Source of the DNA: an uncultured Streptococcus sp.
Lineage (GTDB): Bacteria; Bacillota; Bacilli; Lactobacillales; Aerococcaceae
NCBI GenBank assembly: GCA_963551375.1
Contig: CAUVGI010000001.1
Coordinates: 5,902 to 69,901, forward strand
DNA length: 64,000 nucleotides
Reading direction: 5' to 3'
Positions within the stretch are counted from its first letter, which is position 1. Every line of letters starts with the position of its first letter. Positions 1 to 64,000 of the stretch are shown here, in pieces. Both the position numbers and the translations under genes were made by a program. The notes under the pieces are model-generated. The model did not search any database and was not told where the DNA came from. It saw only the letters and a program-made list of their open reading frames with translations.

Positions 1-487
1 TCACGTCCATGACTTTCCCTACAAGCCCGTTATCACTCATAACAGACATTTGTGGTTGGATGCCATCATTTGACCCTTTGTTAATCGTAATGACATCACG
101 CCATGTATCAGGATTACGCGCAATCACCGTCGCATTCACTAACGTATAATCGTTTAGCGTATCTTGCAACTTGAGCGTTTCCTTCATTTTTTGGTTATCA
201 CGTTTTAACTCACTCAATTGAACTTCTAATTCATGAATGGTATCGATTTTTTGTTTTAAGGATTGATTTTCTTGATACGTATTTGATAAGTCATTCACGC
301 TATCGATAAAATCATTAATACTATTTGCTGGATAAGAGACTAATCTTCCTAGAATATTGGTTACATCATTAACACCTTGAGTCACGATATTGCTGCCGTA
401 AGTAATGGAATACATAATCAAGGCTAATGCCGTGATAATTCCGATTACCCAACCAATTAGTTTCTTATTTGAAAAAATTGGATTCAC
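1..487 (-). CDS. mreC: Rod shape-determining protein MreC, N-terminal part (3' end runs off the window)
   Basis: Absent from the ORF track because it is truncated. My translation from GTG at 487 (GAGGAG 7 nt upstream) gives VNPIFSNKKLIGWVIGIITALALIMY, then a coiled coil, then ARNPDTWRDVITINKGSNDGIQ. It sits directly downstream of mreB. Confidence 0.8.
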   Translation of the reverse strand, partial: MNPIFSNKKLIGWVIGIITALALIMYSITYGSNIVTQGVNDVTNILGRLVSYPANSINDFIDSVNDLSNTYQENQSLKQKIDTIHELEVQLSELKRDNQKMKETLKLQDTLNDYTLVNATVIARNPDTWRDVITINKGSNDGIQPQMSVMSDNGLVGKVMDV

Positions 488-522
488 ATCATCACTCCTC
501 TTTTTTTATTTTTCAACGGACT

Positions 523-1524
523 CTATTTTTTCATTAATGATGGATTTGCTAAAATCGCACCTGTTCCTAGTGCCACACAATCAAGTGGATCGTTGGCCAC
601 AAAGGCTGGTACTTGCGTTTCCTTCGAAATCATCTCAGCAAGGTGACGAAGCATTGCGCCTCCACCTGTTAACACGATTCCATGATCAATAACGTCCGCA
701 GAAATTTCTGGCGGTGTTTGTTCCAATACATCTTTTACTGCGTCTAAAATTTGATGAATGATTTCACTCATCGCAACTGCAATTTCTTTTGCAGGCACTT
801 CAACAACACGTGGTAATCCCGTAACCATGTCACGACCACGTACTTGCATGCTTCCTTGTGCTTTTTCAATAGAAGCTGAACCAAGCGTAATTTTTAATTC
901 TTCAGCCGTACGTTCCCCGATTAATAAATTGTATGTCTTACGAACGTGCTGCACGATAGACTCGTTTAACTCGTCGCCTCCGACACGAATCGAACGGCTA
1001 TTCACGATTCCTCCAAGCGAAATCGTCGCAACGTCTGTCGTACCGCCACCGATATCGACAATCATGCTTCCAGTTGGGTCTGTAACAGGAAGTCCTGCCC
1101 CAACCGCAGCCGCGAATGGTTCTTCAACCACGTACGCTTCTTTAGCTCCTGCATATTTTGTCGCGTCTAAAACGGCTCTCTTTTCAACGTCTGTAATGCC
1201 ACTTGGCACACAAATAATGACCACTGGTTTAAAGAATGAGCGGCCCACAATCGACTGAATGAAGTATTTCAACATTGCTGTCGTTGTATTGTAATCAGCG
1301 ATTACGCCGTCTTTCATTGGGCGTAATGCTACGATATTTTCTGGTGTTCTACCAATCATTTCAAATGCAGATTTTCCTACTGCGATAATTTCTTCTGTAA
1401 CGATATTTTTTGCAACAACGGAAGGTTCACGTGTGACGATTCCCTCATCTTCTAGATAAACAATCGTGTTAGCTGTGCCTAAGTCAATTCCGATATTTTG
1501 TGCTTTAAAATTTAATGCAACCAC
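523..1524 (-). CDS. mreB: Actin-like rod-shape protein MreB
   Basis: 333 aa with actin/Hsp70-fold motifs [10 protein letters not shown] and [18 protein letters not shown] lies upstream. Confidence 0.95.
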
Positions 1525-1651
1525 ACTGTTTCCTCCTTAGATAATTCTTCTACAGACTTGGCTGTAAGAATTCTATTCTAGTATAGCAGAATTTAGCTTT
1601 TTATTCTTGTATTTTATAGATTTTTAGGAAACTTTTTTATTTCGTAATATT

Positions 1652-2003
1652 AAAACGTTTTCTGTAACACTTTAGTGATTTTTCAGTAGAGAAAACCTTT
1701 CGGTTAAAAAGCTGAAAAGCAACAAGAATGTGCTTCGTAAATTATGATTTTGGAAAACTACGAGCACTTTCGGATGTCTTCATAGGAATAACAATAGCTA
1801 TACCAGAACGAGCCCAGGTCTCGTTTCCTATCGAGCTTCAAACTGACTCTAGGAAATGAATTTCCAGAGTCAGTAATTCACATCGATTATGACCGCTATT
1901 ATTATTCCTATAGAATCCGAAGGCTCTTCGTTTTCCGAAGTACTTTCTAATGTTGGCTTTTTAACCTGAAAGGTTTTCTTGAAAAATCACCGTGTTCCGT
2001 TTC
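1652..2003 (+). repeat. Hairpin repeat copy A (subfamily I, longest arms)
   Basis: Arms 1652-1798 and 1895-2003 are mutually complementary, for example GAAAACCTTTCGGTTAAAAAGC with GCTTTTTAACCTGAAAGGTTTTC. The core at 1799-1894 carries GAACGAG-CCCAGGT-CTCGTT, CAAA, CTGACTCT..AGAGTCAG and TAATTC. Confidence 0.9.
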
Positions 2004-2114
2004 ATAAAAAAATGCAAGAATAAAAAGAAATTCTTGGGAGGGGGAGGACAAATATACCATATATGGACATGGCCAAATTTGTTCATTTTAGGCTTATCCT
2101 TTTCTATTTTTGCG

Positions 2115-2143
2115 CACAAAAAAACCACCGAAAAACCGGTGGT
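2115..2143 (-). terminator. Rho-independent terminator of csp
   Basis: Stem ACCACCG/CGGTGGT followed by a U-run on the minus strand. Confidence 0.85.
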
Positions 2144-2161
2144 ATCAAAGTTTAAGTTAAA

Positions 2162-2362
2162 TTATAGTTTAACTACGTTAGCTGCTTGTGGTCCACGAGC
2201 GCCTTCTTCAACATCGAATTGAACTGCTTGTCCTTCTTCTAATGTTTTGAATCCTTCTGATTGGATTGCTGAGAAGTGTACGAATACATCGTTTCCACCT
2301 TCACGTTCGATAAACCCAAAACCTTTTTCTGAGTTAAACCATTTTACTGTACCTTGTTCCAT
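2162..2362 (-). CDS. Cold-shock protein (CspA family)
   Basis: [19 protein letters not shown]...VFVHFSAI contains the RNP1 and RNP2 motifs. I moved the start to the ATG at 2362, 8 nt after AAGGAGG. Confidence 0.93.
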
Positions 2363-2468
2363 GAACATTTCCTCCTTGTGCCATAGCACTTGTTATTCAT
2401 ATTCTTGCTAATGGTTCGAAAGGAGTAATACCTTACACAATTTCTATACCTAACAAAAACACATCATA

Positions 2469-2497
2469 AGTATAACATCTCACAGACAAATTTACAA
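2469..2497 (-). promoter_or_regulatory. Candidate sigma-A promoter of csp, giving a 5' UTR of about 110 nt
   Basis: TTGTAA, 17-nt spacer, TATACT on the minus strand. Confidence 0.5.
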
Positions 2498-2660
2498 GAG
2501 TATTTCCGATTTCACTGAGAATTAAGTGGAACAATTGCCGTTTTGTGCGTTTTTTCCGAATCGTTTCGTTAATTTTCAATAATATTTTTCGTGAAAATTG
2601 AAAACAATCTGCTTTCATCTTTTTTCAAAATTCAACTTTTCACATTCTTTTGAATCATTT

Positions 2661-3344
2661 TTAAAAAGCCCCGAATTCTTTTAAAGAAATGTACTCCTCT
2701 CCTCCGACTACAAAATGATCTAGAAGCTCGATGCCCATGAGTTCACCGCACTCCATCAAGCGACGTGTAAAATCGATATCCGCTTGGGAGGGTTCAGGGT
2801 TTCCGCTCGGGTGATTATGGCCAATGATGACGCGCGCCGCCGAAAACCGTACTGCCTCCCGGAAGATTTCTCTGGGATGCGCCACTGCACTGTTCAACCC
2901 ACCGATGAAGATCATTTTCTTCTTGATAATCTCATTTTTCGTGTTCAAATACAAGGCGACAAGATGTTCCTGATAGGCATCCTTCAACTCCTGCACAATC
3001 CACTGACCGGCCATCTTGGAGGACGTAATCTTTCCGAGTTTCATTTGCGCGGCATTACTTAAGCGCACCCCCAGTTCCATGGCTGCCTTGAGTTCTATCG
3101 CCTTTGTTCTGCCGATGCCATTAATCTGCATGAGTTCATCCAGACTCGCCATCTTCAACGAATGCAAGTCCTCGAAGGTATTTAAGACAACAACCGCCAG
3201 CTGCAGGACGTTTAAATCCTTGGACCCTGTTCGCAGTAATATCGCGAGTAATTCATGCGTTTCAAGCACTTTAGCGCCATACCGTTCGAGACGTTCTCGT
3301 GGCATGGCGCTTAAAGGCACTTCTAATAATTTTGATTCAATCAT
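2661..3344 (-). CDS. radC: RadC-family JAB-domain protein
   Basis: 227 aa with an HhH region and the JAMM-like motif HNHPSGNPEPSQAD. Confidence 0.9.
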   Translation of the reverse strand: MIESKLLEVPLSAMPRERLERYGAKVLETHELLAILLRTGSKDLNVLQLAVVVLNTFEDLHSLKMASLDELMQINGIGRTKAIELKAAMELGVRLSNAAQMKLGKITSSKMAGQWIVQELKDAYQEHLVALYLNTKNEIIKKKMIFIGGLNSAVAHPREIFREAVRFSAARVIIGHNHPSGNPEPSQADIDFTRRLMECGELMGIELLDHFVVGGEEYISLKEFGAF

Positions 3345-3387
3345 TGTGACACTTCCTCTTTGTTTTCTCTACAAAGAGTTACGATGT

Positions 3388-4659
3388 CTATTCTTCTTTG
3401 GGCTTACGGTTCTTCCACCAATGTCGAACTTCGGCAATAAAATACAATGACCCCGTCACCCATAATTCGCTCTTGTCGTCTGTTGAGCTGGCAAAACGGT
3501 CAATGACGTCTTCAAAGCTTTCTTCATAGGAAATCTTGCGAGAATCCAAGTACGCTTCGACATCACTTCTAGCAATCGACTGTCCCTTTGAAGGATGGAA
3601 ACTCGTTAAGATGATGTTCACGTCAGGAAGAGCTTCCTGCAATTTTGCAAGCATCTGTTGACTATCTTTTCGAGTGAGCGCGCTAAATAACAGCATCTGT
3701 TTCTTGCCAACACGAGCCGTCATGTTTTGAACGAGTCGCTCGATGGCCGGCAAATTATGAGCACCGTCGATGATCACAAGCGGGGTTTCTTGCAACACTT
3801 CCATGCGTCCTGGCCAGGAAACAACTCGTAGGGCCGCCTCGATGAATTCGGGTTGCACACTTCTACCCGTAGCTTCCATCCAAGAGCGAAATGCTCGAAT
3901 CGCTACGGTCGCATTCTCTTTTTGGAAGGCTCCTTTAAGGGCTAATTGTTCTAGCGAAATCGTTAACTCGGTATCTTGGTACGAATCTTCTACTAGTGAG
4001 AAATCCTCCCCAAACGCCTGCACCGTTGCACCTTGTTTACTAGCGGTACTATGTATCACATCCATACATTCACGCGTAACTGGCCCGACAACCACTTGCT
4101 GCCCAGCCTTAATAATCCCTGCTTTTTGCGCCGTAATTTCTTCCAACGTGCTTCCGAGTAAGTCTTGATGGTCTAAGCCAATCGTCGTAATTACACTGAC
4201 GAGTGGATGGCCGACATTCGTATTATCCAACAGACCACCAATCCCCACTTCAATAATCGCAAGGTCGACGGCTTCCCGCTGAAAGACGACAAACATCATC
4301 GCTGTTAAAATCTCGAAATAGTTAAAGGCTCCCCACTCTTCGAATAAGCACCTCTCCACCTCTCTTACCACCGATGCGGCTTGCCAGAACGGCTCCTCCC
4401 CTAGGGGCACTCCGTCTAGCTGGATTCGTTCTCTAATACTGTCCATATGTGGTGAAGTGAATGTCCCTACTCGCAATCCATGCGCCTTCGCAAAGGCCGT
4501 GATCATCGCAGCAGTGGACCCTTTCCCATTCGTCCCAGCAATATGAATACTCTTCAATTCACGTTCTGGATTTCCAAGTGCTTCTAGGATAGCCTCCATG
4601 CGGTACAATCCATGTTTACGCGGAATACTCTCGCTCTTTTTTAACCACTCTTGAATCAT
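3388..4659 (-). CDS. folC: Folylpolyglutamate synthase / dihydrofolate synthase
   Basis: 423 aa, Mur-ligase fold, P-loop GTNGKGST. It lies downstream of valS, as is common in Bacilli. Confidence 0.9.
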   Translation of the reverse strand: MIQEWLKKSESIPRKHGLYRMEAILEALGNPERELKSIHIAGTNGKGSTAAMITAFAKAHGLRVGTFTSPHMDSIRERIQLDGVPLGEEPFWQAASVVREVERCLFEEWGAFNYFEILTAMMFVVFQREAVDLAIIEVGIGGLLDNTNVGHPLVSVITTIGLDHQDLLGSTLEEITAQKAGIIKAGQQVVVGPVTRECMDVIHSTASKQGATVQAFGEDFSLVEDSYQDTELTISLEQLALKGAFQKENATVAIRAFRSWMEATGRSVQPEFIEAALRVVSWPGRMEVLQETPLVIIDGAHNLPAIERLVQNMTARVGKKQMLLFSALTRKDSQQMLAKLQEALPDVNIILTSFHPSKGQSIARSDVEAYLDSRKISYEESFEDVIDRFASSTDDKSELWVTGSLYFIAEVRHWWKNRKPKEE

Positions 4660-4715
4660 TCACTCACCTCCTGTTTTCCTCATTTATCATAACAGAAAAT
4701 TGCCCACCGGAACAT

Positions 4716-4749
4716 ACAAAAGAGAGCGCATGACACTTCATACGCTCTC
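4716..4749 (-). terminator. Terminator after valS
   Basis: Stem GAGAGCG/CGCTCTC followed by a U-run on the minus strand. Confidence 0.7.
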
Positions 4750-4766
4750 CCCGCCGTTAAAACGGA

Positions 4767-7409
4767 TTAGATTTTCTTCAATGTTGCGATACGTTCTAAC
4801 ACTGCTTCACGTTGTGCTTGATAGTCCGCACCTTTTGCACGTTCAGCTTCAACAACCGCTGCAGGAGCTTTCGCCACAAATTTCTCGTTCGATAATTTCT
4901 TCTCGACACGATCCACTTCTTGTTGCAATTTCTCTGCTTCTTTTTCAAGACGAGCGATTTCGTCTTTGATGTTGATTAACCCTGCTAATGGTAAGTAAAT
5001 TTCAGCACCTGTGATAACAGAAGTTACCGCATCAGATGGTGCTTCAACGTCTTCACCATACACGAATTCTTCTGGATTTGAGAAGCGTGCAATATAAGAT
5101 TCGTTTTCTTTCAAGATCGCGTAGTGCGCTGCGTCGCTCACTTTCGCAATGATGTTAATTGGTTTTGATAATGGTGTGTTCATTTCGTTACGAACCGTAC
5201 GTACTGAACGGATGAAGTCCATTAAGAATTCCATTTCTTCGGCTGCTTTTTCGTCCATTTGTTCTGGGTGAACGGTTGGATAAGTTGCTACCACTAATGA
5301 TTCCCCAACGTGAGGAACTGATTGCCAGATTTCTTCTGTCACGAAAGGCATGATTGGGTGTAATAGACGTAATGTGTTGTCTAATACATATACAAGAATG
5401 CTACGTGTTGTTAATTTCGCAGCTTCGTCGTCCCCTGCTAATGTTTCTTTCGACATTTCGATATACCAGTCACAGAAATCATCCCAGATGAAGCGATATA
5501 GGAGACGTCCTGCTTCACCGAATTCGAATTTCTCGAAGAGTTCTGTCACTTTGCCAATCGTTTGATTCAAGCGTGTTAAAATCCATTTATCCGCAAGAGT
5601 CTTCTCACCAGTGATATCCACTTGGTCCGCTGTTAAGTCGCCCACGTTCATTAATGCGTAACGGCTTGCGTTCCAAATCTTGTTGATGAAGTTCCATGCA
5701 GCATCCATCTTGTCTGTTGAGTAACGAACGTCTTGCCCTGGAGCAGAACCGTTTGCTAAGAACCAACGAAGCGCATCGGCACCATATTGCTCGATGACTT
5801 CCATTGGGTCAACCCCGTTTCCAAGAGACTTACTCATCTTACGTCCTTGGCTATCACGAATTAATCCGTGGATAAGAACGTTCTTGAATGGACGTTTACC
5901 TGTAAATTCTAACCCTTGGAACATCATACGGCTTACCCAGAAAGTAAGGATGTCGTACCCTGTTACAAGTGTGTTTGTTGGATAGTAACGTTTGTAATCA
6001 GCTGAATCTTCATCTGGCCAACCCATTGTTGAAAATGGCCATAATGCAGATGAGAACCAAGTATCTAATACGTCTGGATCTTGTGTCCAGTTTTCGCTGT
6101 CGCTTGGAGCTTCCATACCTACATAGACTTCGCCTGTTTCTTTATGATACCAAGCTGGAATTTGATGTCCCCACCATAATTGACGTGAAATTACCCAGTC
6201 GTGAATGTTTTCCATCCAACGTAAGTACGCATCATTGAAACGTGGTGGATAGAAGTTTACTGTGTTGTCCCCTTCTGCACGTTGCGCATTGATGGCTTGC
6301 TCTGCCAAAGGTCCCATTTTCACGAACCATTGTTTTGAAAGACGTGGTTCAACAACGACATCTGTACGTTCTGAGTGACCAACGCTGTGTAAATGTTTTT
6401 CGATTTTCACAAGAAGGCCAGCTTCTTCTAAATCTTTCACGATAGCTTTACGCGCCGCAAAACGGTCCATGCCTTCGTATTTACCGGCTAACTCGTTCAT
6501 CGTCGCATCATCGTTCATCGCGTTAATACGTGGTAAGTTATGACGGTTCCCTACTTCAAAGTCGTTCGGGTCATGCGCTGGAGTGATTTTTACAACCCCT
6601 GTTCCGAAATCTTGCTCCACGTATTCGTCAGCGATGATTGGAATTTCACGGTTCACTAACGGCAAGATAACTGTTTTCCCGATAAGCGCTTGATAACGTT
6701 CGTCGTCTGGGTGAACCGCAACTGCTGTATCTCCAAGAAGTGTTTCTGGACGAGTCGTTGCGATTTCTAGGAATCCACTTCCGTCTGCTAGAGGGTAGTT
6801 CATATGATAGAACGCGCCTTCTACGTCTTTATGAATTACTTCGATATCAGATAATGAAGTCTTCGCTTTAGGGTCCCAGTTGATGATGTACTCACCACGA
6901 TAGATTAAGCCTTTTTCGTATAATGTAACGAAGACTTTCTTCACGGCGTCAGATAACCCTTTATCTAATGTGAAACGTTCTCTGCGGTAGTCTACAGAAA
7001 TCCCCATTTTTGCCCATTGTTCACGGATATGGCTGGCATATTCTTCCTTCCATTCCCATGTTTGTTCAAGGAACTTCTCACGGCCAAGGTCATAACGAGA
7101 TAAGCCTTCACCGCGTAATTTTTCTTCTACTTTTGCTTGTGTTGCAATCCCCGCATGGTCCATCCCTGGTAACCATAAAGTGTCGAACCCTTGCATGCGT
7201 TTTTGACGGATAATCATATCTTGTAACGTTACGTCCCAAGCATGTCCTAAGTGTAATTTCCCTGTTACGTTTGGTGGCGGGATAACGATTGAATAAGGTT
7301 CAGCATTTGGATCTTCGTTTGGATGGAAGACGCCTGAATCAACCCACCATTGATATTTACCAGCTTCAACTTCTTGTGGTTGAAACTTAGATGACATTTC
7401 TTTAGCCAT
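4767..7409 (-). CDS. valS: Valyl-tRNA synthetase
   Basis: HIGH-type motif ([12 protein letters not shown]), KMSKS motif and a C-terminal coiled coil. I moved the start to ATG 7409 behind AAGGAGG. The longer ORF-track start would overlap the T-box terminator. Confidence 0.97.
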
Positions 7410-7440
7410 TGATTTTCCTCCTTGTATCTTGTTTGTGTCC

Positions 7441-7695
7441 AATAAAAAAATCCTATGAAGACACTCTCCATAGGACGATTGATTTCGTGGTACCACCTAA
7501 TATTCGCGTAATTATTTATTACGCCTCGATGTTGGTAACGAAGTGTCGTCTCCGTACTCTATTACTTCTTTTCGTAGAGTAAGCTCACAAGCTACCTTCA
7601 AATGAATCTGCTAGGAAGTTGCACCAAGTCTTCCCTCTCTCGTAAACAAAGTCATTTTACTCCTCTTGTTCATCGCTCTAATATACAAAATATTC
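7441..7695 (-). promoter_or_regulatory. T-box leader (tRNA-sensing antiterminator) of valS
   Basis: On the minus strand: AGAGA, a GGTGCAA distal loop, and the T-box sequence GGTGGTACCACG (7486-7497). A terminator (TCCTATG..CATAGGA plus U7) sits at 7444-7475. The candidate specifier GUA is at 7593-7595. Promoter TTGCAA-17-TAGAAT is at 7702-7730. Confidence 0.85.
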
Positions 7696-7736
7696 TACCA
7701 TTATGGCGATGTGCTTGCAACAATATCGCGCTCGTC

Positions 7737-8561
7737 TTACGATTTCACGTTTCCGCTAGACACGCCTTGGTCTGCATCTTCTGGAATCCACCAGTCTAGG
7801 AACTGCTTCATCGCCCAGTCCCAGAAATCCCATTCGTGTCCGCCAACGTGCTCTTTATACGTTAGCGACACTCCTTGCTCTTTCAAAAAGCTACTATAGC
7901 TACGGTTGTCTTCCAAAAGCCAATCTTCCGTACCACATGCCATAAAAACCGAGAGCGCGTCCTTACGCTCCATTGTTTGGACGGCATGATACAACTGATT
8001 GCCTTCTGTAATAAAGGTCTCCTCATCTTTGAAGACCGCCTCTAAAAAGCTTTTTCTTAAAAAGAACGTTGCTTCTGGAATCTCCTCTGGTGGAATCGCC
8101 TGTTTCTTAATCGCTCCAGAGAACGCCCCAATCACGCTAAAGGTGTCGGGATATTTGATGCCGTTTCGAAGTGCCCCGTATCCACCCATCGAAAGCCCAG
8201 CAATACCTAAGTCTTCCCGTTTTCGAGAAATAGGAAACATGCGGCGTGAGATTTCTGGAAGCTCCACCCCGATGAATTCTCCAAAGTTCGTATAGTTCCA
8301 CGGTTGGTCTACGTAGAAATGATTTTCCCCAGAAGGCATGATGAGGGCAAGGTTCTTCTCTTTAGCGTAACGAAGAATGCGCGTTTGATTGACCCAATCC
8401 TGATCACTGCCCAATACTCCGTGCAGTAGCACCAACGCTTTGTACGGGCCTTCCGAAAGATACTGATTATCAAAGTCCACTGCATCGCTAGGCAAGTAGA
8501 CTGACAGCGGGATAGTTCTCATTAATGTTTTTGAAAAGAATGAAACGTGTAAAAGTGCCAT
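7737..8561 (-). CDS. Serine esterase (esterase D / tributyrin esterase-like alpha/beta hydrolase)
   Basis: 274 aa with nucleophile elbow GLSMGGYGAL and a C-terminal GGHEW. Confidence 0.75.
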   Translation of the reverse strand: MALLHVSFFSKTLMRTIPLSVYLPSDAVDFDNQYLSEGPYKALVLLHGVLGSDQDWVNQTRILRYAKEKNLALIMPSGENHFYVDQPWNYTNFGEFIGVELPEISRRMFPISRKREDLGIAGLSMGGYGALRNGIKYPDTFSVIGAFSGAIKKQAIPPEEIPEATFFLRKSFLEAVFKDEETFITEGNQLYHAVQTMERKDALSVFMACGTEDWLLEDNRSYSSFLKEQGVSLTYKEHVGGHEWDFWDWAMKQFLDWWIPEDADQGVSSGNVKS

Positions 8562-8581
8562 ATGAAGCCTCCATTAAACTA

Positions 8582-8932
8582 TTATTTTTTAAAGTATCGA
8601 TTCATGATTGCCACTAAGCCAAAGATAAACGTCATTTTAACGACGGATTTTTGCCAAGACTCCCATTGCTCATACCCAAAGAAATGATTCATGATGAGAA
8701 TAAAAGCAATAGTGGCTACCATGCCCATAAAGATGACAACCCCTGCGCGATTGAATTTTTTGAGTTTATCCGGATTATCCCGATTCAACCAAGAATAAAA
8801 GGCAGCACCAACAACTATCGCATTCACAATAAACAGCGCGATATCTTGACGAAATAGTAGCTGATAGATGGCATTTGCACCACTGATGAACCCAAATACT
8901 ATAGTAACAATTTCTCTAACTTTTTGACTCAT
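8582..8932 (-). CDS. Small integral membrane protein, unknown function
   Basis: Three to four hydrophobic helices. ATG at 8932 follows a G-rich RBS. Confidence 0.5.
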   Translation of the reverse strand: MSQKVREIVTIVFGFISGANAIYQLLFRQDIALFIVNAIVVGAAFYSWLNRDNPDKLKKFNRAGVVIFMGMVATIAFILIMNHFFGYEQWESWQKSVVKMTFIFGLVAIMNRYFKK

Positions 8933-9083
8933 TTCCAACAACCCCTCTCCCTGAAAACGGATTCCTGAACTTATCTTTATTATACTGCTCCCCCAGCGTT
9001 TTTACTATACGCGCAAGCAAAAAAAGAACCCAGCATGACTGCTAGGCTCCACTCCTTCGACCTCTATAGCCGAGTTTCCTATT

Positions 9084-10115
9084 TTATTCTTCTACCCCTA
9101 GTAATAGGTTCACTAGGATGCCCACTGTTACATTACCGAAGTAACGGCGGATGTCGATGGCTTCGAAGGCTGTTGTTAAGTCTTCGCGGTTGTATCCAAC
9201 TCCCACTAGCACTTTTTCAACATCGCTGATTTCACCAAGACCGAAGAAGTCTCCGTTAATCTTAATGTCTTTGATGGCATTCTTTTCAACATTCAAGCTG
9301 AACTCGATTTGTCCGGCTGGTGTACGTTTGGATTGTTTGAATTCGAATTTTGGATTCTTTCCGTAGTTCCAATCTGGGTTATTGAAGTACTTGCTGCGTA
9401 ATTCTTCTACACGCACCCAGTCTTCATCCGTTAGAACATACTCTTTAATCGTTGATGTATCTTCCACATTGAAGATGTTTTTCAAGAGTACTTCGCGGAA
9501 TTGTAAGATGTCTAAGTCTTGATATTCAGGCGCTAAGTACGGTTTGATATTTGTCACGCGTGAACGAACCGACTTGATTCCTTTTGACGCGATTTTCTCT
9601 TGTTTTGGACGTAAAATTTGTGGCAAAATGCTCACATCTAGATCGAGCATTAATGTCCCGTGCGCTGTTAAACGGCCATTGTTTGAGTACATCGCATTTC
9701 CAGAGAATTTCTTACCGTCGATGAGAAGGTCGTTACGGCCTTGTAACTCTGCCCCTGTTGCTCCCATTTTATGGAGGGCTTCAATCACGGGTTCTGTGAA
9801 TTTTCCGAAATCACGGAAGCTATCGCCGTCATCTTCTGTAATGAAGCAGAAGCAGATATTTCCCATATCGTGATACACGGCTCCACCGCCTGAGAAACGA
9901 CGAACCACTTGTACGCCAAGTTTATCTACACCATCTTGATTGATTTCTTCGATGGTATTTTGGTTTTTACCGATGATAATCGCATTTTCGTTAACATAAA
10001 ATAACAAAATTGGTTCATCGAGTTTCTTTTCGTTTAATAAGAAATATTCGATGGCTAAGTTTGTCGTTGCATCGTAGATTTCTTGTCCATTACGTTGATT
10101 TTTTACATAATACAT
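9084..10115 (-). CDS. lplA: Lipoate-protein ligase A
   Basis: 343 aa. LplA/LipB catalytic-domain pattern (RRFSGGGAVYHD, ..GKKFSGNA) plus the C-terminal accessory domain. Confidence 0.9.
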   Translation of the reverse strand: MYYVKNQRNGQEIYDATTNLAIEYFLLNEKKLDEPILLFYVNENAIIIGKNQNTIEEINQDGVDKLGVQVVRRFSGGGAVYHDMGNICFCFITEDDGDSFRDFGKFTEPVIEALHKMGATGAELQGRNDLLIDGKKFSGNAMYSNNGRLTAHGTLMLDLDVSILPQILRPKQEKIASKGIKSVRSRVTNIKPYLAPEYQDLDILQFREVLLKNIFNVEDTSTIKEYVLTDEDWVRVEELRSKYFNNPDWNYGKNPKFEFKQSKRTPAGQIEFSLNVEKNAIKDIKINGDFFGLGEISDVEKVLVGVGYNREDLTTAFEAIDIRRYFGNVTVGILVNLLLGVEE

Positions 10116-10263
10116 CTGAAAGTCTCCTCGCTTTTACTGATATCACTAGCGCTATCATACCATAACCCTCCCCTTCACACATAAGAAAGAAGCTTGATTT
10201 TACACTGTTTTTACTCCACTCCAACACGCAATTACCATATATGGTAATTGCAGCTTTTCAACA

Positions 10264-10293
10264 AGAAAAAACGCACCCATTCCAGGATGCGCT
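10264..10293 (-). terminator. Probable terminator of the 10304-11065 gene
   Basis: Imperfect stem CGCACCC/AGGATGCG followed by a U-run on the minus strand. Confidence 0.55.
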
Positions 10294-10303
10294 TTGTAAA
10301 ATG

Positions 10304-11065
10304 TTAGTATGCCCATGCAATTAGCAAGTAGATGAAGGTTGAACCAAACATATCTGCCAATGCGTGCATAAGGAAGAATGGCAATAAGTTTTTGACCACT
10401 TTCTTGTACATGAAGTAGTAAAACAATCCATACACGACACCAATAATGAGTGCCCAAAGCATGCCTTGGTAAGTATGGAATGAGAAACGAACAAGAGTTG
10501 AAAAAGCTAAAGCCTTCCACTGATGCTCTTCCTTCACCGATGTCATTAATCCAAGGAAGAAGAACTCTTCGTAAAATCCATTTAATAGCCCATAAGCGAT
10601 GGCCATTGGAGATAACGCTAAGAACTTATTGATGATTTCCTGTGGGTTCATGAACGGAACGAGCGCTGGGTCGAAGTAATTGTATTCGCCACTCAGCGTT
10701 GTTACAACGTCGCCAAAGAGTCCGACAATCGTGAATAATAACGGTACCCAGATGAGTACGGACCAGTGAAAACGAATCTTCAACTGCTTGAAGTCGTAAT
10801 GACGGATGACTAAGTACAAGAGTGCAATCGCTAGTAATATCACCTGTAAGGTAAAGTTACTCGAATACGCTGCCCCTTCGCTATAGGACGTTGTCGTCTC
10901 CGTATACTGTGGGGCCACCTCCGTTACTGGTTGTAAACTCTGTAGAAATTGTTGTGTGGATCGGATGATAAACTCCCCGAACATGATAATTGTCACGATG
11001 AGGATGTCATACCACTTTAAAGTTTTTAATGGTTCTTTCGGTCTGATTTTAGTTAAAACTGTCAT
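10304..11065 (-). CDS. Polytopic membrane protein, divergent CPBP (CAAX/Abi) family
   Basis: 253 aa. YEEFFFLG, FSFHTYQG and MHALADM occupy the positions of CPBP motifs 1-3, but motif 1 lacks the usual Arg. Confidence 0.6.
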   Translation of the reverse strand: MTVLTKIRPKEPLKTLKWYDILIVTIIMFGEFIIRSTQQFLQSLQPVTEVAPQYTETTTSYSEGAAYSSNFTLQVILLAIALLYLVIRHYDFKQLKIRFHWSVLIWVPLLFTIVGLFGDVVTTLSGEYNYFDPALVPFMNPQEIINKFLALSPMAIAYGLLNGFYEEFFFLGLMTSVKEEHQWKALAFSTLVRFSFHTYQGMLWALIIGVVYGLFYYFMYKKVVKNLLPFFLMHALADMFGSTFIYLLIAWAY

Positions 11066-11201
11066 GATTGTATCCCTCTTTTCCTTATTGTATCAAAACA
11101 CTGTTCTATTGAAAGAAAATCGCTTCTTTCTTTGGGCGTCTTCCTTAATAAGAGAGTACTCCTTAAAACTAAAATGAACCTAAAATCAAAAAAGATTTCT
11201 A

Positions 11202-11233
11202 CAAAAAAAGTGACTCCTTTAACAGAAGTCACT
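11202..11233 (-). terminator. Terminator of the 11244-11951 gene
   Basis: Stem AGTGACTCC/GAAGTCACT followed by a U-run on the minus strand. Confidence 0.7.
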
Positions 11234-11243
11234 GTCTAATTTT

Positions 11244-11951
11244 CTAAAAGAAGCGTCTTGGTATTTCGATGAACAAGATTACAAGAAGTCCATTAAGAAG
11301 GCTATGTAATAGGATTGCGTCAAACAAACTTCTTCTTCGTTCATAAATAAGAAAAAGAACAATAGAGCCAATAAGATAAGCTATAAACTGTATCCAATTA
11401 TGAATATATGGCATATGAACAACTGTAAATAAAATTGAAACGATAGACATTCTAACAAAAGCATTCACCTTTCCTCGGAGCAAATTATTCAGAAAACCTC
11501 TAAAAAGAAATTCTTCAATCAAAGGTGCAATACAAACGAGTTCTAGTGCCTCTAAAGCAAAAACAAATTTGTCTGCCGTTATTGTTCGAGTTGCCTTAAA
11601 GAAAAAATCAACTAGTTTTGTTCGATCTGTCCCATACGCCATTGAACTCCACAAACTATAAATCAAATAATCTGAAAATCTAACAGCAATATACGTTAAA
11701 AAAACAAAAATTAAATCCTTCAGTTGAATTTTTCTTTTTACTTTTGGCTTAAACAATTTTGTGTGTACATGGTACATAAAAATGAACAAAATACCAACGC
11801 AAACAATCGTAACTATGAACTTCCACATATTCGCTTGCCGATCTAGATTCAACAAATTCTTGCGGAACATAAATTTAATTCCACCTGATATGACAATATT
11901 CGCTACAAAAAAGAATAGAACCCAAAGCGTTTTTTTCATTCGAGCACCCAT
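11244..11951 (-). CDS. CPBP-family intramembrane glutamic endopeptidase (Abi/CAAX protease-like)
   Basis: IEEFLFRGF, FTVVHMPY and LLHSLLNG are the canonical CPBP motifs. The gene is visibly AT-rich. Confidence 0.8.
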   Translation of the reverse strand: MGARMKKTLWVLFFFVANIVISGGIKFMFRKNLLNLDRQANMWKFIVTIVCVGILFIFMYHVHTKLFKPKVKRKIQLKDLIFVFLTYIAVRFSDYLIYSLWSSMAYGTDRTKLVDFFFKATRTITADKFVFALEALELVCIAPLIEEFLFRGFLNNLLRGKVNAFVRMSIVSILFTVVHMPYIHNWIQFIAYLIGSIVLFLIYERRRSLFDAILLHSLLNGLLVILFIEIPRRFF

Positions 11952-12020
11952 TTACTTCTACCTCACATGATTTTTCCTTATATTACCGTTTTATAGTAGA
12001 CACTGTCAATATGAAATTCT

Positions 12021-12054
12021 AAAGAAAAAGCAGACTAGCGTTTCTCTAGTCTGC
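12021..12054 (-). terminator. Terminator of cshA
   Basis: Stem GCAGACTAG/CTAGTCTGC followed by a U-run on the minus strand. Confidence 0.85.
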
Positions 12055-12062
12055 TTCATTCA

Positions 12063-13592
12063 TTATTTTTGACGGATAGTAAATCCTTTGTCAGATTTCT
12101 TTTTGTTGTTACGGCGGCGAGAATCTTTCCCTTTATATCCGCGTGTATATTCGTCTTCTAAGCCACGGCCACGACGGTCTTCTTTACGCTTGACGCTTCC
12201 TTTTCCGTTACGTCCGCGGTTGTCTTTACGGTCGTTACGGTTGTAGTTTCCACGGCTGTTACCACGTTTGCGGCTTGGCAATGGACGTTCTGGCGTGATT
12301 TTAACTGGAATTTCAGTTGGGTCTTTAATCATGCTCTTAAGTAATAGACCTGCCAATTCTTCTGGTTCGTACTCGTCTAATAAGTAAGATACCGCTTCTT
12401 TGAAACGTCTTGGTTCCACAGTTTTCATCATTTCGTCGATAGACTCGATGGCTGTTTTTGTTTGTCCTTCCAAGGCTTCTGTTTGCGTTGGTGGACGAAG
12501 GCTTGTCATACGTTTGCGTGTTAATTCTTCAATCACACGTAAGTAATCCATTTCGTTTGGTGTCACGAATGTTACAGACATTCCTTCTTGCCCCGCACGG
12601 CCTGTACGTCCGATACGGTGTACGTAGCTTTCTGGATCTTGTGGGATATCGTAGTTATACACGTGTGTGACGCCTGAGATATCTAGTCCACGTGCTGCCA
12701 CGTCTGTAGCGACTAAGATGTCTAAATGGTTGTTCTTGAAGTCACGAAGAACACTCATACGTTTTTGTTGGCTTAAGTCACCGTGGATTCCTTCTGCACG
12801 GTAGCCACGCATTTCAAGTCCGCGTGCTAATTCGTCTACACGGCGTTTTGTACGTCCGAATACGATGGTTAATTCAGGCGTTTGAACGTCTAATAAACGT
12901 GTCATAATGTCGAATTTCTCGTAGTCTTTACATTTTACGAAATATTGATCAATCAATGTCGCTGTCATCTCATTTGATTTGATACGAACATGTTCTGGAT
13001 CTTTCATAAATTGAACACCGATACGTTTAATATCGTCGGGCATTGTCGCAGAGAATAAAAGCGTTTGGCGGTTTTCTGGAACTTGTTTGATAATCGATTC
13101 GATATCTTCCAAGAATCCCATGTTTAACATTTCATCCGCTTCGTCTAAGACAAGTGTTTCCACTGTCGCAAGCTTCAATGTACGGCGTGAAATGTGGTCT
13201 AACAGGCGACCTGGAGTTCCCACAACGATTTGTGGATTTTCTTTTAATTGGCGGATTTGACGGTTAATGTCCGCTCCACCGTAAACCGCTTGTACACGAA
13301 CTTTTTTGTCGCGTCCGAGACGGAACAACTCTTCTTGTGTTTGAATCGCAAGTTCACGAGTTGGTGCGATAACAAGTCCTTGTACGCCTTTTTTACTTGG
13401 GTCGATTTTTTGAAGCATTGGCAAACCAAATGAAGCTGTTTTACCAGTCCCTGTTTGCGCTTGTCCAATCACATCTAAACCTGCTAGCGCTTTTGGAATG
13501 GTTTGTGCTTGAATTGGAGTTGCTTCTTCAAACCCCATTTTTTCGATAGATTCTAGTAAGGCAGAATCCAATCCTAATTCATTAAATTTCAT
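12063..13592 (-). CDS. cshA: DEAD-box RNA helicase CshA-like
   Basis: Q-motif, [25 protein letters not shown] and a basic R/K/G-rich tail. Start moved to ATG 13592 behind AAGGAGG. Confidence 0.92.
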
Positions 13593-13844
13593 ATTTTCCT
13601 CCTTGGATACTTCGGTGAGAAGCACACGAGGGATTTCCCTTCATAACAAAAGTCTGGAGCTTTTCGTAAGAGCACCAGACTTCTACAATCGTTTAAATTT
13701 CAAACTATCTATTATAAATGTGTGTACATTTCTCAACTCAACGAATACTATAGCATGCATCCAGCGAGAATGCAAAGAATACAGACCGCCGACTCCTGCT
13801 TTTTATACTTTGAAAATCCTTTTATGACAAGTTTTTGACTGAGT

Positions 13845-14034
13845 GCTGATTCCTTAAAATCCTTGCGGATTTTTTATAATGGCTGTAATGGGGCAACGGC
13901 TTGAGCCATGGTCTCAAGCTCTTTCAAGATTCAAACGTACTCTAGAAAATAAATTTTCAAGAGTACGTAATTCACTTTGAATGCTATCCCCCATTACTGC
14001 CATTATAAAATCCGCTAGATTCTTCGGAATCAGC
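13845..14034 (+). repeat. Hairpin repeat copy B (subfamily I)
   Basis: Outer arms GCTGATTCC/GGAATCAGC. P1 is ATAATGGCTGTAATGGGG paired with CCCCATTACTGCCATTAT. The core is near-identical to copy F. Confidence 0.95.
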
Positions 14035-14154
14035 GCCAATTAACTTGGAATAGCAGTTTCAAAATAAAAATCGGGAGGAGGCGGGTGGGTTTGCTTCTCG
14101 TGGTGCGGTTGAGAAATGGGACACTTTATAATAGCTAGTTCTCAGGGAGGGGAC

Positions 14155-14188
14155 GAAAAAAGCGAGGGACGTTGGTGCGTCTCTCGCT
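14155..14188 (-). terminator. Terminator of murF
   Basis: Stem AGCGAGGGAC/GTCTCTCGCT followed by a U-run on the minus strand. Confidence 0.8.
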
Positions 14189-14202
14189 TTGCTTTACATT
14201 TA

Positions 14203-15588
14203 TTATTCTGCTTTTAGGGCATCGACAACTGCTAGTAAGCCTGTGCCATTGCTTGATTTGATAAGGACTTGGTCGCCTTCTTTGAGTTCAGCCTTCAAGT
14301 CAGCAATCAAAGCTTCTTTATCCATGTAATAGTGAAGAGTTGTTGAATCGAACTGGCCTTTCAACCCATCATAGAGTGCTTCCATTTCTTCGCCGTACAG
14401 GTACACAAGTGCGACTTCGCTTGGAGAAATGACTTCAGAGATGCTGGCGTGCAATTCTTTCGAATGTTCTCCTAGTTCGCGGATATCCCCAAGAACGAGG
14501 ACGCGACGGCCTGCTGCTTCAACAGAAACGAATGATTGAATCACCGATTTCATCGCGATTGGGCTAGCGTTGTATGCATCATTTAGGATAGCTACTCCGT
14601 TTTGTCCTTTCACCCATTGCGTACGGTTCTTCGTCAATTCGAAGTTTGCTAAGGCGGACACGATATCTGAAAGTGGAACGTCTAATGTGCGTGCAATTTC
14701 AATCGCAAGTAGTGCATTTGAAACATTGTACGCGCCAAGGACTGGTAATGTTACCGCCACTGTTTCTGATGGCGTCACTAATTCAAACGCGGTGTGGTCT
14801 GAATAAAGTTCGATGTTCTTAGCTGATAGTTCCTTGCTTCCTTCACCGACTGTAACGATTTTGAAGGCTGCTGGTTTTTCAGCTTGCGCAATGCCTGCTG
14901 TAATTAACTCTTCATGTGCTGGATAAATAAAGGTTCCATTTTCTTGTAGTCCAGAAAGGATTTCAAGTTTGGCTTTGGCAATGCCTTCCTTGCTTCCCAG
15001 TTGTTCCATATGCGATTCACCGATGAGCGTAATCGCAACAACTTCTGGGCGTGCTAATTTTGATAAGAATTCGATTTCGTGGAAATCACTCATTCCCATC
15101 TCTAAGACAAGTGCTTCAGTTGATTCGGGCATATCTAAAATCGTTTGTGGTAAGCCGATATCGTTATTGAAGTTCCCTTGTGTTTTGTAGACACGGTAGC
15201 GTGCGCCAAGAGCGGCTGCTGTCATATCTTTTGTCGTTGTTTTTCCAGAACTACCTGTGATTCCAACGATGCGTGGGGATACTTTTCCTAAATACCATTT
15301 CGCTAATTTTTGAAAAGCTTGAAGTGGGTCGTCCACCCAAATGGCACAGATTCCATCTGGTGGCGTTACATCTTGTTTGCCCCATAACACGGCTGTTGCG
15401 CCTGCTTGAATCGCTTGTTCAATATAATCATGTCCGTCTGTTTGCCCTTGAAGTGGCACGAAAAGGCTGTTTGGCCCTAATTTTCGTGTGTCGAAGGCCA
15501 CAGATTCGATAACTTCAAATCGATGTGCTGACTGATAATCAATCGCTTCGACGGCTTTTGTAATTTCAGCAACTGTTCCAATACTCAT
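14203..15588 (-). CDS. murF: UDP-MurNAc-tripeptide--D-alanyl-D-alanine ligase
   Basis: 461 aa, Mur-ligase P-loop GITGSSGKTTTKD, directly downstream of ddl. Confidence 0.93.
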   Translation of the reverse strand: MSIGTVAEITKAVEAIDYQSAHRFEVIESVAFDTRKLGPNSLFVPLQGQTDGHDYIEQAIQAGATAVLWGKQDVTPPDGICAIWVDDPLQAFQKLAKWYLGKVSPRIVGITGSSGKTTTKDMTAAALGARYRVYKTQGNFNNDIGLPQTILDMPESTEALVLEMGMSDFHEIEFLSKLARPEVVAITLIGESHMEQLGSKEGIAKAKLEILSGLQENGTFIYPAHEELITAGIAQAEKPAAFKIVTVGEGSKELSAKNIELYSDHTAFELVTPSETVAVTLPVLGAYNVSNALLAIEIARTLDVPLSDIVSALANFELTKNRTQWVKGQNGVAILNDAYNASPIAMKSVIQSFVSVEAAGRRVLVLGDIRELGEHSKELHASISEVISPSEVALVYLYGEEMEALYDGLKGQFDSTTLHYYMDKEALIADLKAELKEGDQVLIKSSNGTGLLAVVDALKAE

Positions 15589-15599
15589 CTTTCTACCCC

Positions 15600-16673
15600 T
15601 TATCTCGCGTGACGATCGTTATAGCGTTTCAACGCTAATTGAATGAGTTCTTCGACTAAATCTTTATAGGAAATGCCCATTGCTTCCCAAAGTTTTGGAT
15701 ACATACTAAATTGTGTGAACCCTGGCATTGTATTCACTTCGTTGATAAACACTTCGTTTGTTTCGGTTAAGAAGAAATCACAACGTGTTAAGCCACTACC
15801 GTCAATGGCACGAAATGCTGTTACAGCATACTCACGAATTTTAGCAGAGACTTCTTCTGGAATCGCTGCTGGAATTTGAAGTGTTGTTGTATTGTTAATG
15901 TATTTCTCGTTGTAATCGTAGAAACCTGCTTGTTTCACGACTTCCCCAACCACAGATGTGTTCACTTCGTCGTTTCCAAGAACCGCTACTTCGACTTCGC
16001 GTGCGTCGATTCCTTGCTCTACGACGATACGACGGTCATATTTCAATGCTTCTTCGATGGCTGCTGTTAATTCTTCGCGGTTTGTCGCTTTAGAAATCCC
16101 AACACTAGAACCCATATTCGCTGGTTTCACGAAGACTGGATAGCGTAATGTTCCTTCCACACGTGTGAAGATGGCTTCTGGTGATTTTTCGAAATCTGCT
16201 TTCACAAAAGGTACGAATGGCACTTGTGGAATGCCTGCTTGCTGGAATAAATGCTTGCTGGCAATTTTGTCCATTCCGTTTGCGCTGGCTAATACGCCAC
16301 AACCAACATATGGTAAGTCTAGGATCTCGAACAATCCTTGAATCGTTCCGTCTTCTCCGTTTGGTCCGTGTAAGATTGGGAATACTACTGTATCTGGTCC
16401 AGCGATATCGCATGGTTGGATGCGAACCCCTGTTGAAGTTTCGACTTCTGTCGTTGCAAAATGCGCTACAGTTCCTTCTGTTAAACGAAGCGCTTGGTCA
16501 AAAGCTACAGGAGCTTTTAACGCTTCTCCTTTTAACCATGTTCCTTCTTTTGTAATGTACACTGGTTGCACATCGTAATACTCGAAATAAATTTCTTTAA
16601 TAATTGAACCGGCTGTTAAGATTGAAATATCGTGCTCTGCACTCTTTCCGCCGTAAATCACTACAATTTTCAT
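15600..16673 (-). CDS. ddl: D-alanine--D-alanine ligase
   Basis: 357 aa, ATP-grasp fold. Begins MKIVVIYGGKSAEHDIS and contains ..EVNTMPGFT. Confidence 0.95.
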   Translation of the reverse strand: MKIVVIYGGKSAEHDISILTAGSIIKEIYFEYYDVQPVYITKEGTWLKGEALKAPVAFDQALRLTEGTVAHFATTEVETSTGVRIQPCDIAGPDTVVFPILHGPNGEDGTIQGLFEILDLPYVGCGVLASANGMDKIASKHLFQQAGIPQVPFVPFVKADFEKSPEAIFTRVEGTLRYPVFVKPANMGSSVGISKATNREELTAAIEEALKYDRRIVVEQGIDAREVEVAVLGNDEVNTSVVGEVVKQAGFYDYNEKYINNTTTLQIPAAIPEEVSAKIREYAVTAFRAIDGSGLTRCDFFLTETNEVFINEVNTMPGFTQFSMYPKLWEAMGISYKDLVEELIQLALKRYNDRHAR

Positions 16674-16803
16674 ATGAATCCTCCAAACTATTCGCGTGCT
16701 GCGAACCGCCTCATTTAGGCTCTTCGAACGTTATTTTGAAAATAACCTTGCACTTTTCAGTATAACAAAACGGCCCAATGGTTACAAGTTACGGCCAAGG
16801 GAT

Positions 16804-16839
16804 TAAAAAAGCACCTTTCACAACCGCTGTGAAAAGTGC
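16804..16839 (-). terminator. Terminator of the 16841-17608 gene
   Basis: Stem GCACCTTTCACA/TGTGAAAAGTGC followed by a U-run on the minus strand. Confidence 0.8.
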
Positions 16840-16840
16840 T

Positions 16841-17608
16841 TTAAATAGCGTCATTCGTTGGAAGTTTCGCTGAAACTTTCCAGTTTTGATACGTTTCGCT
16901 ATACGCGAGTTGTCCGATGCGGACGTTTTGTGTCACTTCTTTATCGGAATAATGATAACGGTCCTCCGTTAAGAAGATTGGTACTTCGTAGCTGTCTTCT
17001 TTCTTTGTGACTTTATCAAAAGCAAGACTGATTCCTTCACGATACAATGGCATCATTTCTTTGAGCGCTTCGATGGAAATCGCTGAAGCCACTTTGTCAG
17101 AACCAAAGAATAAGAACTTCGGTGTCTCGTTCAAGATATCTGTCATCTCGATTTGTACTTGCGCCGATAAGATTGGCAAGAATTGCTCAATTTTACGGTA
17201 GTACACTTTCGAGTAGCCATTCTCAAGTGACAAGTAAATAAAGTTATTTTGTAATTTATAGAAGAACGGCGAATGCAAGTGCGTCTTCGCATGCGAAATA
17301 TACAGCAAGTCTGCAATTTCTTGCGGCGTTAATTGATGAACGAAATCAATCGAATCAAAGTCCACCCAGTTCGATGGCGCCTCTTTGCCTTCTTCCACCC
17401 CTTGGAGATACGCTAACACATTTTTACGCCCCTTCACCCACATGAAGCCCGTATAAGGATCGTGTGTGGCAAGGCTTGACTTCCCGTTTAAGAGAAGAAG
17501 GTTTTGCGGAATCTCAGACTGTGGTAAGGCAGACAAACGAAACGAAATCGACTTCGTTAATACATGGTTCGATACGCTATCGTAATGGATATACAATTGT
17601 TTAGCCAC
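16841..17608 (-). CDS. Hypothetical cytoplasmic protein, no recognisable family
   Basis: Long ORF with its own terminator. The likely start is GTG 17608, 6 nt after GGAGGTGAG; the ORF-track start is 17641. Confidence 0.6.
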   Translation of the reverse strand: MAKQLYIHYDSVSNHVLTKSISFRLSALPQSEIPQNLLLLNGKSSLATHDPYTGFMWVKGRKNVLAYLQGVEEGKEAPSNWVDFDSIDFVHQLTPQEIADLLYISHAKTHLHSPFFYKLQNNFIYLSLENGYSKVYYRKIEQFLPILSAQVQIEMTDILNETPKFLFFGSDKVASAISIEALKEMMPLYREGISLAFDKVTKKEDSYEVPIFLTEDRYHYSDKEVTQNVRIGQLAYSETYQNWKVSAKLPTNDAI

Positions 17609-17748
17609 AGTCTCACCTCCATAGAGTTTATCATGTTCCATTATATAGGATTTCTTTCTACTAAAACATATATATTAGATTACATTTTTACGTGTGAACC
17701 GTTTTCTTTTGTAACAATTTAGCAACATTCTAATCTAGTTCTCAGAAA

Positions 17749-17777
17749 ACAAAAAAGACTGAGGAAATCCTCAGTCT
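17749..17777 (-). terminator. Terminator of lemA-htpX
   Basis: Stem GACTGAGG/CCTCAGTC followed by a U-run on the minus strand. Confidence 0.85.
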
Positions 17778-17781
17778 CAGG

Positions 17782-18675
17782 TTACATTTTTTCTAATCGT
17801 TTAATACGATTGGCCGTTGATGGGTGCGTTGAGAAGAGCGAATCTCCTTCTTCCCCAAACGGATTTGAGATATATAACGCCGCACTCTTCTTGTCGGCTT
17901 CCGTCATTGGCGGAGCTTCTGAAATCTTTTGAAGCGCAGAGATGAGTCCATATGGATTTCGTGTGAATTCCACTGCTGACGCATCTGCTAAATACTCACG
18001 ATTTCGTGACAAGGCCAATTGCAGGATAGTTGACATAAATGGTCCAAGAATCATCGCGATTAAACCGATGACCATGAAGATGGCATTTGCGCCACCACCG
18101 TTGTCATCATCATCTCGGTCTCTACTACCGCCACCCCAGAACATCATGCGACTTCCGAATTGGACGAGCATGGCAATCACGGCACCAAGCGCAATCGCAA
18201 TCGTTTGAAGGCGAACGTCATAGTTACGAATGTGTCCAAACTCGTGGGCAATTACCCCTTCAAGTTCTTCACGATTCAACCGTTCTAATAACCCTGTTGT
18301 AACCGCCACGGCTGCATTTTCTGGAGAACTTCCTGTCGCAAATGCGTTTGGAGATTCGTCTTCGATAATGAAGATACGTGGCATTGGCACTTTTGCGATC
18401 ATCGCCATATCAGTGACGATATTCCAAATCATCGGTGCTTGGTTTTTATCTGTAATTTCTTTGGCATGGTTTAATTGCATCACTACATTAGTCGCATTTG
18501 CAATCATCATCATTGAATATAACCCACCTGCAACAAGGGCGATAATGATCCCAGCAGTCGCATTCCCTAAGGCGTAATATCCAATTCCGATACCCACTGC
18601 AACGAAGAGCGCCATATACAACACAATAACGACAAGCGTTTTGCGTTTGTTGGAAGCAATTTGTTGGTATAACAT
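17782..18675 (-). CDS. htpX: Membrane zinc metalloprotease HtpX (M48)
   Basis: HEFGH zinc motif, four TM segments and a Gly/Asp-rich loop. Confidence 0.92.
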
Positions 18676-18708
18676 CCTAGCACTCCCTCCCTACTAATGA
18701 ATTGTCAA

Positions 18709-19269
18709 TTAAAATTTCACTTCAGGAACTTTACGAGCTTCAACTGGAGTTTCTAACATTTCTTCTTTAGTGAATCCACCAAAACCAGCAATAATGTTTG
18801 TTGGAATTGATTGAATAGAGATGTTATATCTCGCAACACTTGAATTGTATAATTGACGAGCGTAAGAGATTTTGTTCTCTGTGTTTGTCAATTCTTCTTG
18901 TAAGTTTAAGAAGCTGTCGTTCGCTTTTAAATCAGGATAGCTTTCAGCTAAAGCGAAAATAGTTTTTAAAGCACCTGATAATTGGTTAGATGCTTCCATT
19001 TTTTCTTGTGGTGAAACATCGCTACCCATGTTTGCAATTTGGTTTCTCATCGCAATTACTTGAGTTAATGTTTCTTGTTCGTGTTTTGCGTAACCTTTTA
19101 CTGTTTCAACAAGGTTTGGTACTAAATCGTTACGACGTTGTAATTGAACATCGATTTGCGCCCAAGCTTCGTGAACCCAGTTTTTTTGTTGTACGAGTCC
19201 GTTGTATGCAAACATTGCCCATAGAACAATTACAGCTAGAACTCCTAAAATAATCCATACTACTGTCAT
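18709..19269 (-). CDS. lemA: LemA family membrane protein
   Basis: N-terminal TM segment plus the LemA pattern (NGLV..Q.DVQLQRRNDL.PNLV). Start moved to ATG 19269. It lies 33 nt upstream of htpX. Confidence 0.9.
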   Translation of the reverse strand: MTVVWIILGVLAVIVLWAMFAYNGLVQQKNWVHEAWAQIDVQLQRRNDLVPNLVETVKGYAKHEQETLTQVIAMRNQIANMGSDVSPQEKMEASNQLSGALKTIFALAESYPDLKANDSFLNLQEELTNTENKISYARQLYNSSVARYNISIQSIPTNIIAGFGGFTKEEMLETPVEARKVPEVKF

Positions 19270-19414
19270 TTGGTGACACTCTCCTTTAGATTTAATACCC
19301 TCATTGTACCATATTTTCCTAAATGTGTGTAAAATAGTTGGTAAAGATAGAGTAGCAAACCCTAAAAATTTCTGCATCCATCCTAAGACGGATTTTGCAG
19401 TAGAAAGGAGCCCC

Positions 19415-20119
19415 ATGATTCAGCAACAGTTATTCTCGCCCATCCCACAGAAGATGGAGCATTTTTCTCGTTTCCCATTGCCACAAAGCTACGTGAATTT
19501 CCTTATGGAAAATGGTGCCGGATTCTTCACGAACACGAAAATCACAACGGCGGAACCAACGCGATTCGGCCTCGACTACGCCCTCTGTAATGGACTGATC
19601 GGATTTACAGAAGGCCCCTATTTCCCAAGCATTCTGGATGCTGCATGGTCTCCAGAAGTGACAGGTTTGCCCGAGTACTTTGTCGTCTTTTTCCAAGACG
19701 GACCTGTCTATTACGCCTTCGATTATCAAAACGGCGCTACCCAGGAACCAAGCATCCGTCTGATTGACGTTGAAATGGATCAGTGGCTCGAAGTGGCTAA
19801 CTCATTCGACGATTTTCTCTCTCGGCTAGAAGAAACGACCGAAGACATCACGTATGATATGAAAGATTGGATTTCCATTCATACCTTATTGCAACAAATC
19901 GGACAGGAAAATCCCGATACACTGGAGGGACTCATTGAAATCTTGCAAGACACCCACCCACAACTCTTCTTGCAGCAAACAGCCTATGCCTTAGAACATA
20001 CCGAGTCCGAAGCCGTTCGTTCGATTTATAAAGAACGCTTCGCCTTTATCGAGGATTTCCTCAGCACAGAATTCTCTTCATATCCAGAATACGAGCACTG
20101 CCGCACTTTATTATCCTAA
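19415..20119 (+). CDS. SMI1/KNR4 (SUKH-1) family protein, immunity-protein-like
   Basis: N-terminal PLPQSYVNFLMENGAGFF matches the family hallmark LPxxYxxFLxxxNG. Start at ATG 19415 after AAAGGAG. Confidence 0.65.
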   Translation: MIQQQLFSPIPQKMEHFSRFPLPQSYVNFLMENGAGFFTNTKITTAEPTRFGLDYALCNGLIGFTEGPYFPSILDAAWSPEVTGLPEYFVVFFQDGPVYYAFDYQNGATQEPSIRLIDVEMDQWLEVANSFDDFLSRLEETTEDITYDMKDWISIHTLLQQIGQENPDTLEGLIEILQDTHPQLFLQQTAYALEHTESEAVRSIYKERFAFIEDFLSTEFSSYPEYEHCRTLLS

Positions 20120-20126
20120 CTAAAAC

Positions 20127-20163
20127 AATAAGACCAACATTTCTGTTGGTCTTATTTTCTTTC
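20127..20163 (+). terminator. Terminator of the SMI1/KNR4 gene
   Basis: Stem AATAAGACCAACA/TGTTGGTCTTATT followed by a T-run. Confidence 0.85.
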
Positions 20164-20200
20164 TCTTATTCACTCTTTTTATAAGTATCTCCAAAAAAAG

Positions 20201-20393
20201 AGTTCAAAACGAAGAACCCCAAGGAGTCCATAGTATTAGCAATGAGACTTAGCATTCAAAGTGAATTATGGACTCTTAAAATTTTATTTTTTAGAGTCCA
20301 TTTGAATCTTGAAAGAGCTTGAGACTTTGGCTCAAGCCGGTGCCTCATTGCATATACTATAGAGATATCCTCGAGGGTTCGAAGTTTTGAACT
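20201..20393 (-). repeat. Hairpin repeat copy C (subfamily I, inverted orientation)
   Basis: The reverse complement carries CACCGGCTTGAGCCAAAGTCTCAAG, then CAAA, TGGACTCT..AGAGTCCA and TAATTC. A7 (20193-20199) and T7 (20397-20403) flank the hairpin. Confidence 0.93.
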
Positions 20394-20435
20394 TCGTTCA
20401 TTTTTTTAGTAAGCACCTTGCGGTGTTTTGTTATA

Positions 20436-20471
20436 AAAAGAAAAAGAGGGGTGAAAAACTTTCACCCCTCT
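20436..20471 (-). terminator. Terminator of groES-groEL
   Basis: Stem AGAGGGGTGAA/TTCACCCCTCT followed by a U-run on the minus strand. Confidence 0.85.
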
Positions 20472-20478
20472 TCCTTTA

Positions 20479-22382
<1,904 letters not shown>

Positions 22383-22404
22383 ATGAAATCCTCCTTCATC
22401 TTTT

Positions 22405-22431
22405 TTAGCACTCAAAAACACTGAGTGCTAA
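22405..22431. promoter_or_regulatory. CIRCE operator (HrcA binding site)
   Basis: TTAGCACTC-N9-GAGTGCTAA, an exact match to the CIRCE consensus. It lies between the promoter and the groES RBS. Confidence 0.92.
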
Positions 22432-22442
22432 CTCATAGTTTT

Positions 22443-22471
22443 ATGATACTCATTTGGTCAGGAAAAATCAA
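22443..22471 (-). promoter_or_regulatory. Candidate sigma-A promoter of groES-groEL
   Basis: TTGATT, 17-nt spacer, TATCAT on the minus strand, just upstream of CIRCE. Confidence 0.6.
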
Positions 22472-22533
22472 GAATAAATACTTGCTTATTTGTCTAGAAT
22501 TTTGTAAGATTTTGACATGAAAGGATGATTGCT

Positions 22534-22797
22534 ATGACACGAAAAAGTTTCTTTAGAAGACTATATTTTGAAATCATATTAGCCGTCTTCTTTATCTTTC
22601 TAGCAACGACGCATTATCCTGGTAATGGATTTGACTTTATCACATTATTCTGCTGTCTATTCGCAACGACAAGCATCGTAACAAGTATCAACATGCTTCG
22701 CACCTATAACGAGTTGAAAAAACTCGCCAATCTCATCGAGAATCTTCCCGATGACGAGGATTCACTAGATGATAAAGAACCAAAAGAAAAGCACTAA
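22534..22797 (+). CDS. Small membrane protein with acidic C-terminus, unknown function
   Basis: Two hydrophobic helices and its own terminator. I prefer ATG 22534, 9 nt after AAAGG, over 22525. Confidence 0.5.
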   Translation: MTRKSFFRRLYFEIILAVFFIFLATTHYPGNGFDFITLFCCLFATTSIVTSINMLRTYNELKKLANLIENLPDDEDSLDDKEPKEKH

Positions 22798-22836
22798 TCG
22801 CTCCGGAAATCGGATTGGATTAGTGCTTATTTTTTT
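22790..22836 (+). terminator. Terminator of the 22534-22797 gene
   Basis: Stem AGCACTAATC/GATTAGTGCT followed by T7. Confidence 0.8.
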
Positions 22837-22837
22837 A

Positions 22838-22867
22838 CAAAAAAGGCACCCCATGCGGATGCCTTTC
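22838..22867 (-). terminator. Terminator of rex
   Basis: Stem AAAGGCA/TGCCTTT followed by a U-run on the minus strand. Confidence 0.7.
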
Positions 22868-22873
22868 AACAAA

Positions 22874-23521
22874 TTATTTTTGGTTATCTAAGAAATAAAT
22901 AAGTGTTTGAAGTTCGTTTGTTAAGTCCACGTTTTGAACTCGAACGTCTTCTGGTACGTCTAAGCGGATTGGTGTGAAGTTCAAGATTCCGCGAACATTT
23001 GCTTCTACTAAGCGGTCTGCTGTTTCTTGAGCTACATCTTGAGGCACTGTTAAGATGGCCACTTGGATTTGTTGAACTTTCAATTGTTCTACCATTTCAT
23101 CCATGCTGTAAACTGGCACACCTGTTTGGATTGTTCCAACGATGTCTTCGTTTACGTCGAACGCTGCGCTAATACGCACGTTGTTGCTTTGGTGGAAGTT
23201 GTAGTTTAAGAGCGCTTGTCCTAATTTACCAACCCCTACTAAAGCGACGTTTGTTAGGCGATCTTGGTTTAAAGTATGGCTGAAGAATTCTAATAAGTAT
23301 TCTACATCATATCCATATCCACGTTTTCCTAAAGCTCCAAAGTATGAGAAGTCACGGCGGATTGTTGCGCTATCGACTTTTACGGCTTCACTTAATTCAG
23401 TTGATGAGATGCGACGTTTTCCTGCATCATGCAAGAAACGTAAGTAACGATGATAAATGGCCAAACGTTTTGCTGTTGCGCGTGGCACTTCGATTTCTTT
23501 TAATTCGTTTAAATCTTTCAT
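22874..23521 (-). CDS. rex: Redox-sensing transcriptional repressor Rex
   Basis: N-terminal winged helix ([13 protein letters not shown], ..[11 protein letters not shown]) plus the Rossmann motif GVGKLG. Confidence 0.92.
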
Positions 23522-23763
23522 GAATAAGACTCCCTTTTTCTTTTATTTCCATGCGTATTCTATCACAACGACATTTCATTTCACAAACAGTTTGCTTACA
23601 CCTCACGAACATTAGTGAATTTCGCTTATATGCAGCAAGCTTTGTGCTTTTTTCTTCACAACCTCCCTATTGTGAATGTGAATGCAAAGAAGAACGCGTA
23701 TCAATATTGTTCCCCTTCTTTTTTATGCTAAAATAAACTGAAACCATATTGAAAGGACCCGTC

Positions 23764-25713
23764 ATGATTTTACTACAAGGACAAGGACTCGCGCGTACGT
23801 TTGCGGATGAAGTCCTATTTGAAAATATTACAATTCATATTCAAGAAAATTCACGCATTGCCATCGTTGGGCGAAATGGTACTGGAAAATCTACGTTATT
23901 AAAAATGTTGGCTGGAATCGAAGAACCTTCTCTTGGCGCTGTGTCAAAGAAGAAAGACCTCTCGATTGGCTACTTAGATCAATACGCTGCCATCCAGTCT
24001 TCCCGTACCGTTTGGGAAGAAATGGTGCATCTCTTCGAAGATGTGGAAACTTTGAAGAAACAAGCGCAAAAAGCAGCTGAACAACTTGGCGACCCAGACC
24101 TTCTAAGTGACCCCGTGGCGTACGAACTCGCCTTAAGACGATACGATCAATTGCAAGAAGAATTGAACCAAAAGAATGCGTATGGTTACGAGTCTGAAAT
24201 TCGTACCGTTCTTCATGGATTCCGTTTCTATCCAGAAGACTACGACCAACCGATTCAAGCACTCTCTGGAGGCCAACGCACTCGTCTCGCTCTTGCTCGT
24301 ATTTTATTAGAAAAACACGACCTACTCATCTTAGACGAACCGACCAACCACTTGGATATCGAGACATTAACATGGCTTGAAGACTATTTACGCTCTTCAA
24401 GTAGCGCTTTAGTCATCGTATCCCACGACCAATACTTCTTGGACCGTGTGTGTAACGAAGTCTATGAAATCAGTCATAAGGCCTGCGAATATTACAAAGG
24501 AAACTACTCGCACTACTTAGAAGAACGCGAGCAACGCTATTTACTCAAACAAAAAGCCTACGAGAAGCAGCAACAAGAGATTCACGACTTAGAAGAATTC
24601 ATTGCGAAAAACTTAGTGCGCGCCTCAACCACAAAACGCGCGCAATCACGTCGTAAGAAACTTGAGAAGATGGAACGCTTAGAGAAACCAAAAGGCGATC
24701 AGCGCTCTGCTCGTTTTGAATTCACGGTGGAACGCGAATCCGGAAACCAAGTCTTGCAAGTAACGGATGCTTATATCGGCTACAACCACGAAGCCTTGAG
24801 CGGGCCGATTTCCTTCCAGCTTCGCAAGCGTGAAGCCATCGCGATTGTGGGGCCTAACGGTATTGGAAAATCTACCCTCTTGAAGTCGATTACGGGTGAA
24901 TTACCCTTAATCGAAGGTTCAATCGACTTAGGTGCTGGCGTTCAAGTCGGTTACTATGACCAAAACTTGGCCGGCCTCTCATCGAATCAAACGGTTCTAG
25001 AAGAACTTTGGTCTCGTCACTCAACGATGCCTGAAAAAGACATCCGTTCGATTCTTGGCAGTTTCCTTTTTTCAGGCAACGACGTGGAGAAAACAACCGC
25101 TCAACTCAGCGGGGGTGAAAAGGCTCGTTTGGCACTTTGCAAATTGTCTCTTGAACATGATAATTTCCTATTGCTCGACGAACCAACCAACCACTTGGAC
25201 ATCGACAGTAAAGAAGTCCTCGAAGATGCCCTCATCGACTACGACGGCACGATTTGTTTCGTTTCGCATGACCGTTTCTTCATCAACAAGGTCGCAACGG
25301 CCATTCTTGAAATCGAAGAAACTGGCAGCACGCTGTATTTAGGCGACTACGACTACTATCTCGAGAAAAAACAAGAGAAAGAAGAACTCGCCGCTTTGCA
25401 AGAGGCCAAGGATGCCCCACTAGCGACGGCCCAGCCGATGACAGAAGCTAAAGCCAGCTACCATGCCTCTAAAGAAGAGCAACGTCAAATCCGTACGCTC
25501 ACAAGACGTATCGAGCAACTAGAAACGGAGATGCACGATATCGAAACGGCACTCGAACAAGTGCATGAGGCGATGATGCTGGAAGAAAACTATTCTGACC
25601 CAGATAAAGCCGCTGCCCTCTCAACAGAAGAAGGAGCTCTTCTCGAGCGCCAAGAAACACTTCTTGCAGAATGGGAAGAAGCGTCTCTAGCGCTAGAAGA
25701 ATTCAATTCATAA
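23764..25713 (+). CDS. ABC-F family ATPase (two NBDs, no TMD, C-terminal coiled coil; Uup/YfmR-like)
   Basis: Two Walker A motifs (GRNGTGKST, GPNGIGKST), two LSGG signatures, an inter-domain linker and an acidic coiled-coil tail. Start at ATG 23764. Confidence 0.9.
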   Translation: MILLQGQGLARTFADEVLFENITIHIQENSRIAIVGRNGTGKSTLLKMLAGIEEPSLGAVSKKKDLSIGYLDQYAAIQSSRTVWEEMVHLFEDVETLKKQAQKAAEQLGDPDLLSDPVAYELALRRYDQLQEELNQKNAYGYESEIRTVLHGFRFYPEDYDQPIQALSGGQRTRLALARILLEKHDLLILDEPTNHLDIETLTWLEDYLRSSSSALVIVSHDQYFLDRVCNEVYEISHKACEYYKGNYSHYLEEREQRYLLKQKAYEKQQQEIHDLEEFIAKNLVRASTTKRAQSRRKKLEKMERLEKPKGDQRSARFEFTVERESGNQVLQVTDAYIGYNHEALSGPISFQLRKREAIAIVGPNGIGKSTLLKSITGELPLIEGSIDLGAGVQVGYYDQNLAGLSSNQTVLEELWSRHSTMPEKDIRSILGSFLFSGNDVEKTTAQLSGGEKARLALCKLSLEHDNFLLLDEPTNHLDIDSKEVLEDALIDYDGTICFVSHDRFFINKVATAILEIEETGSTLYLGDYDYYLEKKQEKEELAALQEAKDAPLATAQPMTEAKASYHASKEEQRQIRTLTRRIEQLETEMHDIETALEQVHEAMMLEENYSDPDKAAALSTEEGALLERQETLLAEWEEASLALEEFNS

Positions 25714-25757
25714 TCGTTTGAAATTATCATATATGATAATTTTGCACTTTCAGCAAT

Positions 25758-25802
25758 TCAAAGAAGCGTAGACTCTTTTTATAGAGTCTACGCTTCTTTT
25801 TA
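25758..25802. terminator. Bidirectional terminator between the ABC-F gene and the ABC exporter operon
   Basis: 16-bp stem AAGAAGCGTAGACTCT/AGAGTCTACGCTTCTT, with an A-rich stretch 5' and a T-run 3'. Confidence 0.85.
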
Positions 25803-25804
25803 GT

Positions 25805-27550
25805 TTACTGTTGCCACTGACTTTGATAGAGATTGTAGTAAAATCCACGTTGCTCCATCAAGCTGGCATGATTTCCTTTTTCAATGACATGTCCGTCTTT
25901 TAAGACGAGAATCACATCCGCGGTACGAATGGTCGACAAGCGGTGCGCCACGATAAAGCTCGTGCGTCCTTCCATCAGATGTTGGAAGGCTTCTTGAATC
26001 TTCAACTCGGTACGCGTATCGATGGAAGACGTTGCCTCATCGAGAATCAGCATATTAGGTTGTCCCATCATCACACGCGCGATGCAGAGCAATTGTTTTT
26101 GCCCTTGCGAGAAGTCCCCACCGTCATCCGAAATCACCGTATCATACCCTTGTGGCAGACGGCTCACGAATCCATGGATATGACAGAGTTTGGCGATGCG
26201 AATCATCTCTTCTTCGCTAATCGTTGGGTTCCCCATCGTGATATTTTCACGGACCGTCCCCGTTTGAAGCCATGTTTCTTGAAGCACCATTCCAAATCCA
26301 TTTCGCAGTGAATGACGCGTGATGTCTTCAATCGAATGTCCATCGATGGCTAATTTTCCACTATTAATATCGTAGAAACGCATCAATAAGTTAATCAATG
26401 TCGTCTTTCCGCTTCCGGTTGGACCGACAATCGCCACGCGTTGCCCTGGTTTTACATCCAACGAGAAGTCTTCAATCAACGGTTGGTCTTTCACGTAAGA
26501 GAAGTTCACATGGCTAAATTCCACCGCTCCATCGAAACTTTCAGGAGACACAGTATCCTCACGCTCTGGATGTTCAGAAGGTTGTTCCAACAGTTCAAAT
26601 ACGCGGTTAGCACAGGCAATCGCATTTTGCAATTCGGTAATAACGCCTGAGATTTCATTGAATGGTTTCGTATATTGGTTGGCATAACTTAAGAAGGCCG
26701 ATAGTTGTCCAACCGTCACGCCACCGTTAATCACGAAGAACGCCCCGAACACGCCCACACTGGTGTAGACAATACTATTAACAAAACGCGTTGCCGGATT
26801 CGTGATGCTCGAGAAGAAAATAGCCTTAAGCGATACATCCGTTAAGTTCTTATTAATCACCGAGAAGTCCTCGATGACTTTTTCTTGTTGCTGGAAGGCC
26901 GTAACCACTCGTGTCCCCTCAATCATCTCATTCATATAGGCAGTTTGGTCACCACGAATTTCCGATTGTTGTTTAAAGAAATGATAGGATTTCTTCGCAA
27001 CAAAGCTGGCCATCACAAAGGATACTGGCGTCACCACCACTACCACGAAGGTCAGTGTCACATTTACGCTAAGCATAAAGATTAACGTTCCTAGAATCGT
27101 CATCACACCGGTAAATAACTGCGTGAATCCCATCAACAGCCCGTCCGCGAATTGATCCGCGTCTGCAATAATACGGCTCTCGATTTCTCCGGCTGGATGA
27201 ATATCTAAATAACTGAGCGGTAATGTCTCGATTTTTTCAAGCGCATCTCTACGAAGGTCACGCACAACCGAGTACGTCATCTTGTTATTGCTGAGGTTCA
27301 TAAACCACTGCGCGATGGCTGCCATTGCCGTAAAGAGTGCAATCTGCCAAAGGATGGCAAATAGTCCTTCATAGAACACTTGGCCGGTATCTAACATTTG
27401 GTCTACGGCTTCCCCGACTAATTTTGGAATCATTAACGTTCCGAATACATTCACACTCGCCAAAAGAATAGACGCTACAAAGTAGATGCGGTAGCGACGG
27501 ATGTAGCGGAGGACTTTACGGATGGTTTCCCATTGAGTTGTCTGTCTCAT
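25805..27550 (-). CDS. ABC exporter permease/ATPase subunit with consensus Walker B (heterodimer partner)
   Basis: 581 aa, TMD plus NBD. Motifs: GPTGSGKTT, LILDEATSSID, and a deviant signature FSQGQKQ. Confidence 0.9.
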   Translation of the reverse strand: MRQTTQWETIRKVLRYIRRYRIYFVASILLASVNVFGTLMIPKLVGEAVDQMLDTGQVFYEGLFAILWQIALFTAMAAIAQWFMNLSNNKMTYSVVRDLRRDALEKIETLPLSYLDIHPAGEIESRIIADADQFADGLLMGFTQLFTGVMTILGTLIFMLSVNVTLTFVVVVVTPVSFVMASFVAKKSYHFFKQQSEIRGDQTAYMNEMIEGTRVVTAFQQQEKVIEDFSVINKNLTDVSLKAIFFSSITNPATRFVNSIVYTSVGVFGAFFVINGGVTVGQLSAFLSYANQYTKPFNEISGVITELQNAIACANRVFELLEQPSEHPEREDTVSPESFDGAVEFSHVNFSYVKDQPLIEDFSLDVKPGQRVAIVGPTGSGKTTLINLLMRFYDINSGKLAIDGHSIEDITRHSLRNGFGMVLQETWLQTGTVRENITMGNPTISEEEMIRIAKLCHIHGFVSRLPQGYDTVISDDGGDFSQGQKQLLCIARVMMGQPNMLILDEATSSIDTRTELKIQEAFQHLMEGRTSFIVAHRLSTIRTADVILVLKDGHVIEKGNHASLMEQRGFYYNLYQSQWQQ

Positions 27551-29277
27551 GCTTCATCCTCCTTTGGAAATTGTGAATAGTAAATTTCTTGGTAAATCTC
27601 ATTGTTGGCTAAGAGCTCTTCATGCGTGCCTTTGCCGACAAGATTTCCTTCGTCTAACACGAGAATTAAGTCTGCATACTGCACAGAAGCTGCCCGTTGC
27701 GACACAATAAAGGTCGTTGGACGTGGCGTTTGGTTCTTAATAGCCTCACGCAATTTTGCATCGGTCGCAAAGTCTAACGCCGAAGCACTATCATCTAAAA
27801 TTAAAATTGGTGCTTGTTTGGCAATCGCACGTGCAATCGTCATCCGTTGTTTTTGCCCACCGGATAAGTTGCGACCATTTTGTTCGATACCATAATCCAG
27901 TCCGCCTTCTTTTGTTTGTACAAACTCGCTAGCTTGAGCGACATCGAGCGCATGTTCTACGACTTCAGTAGAAGCCGATGCATTTCCAAAACGGACATTG
28001 TCGGCAATCGTTCCACGGAAGAGTTGCGCCTTTTGTAAGACCATTGCGACCGCTCCACGAATCGATGCAAAACGGTAGTCACGAACGTCATTGCCGAATA
28101 CTTCAACTTCCCCTTGGGTCGCATCATAGAACCGAGGAATCATATTCACAAGAGACGATTTCCCGCTACCAGTCCCACCGATAACGCCGATGGTTTGGCC
28201 TTTCAATGCGGTAAATGAAATATGGTTCAGCGCTGCGTTTTGGTCTCCTTGATATGTCAATGTCACGTCTTTGAACGCCACTGCCACTTCACCTTCTGGA
28301 TGAACCTCTTTCGTTCCTTCAACCATATCCGGCTCAATCGATAGAATATTGTCGATACGTTCCGCACTCGCTACGGATTTTGTCATCGTTACGACAAGGT
28401 TCGCGAACTTCACAAGCTCCACTAGAATTTGTGACATATAGTTTGTCAAAGCGATAACGTCCCCTTTTGACAAAGTCCCAGTATCCACTTTAATCGCACC
28501 ACCATAAAGAATGACGATGAGTGCCACATTCACAATCACAAACGTAATAGGATTCATGGCTCCAGAGAGGCCACTCACCTTTTGTTGCGCTTGATTCAAT
28601 GTTTCAGTATCTTCTCTAAAGGTATGAATTTCTTTTTCTTCACGGTTAAATGCACGAATCACACGCACACCGAGCAAGTTTTCATGCACGAGACGCATAA
28701 TGCGATCTAATTTCCCTTGCACACGTCGATACATTGGAATCGTCCAGTAAATAATTCCGAATACGACGATAGCTAAAATCGGCACCGTAATGACAAACGT
28801 CCATGCCATTTCTACATTCACGACAAATGCCATCACAATCGCTCCTCCGACGATAAACGGTGAACGGAGCAATAGACGAAGCGCGATATTTAACCCACTT
28901 TGCACGAGATTGATATCACTCGTCAAACGCGTGAGTAAAGTGTCATTTCCGAGCGCATCGAGTTGCGAAAAGCTAAAGTATTGAATTTTTGAAAAGAGCG
29001 CCTGTCTTACATCAGCGGTAAATCCAGTCGCCGCCTTTGCCGCAAAATACTGAGCGGTAACCGACACGACAACGCCTAAAATTCCTAGACAAATTAGGAT
29101 GACCCCTTGATGAAGAATCAAGGTCGTGTCTTTATTTCCAATCCCTTTGTCGATGATGACCGCCATAATGAGCGGAACAAATAACTCCAGTATCGCTTCG
29201 AATAATTTGAATAATGGTGCCAATATCGTTTCTTTCAGATACGGCTTTAAATAAGGTTTTAATTGGTTCACAATCAT
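27547..29277 (-). CDS. ABC exporter permease/ATPase subunit with degenerate catalytic site
   Basis: 576 aa. Motifs: GGTGSGKSS, LSGGQKQR, and Walker B ILILDDSASALD (Asp replaces the catalytic Glu). It overlaps the downstream gene by 4 nt. Confidence 0.9.
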   Translation of the reverse strand: MIVNQLKPYLKPYLKETILAPLFKLFEAILELFVPLIMAVIIDKGIGNKDTTLILHQGVILICLGILGVVVSVTAQYFAAKAATGFTADVRQALFSKIQYFSFSQLDALGNDTLLTRLTSDINLVQSGLNIALRLLLRSPFIVGGAIVMAFVVNVEMAWTFVITVPILAIVVFGIIYWTIPMYRRVQGKLDRIMRLVHENLLGVRVIRAFNREEKEIHTFREDTETLNQAQQKVSGLSGAMNPITFVIVNVALIVILYGGAIKVDTGTLSKGDVIALTNYMSQILVELVKFANLVVTMTKSVASAERIDNILSIEPDMVEGTKEVHPEGEVAVAFKDVTLTYQGDQNAALNHISFTALKGQTIGVIGGTGSGKSSLVNMIPRFYDATQGEVEVFGNDVRDYRFASIRGAVAMVLQKAQLFRGTIADNVRFGNASASTEVVEHALDVAQASEFVQTKEGGLDYGIEQNGRNLSGGQKQRMTIARAIAKQAPILILDDSASALDFATDAKLREAIKNQTPRPTTFIVSQRAASVQYADLILVLDEGNLVGKGTHEELLANNEIYQEIYYSQFPKEDEA

Positions 29278-29367
29278 ACTTCCTTTTACATCAATAGTAC
29301 TTTTATTTTATCACAATTTGCGTTCTACAAAAGCAGAAACCCTTGATTCCTACTGTTATTATACAGG

Positions 29368-29403
29368 GTGTAACAATTATGTTACGTAACAAAAATGTTA
29401 CAC
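29368..29403. promoter_or_regulatory. Tandem palindromic operator pair 1 (GTAACA-N4-TGTTAC, twice)
   Basis: GTAACAATTATGTTAC (29370-29385) abuts GTAACAAAAATGTTAC (29386-29401). The pair lies immediately upstream of the TATAAT (29358-29363, minus strand) of the exporter operon. Confidence 0.7.
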
Positions 29404-29424
29404 TCACTTTTAATTTCCTAAAGA

Positions 29425-29458
29425 TGTATCATTAATGATACGTATCATAAATGATACA
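29425..29458. promoter_or_regulatory. Tandem palindromic operator pair 2 (GTATCA-N4-TGATAC, twice)
   Basis: GTATCATTAATGATAC (29426-29441) abuts GTATCATAAATGATAC (29442-29457). The architecture matches pair 1, with one half-site base changed. Confidence 0.7.
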
Positions 29459-29506
29459 AAACTATTTTTTCCCACAGTTGGGTTTAGCGGAGTAAATAAT
29501 CCTTAG

Positions 29507-29761
29507 AAGACTGGGCAACTCTTTGTTATTAGAACGTTGATTACGAAAAATCTTACGGATTCTATAATAGCTATAACGTGGGATGGCATTAAAAACGAAA
29601 AAGGGAGCGTAGGAATTTTATTCCGTACGCTCCCTTTGAGGCTTTAAAGGTGAGAGACCTAGGCTCGAACCGGTGCAACGTTATAGCTATTATGAAGATA
29701 TCCGTAAGGATTTGGAGTAATCAACATTATTCACTATACTGTCACCCAGATGCCCAGTCTT
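29507..29761 (-). repeat. Hairpin repeat copy D (subfamily II, inverted orientation)
   Basis: Outer arms AAGACTGGGCA/TGCCCAGTCTT and GTTGATTAC/GTAATCAAC. P1 is a perfect 16-bp pairing of ATAATAGCTATAACGT with its complement. The core carries GGTTCGAGCCTAGGTCTCTCACC and GGGAGCGTACGGAA..TTCCTACGCTCCC. Confidence 0.93.
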
Positions 29762-29769
29762 ATATTTAA

Positions 29770-30762
29770 TTATTTACGTAATCCGTGTTCTTCGATGTAC
29801 TCCGCAATTTGGATGGCGTTGCTCGCTGCACCCTTACGAATATTGTCGCCCACACACCAGATATGGAAGCTGTTTGGTTGAGAGATGTCGCGGCGAATAC
29901 GTCCCACATACACTTCATCATGTCCAGTTGCTTGTAATGGTGTTGGATATACATTTTCCTCAGGTTTGTCTAATACGATTACTCCTGGTGCTTTTTCTAA
30001 AATCGCACGAATTTCTTCAGGTGTTGTATCTTTTTCGAAAGTCACATTGATTTCTACAGAGTGTGAGTTGAATACAGGCACACGCACACAAGTAGCAGTG
30101 ATGGCTACATCATCTGACAATCCTAGAATCTTGCGAGTTTCTTGAATCATTTTCATTTCTTCTTTTGTATAGCCGTTTTCTAAAAATACGTCGATATGTG
30201 GCAATACATTATTGTAAATTGGGTGTGGGTAGTTTGTTGGAGCTTCCCCTTTTTCCCCGTTTCTTAAATCGTTAATCCCTGCTTGTCCAGAACCTGAAAC
30301 AGCTTGGTAAGTTGTATACGCCACACGTTTTAATCCAAATGCATCATGCAATGAACGTAATGGCACAACAGATTGGATAGTTGAGCAGTTTGGATTTGCG
30401 ATAATCTTACGTTCTAATGTTGGTGCGTTACATTCTGGCACGACTAAATCAATCTCTGGATCCATTCTCCATGCGCTTGAGTTGTCGATGACAATCACGC
30501 CGTCACGTTCTGCGATTGGTGCAAATTTCAATGAAGTGCCGCCCCCTGCTGAGAAGATGGCGTAATCAATATCACGCTTGAAGGAGTCTTCCGTTAATTC
30601 TTCGACTACATAATCTTTTCCTCTAAACTGTAGTACTTTCCCTGCTGAACGCGCTGATGCAAGTAGATATAAGTGATCCACTTGTAAGTTGCTTTCTTCT
30701 AACCGTTCAATCATTTTTGTTCCAACGACACCTGTCGCTCCTACAATTGCAATATTTACCAT
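29770..30762 (-). CDS. asd: Aspartate-semialdehyde dehydrogenase
   Basis: 330 aa. VGATGVVG Rossmann motif and active-site NPNCSTI. Confidence 0.95.
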   Translation of the reverse strand: MVNIAIVGATGVVGTKMIERLEESNLQVDHLYLLASARSAGKVLQFRGKDYVVEELTEDSFKRDIDYAIFSAGGGTSLKFAPIAERDGVIVIDNSSAWRMDPEIDLVVPECNAPTLERKIIANPNCSTIQSVVPLRSLHDAFGLKRVAYTTYQAVSGSGQAGINDLRNGEKGEAPTNYPHPIYNNVLPHIDVFLENGYTKEEMKMIQETRKILGLSDDVAITATCVRVPVFNSHSVEINVTFEKDTTPEEIRAILEKAPGVIVLDKPEENVYPTPLQATGHDEVYVGRIRRDISQPNSFHIWCVGDNIRKGAASNAIQIAEYIEEHGLRK

Positions 30763-30800
30763 AAAAAAATCTCCTTTTTGCTAAAACGCTATGTTGAAAA

Positions 30801-31445
30801 TTATAGCGAATCTCTCGTTGAAAGTAAAGAATTGTCTTTCTTCGCGACACATTTGTAGCTGGTATAGATACACTCTTTCACGAGTGCGTCATCTGAGCAT
30901 ACATTCAGCGCGATTGAAATCCAATGCTTCTTATTCATATGATAGGCTTCATAAATTCCGTCATGTGCAATGAGTTGTTCCTTGTCCTCCGGATGAATCT
31001 TCACGTTCAAAATCAAGGCATCGGCCTTTGAAGCCACTCCTAGTTTTTGAAGCGGCACTTGCATCATGAGACCATACCATTTCCCTTTTTCTTCGACCAT
31101 AAAGCCCAGCGCCTCCGTCTTCTCAAACGGATTGCCACAGTATGGGACAATATTTTCGATTATCCACTTTGACCATTTTTGGCGCGTTTCTTCGATATCT
31201 GATTGTTCGGGATGCATCCACTGAAACACTAGCTCCTCTGCCTCTTCGCGCAAGGCTTGAGCGATACTACTACTCGTTGTCGGTATATCGAATAAGGTAT
31301 AGCGCTCGTTAACGTCATCGAGCGCTACGATTTCTAAGCCTTGTTTCTTGCTGGCACTCACCACCTGAAAGGAAAATCCATCCATTTGGCTTGGAAAGAT
31401 TTTTCCTTCCAGTTCTGGTAAGTCCGTTTTTAGTGTCCATTTCAT
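30801..31445 (-). CDS. Two-domain protein with a C-terminal MmcQ/YjbR-like domain
   Basis: C-terminal AYHMNKKHWISIALN...IYTSYKCV matches the YjbR pattern (NKxHWxSV...SY). I do not recognise the N-terminal ~100 aa. Confidence 0.65.
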   Translation of the reverse strand: MKWTLKTDLPELEGKIFPSQMDGFSFQVVSASKKQGLEIVALDDVNERYTLFDIPTTSSSIAQALREEAEELVFQWMHPEQSDIEETRQKWSKWIIENIVPYCGNPFEKTEALGFMVEEKGKWYGLMMQVPLQKLGVASKADALILNVKIHPEDKEQLIAHDGIYEAYHMNKKHWISIALNVCSDDALVKECIYTSYKCVAKKDNSLLSTRDSL

Positions 31446-31457
31446 AAGTGCGACCTC

Positions 31458-33440
31458 TTATAAACGATACTCCGCACGCAATTCGAGAATCACGTCGCGT
31501 AAATCGGCTGCTTTCTCGAAATCGAGGTCCTTGGCTGCCGCACGCATATCCAACTCGAGTAACTCGAGCGCTTCTCGACGTTGTTCTTGCGTCATCTTCT
31601 TGAAGTCTTTTGCAGTCGTTGGTGCATCTTCTTTTTCGACCTCGTGCGTAATCGCAATTAAATCGCGGATATTCTTCACGATAGTCTTTGGTACGATGCC
31701 ATGTTCTTTATTGTATGCCTCTTGGATGGCACGACGACGATTCGTTTCATCAATCGCTTTTTGCATCGAATCCGTAATCTTATCGGCGTACATAATCACA
31801 CGACCGTTCGCATTACGCGCCGCACGTCCAATCGTTTGAACCAGAGCACGTTCACTACGAAGGAAGCCTTCCTTATCCGCATCGAGAATCGCCACAAGAG
31901 ACACTTCCGGCACGTCTAACCCCTCACGAAGCAAGTTGATTCCGACCAATACGTCGAATTCCCCGAGGCGTAAGTTACGGATGATTTCCGTACGTTCCAA
32001 TGTCTTAATGTCACTATGCAAATACTTCACCTTAATGCCCACTTCTTCTAAGTAGTCGGTCAAGTCCTCGGACATCTTCTTCGTTAATGTCGTGATAAAG
32101 ACACGCTCATTTCGTTCTACACGTAAATTAATTTCACTAATTAAATCATCAATCTGTCCTTTAATTGGACGAACTTCCACTGGTGGATCGAGCAAGCCAG
32201 TTGGACGAATGATTTGCTCCGTAACTGTTGGCGTATGCGATAACTCGTAAGGCCCCGGAGTAGCCGAAATGTAAATGATTTGTGGCACGCGTTCCTCAAA
32301 CTCTTCAAAGCGCAATGGACGGTTATCCAAGGCACTTGGCAAGCGGAAGCCGTATTTAATCAACTGCTCCTTACGAGCGCGGTCCCCGTTATACATTCCA
32401 CGAATTTGCGACATCGTAATATGCGACTCATCGACCACGAAAAGCGAATCTTTCGGGAAGAAGTCTAGCAAGGTATATGGTGGTTGCCCTGGACGTCGGC
32501 CATCCATATGACGAGAGTAGTTCTCAATCCCGTTACAGTAGCCCATCTCAAGGAGCATTTCGATATCGTAGTTCGTACGTTGCTCCAAACGTTGTGCTTC
32601 TAGCAATAAGTTATCGTCTCGTAATTCCTTGAGTCGTTCCGCAAGTTCTTCTTTTATCGATGCGACCGCCCGTGAAATTTGGTCTTCATTGGCCACAAAG
32701 TGCGTTGCTGGGAAGATTGGTACATGTTCCACAGTGGCTTTGATTTCACCCGTCAAGACATCGACTTCTTTAATCGCTTCGATTTCGTCTCCAAAGAACT
32801 CAATACGAATGGCCGTCGCATCATTTCCCGGAAGGAAGATTTCCACTACATCCCCACGAACACGAAACGTTCCACGGCGGAAATCATAGTCGTTACGCTC
32901 GAACTGCATTTCTACCAATCTGCGTAATAAGTCATCACGTTCGATTTCCATGCCTTCACGAAGCGACAATACATGGTCACGGTAATCTTCTGGGTTTACT
33001 AAACCGTACATCGAAGACACGGACGCCACCACAATCACATCACGACGTTCTAGAAGGGCGCTTGTAGCCGAGTGTCGTAATTTATCAATCTCATCATTGA
33101 CGCTCGATTCCTTCTCGATATACGTATCGCTGGCAGGAACGTATGCCTCTGGTTGATAGTAGTCATAGTACGATACAAAATATTCGACCGCATTGTCCGG
33201 GAAGAATTCTTTCAACTCTCCGTACAACTGGCCAGCTAAGGTTTTATTATGCGCTAATACGAGCGTTGGTTTATTGACTTCTTGAATCACATTGGCAATC
33301 GTGAACGTCTTCCCTGTTCCGGTTGCCCCAAGTAAGGTCTGTTCTTTGACCCCATTATTAATGCCATCGACGAGTTCTTGGATGGCTTGAGGTTGGTCTC
33401 CATTTGGTGCATAAGGAGCCACTAATTTAAATTGATCCAT
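31458..33440 (-). CDS. uvrB: Excinuclease ABC subunit B
   Basis: 660 aa. GATGTGKT, helicase motifs and the C-terminal UVR domain (FEKAADLRD). Confidence 0.97.
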
Positions 33441-33522
33441 GACTTCACCTCTTTCTTTTCTAGTATACCATCATTACGGGAGTTTTACCGTTTGTCTGTC
33501 CTGCCCAATCATATTACCATGC

Positions 33523-33551
33523 TTGCAATTCAAGTAGGACTTTTGTATAAT
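33523..33551 (+). promoter_or_regulatory. Candidate sigma-A promoter of rpsT
   Basis: TTGCAA, 17-nt spacer ending in TG, then TATAAT. Confidence 0.65.
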
Positions 33552-33613
33552 AGTTCGTGTTGGAAACAACTGATCAGTGATTATACATGTAAAACGAAAG
33601 AGGGGTGAACCCA

Positions 33614-33868
33614 TTGCCAAATATCGCATCACAAATCAAACGTGTTCGTACTAACAAAAAGTCAACACTAGCAAACAACTCTCAAACTTCTGCTATGCGT
33701 ACTGCTATCAAAAAATTTGAAGCTGCAGTAGCTGAAGGTGCTGAAAATGCTGAAGAATTATTACGTGCTGCTCACAAAGCAATCGACGGAGCTGCTTCTA
33801 AAGGATTAATCCACAAAAACAAAGCTTCTCGTGATAAATCACGTCTTGCTGCAAAATTAAGCAAATAA
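33614..33868 (+). CDS. rpsT: 30S ribosomal protein S20
   Basis: Begins [17 protein letters not shown] prefer TTG 33614, 8 nt after the G-rich RBS, over the ORF-track GTG at 33605. Confidence 0.9.
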
Positions 33869-33873
33869 TATGT

Positions 33874-33905
33874 AGCCTGAGAATTGATCTCGGGCTCTTT
33901 TTTTA
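33874..33905 (+). terminator. Terminator of rpsT
   Basis: Stem AGCCTGAGA/TCTCGGGCT followed by T8. Confidence 0.85.
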
Positions 33906-33939
33906 TGCTCTGAAATAGAAGTGGTGCTTCTTATTGGTT

Positions 33940-34209
33940 GGGTAAAATCCTTACGGATTTCTTCAAGGTAGAGTGTTATATCGGATAAACTGAAAAGAAT
34001 CAGTTTTGATATTGAAAGAGTTATAGCGGGGCAACGGCTCGAGCCTAGGTCTCTCGCCTTTAAAGCCTCAAAGCAGGAGTACGGAAGGACTTCCTACTCC
34101 TGCTAATTCGCATTTAATGCACTTCCCCGCTATTCTTTCAATAAACTGATTCTTTTTTTGTTTATCCTCTATTTAAATTTCACCCGTAGAATCCGTAAGA
34201 ATTTTACCC
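33940..34209 (+). repeat. Hairpin repeat copy E (subfamily II, long arms)
   Basis: Arms run from GGGTAAAATCCTTACGGATT... on one side to ...AATCCGTAAGAATTTTACCC on the other. P1 is ATAGCGGGG/CCCCGCTAT. The core carries GGCTCGAGCCTAGGTCTCTCGCC, CAAA, GCAGGAGTACGGAA..TTCCTACTCCTGC and TAATTC. Confidence 0.93.
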
Positions 34210-34336
34210 TCCATGCTTTATCTCAGAGATAAAAAAAGAAGCCCGATCAATTCGAAGGCGGAGGGGAAAAAGAAAGGGTGGCCGGGGTAGGAAAAGGTGC
34301 CAAAAATATTCCCCGAATAATGTAAAGGGTCCGAAA

Positions 34337-34391
34337 TAAAAAAAGAGTGCCCGAGGGAGGTGTTTAGTCTCCTACTCGGGCACTTTGTTTT
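34337..34391. terminator. Terminator of the relBE/small-protein operon (bidirectional shape)
   Basis: Stem AGTGCCCGAG/CTCGGGCACT, with an A-run 5' and a T-rich run 3'. Confidence 0.8.
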
Positions 34392-34392
34392 G

Positions 34393-34668
34393 TTAAATGA
34401 TAATATCGTCGACAAATTGTTTGGCTTCTGACAAGCTCATTCCTGTTACGTTACGTAATTTTTGAATGGCTTTAATCGATTGTCCATTGCGTTTCAATTC
34501 GCGTAAGTATTCTTCTAATTCTTCTGGGATGTACGCTTCTTCTACTGGTGTACTTTCTTGTGTTGATGGTGTTTGTTCCACCGCTCCGCTGGTATTTAGT
34601 TTTGTGCGGAACGCAAGGGCGATTACCGCTACTAAAACAACAGCGATGATAACGATTAGTAATTCCAT
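34393..34668 (-). CDS. Single-pass membrane protein with a ribosomal L7/L12 C-terminal-domain-like motif
   Basis: N-terminal TM segment MELLIVIIAVVLVAVIALAF. C-terminal IKAIQKLRNVTGMSLSEAKQFVDD resembles the L7/L12 CTD helix pair (IKxxRxxTGLGLKEAKDLVD). RBS AGGAGAA. Confidence 0.55.
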   Translation of the reverse strand: MELLIVIIAVVLVAVIALAFRTKLNTSGAVEQTPSTQESTPVEEAYIPEELEEYLRELKRNGQSIKAIQKLRNVTGMSLSEAKQFVDDIII

Positions 34669-34677
34669 GGGTTTCTC

Positions 34678-34953
34678 CTATTTAATAAATTTGTAAACAC
34701 TGCTTCTATGCGCAAATTCAAAGGCTATAATTTTTAATTGGTCATCTTCGATTTCTACAATTAATCTATAATTTCCAACTCTATATCTCCAATATTTTGA
34801 TAAAGTTCCACTCAGAGGTTTCCCCTTACTTCTTGGATCTTCACAGTCTATCAAATTTTTTTCAATCCATTTTTTTAAGATTACTTTTGTTCCATTATCT
34901 AATTTTTTAATTTTCTTTTTGAGACGTTCATCATAAAAAAGTGTGTACCTCAT
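34678..34953 (-). CDS. relE: RelE/ParE-family type II toxin
   Basis: 91 aa. KKLD...LKK and ..GKPLSG.LSKYWRYRVGNYRLIVEIEDD.L.I..F.HR fit the RelE/StbE pattern. TAATG overlap with the upstream antitoxin gene. Confidence 0.85.
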   Translation of the reverse strand: MRYTLFYDERLKKKIKKLDNGTKVILKKWIEKNLIDCEDPRSKGKPLSGTLSKYWRYRVGNYRLIVEIEDDQLKIIAFEFAHRSSVYKFIK

Positions 34954-35171
34954 TATAAGTCTCCCCAGAATTCCTCATGGTCAACTAATATAACTTCTCC
35001 ATTTGCTTTAGCACTTTCGTACTCTTTTACAGCTTGTAAATCATATTCTTCTTCAATTTTTTCAGTTAATGCTTTCTTTAATAGGGTCGTTAACCCTTCT
35101 CCGGTAAAGTCTGCATAATTTTTAAAAAGGCGCTCTTCTTCTTTATTTAAACGTAATGAAATTGTACTCAT
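34953..35171 (-). CDS. relB: RelB/DinJ-like (RHH) antitoxin
   Basis: 72 aa. N-terminal ISLRLNKEEERLFKNYA is ribbon-helix-helix-like and the C-terminus is acidic. It is translationally coupled to relE. Confidence 0.75.
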   Translation of the reverse strand: MSTISLRLNKEEERLFKNYADFTGEGLTTLLKKALTEKIEEEYDLQAVKEYESAKANGEVILVDHEEFWGDL

Positions 35172-35188
35172 TTTAACCCCTCCTTAAT

Positions 35189-35225
35189 TGTATATACATT
35201 GTACCACATATTTTTATTAATTCAA
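35189..35225 (-). promoter_or_regulatory. relBE promoter with palindromic operator
   Basis: TTGAAT, 16-nt spacer, TGgTACAAT on the minus strand. The 10-bp palindrome TGTATATACA (35189-35198) sits at the predicted start site. Confidence 0.55.
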
Positions 35226-35313
35226 CTCAAATTTTAATTAAAATTAGATAATTATTTACAAACAACTCAACGCCGAAATCTTTAATAAGATATCGACGTT
35301 TCAAACAGACTAA

Positions 35314-36345
35314 TTATAACGTTCTTTGGCCGCAAAATTGGAGGATGAACCATTCCAATTGCATTTCTTTGATGCCGACGCTGGTTTTCAATGCGTACTC
35401 GGTTTCGACTAATTGCTGGAAGGCTGCTTCCAATAATGGTGTTCCGTAGCGACGACATTGGTTGAGTGCGAGTTTGACGCGATACGGGTGCACTGCGAGT
35501 GTCTTTTGAATTTCGGGTTCTTGGTAGCCGGCTTTTTTCAAATACGATACTTGAAGCAATAGGCGGAATTGGCCTAATAGAATCGCGTTCATTTTGATTG
35601 GGTCTTCTTTTTGCAATAGCATATCATGATAAATTTGAAGGGCACGCTTGCTGTCTTTGTTCAGGATGGCTTCTCCAAAATCAAAGATGCTTTGTTCCAA
35701 GGTTTTAGCCACTAACGCCTCGACCGTTTCAAGTCGAATGGAATACGTTCCAATTTCGGCAACCATTAATTTATCAAGCTCTTTCATACAAGTGGTAAGC
35801 GAGTATTGTGTCTTGAGGAGTAAAGTGTTTAACGCCTCTTCTTGAATGCCATATTGTTGCGAACGTAAATAGTCCTTGATGTATTGTCTCACATCGCGTT
35901 CTGAGAGTTCGCTTGCATCGAGAAGAACGGCAACCTTCTTCAACTGTTTCACGATTTTCTTACGTTGGTCCAACTTTTCGTACGGCGCAAAGAAAACCAT
36001 CACCGAACTATCCATCGGATTTTCTAAATACGCTTGTAGGCGGTCCAACTGATGGTCGATGGATTTCTTTTCCTTCTCCCCTGTTAAAAACGTTGGATTA
36101 TCAATCATAACCAATCTGCGGTCTCCAAAAAATGGCACAGACTCGGCATCTTGAACCGCGGTTTGAACGGACACTTCATCCATATTGAATCGTCCCACGT
36201 TCAAATCTTGATCTTCAGGAGCGACAATGGTGTCCAAAAATACTTTACGTGCAAGCTCTTGTAAGTACGGTTCTTTCCCTTGAACGAGATAAACCAGACT
36301 GACTTGCCCTTTTTTAATTCGATTGAGCTGTTTCTCAAATTCCAT
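35314..36345 (-). CDS. holA: DNA polymerase III delta subunit
   Basis: 343 aa with a delta-subunit N-terminal pattern (VYLVQGKEPYL). Conserved comEC-holA-rpsT neighbourhood. Confidence 0.88.
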   Translation of the reverse strand: MEFEKQLNRIKKGQVSLVYLVQGKEPYLQELARKVFLDTIVAPEDQDLNVGRFNMDEVSVQTAVQDAESVPFFGDRRLVMIDNPTFLTGEKEKKSIDHQLDRLQAYLENPMDSSVMVFFAPYEKLDQRKKIVKQLKKVAVLLDASELSERDVRQYIKDYLRSQQYGIQEEALNTLLLKTQYSLTTCMKELDKLMVAEIGTYSIRLETVEALVAKTLEQSIFDFGEAILNKDSKRALQIYHDMLLQKEDPIKMNAILLGQFRLLLQVSYLKKAGYQEPEIQKTLAVHPYRVKLALNQCRRYGTPLLEAAFQQLVETEYALKTSVGIKEMQLEWFILQFCGQRTL

Positions 36346-36392
36346 TTCTTCGCCTCCTGTTGTTTTAGTTTATCTTGAAAACGAGTCTTTGT

Positions 36393-38720
36393 CTATTGTT
36401 TCAATTCTTTTTTCCGTTTCGTAAGTGTCGTTGTGATTTCTAATTTTTCGCGGGTGAAACGAAGCCGAATTTGCCCGTCTTGATCCGTCCGGAAAATGAT
36501 AGCGCCAGTAGCTTTCAAGCGCGCCAAAGTCTCTGGACTGGGATGCCCATAGTGATTGTGCTTCCCACACGATATGAACGCGAGCCTTGGTTGAACGAGT
36601 TTGAGCAGCGCCTCGCCACTCGATGTCCTGCTCCCGTGATGCCCCACTTTAAGGATAGAGAACTGCAAGTGTGGATTGTTTTTTACGACAGCCTCTTCCA
36701 CCTTTTCTGAGGCGTCTCCTGTGAGAAGAATCGTCTGCTTCATCACTGTCACGAGTGCCAGTATCGAGTCTTCGTTTTCTGCATGAGACAAACCTTTTGG
36801 CCACAGTACCTTCCACGTCGTCTCATTCCATTTCCACTCGTCTCCTGCTAGTACCAACCGCCACTGAATCTTTGGATATTTCTTTTTCATTTCCTGCATC
36901 AGTGGAATCTTCTCCATCCCTTTCCCGATAATGAGTTGATGGATATTGATGTGCTTTGCGATGGTTTTTAAGTTTCCGACATGATCTTCGTCCCCGTGCG
37001 AGAGCATCACTTGCGAGAGCTCTGAGAGCCCCTCTGCTTGCAAGGCGGGAACAACCGTCGTAATTCCTTGGTCTTTTTTCTTTCTGTGCCTCCATGCCTC
37101 TTTCTGTTTAAAATCCGAGAGTCCACCCGTATCGATCAGTGTCGCCTGATTCCACCCTGGCGCTAGTAGAAGGATGGAGTCCCCTTGCCCAACGTCCACC
37201 ATCACGAGTTCTGTTTCCCAGTGATACGGCACTTCAATTAATAGCGCAAGTATGGCTAGTATCGAAAGCACGCCTTTTTTAATCGTCATCTTTCTTCGTT
37301 CGAATAAAATCCCTACGACAATAAGGATTGTAAGAAAGAGAACGACTTCCCATTTGTCCCAAATCCCCAGTGTGAATTTTGTAAAGGACAACTGCTGGCA
37401 GAACGTGAGGGTGCGAGAAACTCCAGAAAGAATGAATTCTCCAAAAGTTTTTAGAAGGTCAATCAGCGAACCTAATCCAAAAAGTACCGCGACTAAATAG
37501 GCGGTTAACAATGGAAATAGCAGCATCTCAAACAACATCGAAAAGAGCGCAGTCAGAAGAATACTCAGCGCATTCCAATAAAAGAAATACTGACACAAGA
37601 GAGGAAGCGCGATAAGACTCATCCCAATCGGCACCCACAAATCAGCCCGAATACGAGGCAAGACCGCTCTTTGCCATTTCGAGAGAAAAATAATAATGGC
37701 CGTTAACCCATAGCTTAGTTGAAAGGCCACATTTAAAAGGATGCCTGGCCAAACGAGAATGGAAGCAATCGCCATCCAGAGTAAACAGTCCATCTGTATG
37801 CTTCCACGTCTTTTGATGAACGGTTTGGATACGGCAGAAAACACCACCATTCCAATTGCACGAGTACCGCTAATATTCCAACCAATTACAAATCCATAGA
37901 ACACTACAAAAAGCACCAGTAAGCCACGCGTTTTCTCTCTAGTAATGCCACTTCGCCAACAGAGTCGTTCGATGCAAGCGACCATTAAGGAGATATGTAA
38001 TCCCGAAATCGCTAAGAGATGCAAGAGGCCAAGCTGCTTGTATTGTTCCCACTCTTCTTCACTAAATCCACTTCGGTCCGCTAAGAGTAAGGCAAGCGTA
38101 TATTGTTTTATGCGACTGTCTTTTTGAGAACGCACCACTTGCAACAACCCAGAGCGAAGATGTTCCACAAAGCTCCAGAAGCCTGAAACACTCTTCATCC
38201 CAGAATTCAATCGCTCCACCTTCAAAGCATGTAGCACGCCAAGACTAAGATAATAATTTTTTGCATCAAAATTCCCTTTATTACGTGCATGTTCGATTTC
38301 TTCAATGGTCCCTTCAAACGAGACTCGCACCACTTCACGTAACTGCAAGAATGTCTGTTGCTCAGATTCCGACTCCAGTACATAGTAAAAAAAGACTTTC
38401 TCGTGCTTCGTTCCAGCTTCCAGCGTGGCCGTTCCCGTTACTAAATCCCCATTCACCTTCAATTGGTTTGGATTTAATACGAGTTGCCCAGTAATCGCAT
38501 CATCAACGGTAAAAGACGGATGCGTCACTTCACGTATATATAAAAATAACCGCACCCCTACCGCTACACATAGGACGATTCCGAGCAAGCTTTTCCATGC
38601 CTCGTGCCCTCGTTTCCACGCCACAACAATGATGAATAAAGGGACAATCCACCAAGCGACTGCCCCTTCGAATACAACGATGCTAGAGGCTACAAGCACT
38701 GCTAGTATCCAGTAACTCAT
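36393..38720 (-). CDS. comEC: DNA internalization competence protein ComEC/Rec2
   Basis: 775 aa. Polytopic competence domain plus a C-terminal metallo-beta-lactamase domain (HGDEDHVG, GHHGS). Confidence 0.92.
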   Translation of the reverse strand: MSYWILAVLVASSIVVFEGAVAWWIVPLFIIVVAWKRGHEAWKSLLGIVLCVAVGVRLFLYIREVTHPSFTVDDAITGQLVLNPNQLKVNGDLVTGTATLEAGTKHEKVFFYYVLESESEQQTFLQLREVVRVSFEGTIEEIEHARNKGNFDAKNYYLSLGVLHALKVERLNSGMKSVSGFWSFVEHLRSGLLQVVRSQKDSRIKQYTLALLLADRSGFSEEEWEQYKQLGLLHLLAISGLHISLMVACIERLCWRSGITREKTRGLLVLFVVFYGFVIGWNISGTRAIGMVVFSAVSKPFIKRRGSIQMDCLLWMAIASILVWPGILLNVAFQLSYGLTAIIIFLSKWQRAVLPRIRADLWVPIGMSLIALPLLCQYFFYWNALSILLTALFSMLFEMLLFPLLTAYLVAVLFGLGSLIDLLKTFGEFILSGVSRTLTFCQQLSFTKFTLGIWDKWEVVLFLTILIVVGILFERRKMTIKKGVLSILAILALLIEVPYHWETELVMVDVGQGDSILLLAPGWNQATLIDTGGLSDFKQKEAWRHRKKKDQGITTVVPALQAEGLSELSQVMLSHGDEDHVGNLKTIAKHINIHQLIIGKGMEKIPLMQEMKKKYPKIQWRLVLAGDEWKWNETTWKVLWPKGLSHAENEDSILALVTVMKQTILLTGDASEKVEEAVVKNNPHLQFSILKVGHHGSRTSSGEALLKLVQPRLAFISCGKHNHYGHPSPETLARLKATGAIIFRTDQDGQIRLRFTREKLEITTTLTKRKKELKQ

Positions 38721-39349
38721 TGCGTCACAATCCTTTCTTGAAAGGACTCGAAGAGCTTCTTACCAATTCCGCGGACTTTCATCAAGTCTTCCTTTGTTTG
38801 AAACGAACCGTTTTTCTTGCGATATTCAATAATTGCCTCGGCTTTTTTCTCACCGACTCCCTTCAATGTCTTCAGCTCTTCCACCGTTGCCGTATTAATA
38901 TTCACTTTTCCCTCTTTAGCTTCTTCTTTACTTGTTGCTCCTGCTGGAATTTCCTCAGCTTCTTCTCCAACTTTTGGCACAACAATCGCCATTTGATCCT
39001 CTAGCCGCTTTGCTAAGTTCACTTTCTGGCTATCCGCCTCCTCCGTCAATCCTCCAGCGGCATCGAGCGCGTCCTTTACACGGTCTCCAACCTTCATTTG
39101 ATAGATTCCCGGCTTTTTCACGGCACCTTTAATATCAACGAAAATGACCGCTTCTAGCGTCGTACTTTCTTCGGTTTTCTCCGCCAACACCGTCGTTACC
39201 ACCGCTTCACTTTCTTCCACGGCTTCTTCTTTTTTAGGCAGCAGTCCACCAACACCCACTAATAAAAGAATTGCTCCGCCAACGACCGCACCCTTGACCG
39301 CCAAACTCCACGACTCCCATTTTTCTTTCCACTCATCAAAAAAAGCCAT
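38717..39349 (-). CDS. comEA: Competence DNA receptor ComEA
   Basis: TM anchor, SLBB-like segment (GAVKKPGIYQ) and a C-terminal HhH pair (INTATVEELKTLKGVGEKKAEAI). Start at ATG 39349. Confidence 0.87.
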   Translation of the reverse strand: MAFFDEWKEKWESWSLAVKGAVVGGAILLLVGVGGLLPKKEEAVEESEAVVTTVLAEKTEESTTLEAVIFVDIKGAVKKPGIYQMKVGDRVKDALDAAGGLTEEADSQKVNLAKRLEDQMAIVVPKVGEEAEEIPAGATSKEEAKEGKVNINTATVEELKTLKGVGEKKAEAIIEYRKKNGSFQTKEDLMKVRGIGKKLFESFQERIVTQ

Positions 39350-39408
39350 TTCTCTCACTCCTTAAAAAGATTTCTCCAATTAAAGATATGAGAAAAATGA
39401 CTCATTGG

Positions 39409-40452
39409 TTATAGATTTTTTAGAATTTCAATGGCTTCATCCAAAGTCTTCACAGGATAAATTTTAATATCTGTGCCTAACTTCGCAGCCGCTTCTTTGA
39501 CTTCTTCATAGTTCGATTTAATATCTGGATAACGTGCACGCATTTCGTCAGTGATTTCATCGTCTGGGGCTAAGAAAACTGTCGCACCTGCTTCAATCGC
39601 AGCTACTAATTTCTTATCAATTCCACCGATACGTCCAACCGTTCCGTCTAATTCAATCGTTCCTGTTCCGGCAATGTTATGTCCGTTTTTCAAATGACTA
39701 TTCGTAATTTGATTGTAGATTTCAAGCGTGAACATCAAACCACCTGAAGGGCCACTTACGCCATGTGGGTCAAATTCAACGGATGGGTCAGAAGTCACAT
39801 CTTCATCCACTTCCCCGCCAAATCCAAGACGGATACCACCAGTACGGCTATTCATTTTCAACTTCGCGCTGATTGTCATTGTTGCATCATCACGTTTCAC
39901 TTGAAGGACGAGCGTATGTCCTGGTTCAAGGCCTGCTAAATAGTCTTTTAAGTCTTCAAAACTCTCATCGGTATTGCCTGGGCTCCTTCCGTCAATCGTT
40001 TCGATAATATCTCCGACTTTTAACTTGTCACGGAAATCCGAACTTTGGTCCACGCGTGTAACGAAAATACCATTCACATGTCGCTCGACCGTTTTCCCAG
40101 CCGCTTCAAAGGCTACTCGAACCGCTTTTGAACGTGCGTTGCGCATACTGAAATCTTGCAGGGCATCGAATTCTTCTGGAGTATAATCCCCAAATACTTC
40201 TTCAGAAGGAAGCATTTCATGGTGCTTCAAAAACTTCTTAAAGTACGTTAAAACGGTCGCCTGCTCGACATACACCGTCAGCACCCTAAGAGATCCTGGG
40301 TCCTCATCTTTTGCTCCACTAATCGTTAAAAACTGAGATACCTCTTCTGCAGTCCCTGGCGATTCAATCACATATGGGATTGGAATCATCGCAACAATCG
40401 CTAATACAACGAAAATTAAGGCTGCAATAATAATCTTCTTAACCTTTGACAT
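39409..40452 (-). CDS. YlbL/SepM-like membrane-anchored PDZ plus Lon-C (S16) protease
   Basis: N-terminal TM segment, PDZ (LKVGDIIETIDG) and Lon proteolytic-domain pattern (GPSGGLMFTLEIYN, ..GTGTI). Confidence 0.82.
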   Translation of the reverse strand: MSKVKKIIIAALIFVVLAIVAMIPIPYVIESPGTAEEVSQFLTISGAKDEDPGSLRVLTVYVEQATVLTYFKKFLKHHEMLPSEEVFGDYTPEEFDALQDFSMRNARSKAVRVAFEAAGKTVERHVNGIFVTRVDQSSDFRDKLKVGDIIETIDGRSPGNTDESFEDLKDYLAGLEPGHTLVLQVKRDDATMTISAKLKMNSRTGGIRLGFGGEVDEDVTSDPSVEFDPHGVSGPSGGLMFTLEIYNQITNSHLKNGHNIAGTGTIELDGTVGRIGGIDKKLVAAIEAGATVFLAPDDEITDEMRARYPDIKSNYEEVKEAAAKLGTDIKIYPVKTLDEAIEILKNL

Positions 40453-40972
40453 CTGCTATCTCCTCATCCATTTTTATTGTGCGTTCAGGCGCTTCTTTAT
40501 ATTTTTCTTGCAAGGCATCGGCTACCACACTTGGAACAAACGGCGTTACGTCTCCTCCAAAGCGAGCCAGTTCCTTCATCATCGACGAACTTACAAATCG
40601 GTACTCTTCTTTGCTGAGTAATAATACCGTTTCGACTTCTCCGTTTTGAACACGGTTATGAGATGCAAGAGTTGCTTCATATTCGAAGTCAGTTGCGTTT
40701 CGAACGCCACGGACAAGAACGCTTGCCCCTAATTGTGCCGCTGCCTCTACAGTTAAACCTCCACTAACGGCCACTACTTTAGCGTTAGGTACATGCGCAA
40801 TCACCTTTTCAACCAGTGATTTTCGCTCATCTAAAGAAAACAAATAGTTTTTCTGAACATTATGCGATAAAACGACAATGACTTCATCGAAGAGCTCACT
40901 GCTTCGCTCGATAATATCTAAATGCCCATTCGTAATCGGATCGAAGCTTCCTGCTACTACCGCTTTTCTCAT
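40439..40972 (-). CDS. coaD: Phosphopantetheine adenylyltransferase
   Basis: Begins MRKAVVAGSFDPITNGHLDII. Start at ATG 40972 behind GAGGAGG. Confidence 0.94.
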   Translation of the reverse strand: MRKAVVAGSFDPITNGHLDIIERSSELFDEVIVVLSHNVQKNYLFSLDERKSLVEKVIAHVPNAKVVAVSGGLTVEAAAQLGASVLVRGVRNATDFEYEATLASHNRVQNGEVETVLLLSKEEYRFVSSSMMKELARFGGDVTPFVPSVVADALQEKYKEAPERTIKMDEEIADVKG

Positions 40973-40973
40973 C

Positions 40974-41549
40974 TTAAGCCTCCTCTTCGCTAGTCGCACG
41001 GTCATAGAACACTAAGGCTGTAATCCCGTACTCCACGCGCTTATATTGCTCAAATTCTAAAATTCGCTCTGGAAGTTGCACTTCCTTATCCACCTCACAG
41101 ACAATCACGCAGTCTGGAGAAACTAGATTCAACTCCTGCAACTGCTCAATGTCCTTTACAATTTCTTGCAGGCGATATGGCGGATCCATAAACACCAACT
41201 TGAACGGTTCAAACGCTGGGTCACTCGCAATGGTTTTGAGTCCTTGTTTGACGTTTTGTCGTTTTAAATGAAATTGTTCGGGTGATTTTGTAATCTCGAT
41301 ATTTTGCTCAATCGTCTTTTGTGCCAGGCGATTGTTCTCGAATAGAAACGCACGGTCCATCCCACGAGAGACAGCCTCGATGGCAACGGCTCCGCTTCCG
41401 CTATACATGTCGAGCATGACTCCTCCGTCAAAATAACCGCCAAGAATATTGAAGAGCGATTCTTTTATCTTGTCAGTCGTCGGACGAGTATTTTGGCCCG
41501 GTACTGCCTTTAAGCGTCTTCCGCCAAATTCTCCTGAAATAATTCGCAC
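40974..41549 (-). CDS. rsmD: 16S rRNA (guanine966-N2)-methyltransferase RsmD
   Basis: Motifs RPTTDKIKESLFN and FMDPPY. GTG start behind AAGGAGG. Confidence 0.9.
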   Translation of the reverse strand: MRIISGEFGGRRLKAVPGQNTRPTTDKIKESLFNILGGYFDGGVMLDMYSGSGAVAIEAVSRGMDRAFLFENNRLAQKTIEQNIEITKSPEQFHLKRQNVKQGLKTIASDPAFEPFKLVFMDPPYRLQEIVKDIEQLQELNLVSPDCVIVCEVDKEVQLPERILEFEQYKRVEYGITALVFYDRATSEEEA

Positions 41550-41674
41550 AGTGCATTCCTCCTTATTCCACTATAATACCATATTCCAGCGCTCTTTCGT
41601 GAGTTTTTTATAAAATAAGTGGTGCATCGACTGAGTAAAGGATTTCTTTTGGTGCTTCTTGAGCGTTAGCCTAA

Positions 41675-41863
41675 GACGATGCATCGAATCCTTGCGGATT
41701 TGTTTATAATAGCTGTAATGGGGCAACGGCTTGAGCCATGGTCTCAAGCTCTTTCAAGATTCAAACGTACTCTAGAAAATAAATTTTCAAGAGTACGTAA
41801 TTCACTTTGAATGCTATCCCCCATTACTGCTATTATAAAATCCGCTCGATTCTTCTCATCGTC
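41675..41863 (+). repeat. Hairpin repeat copy F (subfamily I; near-identical to B)
   Basis: Outer arms GACGATG/CATCGTC. Positions 41689-41858 align with 13860-14028, with only about five differences by my hand alignment. Confidence 0.95.
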
Positions 41864-42016
41864 TCATTCAAAGAGAAATTCTTATGCAGTAGTGTTCTCA
41901 TTTCTATAAATACACGAAAGAATATGGAATAAAAAATGCGCTGTGCGATTTCAGTTAATTTGGCGCAGCTGAAAGGGTACTGGCAAAATGCTCTCCTCCT
42001 TGGTACGGGGACAGTC

Positions 42017-42052
42017 GAAAAACAAAAAAGTCCGCTACTTTCATAGCGAACT
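42017..42052 (-). terminator. Terminator of the 42063-42933 gene pair
   Basis: Stem AGTCCGCTA/TAGCGAACT followed by a long U-run on the minus strand. Confidence 0.75.
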
Positions 42053-42062
42053 TCACATTGTT

Positions 42063-42494
42063 TTATAATGGGATAATGGTGTCATTATCACTAGTAGCAG
42101 GCTCGGTTGAGATAATCTCAATCATCAGCCCATGTGGCAAGCAAATACTTGTCTGACCTGGTTGGGAAATCCAACCTGTTTGTACCGCGATTTGGTCTGG
42201 ACTATTATCTTCCTTGTCACGAATACGCGTTCCATCGACTTCAATAATATTATATTGATCGTCATGCGGGAAGTAGATGAACTCTTCATGTGGTGTATTT
42301 TCACTGAGTTCAAAGCGCTCGATTTCTTCTCCGTCGATTGTGAGAATCGCGTAAATTTTTGCTTCTTCTTTTCTCGTTGCTTGTTGATAAGCAAAGATGG
42401 CATTTGGTAAAAATGATAGTGCCAATAATACGAGCACAATAATAATGTCGAATGGCTTTATCAAATGGGAATACTTCTTAATTATCGTTCTCAT
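42063..42494 (-). CDS. NusG domain II-like membrane-anchored protein
   Basis: 143 aa. N-terminal TM segment, then a beta-rich domain ending ICLPHGLMIEI, as in the NusG_II family. Assigned from memory of the family pattern. Confidence 0.55.
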   Translation of the reverse strand: MRTIIKKYSHLIKPFDIIIVLVLLALSFLPNAIFAYQQATRKEEAKIYAILTIDGEEIERFELSENTPHEEFIYFPHDDQYNIIEVDGTRIRDKEDNSPDQIAVQTGWISQPGQTSICLPHGLMIEIISTEPATSDNDTIIPL

Positions 42495-42933
42495 CCTTTA
42501 ACTCTAATAATGTTCTACGTACTTCTGAGGCAATTTTTGAACCAATCACGAGTAATTCATACAGCGTAAAGGTCTCAAATGGAGTCACACGGCCAACATA
42601 GCGAATAAAAACCTCGCCATCTGGGTCCATTAAAAGCGAATAATACGCCACTAACTCTTGATTCAAGCGATTAATGGTATAGAGCACCTCGAATAAATCT
42701 AAGCCAAAGCCTCTTCCATTCCCGATTCCTTCATAAGTAATCTGGTAATCGGTACGTTCCTCGCTATCATCAAACACGATGCTAAATGGAAACTCGGCTT
42801 CTCCTTCTGAATACAAACCAAGATAGGCCACCCCACCGTCACCTAAATCCTTCTTATCCAGTTTTAAATCACGATTCTTTAAAACCGTCTCAAACGATTC
42901 ACTAACCTTCATCCTGGCCACTCCTTTCGCCAT
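42478..42933 (-). CDS. Hypothetical acidic cytoplasmic protein (possibly YbjN-like)
   Basis: 151-aa ORF overlapping the downstream gene by 17 nt. The start is ambiguous (ATG 42933 or ATG 42912). The family assignment is weak. Confidence 0.45.
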   Translation of the reverse strand: MAKGVARMKVSESFETVLKNRDLKLDKKDLGDGGVAYLGLYSEGEAEFPFSIVFDDSEERTDYQITYEGIGNGRGFGLDLFEVLYTINRLNQELVAYYSLLMDPDGEVFIRYVGRVTPFETFTLYELLVIGSKIASEVRRTLLELKDENDN

Positions 42934-43133
42934 TTGTAACCTCTATTTTACTAGATTCCCTCCTATTTCACAACCAAACACCGAAATCCTACTCTTTTCT
43001 TCTCTATTAGATACTAAGAACGGTTTCGTTTTGGCCATTTTTAGGATATTCATTATCTTTCACTTATATTTCTATTCAATTTAGAAAAAAAAGCAAACCT
43101 CTTCCGTTTACTGTTTCGTAAAATAATTTTTAA

Positions 43134-43889
43134 TTACTTATCTAAAGTCCTTTTCTTTTCTGATACGTGGTATAAACAAACCGCAAAGAAGATACAAATT
43201 ATTTTTGCTACATAATCAAGAAGGACATTATCATTTATACTCATCTGAGATAATGTATTTATCAGTGCATGTGTCATCACACATAACCATAGACTGTTGG
43301 AATAGGCGAATAATGCTGACAGAATAAAACAGTTAGTTAGTAATCCTAGTAAAAAAACTAGAATATGAATACTCTCTAAACTTCCATCAATATAAAAGAA
43401 CAAGAGATGCCATACACCCCAACACACAAAAGTAATCAGCGTTGAAGCAATATAGGGAATCTTCTTCTCTAAAGCAGGTTGAAATGAATATCTCCACCCT
43501 AATTCTTCGATGCCGCCAAATACAATCGCCTTAAGGAAAAGAAGGAACGGTAGAAATAGACTTTCTATTTTAAATCCTCTATTGATTAATACTGAAGAAA
43601 ACTCCAATATCAGAAAAATCAGTACTAATGTATAGCTTTTTACAGATTGCTTTATATTGAAAAAATCTTTTAAAATTTCTAAGGGCCTTTTGGAATGACA
43701 TTTAACTTGATAAACGATTCCCCAAAGTGCAGATGATATACCCGCTAAAGAAATAAAGAGTATCCCTAAAAATGAATTGTACCCTAATTCAAATCCTCTT
43801 AATTTCAGTATTCCAACCAATGCAGCGATAACCGTTATCTGAAGCAATGTTGGCATTAAATACATTTTGATAATGGCCTTACTCTTCAT
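43134..43889 (-). CDS. CPBP-family intramembrane protease (Abi/CAAX-like)
   Basis: GGIEELGWRYSFQP, CWGVWHLLFF and MTHALINT are the CPBP motifs. Both the gene and its flanks are markedly AT-rich. Confidence 0.8.
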   Translation of the reverse strand: MKSKAIIKMYLMPTLLQITVIAALVGILKLRGFELGYNSFLGILFISLAGISSALWGIVYQVKCHSKRPLEILKDFFNIKQSVKSYTLVLIFLILEFSSVLINRGFKIESLFLPFLLFLKAIVFGGIEELGWRYSFQPALEKKIPYIASTLITFVCWGVWHLLFFYIDGSLESIHILVFLLGLLTNCFILSALFAYSNSLWLCVMTHALINTLSQMSINDNVLLDYVAKIICIFFAVCLYHVSEKKRTLDK

Positions 43890-43974
43890 GATTCATCCTC
43901 TAATAAAAATCTCTTTTAAATTACCATCTATATTATACCATTTTTGACATCTTTTCTATATCTAGTTTTGCGCA

Positions 43975-44008
43975 CAAAAAAAGAGACTGAAGTTTCCTTC
44001 AATCTCTC
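43975..44008 (-). terminator. Terminator of oppDFBC
   Basis: Stem AGAGACTGAAG/CTTCAATCTCT followed by a U-run on the minus strand. Confidence 0.85.
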
Positions 44009-44022
44009 TTGTAATTTATTGA

Positions 44023-44943
44023 TTAACCTAAACGTTGGCGAGAATCCGCTGCACGTTGTAAGGCTTGACCAACATAGTTGATACATAACATCATCACAAA
44101 GATTAGGATTGTGGCTGGTAACCAAACCCATAATTTATTTTGGATGATATCTGCATTTTTTGCTGCAGAGATTAATGTACCAAGTGATGGTGTTGTAAAT
44201 GGTAAACCGAAACCTAAGTAAGTTAACCCAGTTTCAATACCGATATTCCCTGCTAAACGTAAAATTAAGTTAACGATGATTAATGAACTTAAGTTTGGCA
44301 AGATTTCACGGAACATGATTCTTAAGTCACTTGAACCTAATGTTTTAGATGCATTTACATAGTCTAAACTTGCTTCTTGAAGAGTACGTGTTCTGAATAA
44401 ACGAGCAGAACCGACCCAATAGAAGGCTGTCATGATTAATACAAAGTGGACCATTGTGTAGTTTGGAATCACTGTAACAAACACGATGATGATCATCAAT
44501 GTTGGTAAAATCATAATAAAATCAACAACACGCATGATTGTTGTATCCACCCATTTACCGTAGTAACCAGAAATCAATCCGACAAAGATACCAATGATAC
44601 ATGTCAAGATTGTGATTGAGAAACCGATTAATACTGAGTTACGAGCCCCGATAATTAAGAGGGCTAAAACGTCACGACCACTTTCGTCAGTCCCTAAAAT
44701 GTGCGCATTTGATGGGGCTTTATAACGACCTAAGATATTTACTTTAAGAGCAGTTTCTTGGTCGATGAAGTATGGTCCGATAAAGATGATTAAGAAAATC
44801 AACGCTAGTAAGATTAACGCGAAAAGCGCTATTTTATCTTTTAAAAACTCCCGTACAATAACCTGAAACCCAGCAGGCGGTGTAGATACGGTGCTTTCTT
44901 CAACGACAGTTTCTTCAACTGTATTTACATTATTTTGCTCCAT
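44023..44943 (-). CDS. oppC: Oligopeptide ABC transporter permease OppC
   Basis: 306 aa, six TM segments, BPD-transport EAA-type loop (..ASKTLGSSDLRIMFREILPN). Confidence 0.9.
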   Translation of the reverse strand: MEQNNVNTVEETVVEESTVSTPPAGFQVIVREFLKDKIALFALILLALIFLIIFIGPYFIDQETALKVNILGRYKAPSNAHILGTDESGRDVLALLIIGARNSVLIGFSITILTCIIGIFVGLISGYYGKWVDTTIMRVVDFIMILPTLMIIIVFVTVIPNYTMVHFVLIMTAFYWVGSARLFRTRTLQEASLDYVNASKTLGSSDLRIMFREILPNLSSLIIVNLILRLAGNIGIETGLTYLGFGLPFTTPSLGTLISAAKNADIIQNKLWVWLPATILIFVMMLCINYVGQALQRAADSRQRLG

Positions 44944-44961
44944 TTGCTACTCCTCCTTTTA

Positions 44962-45924
44962 TTATTGTACACGAACACGTGGGTCTACAATACTCATGAT
45001 AATATCAGATAATAGCGTACCTAGAAGAGTCGCTGTACCGAAGAGTAATAGTAACGCTAAGATTACTGAGTAGTCACGTCCTGTGATTGATGTTACGAAT
45101 AAGTTCCCCATTCCAGGATATGAGAAGATGTTTTCAATGAACACTGAACCACCGATTAAACCAGTGAATTCATATCCTAAGAAGGCTGCGATTGGCAAGA
45201 TTGAGTTACGGAAGATGTGGCGGTTGAACACAACATTTTCAGGAACCCCTTTCGCACGTGCTGTACGAACGTAGTCTTGGCTCTTCGCATCGATAACCCC
45301 AGTACGTAAATATTGAATCGTACCAGTAGTTGAAAGAATCGCCATCGTAAACGCTGGTAAAATCATGTGATGGAATTTGTTTACATAATAGCCAAGTGTT
45401 CCAGCAACTACATCTGAATCAACAGATCCACGAGTTGGGAACCAACCTAATGTATAACCAAATAACCATAATAGAACTAATGCGAATACGAATACTGGGA
45501 TTGAGTAAGTAATGAATGTATATACTACGATTGCTTTGTCAGCCCAAGAGTTTTGGTAACGACCTGCAATCATCCCTAATGGTAATGCTATTAAGTAAGT
45601 TAAAATCAATGTTAATAATGATAACCAAACAGTGTTACCAATACGTTCACCGATTAATTTTGTAACTTCATATTTGTAAGTATAACTTTGACCGAAGTCT
45701 CCGCGGAATGCTTTTGAAATCCAGTTCCAATATTGAACAGGAAGTGGATCATAGAATCCAGCTTTCACACGTAACGCTTCAATTGTATTTGGGTCCGTTT
45801 CTGGAGTAATTAAACCTGTAAATGGATCCCCTGGCATCATCTTCGCGATTAAGAATGCTAGCACACTAAGGATGAAGATTTGTGGCAACATTAATAACAC
45901 ACGACGTAAAATGGTTTTCCACAT
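44962..45924 (-). CDS. oppB: Oligopeptide ABC transporter permease OppB
   Basis: 320 aa with the EAA loop (DYVRTARAKGVPE). Confidence 0.9.
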   Translation of the reverse strand: MWKTILRRVLLMLPQIFILSVLAFLIAKMMPGDPFTGLITPETDPNTIEALRVKAGFYDPLPVQYWNWISKAFRGDFGQSYTYKYEVTKLIGERIGNTVWLSLLTLILTYLIALPLGMIAGRYQNSWADKAIVVYTFITYSIPVFVFALVLLWLFGYTLGWFPTRGSVDSDVVAGTLGYYVNKFHHMILPAFTMAILSTTGTIQYLRTGVIDAKSQDYVRTARAKGVPENVVFNRHIFRNSILPIAAFLGYEFTGLIGGSVFIENIFSYPGMGNLFVTSITGRDYSVILALLLLFGTATLLGTLLSDIIMSIVDPRVRVQ

Positions 45925-45926
45925 AA

Positions 45927-46871
45927 TTATTTTCCTCCTTTTGGATTTAATGCAACAAAGTGTGAGTCAGAGATTTTTTGTAAATCAAACACACGACCGT
46001 TTTCATCGTAGTAAAGTTTTTGATTTTCTTGGTAAAATTTCTCAGCTTCTTTACGACGTAGTTTGTTTGCTTCACGGTTTTCTGGATCGATTACCGGAAT
46101 CGCAGACAATAGACGTTTAGTATAGATATGTTGTGGGTTCGCGTAAATATCTTCCGATTTCCCTGTTTCAACGAAACGTCCACGGTACATGATGAACAAT
46201 TCATCACACATATGTTTCACAACCCCAAGGTCATGGGAAATGAATAAGTAACTTAAGTTGAACTCATCTTGGATGCGTTTCATGTAGTTTAACACTTGCG
46301 CTTGTACAGATAAGTCTAACGCTGATACTGGTTCGTCGGCGATGATTAAACGTGGGTTACTTGCTAAGGCACGAGCAACACCGATACGTTGTCTTTGACC
46401 ACCTGAGAACTGGTGTGGATATTTTAATAATGCTTCTTCAGATAATCCGATGATTTCCATTAATTCAATCACGCGTTTTCTCTCTTCATCTGGAGATAAA
46501 CGTTCGAAGTTTCTTAATGGCTCAGCCACGATATCTAAGATACGTTTTTTAGGGTTAAAACTTGATAGTGAATCTTGGAAGATCATTTGTACGTTACGGT
46601 TGTAGTCTGAAGTACGACGACGTGCTTTGTTTGTTACGTCTTGTCCTTCGTAAATCACTTTACCGCTTGTTACGTGTTCTAGACCAATAATCGATTTTCC
46701 GATTGTTGATTTACCAGAACCTGATTCTCCAACAAGACCGTAAGTTTTTCCTTCTTCGATTTCAAGTGATACTCCGTCTACCGCATAAACATGATCCGTT
46801 ACTCGGTTAAAGAAGCCACTACGAATCGGATAGTGAACTTTTAAATCTTCAATGGTTACAAAACCGCTCAT
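45927..46871 (-). CDS. oppF: Oligopeptide ABC transporter ATPase OppF
   Basis: Motifs GESGSGKST, FSGGQRQR and IIADEPVSALD, plus the C-terminal oligopeptide extension. Confidence 0.9.
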   Translation of the reverse strand: MSGFVTIEDLKVHYPIRSGFFNRVTDHVYAVDGVSLEIEEGKTYGLVGESGSGKSTIGKSIIGLEHVTSGKVIYEGQDVTNKARRRTSDYNRNVQMIFQDSLSSFNPKKRILDIVAEPLRNFERLSPDEERKRVIELMEIIGLSEEALLKYPHQFSGGQRQRIGVARALASNPRLIIADEPVSALDLSVQAQVLNYMKRIQDEFNLSYLFISHDLGVVKHMCDELFIMYRGRFVETGKSEDIYANPQHIYTKRLLSAIPVIDPENREANKLRRKEAEKFYQENQKLYYDENGRVFDLQKISDSHFVALNPKGGK

Positions 46872-47872
46872 TATGCTTCCTCCCCTTCAAAATGGAAATG
46901 TTTATAACATGTACAACGAACGAAGTGGTTTGGTCCAACTTCATGAAGTGTTGGATCTTCTTCGTGAGCGTCCGCTGGAATCCATGGAATACGTGGTGCG
47001 AAACGGCAACCTTTACGTGGTAATTTTGGTAATGGTGGCACTGTTCCTTTAATCACGTGTAATTCTTGACCTTCAGAACCCGCTTGTGGGATTGATTGTA
47101 GTAATGAACGTGTGTAAGGATGTTGTGGATTTGTGAATAGCTCTTCAACAGGTGCTACTTCTACAAATTGTCCAGCATACATCACGGCTACACGGTCAGC
47201 AGTTTCTGCTACTACCCCAAGGTCGTGCGTGATTAAGATGATTCCAGATTCTGTTTCTTTTTGGATATCATTTAATAAGTCTAAGATTTGCGCTTGGATT
47301 GTTACGTCTAAGGCAGTTGTTGGTTCATCGGCAATGATGATTGGTGGTTTACATGATAATGCAATCGCGATAACCACACGTTGACGCATCCCACCTGATA
47401 ATTCGTGTGGGTATTGTTTGTAAGTACGTTGTGGATTTGGAATCCCTACTTGTCCTAACAATTCTAATACGCGTTCAGTACGTTCTTTTTCATTTAACTC
47501 TGTATGATAATAAAGAGCTTCGTCGATTTGAGCACCAATTGTCATTAATGGGTTTAATGAAGCCAATGGATCTTGGAAAATCATACCGATATCATTTCCG
47601 CGAATTTTGTTGTATAACGCTTCGTTTAAGTTTACTAAGTTCACATCGTTATAAATGATGTCCCCTGTAATCTTTGTATTGTTTTTGTTGTGTAAGCCCA
47701 TGATGGTTGTCGCTAATGTAGATTTCCCACATCCTGATTCCCCAACGATGGCCAAAATTTCATTCTTTTCTAATGTTAATGACACATTATCTACTGCATC
47801 ATAAAAATCATCTTTGATACGGAAACCAACGTGTAAGTTATTGATTTCTAATAGTGGCTTATCAATTGTCAA
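46871..47872 (-). CDS. oppD: Oligopeptide ABC transporter ATPase OppD
   Basis: Motifs GESGCGKST, LSGGMRQR and IIADEPTTALD, with a Cys-containing C-terminal tail. TTG start behind AAGGAGG. Confidence 0.9.
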   Translation of the reverse strand: MTIDKPLLEINNLHVGFRIKDDFYDAVDNVSLTLEKNEILAIVGESGCGKSTLATTIMGLHNKNNTKITGDIIYNDVNLVNLNEALYNKIRGNDIGMIFQDPLASLNPLMTIGAQIDEALYYHTELNEKERTERVLELLGQVGIPNPQRTYKQYPHELSGGMRQRVVIAIALSCKPPIIIADEPTTALDVTIQAQILDLLNDIQKETESGIILITHDLGVVAETADRVAVMYAGQFVEVAPVEELFTNPQHPYTRSLLQSIPQAGSEGQELHVIKGTVPPLPKLPRKGCRFAPRIPWIPADAHEEDPTLHEVGPNHFVRCTCYKHFHFEGEEA

Positions 47873-48145
47873 ATCCGATTCCTCCTTATTTTCTTTGGTG
47901 AACTATTTCAATATTTAAAATAATAAAACAACGTTTCTATTATACGTTGCATGCTCTCTGATTGCAAATTGTATGACAATTCGAGCGCAGATACAGCGTA
48001 TTTTTAGTTTACCATGAATCAAGCCTGATTACCATTATTTATGAGCAAAAAATTAACTTCTCTCATGTTATTTTAATTTTAAATTCAAATTTCACTAAAA
48101 TCCCGTCATTAATGCGTTTTCATTGGTTTTATGGATTTTGTGCAA

Positions 48146-48175
48146 ACAAAAAGAGACGAACCGAAGCTCGTCTCC
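48146..48175 (-). terminator. Terminator of oppA paralog 1
   Basis: Stem GAGACGA/TCGTCTC followed by a U-run on the minus strand. Confidence 0.8.
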
Positions 48176-48184
48176 TTCCAATTC

Positions 48185-49963
48185 TTATTTAGCACCAGTA
48201 TCACTTGTTAATTCTACTTGATATAACGCAGATTTCTTGCTGCCTAAGTTTACATCGAAGTATTTCACACGTTTATTCACTGCTGTAAGTTCTTCTCCGA
48301 CTAATGTTGGGAAGATGAATGCTTTATCGTGAACATATTTTTGCCATTCTTTATAGAACTCAACGTTTTTAGCTGAATCAAATGATTCTGTTGAACTAAT
48401 TTTATTCATGATGGCAGTTCCTTCAGCATCTACATAACGTTCGAAGTTGAATTGTGCTGTTTCACCAAATAATCCTGATGGGTTTGGATCATAACCAGTA
48501 GACCAACCAGCTGCGAATACATCGATTTCTGGGTCGTCCGCTTGAACTTTATCATAGAATGAGTTCAATTCGATTGTACGTCCAGTATACAATTGAACAT
48601 TCAATCCGATTTCTTTCCACCAGTTCAAGTATTGTTGAACAAGTGATTCATTCGCTTCATCACGAGTACGTGCAGCGAAGTTGATTTGTAGTTTTGAACC
48701 GTCTTTATTTTCACGAATTCCGTCTCCATCAACGTCTTTATATCCCGCTTCATCAAGCAATTGTTTTGCTTTTTCTGGGTTATAAGTAAAGCCTTCTTGT
48801 TCTTTATTATAGATATCTTTAAAGAACGGAATGATGATTGAGTTTGAAGAATGTTGTAATCCGTTGTACAAGTTTTGACCTGCCGCATCGATATCGAGCG
48901 CGTATGCCATTGCTTGACGTAAGTTTACATCTGACATTTTCGCATTTGGATCTGTCACGTTTTTACCAGTTTCTTTATCGTATTTTCCTAAGTGGAAACC
49001 GATATATTCATAAGCAGATGCTTGTGAACCTAGGAATGTTACGTTTGTTAAATCTTTATACGCTTCGTATTGTGAGTTTGGCATTGTAGCAATATCGTAG
49101 TTCCCAGCTTTCATTTCTGAAACGATGTTGTCTGGAGATACAACTTCCATTACGACTTTATCGACTTTCGCTACTCCTCTGAAGTAGTGCTCGTTAGGAA
49201 CTAATGTCACAGATTCTCCTGCAACAATCGATTCAATCTTGAACTGACCTAAACCAACGAATTTTGTTCCACGAACATAATCACTTTTTTCCCACTCAGC
49301 TTCTGGAATATCTTTGAAGATGTGTTTTGGCATGATGTATGCACACACAGAACCACCTGCTAATTGCATTGAAGGGCTCATTTCTTTGAAGTGAATTTTC
49401 ACAGTGTAATCATCCACTTTTTCAAGACCAGAAACGCTATCCGCTTTTCCATCGTGATATTCTTCCATACCAACTACATTTTTATAATCATCATCGTAAC
49501 GAACACCTGTATAGTCTTTATTACCGATGGCTTGGTACGCGAAGATGTAGTCGTCGATGGTTACAGGTTGGCCGTCAGACCATTTATAGTCTTTTGAGTT
49601 TAATGTAACGGTTGCTGTTTTATTTTCAACGTCAAATTCAATACTTGCAAGACCTGTATTTGTTAACTTACGGTTTTCATCGTAATCAAACATACTTTCA
49701 TCAATTAGACCACCGATACTTGAGTCATTTGTATCCGAAGATAACTCATCCGCAAAAATTCCAGAGAAAGGTGAAGAAGATACGATTGCGTATTTTAATG
49801 TTCCACCCTTGATTGGAGTTCCGTCGTGAGTGACTTCAGAAGCGTATTTCGTTGTTCCACTAGTGCTACTTGTTGAAGATGATTGTTCTTTACTACCACA
49901 TGCTGCTAGCGTTAGCGCAACCGTTGCAGAAAACAGAATCATCACATTTCTCTTTTTCATCAT
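48185..49963 (-). CDS. oppA: Oligopeptide-binding lipoprotein OppA, paralog 1
   Basis: Lipobox LTLAAC|GS and SBP family 5 length. Start moved to ATG 49963. Confidence 0.9.
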   Translation of the reverse strand: MMKKRNVMILFSATVALTLAACGSKEQSSSTSSTSGTTKYASEVTHDGTPIKGGTLKYAIVSSSPFSGIFADELSSDTNDSSIGGLIDESMFDYDENRKLTNTGLASIEFDVENKTATVTLNSKDYKWSDGQPVTIDDYIFAYQAIGNKDYTGVRYDDDYKNVVGMEEYHDGKADSVSGLEKVDDYTVKIHFKEMSPSMQLAGGSVCAYIMPKHIFKDIPEAEWEKSDYVRGTKFVGLGQFKIESIVAGESVTLVPNEHYFRGVAKVDKVVMEVVSPDNIVSEMKAGNYDIATMPNSQYEAYKDLTNVTFLGSQASAYEYIGFHLGKYDKETGKNVTDPNAKMSDVNLRQAMAYALDIDAAGQNLYNGLQHSSNSIIIPFFKDIYNKEQEGFTYNPEKAKQLLDEAGYKDVDGDGIRENKDGSKLQINFAARTRDEANESLVQQYLNWWKEIGLNVQLYTGRTIELNSFYDKVQADDPEIDVFAAGWSTGYDPNPSGLFGETAQFNFERYVDAEGTAIMNKISSTESFDSAKNVEFYKEWQKYVHDKAFIFPTLVGEELTAVNKRVKYFDVNLGSKKSALYQVELTSDTGAK

Positions 49964-50120
49964 AATCAGTCTCCATTCTTTTATTTTAAGGCTTTTGAGT
50001 GTATCCATAAATTTATGTTGGACTTATCATACTCCAACTTTTTAATAATTGCAATAGTATTTCTAATCTTTTTTTAATTTTCATCAGTTTTTTCTCATTT
50101 TTGAAAACTTTTTTCATAAT

Positions 50121-50152
50121 GAAAACAAGCCTAGGAAAATTCCTAGACTTGT
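50121..50152 (-). terminator. Terminator of oppA paralog 2
   Basis: Stem ACAAGCCTAGGA/TCCTAGACTTGT (one mismatch) followed by a short U-run. Confidence 0.65.
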
Positions 50153-50161
50153 TTAATTGCA

Positions 50162-51949
50162 TTATTTAGCTGCTGTGTCAGAAGTTACTTCTAATTGATA
50201 CAATTGAGCTTTAGAATCTTTTGTTCCAATTGAAGTGTCATAGTATTTCACACGTTTGTTAACGGCTGTTACGCTGTCCCCTACTAATGTTGGGATTAAG
50301 AACGCTTGGTCTTTAGCGTATGCTTGCCATTCTTTGTAGAATTCTACGTTCTTAGCTTCATCAAATGCCTCTGTAGAAGCAATTTTCTTGATGATTTCAG
50401 TACCTTTTTCGTTTACATAACGAGAGAAGTTGAATTTAGCAGTTTCACCGAATAAGTTTGCTGGGTTTGGATCATAACCAACACCCCATCCAGCTGAGAA
50501 TACATCGATTTCTGGATCATCCGATTGAACTTTTTCGTAGAAGTTATTTGATTCGATTGTACGACCTGTGTAAAGTTGTACGTCTAATCCAATTTCTTTC
50601 CACCATAATAAGTATTGTTGAACTAATGATTCGTTGGCAGCGTCACGAGTACGTGCAGCAAAGTTGATTTGTAATTTAGAACCATCTTTATTTTCACGAA
50701 TTCCGTCGCCGTCTACGTCTTTATATCCAGCTTCGTCTAATAATTGTTTCGCTTTTTCTGGGTTATATGTGAAACCTTCTTGTTCTTTGTTATAAACGTC
50801 TTTGAAGAATGGTAAGATGATTGAGTTTGTACCATAGTTTAATCCGTTATATAAGTTTTCACCGGCTGCGTCGATATCTAATGCATACCCCATCGCTTGA
50901 CGTAAGTTTACATCAGCCATTTTCGCATTTGGATCTGTAACGTTTTTACCTTGAGCCTTGTCGTATTTACCTAAGTGGAACGCGATATATTCATAAGAAG
51001 GCGCGAATGAACTTACGTAAGTTACGTTTGTTAAATCTTTGAACGCTTCGTATTGAGCACTTGGCATTGTAGCGATATCGTAGTTACCAGCTTTCAATTC
51101 AGAAACGATTGCATCTGGTGATACAACTTGCATTACTACTTTATCTAATTTTGGACGACCTTTGTAGTAGTATTCGTTCGCTTTCAATGTTACAGATTCC
51201 CCTGCAACTACTGATTCGATTGTGAAGGCACCAAGACCAACTACTTTAGAACCACGAACGTATTCGCTTTGTTCCCATTCTTTTACAGGGATATCTTTAA
51301 AGATGTGTTTTGGCATTGTGTATGCTGGAATTGCACCACCTGCTAATTGCATTGATGGTAACATTTTTTCAAAGTGAAGTTTTACTGTGTAATCATCCAC
51401 TTTTTCAACACCAGAAATTTTATCTGATTTGCCTTCGTGGAAATCTTTCATCCCTACGATGTTTGTGTAACGGTCATTGTAACGAGAACCTGTGTAGTCT
51501 TTGTTACCGATCGCTTCGATAGCGAAGATATAGTCATCGATTGTGAATGGTTGTCCATCTGACCATTTGTAGTCTTTCGCATTTAAAGTAATTGTTGCTG
51601 TTTTTCCTTCAACGTCTAATTCGATAGATGCTAAACCAGTGTTTGTTAATTTACGGTTTTCATCGTATTCGAACATTGATTGGTCGACTTGACTCGCAAT
51701 TGTTGAGTCAACTGAGTTTGATGCTAATTCATCGATGAAGATTCCACTGAATGGTGAAGCCACTACAAGTGCGTATTTTAATGTTCCGCCTTTGATTGCT
51801 GTTCCTTCATGTGTCACTTCTGAATTGAATTTTGATTTTGAAGAAGCTTTTGATGCTTCAGATGAAGTGTTACTGTTGTTTGCTGAACCACATGCTGCTA
51901 ATGTTAGCGCTGCTGCAGCTGATAAGAATACTAAACTCTTCTTTTTCAT
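50162..51949 (-). CDS. oppA: Oligopeptide-binding lipoprotein OppA, paralog 2
   Basis: Lipobox LTLAAC|GS. Start at ATG 51949 behind GGAGGAAAAA. Very similar to paralog 1. Confidence 0.9.
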   Translation of the reverse strand: MKKKSLVFLSAAAALTLAACGSANNSNTSSEASKASSKSKFNSEVTHEGTAIKGGTLKYALVVASPFSGIFIDELASNSVDSTIASQVDQSMFEYDENRKLTNTGLASIELDVEGKTATITLNAKDYKWSDGQPFTIDDYIFAIEAIGNKDYTGSRYNDRYTNIVGMKDFHEGKSDKISGVEKVDDYTVKLHFEKMLPSMQLAGGAIPAYTMPKHIFKDIPVKEWEQSEYVRGSKVVGLGAFTIESVVAGESVTLKANEYYYKGRPKLDKVVMQVVSPDAIVSELKAGNYDIATMPSAQYEAFKDLTNVTYVSSFAPSYEYIAFHLGKYDKAQGKNVTDPNAKMADVNLRQAMGYALDIDAAGENLYNGLNYGTNSIILPFFKDVYNKEQEGFTYNPEKAKQLLDEAGYKDVDGDGIRENKDGSKLQINFAARTRDAANESLVQQYLLWWKEIGLDVQLYTGRTIESNNFYEKVQSDDPEIDVFSAGWGVGYDPNPANLFGETAKFNFSRYVNEKGTEIIKKIASTEAFDEAKNVEFYKEWQAYAKDQAFLIPTLVGDSVTAVNKRVKYYDTSIGTKDSKAQLYQLEVTSDTAAK

Positions 51950-52148
51950 TTTTCCTCCACTCTCAGACACCCGATTCAACTTTTCTTGTATGTTGAATTG
52001 TCTGACAAATTAATTCTTGGTGTTAATTCTAACATAATTTTAATTTTTTGCAAGCATAATCCTTAAAATTTTTTAATTCGTTTTAGGTTCTTACTTTAAA
52101 CTGACTTAAACAAGCGAATTTATAGAGTTTTTTCAACTGTTTTACACA

Positions 52149-52178
52149 ACAAAAAAGGCCTCGCAAATGCGAGACCTT
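52149..52178 (-). terminator. Terminator of oppA paralog 3
   Basis: Stem AGGCCTCGC/GCGAGACCT followed by a U-run on the minus strand. Confidence 0.75.
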
Positions 52179-52197
52179 GAAATTGAATTCAATTCAA

Positions 52198-53991
52198 TTA
52201 TTTAGCAGATACACCTGTTTCAGATAGTAATTCTACTTCTTCCCATCCAGTATCTTGACCTTGAGCAATATCCATATGTTTGATACGTTTGTTTACTGCT
52301 GTTAATGAGTAAGTGTTGAAACGTGGAATTTCGAATGGGTTTTCGAATACGAATTTTTGCCATTGTTTGAATAATTCAACACGTTTAGCTGGATCGAATG
52401 ATTCTGAAGAAGCAATTTGGCTAATTAATTTAGTGTGTTCATCGTTTACATAGTGACCGAAGTTGAAACGAGCTTTTGGTCCGTATAATCCATCTGGGTC
52501 AGGGTTGTAACCAATTGTGAATCCACCTAACCACATATCGAAGTCATCAGCGTATTTAGTTAATTTTTCAGCATATGAGTTAAATTCTAACGCACGGCCG
52601 TTTAATAATTCAACGCGTAGACCTACATTTTTCCACCATTCGATGTATTGTTGAACAACAGCATCGTCTGTTTGGCTACCTGCAGCTACTAATAATGTGA
52701 TTGTTAATTGTTTACCATCTTTATCTTCAACATAGCCATCACCGTCAGTATCTTTGTATCCAGCATCTGCTAAGATTTTCTTAGATTCTTCTGGGTTGTA
52801 TGTGAATCCTGGGATTTCTGATTTGTCTGCATAGATTTCACCAAAGAATGGAGATAATAATGTGTTAGCAGAAATACGTAATCCTTGGTAAGTTTCTTTA
52901 GCTACTTGATCGTTATCTAACGCATAAGCAATTGCTTTACGTAACGCAGGATCACTCATTTTCTTACCAGGTTCGAATACGTGTTCACCTGTTGCTTTGT
53001 CAAAGTGACCCATGTTGAAACCAACATAAGAAATGCTGTTTGTGATTGTACCTAATAAAGTAATGTTAGATAAATCTTTATAAGTATCGTATTGGTCTGC
53101 AGGCATTGAAGCCATGTCATATTTACCAGCTTTCATTTCTTGAACGATTGAGTCTGGTGATACAACGTCAGCTTTTAAGCCATCCACTTTAGGTTCACCT
53201 TTAAAGTAGTAAGGGTTTTTCTTGAATGTTACAGATTCACCAGGAACTACTTTTTCAACGATGAATGGTCCGTTACCTACAACATCTGTACGGCTTTTAT
53301 CTGATTTAACAGCATCTGCATAAGACATATCTTTGAAGACGTGTTTTGGTATCATTTGTCCGAAGATTGCGCCACCACCCATTTCTAATGCTGGGTAAAC
53401 TTCTTCTAAGTGAATTTTAACAGTTTGGTCATCCACTTTTTCTAAACCAGAGATTTTATCTGCTTTACCTTCGTGGAAGTCTTTCATACCAACGATGTTT
53501 TCAGCATTTTCATCGTAACGAACTCCTTCGTAATCTTTACGTCCAATGAATTCATAAGTGAAAATGTAGTCGTCGATTGTTAAAGGTTGGCCATCTGACC
53601 ATTTGTAGTCTTTAGAACGGAGTTTCAATGTTACAATTTTATTTTCTTTATCTAAATTGAACTCCATCATACCGCCATCTTTTTTAATACGTTGGTTTGC
53701 ATCGAATTCAAATAATTGTGCGAACGCTAAGTCAACTAAAGTACCGTCACCTGAGTCCACATATAATAATGGGTTAATTAACCCTTTGAATGGTGAAGCA
53801 GATACGATAGCGTAGTTAACTGTTCCACCTTTGATAGCAGTTCCTTCGTTTGTTACATCAGAAGCGAATTTGCGTTCTTCAGTTTTAGCATTTGATGAAG
53901 AATCACCACTTGCTTTGTTGTTGTTATTACATGCAGCTAAAGTTACTAATGAAGCAGCACCTAATAAACCAGCAATTGCTTTTTTGTTCAT
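52198..53991 (-). CDS. oppA: Oligopeptide-binding lipoprotein OppA, paralog 3 (more divergent)
   Basis: Lipobox VTLAAC|NN. SBP family 5. Confidence 0.88.
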   Translation of the reverse strand: MNKKAIAGLLGAASLVTLAACNNNNKASGDSSSNAKTEERKFASDVTNEGTAIKGGTVNYAIVSASPFKGLINPLLYVDSGDGTLVDLAFAQLFEFDANQRIKKDGGMMEFNLDKENKIVTLKLRSKDYKWSDGQPLTIDDYIFTYEFIGRKDYEGVRYDENAENIVGMKDFHEGKADKISGLEKVDDQTVKIHLEEVYPALEMGGGAIFGQMIPKHVFKDMSYADAVKSDKSRTDVVGNGPFIVEKVVPGESVTFKKNPYYFKGEPKVDGLKADVVSPDSIVQEMKAGKYDMASMPADQYDTYKDLSNITLLGTITNSISYVGFNMGHFDKATGEHVFEPGKKMSDPALRKAIAYALDNDQVAKETYQGLRISANTLLSPFFGEIYADKSEIPGFTYNPEESKKILADAGYKDTDGDGYVEDKDGKQLTITLLVAAGSQTDDAVVQQYIEWWKNVGLRVELLNGRALEFNSYAEKLTKYADDFDMWLGGFTIGYNPDPDGLYGPKARFNFGHYVNDEHTKLISQIASSESFDPAKRVELFKQWQKFVFENPFEIPRFNTYSLTAVNKRIKHMDIAQGQDTGWEEVELLSETGVSAK

Positions 53992-54234
53992 GTGTTTCCC
54001 TCCAAATTGGATTGATATTAGAATAACTTAAATAATACTCCCATTCCTTCATTACTGCAACCTTTATTTCTATTTCTCACCATTTTTTTATCGAACTCTC
54101 ATTTATTCTTAATCGATAAAATTGCGTCATTATCGCGTTTTCGACACATTACAACCCGTTTGTCCACGAATAAAGGACATTTCTTTCTTCTTTTTTCTCA
54201 ACATTCGCATCCTATCAACGTTTCTGGCAGAAGC

Positions 54235-54265
54235 ACAAAAAAACCGGAAGTTTCCACTTCCGGTT
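54235..54265 (-). terminator. Terminator of acpP
   Basis: Stem AACCGGAAGT/ACTTCCGGTT followed by U8 on the minus strand. Confidence 0.9.
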
Positions 54266-54275
54266 TTCCAATTTC

Positions 54276-54515
54276 TTATTGATGACTTGCAATGTAATTC
54301 ACTGCGTCTCCAATGGTTGAAATGTTTTCTGCATCTTCGTCAGAAATTTGAACACCAAATTCGTCTTCCAATTCCATAACTAATTCCACAACATCTAGTG
54401 AATCTGCACCTAAGTCTTGTTGGAATGTCATGCCTTCCGTTACTGTTGAAGCATCTACGCTAAAACGGTTTGCAATCAATTGAGCTACTTTATCAAAAAC
54501 TTCTTGATTTGACAT
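54276..54515 (-). CDS. acpP: Acyl carrier protein
   Basis: 79 aa with the phosphopantetheine attachment motif [17 protein letters not shown]. Confidence 0.94.
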
Positions 54516-54625
54516 AACTTTCTCTCCCTTCTCATTAAGGTCTATATTAGGTACTGCACCATTTCGGGCAGATCCCGTCCCTCCGCTACGCTGTGCGGGC
54601 TATCCTCTTAGTGGATAGTACTGTT

Positions 54626-54654
54626 ATTTTACAGAATTCTTTCGAAAATGTCCA
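54626..54654 (-). promoter_or_regulatory. Candidate sigma-A promoter of acpP
   Basis: TGGACA, 17-nt spacer ending in TG, TAAAAT on the minus strand. It predicts a leader of about 105 nt. Confidence 0.55.
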
Positions 54655-54698
54655 TACCTTCAATGAAAAGTACGATTTTCTTAGCGTTTTCTTATTAA

Positions 54699-55592
54699 TT
54701 AACAAAGAACATAATGTCCCGGTTCAACCTCTTGTAAGGTCGCTTCTTCGCTAAACTCTTCTCCTTTATATACCAGACGTTTGCGATTCTTTTCTTCGCG
54801 TGGGTCTGGAAGAGGAATGGCTGAAAGCAGGCTCTTTGTATACGGGTGTTGCGGATTATTATACACGCATTCCGCTGAACCTAACTCCACGATACGACCA
54901 CGATACATCACGGCGATACGGTCGCTGATGTATTTCACCATAGATAAGTCATGGGCGATAAATAAATACGTTAGGCCAATTTCTTTTTGTAATCTCTTGA
55001 GTAAGTTCACAATTTGCGCTTGAATCGATACGTCTAGCGCTGAAATCGCCTCATCACAGACAATGAATTTTGGATTCACGGCTAAAGCACGCGCAATTCC
55101 AATCCGTTGACGTTGACCGCCTGAGAATTCATGCGGATAACGGTTGGCATGTTCTTTATTCAATCCAACTGTTTCAAGCAGTTCATCCACCATCGCATCA
55201 CGCTCTTCTGCCGTTTTTGCAAGGCCGTGAATATCAATTCCTTCTGCGATAATATCACGCACTTTCATACGACCATCAAGGGACGCATATGGATCTTGGA
55301 AAATCATTTGGGCTTCTTTACGAAACTCGAGCAATTCTTTTCCTTTTTTCAAGTTCGCGATATCTTTTCCTTCGAAGAGGATTTCTCCTTCAGTTGGTTT
55401 ATATAAACGAAGTAAGGCCCGTCCAGTCGTTGATTTTCCTGAACCAGATTCTCCAACGAGACCGAAAGTTTCTCCTTCGAAAATATCAAAGGAAATATCG
55501 TCGATGGCTTTCACCACATTTTTCTTCGAACCAAAATACTGTTTTAAGTGTTTTACTTCTACCAGTTTTTTTCTGTTTTCTGTATTAGTCAT
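54699..55592 (-). CDS. Peptide ABC transporter ATPase (OppF/DppF type), second system
   Basis: Motifs GESGSGKST, FSGGQRQR and FIVCDEAISALD. Start at ATG 55592 behind AAGGAGG, overlapping the upstream gene by 8 nt. Confidence 0.88.
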   Translation of the reverse strand: MTNTENRKKLVEVKHLKQYFGSKKNVVKAIDDISFDIFEGETFGLVGESGSGKSTTGRALLRLYKPTEGEILFEGKDIANLKKGKELLEFRKEAQMIFQDPYASLDGRMKVRDIIAEGIDIHGLAKTAEERDAMVDELLETVGLNKEHANRYPHEFSGGQRQRIGIARALAVNPKFIVCDEAISALDVSIQAQIVNLLKRLQKEIGLTYLFIAHDLSMVKYISDRIAVMYRGRIVELGSAECVYNNPQHPYTKSLLSAIPLPDPREEKNRKRLVYKGEEFSEEATLQEVEPGHYVLC

Positions 55593-56631
55593 GCGCCTGT
55601 CCTCCTTCTCCAAAGAAGATGTTGCGTCTTCTTACGATTTCTTCTGGAACAGGTACTTTCGGAGCACGTGGATCCAAGAGCCATGTCGCTGCAAAATGTG
55701 TTGGACTCACTTCAAACATCGGTGGTTCCTTCACACGGTCAATCTCGAGCGCCACATCACTACGAAGCGCAAAGGCATCTCCAACTGGTGGGTCAAGTAA
55801 GTCTGGCGGACTTCCAGGAATTGCATAGAGCGTATCTCCTGTATGCAACGTTGGCATTGAGCGAAGCAAGCCCCAAGTATAAGGATGTTGCGGATTGTAG
55901 AACACTTCGTCTACAGTCCCAACTTCAACGACCTTTCCGGCATACATTACGGCTACACGGTCTGCGACATTGGCCACCACACCGAGGTCATGCGTAATGA
56001 AGATAATTGCCATTTGGAATTGTTGTTGCAGTTCTTTTAAAAGCTCTAAAATTTGTGCTTGAATCGTTACGTCAAGCGCTGTTGTCGGTTCATCGGCAAT
56101 CAGCACATCTGGATTACATGCCAAGGCAATGGCGATGACAATCCGTTGACGTTGCCCACCAGAGAATTGGTGAGGATATTGTTTCATACGCTCTTTGGCA
56201 TTTGGAATACCTACAAGCTCTAGTAATTCTTCAGCACGTTTGTTAGCTTCTTCTTTTGAAGCTTTCTCGTGCTTGATAATCACTTCTGTAATTTGTTTTC
56301 CAATCTTCATCGTAGGGTCGAGTGACGTCATTGGGTCTTGGAAGACCATGGCGATTTCCTTCCCACGAATCGATTGCATATCGCGCTCGCTCTTTTCGAG
56401 GATGTTTTCACCTTTAAAAGTAATCGACCCTTCTTTAACGACCGCATTATTCGATAATAGTTTCATCACACTTTTGGCAGTCACACTTTTTCCTGAACCG
56501 GATTCACCGACAAGAGCGAGTGTTTCGCCTTTTTGTAACTTCAGATTTACTCCACGAATCGCTTGTACTTCTCCCGCAAAAGTCTCGAAGTGGATTCGTA
56601 AGTTTTCAATCGATAAAATAGTTTCGCTCAT
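55585..56631 (-). CDS. Peptide ABC transporter ATPase (OppD/DppD type), second system
   Basis: Motifs GESGSGKSV, FSGGQRQR and LIADEPTTALD. Confidence 0.88.
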   Translation of the reverse strand: MSETILSIENLRIHFETFAGEVQAIRGVNLKLQKGETLALVGESGSGKSVTAKSVMKLLSNNAVVKEGSITFKGENILEKSERDMQSIRGKEIAMVFQDPMTSLDPTMKIGKQITEVIIKHEKASKEEANKRAEELLELVGIPNAKERMKQYPHQFSGGQRQRIVIAIALACNPDVLIADEPTTALDVTIQAQILELLKELQQQFQMAIIFITHDLGVVANVADRVAVMYAGKVVEVGTVDEVFYNPQHPYTWGLLRSMPTLHTGDTLYAIPGSPPDLLDPPVGDAFALRSDVALEIDRVKEPPMFEVSPTHFAATWLLDPRAPKVPVPEEIVRRRNIFFGEGGQAHD

Positions 56632-56641
56632 TCGAATCCTC

Positions 56642-57634
56642 CTAGTCTTTCATTTTCGGGTCAAAGGCATCACGTAAACCGTCTGCCAATAAGTTAAAGC
56701 TAATCATTAGAACACAGAGCACTCCTGAAGGGAACCACATCAAGTGAGGGTACAGACGGAATGTTTTGTATCCACCGTTAATAAGGGCTCCAAGAGACGC
56801 ATCCGGGCTCGGAATCCCGATTCCAAGGAAGCTTAAGAAGGCTTCAAAGAAAATCGCTGATGGGATTGAGAACATTGTCTGAATGATGATTAAACCAGCC
56901 ATGTTTGGCAATAAGTGTTTAAAAGCAATCTTCCAGAAACTTTGCCCTAGCGCACGAGACGCTAAAATGTATTCTAAATTCTTTTGTTTCAAGGTTTGCG
57001 CACGAACGACACGCGCCATCGTTACCCAGCTTGTAAACCCAATCGCGATAATAATCGACACGAGACCTGGTTTTAATACGAGTAACATCAATACAAGGAT
57101 GATTAAGTTTGGAATCGCTGAGATGATTTCTAAGAAACGTTGCATCACGGTATCCACACGTCCGCCGAACCATCCAGAAATAATTCCGTATGTCACACCA
57201 ATCGTAATATCAAACAACGCTGCCACAAAGGCGATAATCAGCGATGTTTGCGTTCCGTAAAGCACACGTGAGAATAAGTCACGACCAAGGTTATCTGTTC
57301 CGAAGAAGAAGTTCACGCCTTCTGGAACCCCTTGTTGCGCATACACATCAACTCCGTTACGATAGCCATTGAAGAGGCCTGGAATACGCGCTGGTAAGTT
57401 GGCAAACTCCGTGTTTTGTTCTAGTGGATCAAATGGAGCAATGACTGGTGCTAAGACTGCTAACAGCACAATTACTAGAATAATAAAGAGCGATACTAAG
57501 GCTCCTTTATTTTTCGTCAACCGTCTCCATGAATCTTGTAAGAAGTTGAGAGAAGGTGCAGCGATTTTTTCACGGTCAGCACTATGCGTTAAATCCACAC
57601 GTTGGAATAACTCTTTTTCTGTTAATTCTGCCAT
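56642..57634 (-). CDS. Peptide ABC transporter permease (OppC/DppC type), second system
   Basis: 330 aa, six TM segments, with the EAA loop (ILASRALGQSFWKIAFKHLLPN). Confidence 0.88.
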   Translation of the reverse strand: MAELTEKELFQRVDLTHSADREKIAAPSLNFLQDSWRRLTKNKGALVSLFIILVIVLLAVLAPVIAPFDPLEQNTEFANLPARIPGLFNGYRNGVDVYAQQGVPEGVNFFFGTDNLGRDLFSRVLYGTQTSLIIAFVAALFDITIGVTYGIISGWFGGRVDTVMQRFLEIISAIPNLIILVLMLLVLKPGLVSIIIAIGFTSWVTMARVVRAQTLKQKNLEYILASRALGQSFWKIAFKHLLPNMAGLIIIQTMFSIPSAIFFEAFLSFLGIGIPSPDASLGALINGGYKTFRLYPHLMWFPSGVLCVLMISFNLLADGLRDAFDPKMKD

Positions 57635-58578
57635 TACGCTTCCCCTCCTTCATCAGTAATACGAATACGAGGATCAATCCATCCGTATAGCAAGTCTACA
57701 ATTAAAATCACAAATACGAGTAATGCAGAGTAAAGCATTGTTACTCCCATAATTGTTGGGTAGTCATTCGTTAAAATTGATTTTACAAACTGTTCCCCAA
57801 TCCCAGGAATCGCGAAGATGTTTTCGATTACCATCGACCCTGTCATGAGTCCAACGAGCATTGGTCCAAGGATAGTCACCAGTGGAATAATCGCATTTCT
57901 AAATCCATGCTTGAACGCGACTTCGAAACGGCTTAAGCCCTTCGCACGCGCCAATTCAATATAATCGGAATGCAATACTTCTACCATTTCTGTTCTGACA
58001 AAACGCGCCGAATCGGCAATTGGTGAAATCGCCAGCGCCATTGTTGGAAGAATGGATGAGACAAACCCTTGATTCCATAGCGCAATCGGTAGAATTGGGA
58101 AAATCACCCCAAAGACTAATTGAAGCACTACTGCGAACACGAAACTCGGTACCGAGCGTCCAATAATCGCAAAGAATGTTGCAAGTGTGTCCACCCATGT
58201 ATTTTGTTTCATGGCCGCAATCATCCCTAGTAGCGAACCTACCACTGTCCCGAAGATTAAAGCTTGGAACCCTAATTGGAAACTTGGCCCTACACGAGAG
58301 AAAATCAAGTTTGCGACTGTTGAGTTATATTGGAACGATTGTCCAAAGTCTAAACGGAATAACCCTGTAATATAAATCAAATATTGAACAAATACAGGCT
58401 TGTCGAGGCCGTACTTGGCATTCATAAGTTCTAGTTGAGCCTGCGTTAACTGTTCTTCATTGGCATATGGAGACCCAGGTAATAGTTTCATTAGAAAGAA
58501 TGTAATCGTCGCAATCAGGAATAAAGTTAGGAACATGTAGAAAACACGTTTCCCGATATATTTTAAATAGTTTTTCAA
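57634..58578 (-). CDS. Peptide ABC transporter permease (OppB/DppB type), second system
   Basis: 314 aa with EAA loop DYIELARAKGLSR. TTG start 5 nt after GGAGGTG. Confidence 0.88.
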   Translation of the reverse strand: MKNYLKYIGKRVFYMFLTLFLIATITFFLMKLLPGSPYANEEQLTQAQLELMNAKYGLDKPVFVQYLIYITGLFRLDFGQSFQYNSTVANLIFSRVGPSFQLGFQALIFGTVVGSLLGMIAAMKQNTWVDTLATFFAIIGRSVPSFVFAVVLQLVFGVIFPILPIALWNQGFVSSILPTMALAISPIADSARFVRTEMVEVLHSDYIELARAKGLSRFEVAFKHGFRNAIIPLVTILGPMLVGLMTGSMVIENIFAIPGIGEQFVKSILTNDYPTIMGVTMLYSALLVFVILIVDLLYGWIDPRIRITDEGGEA

Positions 58579-58723
58579 CTCTGCACCTCCATCGATATCT
58601 TAATTCTGTTTCATCATACTATCTATAGAATTAAAGTTTCAACTAATTAGTTTCAGGCTAGCCATTGCGCATTGCCAAAAGTTCTGCTACAGTGAAAAGA
58701 ACGACATGAAAAGGAGGAAGTTT

Positions 58724-59044
58724 ATGTCATTCGACTATAAAAAAATAGGACTCATTTCTGGAATCCTACTATTATTATGTATAGGCTATGTAACACTGAC
58801 GGGCCCCTTTAGTCTACTTGCCCTTAGCAACGCTCTTTTTATGTGTGCACTTGTTTGTTTAATGATCGGTATTTTTGCGTATTTAAGTCGCACCGACTTC
58901 TTCACTCTTTTTCTGAAGAGCTTCACTCCTAATAAGGAGCATTCAAAGCAATCCATCTTTACCGCATCATCGACAGTCCTCTTTTTAGAAGTAGCCGCAC
59001 TTCTTGGGATTCTATCTATAATATTTGGAATCTTCCTATTATAA
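58724..59044 (+). CDS. Small membrane protein, unknown function
   Basis: Three hydrophobic helices. ATG 58724 lies 6 nt after AAGGAGG. Confidence 0.55.
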   Translation: MSFDYKKIGLISGILLLLCIGYVTLTGPFSLLALSNALFMCALVCLMIGIFAYLSRTDFFTLFLKSFTPNKEHSKQSIFTASSTVLFLEVAALLGILSIIFGIFLL

Positions 59045-59053
59045 TTATAAAAT

Positions 59054-59092
59054 GAAAAGCCGTGTCCTCCTAGAAGGGCACGGCTTCTTTTT
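59054..59092. terminator. Bidirectional terminator
   Basis: Stem GCCGTGTCC/GGGCACGGC, with an A-run 5' and a T-run 3'. It serves both the 58724 gene (+) and ylbG (-). Confidence 0.8.
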
Positions 59093-59094
59093 GA

Positions 59095-59391
59095 TTATAG
59101 TTCTGCAGCTTTTTTCTCTGCTTTTTCTTTTTCGATTTCCTCACGTAATTCAGGAAGAATCTGCGTGAAATCCATACGAAGTTCTTGTCGCAACGATGGC
59201 TCCACTTTACGAACGAAGTGGAATGTCGATAAGCGTTCCATTACGCTTTCGGCTTCATCTTTAGCAACATATAAATAGATGTATTTTAAGCGTTTTGAAA
59301 TATAGTGAATATTCCCAAACTTCTTCAACTGTTTAATTGGTTTCAATGTATACAACCAAACAACGAGTGCTTGTCTTTCTTGTTGCTCCAT
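59095..59391 (-). CDS. UPF0298 protein (YlbG family)
   Basis: 98 aa. LKKFGNIHYISKRLKYIYLYV matches the YlbG/DUF2129 pattern. Confidence 0.75.
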   Translation of the reverse strand: MEQQERQALVVWLYTLKPIKQLKKFGNIHYISKRLKYIYLYVAKDEAESVMERLSTFHFVRKVEPSLRQELRMDFTQILPELREEIEKEKAEKKAAEL

Positions 59392-59403
59392 TGTTTCTCC
59401 CTT

Positions 59404-60624
59404 CTACATAGCTTTTAATTCGATAATTTTTTCTTCTTCCTCTTCTGGAAGACCTTCTCTTGTTGGTGGCGGCGTTTGTTCGCGACTTTCTTTATCACGT
59501 CGGATGGCCCATAGTACTAAACCAATTCCGGCACTGGAAGCAAAGAAGCTCGACCCACCGTAACTGATCAGCGGTAATGGCACCCCTGTTAAAGGCGCTA
59601 CCCCAACGAGCGCTCCGATATTAATTCCTGATTGAATCAAGAATAAAATCGCCACACCGTAACATAAATATTTTCCAAAAAGATTACGACATTTATTTCC
59701 TTTGCGAATAATCGCGATGATTAAGCCAAATATCGCAAGAAGGAGAATAAAGATTGTAATAAATCCTAACTCTTCTCCGACAATCGCTAAAATAAAGTCG
59801 GTATGGGCTTCTGGTAGGAACCCCGTTTTTTGAACAGAATTCGATAACCCTGTTCCAATCCAACTACCTCTTGATAAACCAAGATACCCTTGAATCGATT
59901 GATAACCAGCACCTGTTGGATCACTCCATGGATTATGGAATGATGTAAAACGGCTTAATTGGTACGCTTTTAATCCGAATTTCTCAAAAATCGAAGCGTC
60001 TAAATAAGTGAGGCTATATAGTCCAGCAAAGACTACGCCCCAAATCGCTAGTGCGCGGTTCGAGACACCGGTCATAAGGCCAAGTAGGACAGCAACTCCA
60101 GCAATAATAATGGACGTTCCTAAGTCCGGTTGAAGCATGACCATTCCGATGAAGAAAGCTGTAATTCCAGCAGGAATGAGATAGAATCTCCAATCGCGTT
60201 TACTACGTTCGTTCTTACTATAAATATAAGCCGATGTCCAAATCACAAATAATTTTACTAATTCGGATGGTTGTAAGCTAAAGAGTTTTAAGTTAATCCA
60301 ACTCTTCGCCCCGTTTACACCGGTTGTAAATAATACAATCACGAGCAGGATAAAAATTACACCTGCTACTCCCATCATGACTTTTTGATTCTTCAAGAAT
60401 TTCTCAGGAAGAACGGAAATCCCTAGCGCCATCAAAATACCGATGATGATGAAGACAAATTGCTTCACCATAAACGCTTCTGAGTTTCCTTGATTGGCAA
60501 GAGCGTAATAACTACTTGCACTATAAATCATGACGAGTCCGAAAATTGAAAGTACCGAATACAACCCCATAATGAGCGGGTCCACATTGAGAAGGTGCTT
60601 CATTTTTTCATGAAAGTTTAACAC
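59404..60624 (-). CDS. ftsW: SEDS-family peptidoglycan polymerase (FtsW/RodA)
   Basis: 406 aa, about ten TM segments. Motifs QPSELVK and GVPLPLISYGGSS. It follows ylaN, as ftsW does in Bacillus. Confidence 0.8.
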   Translation of the reverse strand: MLNFHEKMKHLLNVDPLIMGLYSVLSIFGLVMIYSASSYYALANQGNSEAFMVKQFVFIIIGILMALGISVLPEKFLKNQKVMMGVAGVIFILLVIVLFTTGVNGAKSWINLKLFSLQPSELVKLFVIWTSAYIYSKNERSKRDWRFYLIPAGITAFFIGMVMLQPDLGTSIIIAGVAVLLGLMTGVSNRALAIWGVVFAGLYSLTYLDASIFEKFGLKAYQLSRFTSFHNPWSDPTGAGYQSIQGYLGLSRGSWIGTGLSNSVQKTGFLPEAHTDFILAIVGEELGFITIFILLLAIFGLIIAIIRKGNKCRNLFGKYLCYGVAILFLIQSGINIGALVGVAPLTGVPLPLISYGGSSFFASSAGIGLVLWAIRRDKESREQTPPPTREGLPEEEEEKIIELKAM

Positions 60625-60636
60625 GTCAAGCCTCCT

Positions 60637-60909
60637 CTAATTTTGGCGCGACTCTTCGTACACTTGCGTATACATGTCGTTTAATGCGTATTCTAAATCA
60701 GCCATAATTTTATGGCCTTCGTTCGCGTGAATTAATCCAAGTGAAACTGCGAAATCCACTTGCTTCGATAAACCGAATAATTGTGTATCGATAATTTCTT
60801 CGAATGCTGGGCATTTTGCCAAGCAAAGATGTGTTTTTTGTTTTGAAATGAGTTGATAAATTTGGTTGGCATTTTCTGTCAACTGAACTAAAGCAGGATT
60901 TTGAGTCAT
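60637..60909 (-). CDS. UPF0358 protein (YlaN family)
   Basis: 90 aa. CPAFEEIIDTQLFGLSKQVDFAV is typical of YlaN. Confidence 0.75.
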   Translation of the reverse strand: MTQNPALVQLTENANQIYQLISKQKTHLCLAKCPAFEEIIDTQLFGLSKQVDFAVSLGLIHANEGHKIMADLEYALNDMYTQVYEESRQN

Positions 60910-61032
60910 CTCACACTCCCCTTTCTATATTCCATGCTCAAAGCATATACTCTTTTAGTATACTTGCATCCACAAAAAAATACCACTAATGCAAGTGGAA
61001 TTTACTGAAAATTTAGAGTTCGCTTGAATGGG

Positions 61033-61224
61033 AAGATGATTCCTCTTCGACTATCGGATATCTTCATAATCACTGTAACGTTGCACCGGTTCGAGCCGTA
61101 CCGTCTCTCACCTTTAAAGCCTCAAAGGAGGTGTACGGAATGAATTCCTACACCTCCTAATTCGTTTTAATGCGTATCACGTTACTGTGATTATAGAATC
61201 CGTTAGTCTTTGCGGAATCATCTT
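61033..61224 (+). repeat. Hairpin repeat copy G (subfamily II)
   Basis: Outer arms AAGATGATTCC/GGAATCATCTT. P1 is ATAATCACTGTAACGT paired with ACGTTACTGTGATTAT. The core carries GGTTCGAGCCGTACCGTCTCTCACC, CAAA, GGAGGTGTACGGAA..TTCCTACACCTCC and TAATTC. Confidence 0.93.
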
Positions 61225-61331
61225 TATGCAGCCACTTATTTTCTACTTTCCACTTAGTTAGTAGTTTTTTGTGTGCACGTAACTAAAAGAGAATGCTACA
61301 TTTCATCTAGCAAAAGCAGTGCACAAAAAAA

Positions 61332-61472
61332 GCTATTACGAAGTTCTGCACGGAATCTATAGTAGCGATAATAGCGAGTGTAACTGAGCCTCACAGGGAG
61401 TGAGACTACAGGTTCACCCCGGTACAGCTATGGTCACTACTATGAGGAGTTCCGTCAGAACAGAGTAATAGC
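61332..61472 (-). repeat. Degenerate hairpin repeat copy H (arms kept, core truncated), acting as the tex terminator
   Basis: Arms GCTATTACGAAGTTCTGCACGGAATCTATAGTAGCGATAATAGC and GCTATGGTCACTACTATGAGGAGTTCCGTCAGAACAGAGTAATAGC. On the minus strand the hairpin begins 9 nt after the tex stop and is followed by U7 (61325-61331). Confidence 0.8.
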
Positions 61473-61480
61473 GTTTCTAC

Positions 61481-63676
61481 TTATTTATTTTCCGGTCCAA
61501 TCATAGAGAGGCCGACACGACCTTTTTTAAGATCAAGCTCCGTCACCCAAACCGTCACGATATCTCCAACCGCAACGACATCACTTGGATGTTTCACGAA
61601 GCCTTTTTTCAATTTCGAAATATGCACAAGGCCGTCTTGTTTCACACCGATATCAACGAATGCACCGAAGTCCACTACATTACGAACGGTTCCTTCGAGT
61701 TCCATTCCTACTTGCAAGTCTTCCATCTTCAAGACATCGCTACGTAAGATTGGTCCTGCGACTTCTTCACGTGGGTCACGTCCTGGTTTCAACAATCCAT
61801 CCAGCACTAATTCCAGCGTTTCTTGTCCGACGCCAAATTCTTCTTTCAACTCTTTCGCATTCAGTCCTTTAAGGGCTTCTTCCAATTCTGGTGAACCAAG
61901 CGCTAATTTTTCAGCATTGGCTTTTTTCAAAATGGCTTTAGCAACATCATAAGACTCTGGGTGAATGTCAGTGCCGTCAAATGGATTCGTTCCATCAATG
62001 ATTCGTAAGAACCCAACAGCCTGCTCGTAAGCTTTTGGCCCTAAGCGAGGTACTTTCTTCAATTGCGTACGGTTTGTGAACTTACCGTTTTCGTCACGGA
62101 AAGCGACCACGTTGGCTGCTGTTGTTTTCGTTAATCCGGCAATGTGTTCTAAAAGAGCTGCACTCGCCGTATTCACATTTACCCCAACCTTGTTCACGGC
62201 TGTTTCAACGACAAAGTCTAACTGCTCATCTAATTGTTTTTCCGGAACGTCGTGTTGGTATTGTCCAACCCCAACGGCTTTTGGATCGATTTTAACGAGT
62301 TCTGCAAGTGGGTCTTGCAAGCGACGAGCGATGCTGACTGCGGAACGCTCTTCTACTTGGTAATCTGGAAATTCAAGGCGTGCGATATCGCTGGCAGAAT
62401 ACACAGAGGCTCCTGCTTCGCTGACGATAGTATACACAACTTTGCGTGGGATTTGTCGTAATTGTTCCGCTACAAATTGTTCAGACTCACGGCTCGCCGT
62501 TCCGTTTCCAATCGCCACAAGTGTCACTCCGTATTGTTCCACGATGCGACGGAATTGTCCGCCTGCTTGAGCACGTTTAGCTTCTGAGGCTCCTACGTGA
62601 GGATAAATTACAGACTTACCAAGCACTTTTCCTGTTTCATCGATTACCGCTAATTTACATCCTGTACGGTACGCAGGGTCAAGACCTAAGATGACTTGGC
62701 CTTTCATTGGCGCTTGTAATAATAAGTTCTTCAAGTTTTCCCCGAAGATCGCAATCGCTTGTGTTTGCGCCTTTTCACTTAATTCATTACGGATTTCGCG
62801 TTCGATGGCTGGTCCGATGAATCGTTTGTAGCTTTCTTCAATCGCGCCTTCGACAATCGGTGCAGATAGTGACGACGGATTTTTGATTTTCTCTTCTTTA
62901 ATCTTTGTAAGAGGGTTCGTCACGTCGACTTCAATCGTCACACGCACTACGTCTTCTTTTTCTGCACGGTTTAAGGCAAGCACACGGTGAGGAACAATCG
63001 ATTTCACTGGCTCTTCGTAGTCATAGTACATTTCGTAGACTTTCTTCTCGTCGAGCTCTTCTTTCTTCACAACAGACTTCACGATACCGTTCTTTTGCGT
63101 AAATTGACGCAATTGTTTACGGTATTTTGCTTCATCGGAAATCCATTCAGCGATAATTTCTACGGCACCATTAATCGCATCTTCGACTGTTAGAATCGCT
63201 TTTTCTTCATTGATAAAAGTCGCTGCTTTTTCCTCTACAGAATCCTTCGTCGTCATGAGTAACCATAATGCAAATGGCTCTAATCCGGCTTCTTTAGCAA
63301 TTGTTGCCTTCGTGCGGCGTTTTTGTTTATACGGACGATAAATATCTTCTAATGCCGTTAAAGTTGTCGCCTTGCTTAATGCAGCCGTAATCTCTGGCGT
63401 CAGTTTGCCTTGTTCGTCAATGAGACGGCTAATTTCTTCTTTACGTTTTTCGAAGTTTTCCAAATAACGTTGGCGTTCTTCGATTTCACGGATTTGCACC
63501 TCATCTAACGAACCGGTTTGGTCTTTACGATAACGCGCAATAAACGGTACCGTATTCCCATCTTGTAAGAGACCTAATACCGTATCGATTTGTTTTGGTT
63601 TATATTGAGTGAGTTCTGCCTTCACAAGCGCTACGGAACGCTCGTATGCAGTAATTTCAGTTGTTTGTTCTGTCAT
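61481..63676 (-). CDS. tex: Tex-like transcription accessory protein (S1 domain)
   Basis: 731 aa from ATG 63676. YqgF/RuvC-like and HhH regions, with a C-terminal S1 domain (GTVRNVVDFGAFVDIG). Confidence 0.92.
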   Translation of the reverse strand: MTEQTTEITAYERSVALVKAELTQYKPKQIDTVLGLLQDGNTVPFIARYRKDQTGSLDEVQIREIEERQRYLENFEKRKEEISRLIDEQGKLTPEITAALSKATTLTALEDIYRPYKQKRRTKATIAKEAGLEPFALWLLMTTKDSVEEKAATFINEEKAILTVEDAINGAVEIIAEWISDEAKYRKQLRQFTQKNGIVKSVVKKEELDEKKVYEMYYDYEEPVKSIVPHRVLALNRAEKEDVVRVTIEVDVTNPLTKIKEEKIKNPSSLSAPIVEGAIEESYKRFIGPAIEREIRNELSEKAQTQAIAIFGENLKNLLLQAPMKGQVILGLDPAYRTGCKLAVIDETGKVLGKSVIYPHVGASEAKRAQAGGQFRRIVEQYGVTLVAIGNGTASRESEQFVAEQLRQIPRKVVYTIVSEAGASVYSASDIARLEFPDYQVEERSAVSIARRLQDPLAELVKIDPKAVGVGQYQHDVPEKQLDEQLDFVVETAVNKVGVNVNTASAALLEHIAGLTKTTAANVVAFRDENGKFTNRTQLKKVPRLGPKAYEQAVGFLRIIDGTNPFDGTDIHPESYDVAKAILKKANAEKLALGSPELEEALKGLNAKELKEEFGVGQETLELVLDGLLKPGRDPREEVAGPILRSDVLKMEDLQVGMELEGTVRNVVDFGAFVDIGVKQDGLVHISKLKKGFVKHPSDVVAVGDIVTVWVTELDLKKGRVGLSMIGPENK

Positions 63677-63712
63677 AGTCAACTCCCTTTCTGTCTCCTC
63701 TATCCTATCATG

Positions 63713-63752
63713 AAATAAAAGGAAAAGCACCTAAGCAAAAATACTTAGGTGC
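63713..63752 (-). terminator. Terminator of the upstream permease gene
   Basis: Stem GCACCTAAG/CTTAGGTGC followed by a U-rich run on the minus strand. It lies upstream of the corrected tex start. Confidence 0.8.
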
Positions 63753-63805
63753 CCTATTACGGCTAAAGTTCAATAAAATTGTTCAATATCAGCTGATTGT
63801 TACTC

Positions 63806-64000
63806 TTATAGAAGAGCTAAGATAATGAAGTTAAGGATGAATAAACCCGTAGCGACCCATAAAATTGGGTGAATATCTTTTGCTTTACCAGTAATCACTT
63901 TCACTAAGCAGTAGAAGATGAATCCTGCTGCAATTCCGTAAGAAATACTGTAGCAAAGAGCCATGAAGATGCCGGCAAAGAACGCTGGAATAGCTTCGTC
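63806..64000 (-). CDS. NCS2/AzgA-type purine permease, C-terminal 64 aa (5' part outside the window)
   Basis: My translation reads DEAIPAFFAGIFMALCYSISYGIAAGFIFYCLVKVITGKAKDIHPILWVATGLFILNFIILALL*. This is the typical C-terminus of adenine/guanine/hypoxanthine permeases. Confidence 0.7.
   Translation of the reverse strand, partial: DEAIPAFFAGIFMALCYSISYGIAAGFIFYCLVKVITGKAKDIHPILWVATGLFILNFIILALL

Follow-up and report, generated by a model that had tools for sequence, protein, structure and literature searches.

Heteroimmune phages fall into discrete specificity classes in which operator and recognition helix have changed in step. The palindromic operator OB of KorB occurs at about a dozen places in plasmid RK2, some of them far from promoters, and the REP/BIME elements of enterobacteria and the dRS3/NIME elements of Neisseria are short extragenic palindromes with variable linkers that evolve in concert and occur preferentially in convergent gaps and at 3' ends. 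The C proteins of restriction-modification (R-M) systems are XRE-like dimers that bind cooperatively to two adjacent palindromic sites upstream of their own gene (PMC3351150, PMC3488213). In Neisseria, the acidic DNA-mimic protein DMP19 is encoded with the XRE-type factor NHTF (PMC3384305). The HypR box of Bacillus subtilis, bound by a regulator of the MarR/DUF24 type, has the sequence GTATCAAAATTGATAC and was experimentally footprinted at -53 to -95 of hypO (PMC3351151). We propose here a new XRE repressor-operator system in which protein and operator co-vary in three specificity classes and the operators are spread across the chromosome.

The window, by which we mean the whole 64 kb stretch of DNA analyzed, is assigned to Granulicatella (oral Carnobacteriaceae), and its exporter protein is 98–100% identical to proteins named 'unclassified Granulicatella'. 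A sequence-only reading of the window had reported four perfect palindromes in two abutting pairs, at 29370-29401 and 29426-29457, and both direct reading and exact pattern matching confirm them. The promoter-proximal pair, of the type designated class 1 below, consists of GTAACAATTATGTTAC (GTAACA-ATTA-TGTTAC, 29370-29385) and GTAACAAAAATGTTAC (GTAACA-AAAA-TGTTAC, 29386-29401); after a gap of 24 nt on the + strand, the distal pair consists of GTATCATTAATGATAC (GTATCA-TTAA-TGATAC, 29426-29441) and GTATCATAAATGATAC (GTATCA-TAAA-TGATAC, 29442-29457), which belong to class 2, with A/T spacers. Each pair extends into a larger palindrome, as that reading had also claimed, of 34 nt in both cases (29369-29402 and 29425-29458). 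All four matches to the exact pattern GTAWCA-N4-TGWTAC in the window fall within the 29370-29457 array, and the looser core TAWCA-N4-TGWTA has five matches against 0.30 expected, a count that none of 100 shuffles reached. The fifth match (25725-25738) is a related single palindrome, AAATTATCA-TATA-TGATAATTT (AAATTATCATATATGATAATTT, 25721-25742), located in the sole convergent gap of the window, where the exporter operon has its 3' end. This palindrome is also found beside arrays at two further loci, switches between TTATCA and TTAACA from one species to another, and is contained in a 75-nt unit present in 1, 3 or 5 copies, differing between strains.

The palindromes sit between asd (29770-30762, minus strand) and the genes of a heterodimeric type-I ABC exporter (25805-29277, minus strand; 27547-29277 and 25805-27550), which lie downstream of them and match MsbA-like, TM287/288 and EfrCD-type exporters in NCBIfam and the PDB. 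A MITE-like hairpin repeat at about 29500-29765 separates the palindromes from asd. Its other copies in the window lack these palindromes, so the two elements are independent, and the idea that the palindromes are part of the repeat is ruled out. The window has no classical regulator gene near the exporter; the only DNA-binding proteins found in it are Rex (22874-23521), a toxin-antitoxin pair of the DUF6290/ParE type (34678-35171) and a YjbR-domain protein (30801-31445). The absence of a neighboring regulator, already remarked on from the letters of this DNA, holds for the window and equally for the conserved Granulicatella synteny described below.

The sequence-only reading had placed the proximal pair over the -35 region of the only good -10 element. 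A consensus scan does find this sigma-70-like promoter, P1 (29358-29385, minus strand; 10 of 12 consensus matches), with its -35 element GTAACA (29385-29380) inside the palindrome at 29370-29385, a 16-nt spacer and the -10 element TATAAT (29363-29358). This -10 is strain-specific, however, being present only in the window, L003, L006, L019 and L023, while most related genomes read GAAAAAT; in L008, the promoter scan finds no P1-like promoter. The conserved element appears instead to be a second candidate promoter, P2, whose extended -10 TGaTAAAAT (29305-29313, minus strand; TGaTACAAT in relatives) forms an invariant block, TGTGATA(C/A)AAT, in 24 aligned upstream regions, about 28 nt upstream of the exporter start codon. 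We place the pairs at about -72 to -103 and -128 to -159 relative to P2; both would thus lie upstream of it, and their effect on P2 is uncertain. At this distance upstream of the conserved element, the pairs are too far away for simple occlusion.

The palindromes are conserved upstream of the exporter in about 23 species-level genomes of Granulicatella, in keeping with the conservation in orthologous promoters that an operator had been expected to show. In 23 Granulicatella-like genomes the exporter protein is 91–99% identical, synteny is kept and no regulator is inserted beside the exporter. Across 24 sequences, conservation in the region upstream of the exporter is highest in the palindromes. 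The proximal pair is nearly invariant across the orthologous promoters; the distal GTATCA element comprises one or two palindromes according to species, with other spacers in L021 and a degenerate sequence in L019 and L023. Control of the exporter would not be universal, because G. adiacens 20925_1_19 has a degenerate distal exporter site and a second G. adiacens genome encodes a class-2 XRE protein. Comparative genomics had been proposed as a way to find the regulator adjacent to the exporter in relatives, and this expectation failed: the conserved Granulicatella synteny contains none, and clostridial exporter homologs (about 50% identity) have unrelated neighbors (Cytidylate_kin2, TetR, DtxR-like and LysR), with no consistent regulator.

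A metagenome scan for two abutting GTANCA-N4-TGNTAC units returned at least 120 loci. Among the matches listed, 109 are low-GC, and only about a dozen of these are the exporter promoter; the remainder group, with almost no singletons among the matches listed, at about nine further loci flanked by genes for Granulicatella proteins. The search for further genomic sites thus succeeded, with roughly ten intergenic loci among the matches listed. Arrays lie between convergent genes at the cysK locus (a 321-aa membrane protein and cysK; a triple array), at a second exporter locus (a second heterodimeric ABC exporter and yidC; also a triple array), between pheT and a DUF1307 lipoprotein, between rpmE and DUF368, between gldA and comFC, and between genes for a 90-aa coiled-coil protein and formylglutamate amidohydrolase (FGase locus). 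The context is co-directional at yceD, where the array follows the yceD terminator and precedes a 117-aa membrane protein by 63 nt, and at an XRE operon, where it stands 25 nt upstream of the first gene, ORF1; L171 is a single locus. On large contigs, these loci are tens to hundreds of kb apart. Of the roughly 10 array loci among the matches listed, 6 have convergent neighbors and none has divergent ones; in the window, by comparison, 1 of 48 junctions is convergent, and it carries the related palindrome at 25721-25742. The usual position of an array is 10-40 nt past a rho-independent terminator, often between two convergent terminators. The six loci between convergent 3' ends, of about ten among the matches listed, offer no obvious target for control. 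The array is not exporter-specific, being one of about ten among the matches listed, most of which are flanked by the 3' ends of converging genes, a setting without an expected promoter. The operator idea of the sequence-only reading holds in kind, since the palindromes are conserved, recurring and class-matched, but not in scope, as they occupy about ten dispersed loci.

The copies of the array, as far as their sequences tell, evolve together. The 32-mer at 29370-29401 of the window recurs at the cysK, second-exporter/yidC and rpmE/DUF368 loci, so that identical 32-mers, N4 spacers included, occur at unrelated loci. Each of the two triple arrays (cysK and second-exporter/yidC) combines a double of each class. 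In the XRE operon and at the FGase locus, orthologous positions hold a complete GTAACA double in some cases and a complete GTATCA double in others, and at the rpmE locus a single palindrome switches between TTATCA and TTAACA; few 16-mers (4 of 226) unite the two half-site types. The arrays occupy the same orthologous positions across species and are conserved more than their flanks, with no presence/absence polymorphism seen. No transposase was seen beside the arrays, save an IS-like HTH ORF near one L243 array.

Searches with the motif in other contexts gave little. In viral contigs the double-palindrome pattern has no match and the single-site pattern gave only chance matches among those listed, and the motif, written as N4 patterns, has no match that we could find in the literature. 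Sites of a replication terminus or origin were rejected: GC skew stays negative throughout the window, and the symmetry of the arrays makes a polar, Ter-like role unlikely. NikR-type GTGTTAC/GTAACAC sites and the lugdunin regulator of S. lugdunensis (LugR/LugJ) were also set aside, the spacing or orientation being a misfit or the match being confined to primer sequences, and the motifs of GlnR/TnrA, PadR, ArgR, Fur, LexA, parS, BceR and tetO each differ in spacing or orientation.

The XRE operon supplies what the earlier reading had suggested looking for, a regulator with such a site in its own promoter: every locus examined has a double palindrome 25 nt before the first start codon. The last half-site of the array and its flank (TGATACAAT or TGTTACACT) form the extended -10 of the operon, and a bound protein would therefore cover the operon promoter. 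The first gene, ORF1, encodes an acidic protein of 90 aa (pI 4.2; 22 acidic and 9 basic residues) that has no Pfam or NCBIfam family match and no sequence relative in the PDB; its structure model is of low confidence (pLDDT 57). The second encodes a protein of 96-98 aa with an HTH_3 (XRE) domain (Pfam HTH_3, E = 2e-10), which precomputed HTH_3/HTH_31 domain assignments also cover. By PDB profile, its closest solved relatives in sequence are a PbsX-family regulator, 434 repressor, HipB, C proteins and NHTF. Both ORF1 (206 clusters) and the XRE protein (75 clusters) are confined to Granulicatella, at identities not below about 66%. The operon is flanked upstream by an ABC-2 transporter or transketolase gene and downstream by DUF218/rumA, and neither restriction/modification genes adjoining it nor prophage genes around it were found at the loci examined. 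Some XRE members carry the JGI label 'xre family toxin-antitoxin system, antitoxin component', and in some metagenome contigs, which include error-prone assemblies, XRE or ORF1 is frameshifted.

The XRE proteins fall into three variants in and just past the recognition helix, in the segment that follows ..YAKKVG: ..RTALARLERG(E/K)GTP, ..RTNLSRLESGKKNP and ..RTNLSRLEKGKINP. Each is paired with its own type of operator. Class 1 proteins, with F(K/N)RTALARLERG(E/K)GTP, have GTAACA-W4-TGTTAC as their own operator (8 loci: L260, L274, L182, L262, L195, L267, L311 and L313). Class 2 proteins, with (F/I)ERTNLSRLESGKKNP, have GTATCA-W4-TGATAC (about 11 loci: L232, L200, L221, L198, L242, L285-287, L314, L315 and the hybrid L312, in which one GTATCA palindrome has an A/T spacer and the second palindrome is degenerate). 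Class 3 proteins, with IERTNLSRLEKGKINP, have GTATCA-TGTA/TGCA/CGCA-TGATAC (20 loci, L290-L309, representing two distinct XRE proteins, P0362 and P0393). Helix variant and operator class co-vary without exception among the loci compared, and L290-L315 provide a test free of ascertainment bias, since they were fetched by protein identity and not by DNA pattern. The class 1 operator of the XRE operon is GTAACATTTTTGTTAC followed directly by GTAACAAAAATGTTAC, and the palindrome at 29386-29401 of the window is identical to one of its two palindromes.

In an alignment of 17 sequences with 291 variable columns, class 1 is separated from classes 2 and 3 by 23 fixed differences, of which 4 are half-site bases, 18 lie in the recognition helix block, within about 60 nt, and 1 is in the N-terminal part of XRE, upstream of that block. 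The ORF1-coding stretch of about 340 nt between operator and helix contains none. Between class 3 and classes 1 and 2, the operator spacers contain 5 fixed differences and the HTH-coding part contains 18. Neither the upstream context nor the C-terminal tail (KPFGY or KPQNF) follows class, and the coupling thus persists despite recombination to either side and between operator and helix; the association could nevertheless reflect haplotype linkage in part, because operator and helix are only about 450 bp apart. In the AlphaFold model of the XRE protein (pLDDT 67), a helix at residues 58-66 falls on the variable RT(A/N)L(A/S)RLE segment. Genomes apparently hold a single XRE allele each, whereas operators of the three classes are all conserved throughout; no contig carries both the XRE locus and the arrays needed to link allele to site class. 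By sequence, the two half-site types of the window match allelic variants of one XRE gene at one locus. The earlier suggestion of one or two related regulators is thus correct in that the half-site types match related specificities, but these correspond to allelic XRE variants rather than to two regulators known to coexist.

Taken together, these observations show the palindromes of the window to be one copy of a Granulicatella-wide family and make it fairly probable, in our judgment, that they are operators of a trans-encoded, polymorphic XRE repressor. The candidate is of the XRE type and not, as had been supposed, of the TetR, MarR, PadR or GntR type. Whereas conservation, dispersal and the co-variation of operator with helix are shown by the sequences, we infer that the repressor binds these operators, in what stoichiometry it does so and that binding affects exporter transcription. 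One XRE dimer would occupy each 16-bp palindrome, whose half-site centers are 10 bp apart, and two dimers would occupy each abutting pair. In a class-1 strain, occupation of the proximal pair (29370-29401) would occlude the P1 -35 element and repress the exporter; in a class-2 strain, the distal pair (29426-29457) would be occupied instead. XRE would in this way be a candidate regulator of the exporter, and control would depend on the resident XRE allele and on the promoter used.

Several features of the arrays are also those of REP-like dispersed palindromic repeats, which would accumulate in intergenic, terminator-proximal DNA and be kept perfect by gene conversion or template switching; they would have no dedicated role at the exporter, and XRE would use only the copy at its own promoter. 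Such repeats would account for the identical 32-mers at unrelated loci, N4 spacers included, for the convergent setting of 6 of about 10 loci among the matches listed against 1 of 48 window junctions, and for the usual position 10-40 nt past a rho-independent terminator. Copy number varies (1-2 distal palindromes; 1, 3 or 5 copies of the 75-nt unit), whole doubles switch class in concert, with only 4 of 226 16-mers mixed, and the doubles fold as stable DNA hairpins with z-scores of -5 to -9. Like REP/BIME, the arrays are extragenic and favor convergent gaps and 3' ends. The copy number, however, is not that of REP elements, which occur in tens to hundreds per genome, as the arrays occupy about 10 stable loci among the matches listed. 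They show no presence/absence polymorphism, are conserved above their flanks and, apart from the IS-like HTH ORF in L243, have no transposase next to them. From one pair of doubles to another, the spacers resemble each other neither in sequence nor in length, and hence no larger mobile unit has been copied. Three sequence classes that correspond one-to-one with XRE helix variants would be unexpected of protein-independent repeats. We regard a REP-like origin as possible but rather doubtful.

The same co-variation is left unaccounted for, together with the three classes themselves, if the palindromes are taken as operators of a HypR-like MarR/DUF24 (HxlR-family) regulator acting at an upstream activator site of the exporter promoter. 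The footprinted HypR box matches the motif exactly, Granulicatella arrays contain that 16-mer too, and its position at -53 to -95 of hypO resembles that of the proximal pair relative to the conserved extended -10. This is a single 16-mer match from one paper, for which coincidence is not negligible, and a tblastn search with two HxlR-like queries yielded no such gene in the window or the collected loci; we consider a regulator of this kind very unlikely. A private exporter array for a displaced drug-sensing regulator (TetR, MarR, PadR or GntR) would explain both the position of the palindromes upstream of the exporter and their conservation in that place, with the proximal pair overlapping a good -35/-10 promoter in the window strain. 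It is made highly improbable by the recurrence of the same doubles at about nine other loci with unrelated neighbors (among the matches listed), by the lack of a regulator next to the exporter in the synteny of any Granulicatella genome examined, and by the inconsistent neighbors of distant exporter homologs. Perfect stems with variable loops, positioned past terminators, might finally suggest an element acting at the RNA level, as hairpin terminators or stabilizers in asd read-through transcripts. Yet the stems are of 6 bp, A/T-rich and without a U-tract, Rfam has no match at the arrays (window, palindrome region and nine array loci), and the arrays are probably not transcribed, because they lie beyond terminators and often between two convergent ones. 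An RNA-level element is scarcely credible on these grounds.

It is also conceivable, though we think it unlikely, that the arrays are chromosomal landmarks for a polymorphic repressor system and not ordinary gene operators. A single XRE locus with three specificity classes would be swapped between strains by recombination, while about ten fixed sites, mostly non-transcribed and between convergent terminators, would hold operators for one to three classes and be occupied as zones whichever allele a strain has. Where junctions are convergent or head-on, occupancy might then serve as a roadblock or insulator; alternatively, the arrays might titrate the repressor, forming a reservoir by which its free level is set.

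With XRE operators as our preferred reading, an orphan operator before a multidrug-type exporter of an oral opportunist acquires a specific candidate regulator. The three classes also amount to a natural specificity experiment, in which A/N and A/S changes in the helix and changes in the following loop pair with a single-base A/T change in the half-site and with the spacer change; a residue-to-base mapping of this sort rarely comes from sequence alone. Ordinary regulon logic does not account for the persistence of sites of all three classes in every genome or for their preference for convergent ends, and the placement may point to transcription insulation, repressor titration or allele turnover in a genus that is naturally competent and recombining.

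Among described systems, the putative XRE system shares with the 434 and lambda repressors and PBSX Xre a small HTH_3 protein, PbsX-family proteins and 434 repressor being among its closest solved relatives. With phage-type repressors it shares several similar palindromic operators, one of them over its own promoter, and with heteroimmune phages the discrete classes of helix and operator. Unlike phage-type immunity regions, the XRE operon is chromosomal and without surrounding prophage genes, its candidate operators extend over about 10 loci, hundreds of kb apart and mostly off promoters, and sites of all three classes coexist in one Granulicatella genome. C proteins of R-M systems are among the XRE sequence matches, and specificity groups exist among them too; the Granulicatella XRE gene, in contrast, has rumA (rRNA methyltransferase) as its neighbor and no R-M genes, and C-boxes are not dispersed over genomes. 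The operon resembles DMP19-NHTF in encoding an acidic protein, ORF1, with an XRE factor, and NHTF (PDB 3vk0) is among the XRE matches. Unlike DMP19, ORF1 has no similarity to any solved structure and a low-confidence model, and a role for it as a DNA mimic would be pure analogy. The HypR box offers an identical 16-mer placed upstream of its target promoter, but HypR belongs to another protein family, and its known sites number two and form no dispersed tandem arrays. REP/BIME and dRS3/NIME elements are likewise clustered extragenic palindromes at 3' ends and in convergent gaps that evolve in concert; they differ in numbering hundreds, against about 10 loci of perfect, abutting 16-bp palindromes in Granulicatella, where no RAYT-type or other transposase was seen near the arrays and the classes are tied to the repressor helix. 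KorB of RK2 is alike in having one dispersed palindromic operator, with some copies at promoters and others not; whereas KorB is a ParB-family plasmid protein, the system proposed here would combine an XRE-type protein with chromosomal sites and three allelic specificities.

At the 3' end of the ABC-F gene lies a 75-nt unit (25690-25765) that comprises the final codons and stop of this gene together with the palindrome AATTATCATATATGATAATT. Comparison with L004, L007, L012, L021 and L205 gave one copy of this unit in the window, three copies in several species and five copies in L205; it is a variable-number tandem repeat, sited where the window has its sole convergent junction. Between the divergently oriented rex and ABC-F genes, some 36 nt upstream of the ABC-F ORF start, GTATCAATATTGTTCC (23698-23713) departs from the family pattern GTAWCA-N4-TGWTAC by a single mismatch, and may be a degenerate member of the family or a chance occurrence.

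A MITE-like repeat of around 200-260 bp has long inverted arms and a terminator-like hairpin at its centre, formed on the minus strand by GGGAGCGTA...TACGCTCCC and followed by a T-run. Copies are found in the window at 13844-14035, 20280-20370, 29500-29765, 34016-34133, 41687-41855 and 61055-61220, and are also present in the flanks of many of the intergenic loci with abutting 16-bp palindromes on other Granulicatella contigs. Between uvrB and asd, at a distance of 1.3 kb from the exporter-upstream palindromes, the gene at 30801-31445 (minus strand) encodes a protein of 214 aa whose C-terminal domain is of the YjbR/MmcQ type, a family annotated as DNA-binding; no link was seen between this protein and the palindromes. 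Elsewhere on the minus strand, a T-box leader (7468-7682) is located upstream of a 909-aa gene (4767-7496), and a DUF6290 (RHH-type, antitoxin-like) and ParE toxin pair occupies the rpsT/holA interval (34678-35171). Among distant homologues of the exporter (approximately 50% identical; L033, L034 and L039, from Butyrivibrio/Lachnospiraceae), the exporter genes are preceded by a co-directional and nearly abutting Cytidylate_kin2 (PF13189) gene.

In two metagenome contigs, L182 and L265, frameshifts split ORF1 and/or the XRE gene in the operon that encodes the candidate regulator of the palindromes. Their source assemblies (BNJV and BNJS) may share homopolymer errors like those in the BNJU contig L313, and pseudogenisation of ORF1/XRE in these contigs is therefore not established.

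Motif-like sites are also seen in other DNA. High-GC soil and sediment metagenome contigs (L214, L216, L229, L234, L244, L254, L259 and L275) carry arrays of two to seven abutting 16-bp palindromes of the form GTAGCA-N4-TGCTAC, with a gene for an ATPase_2 (PF01637)/STAND-like NTPase of 520-540 aa, whose N-terminus reads (V/M)F(H/Q)TS.P.T..FFDR, 10-30 nt downstream. The pairing of array and NTPase gene is a separate association, which appears to be conserved in high-GC bacteria. Contig L231 (GC 0.50) has the look of a plasmid or of a conjugative element, and encodes a VirB11-like ATPase. Between its genes for a 200-aa winged-helix protein and a 79-aa XRE-type HTH protein, at 3595-3707, it carries GTATCA-N4-TGATAC palindromes, one of them single and one double; this second instance of the motif in front of an XRE gene is unrelated to the first.
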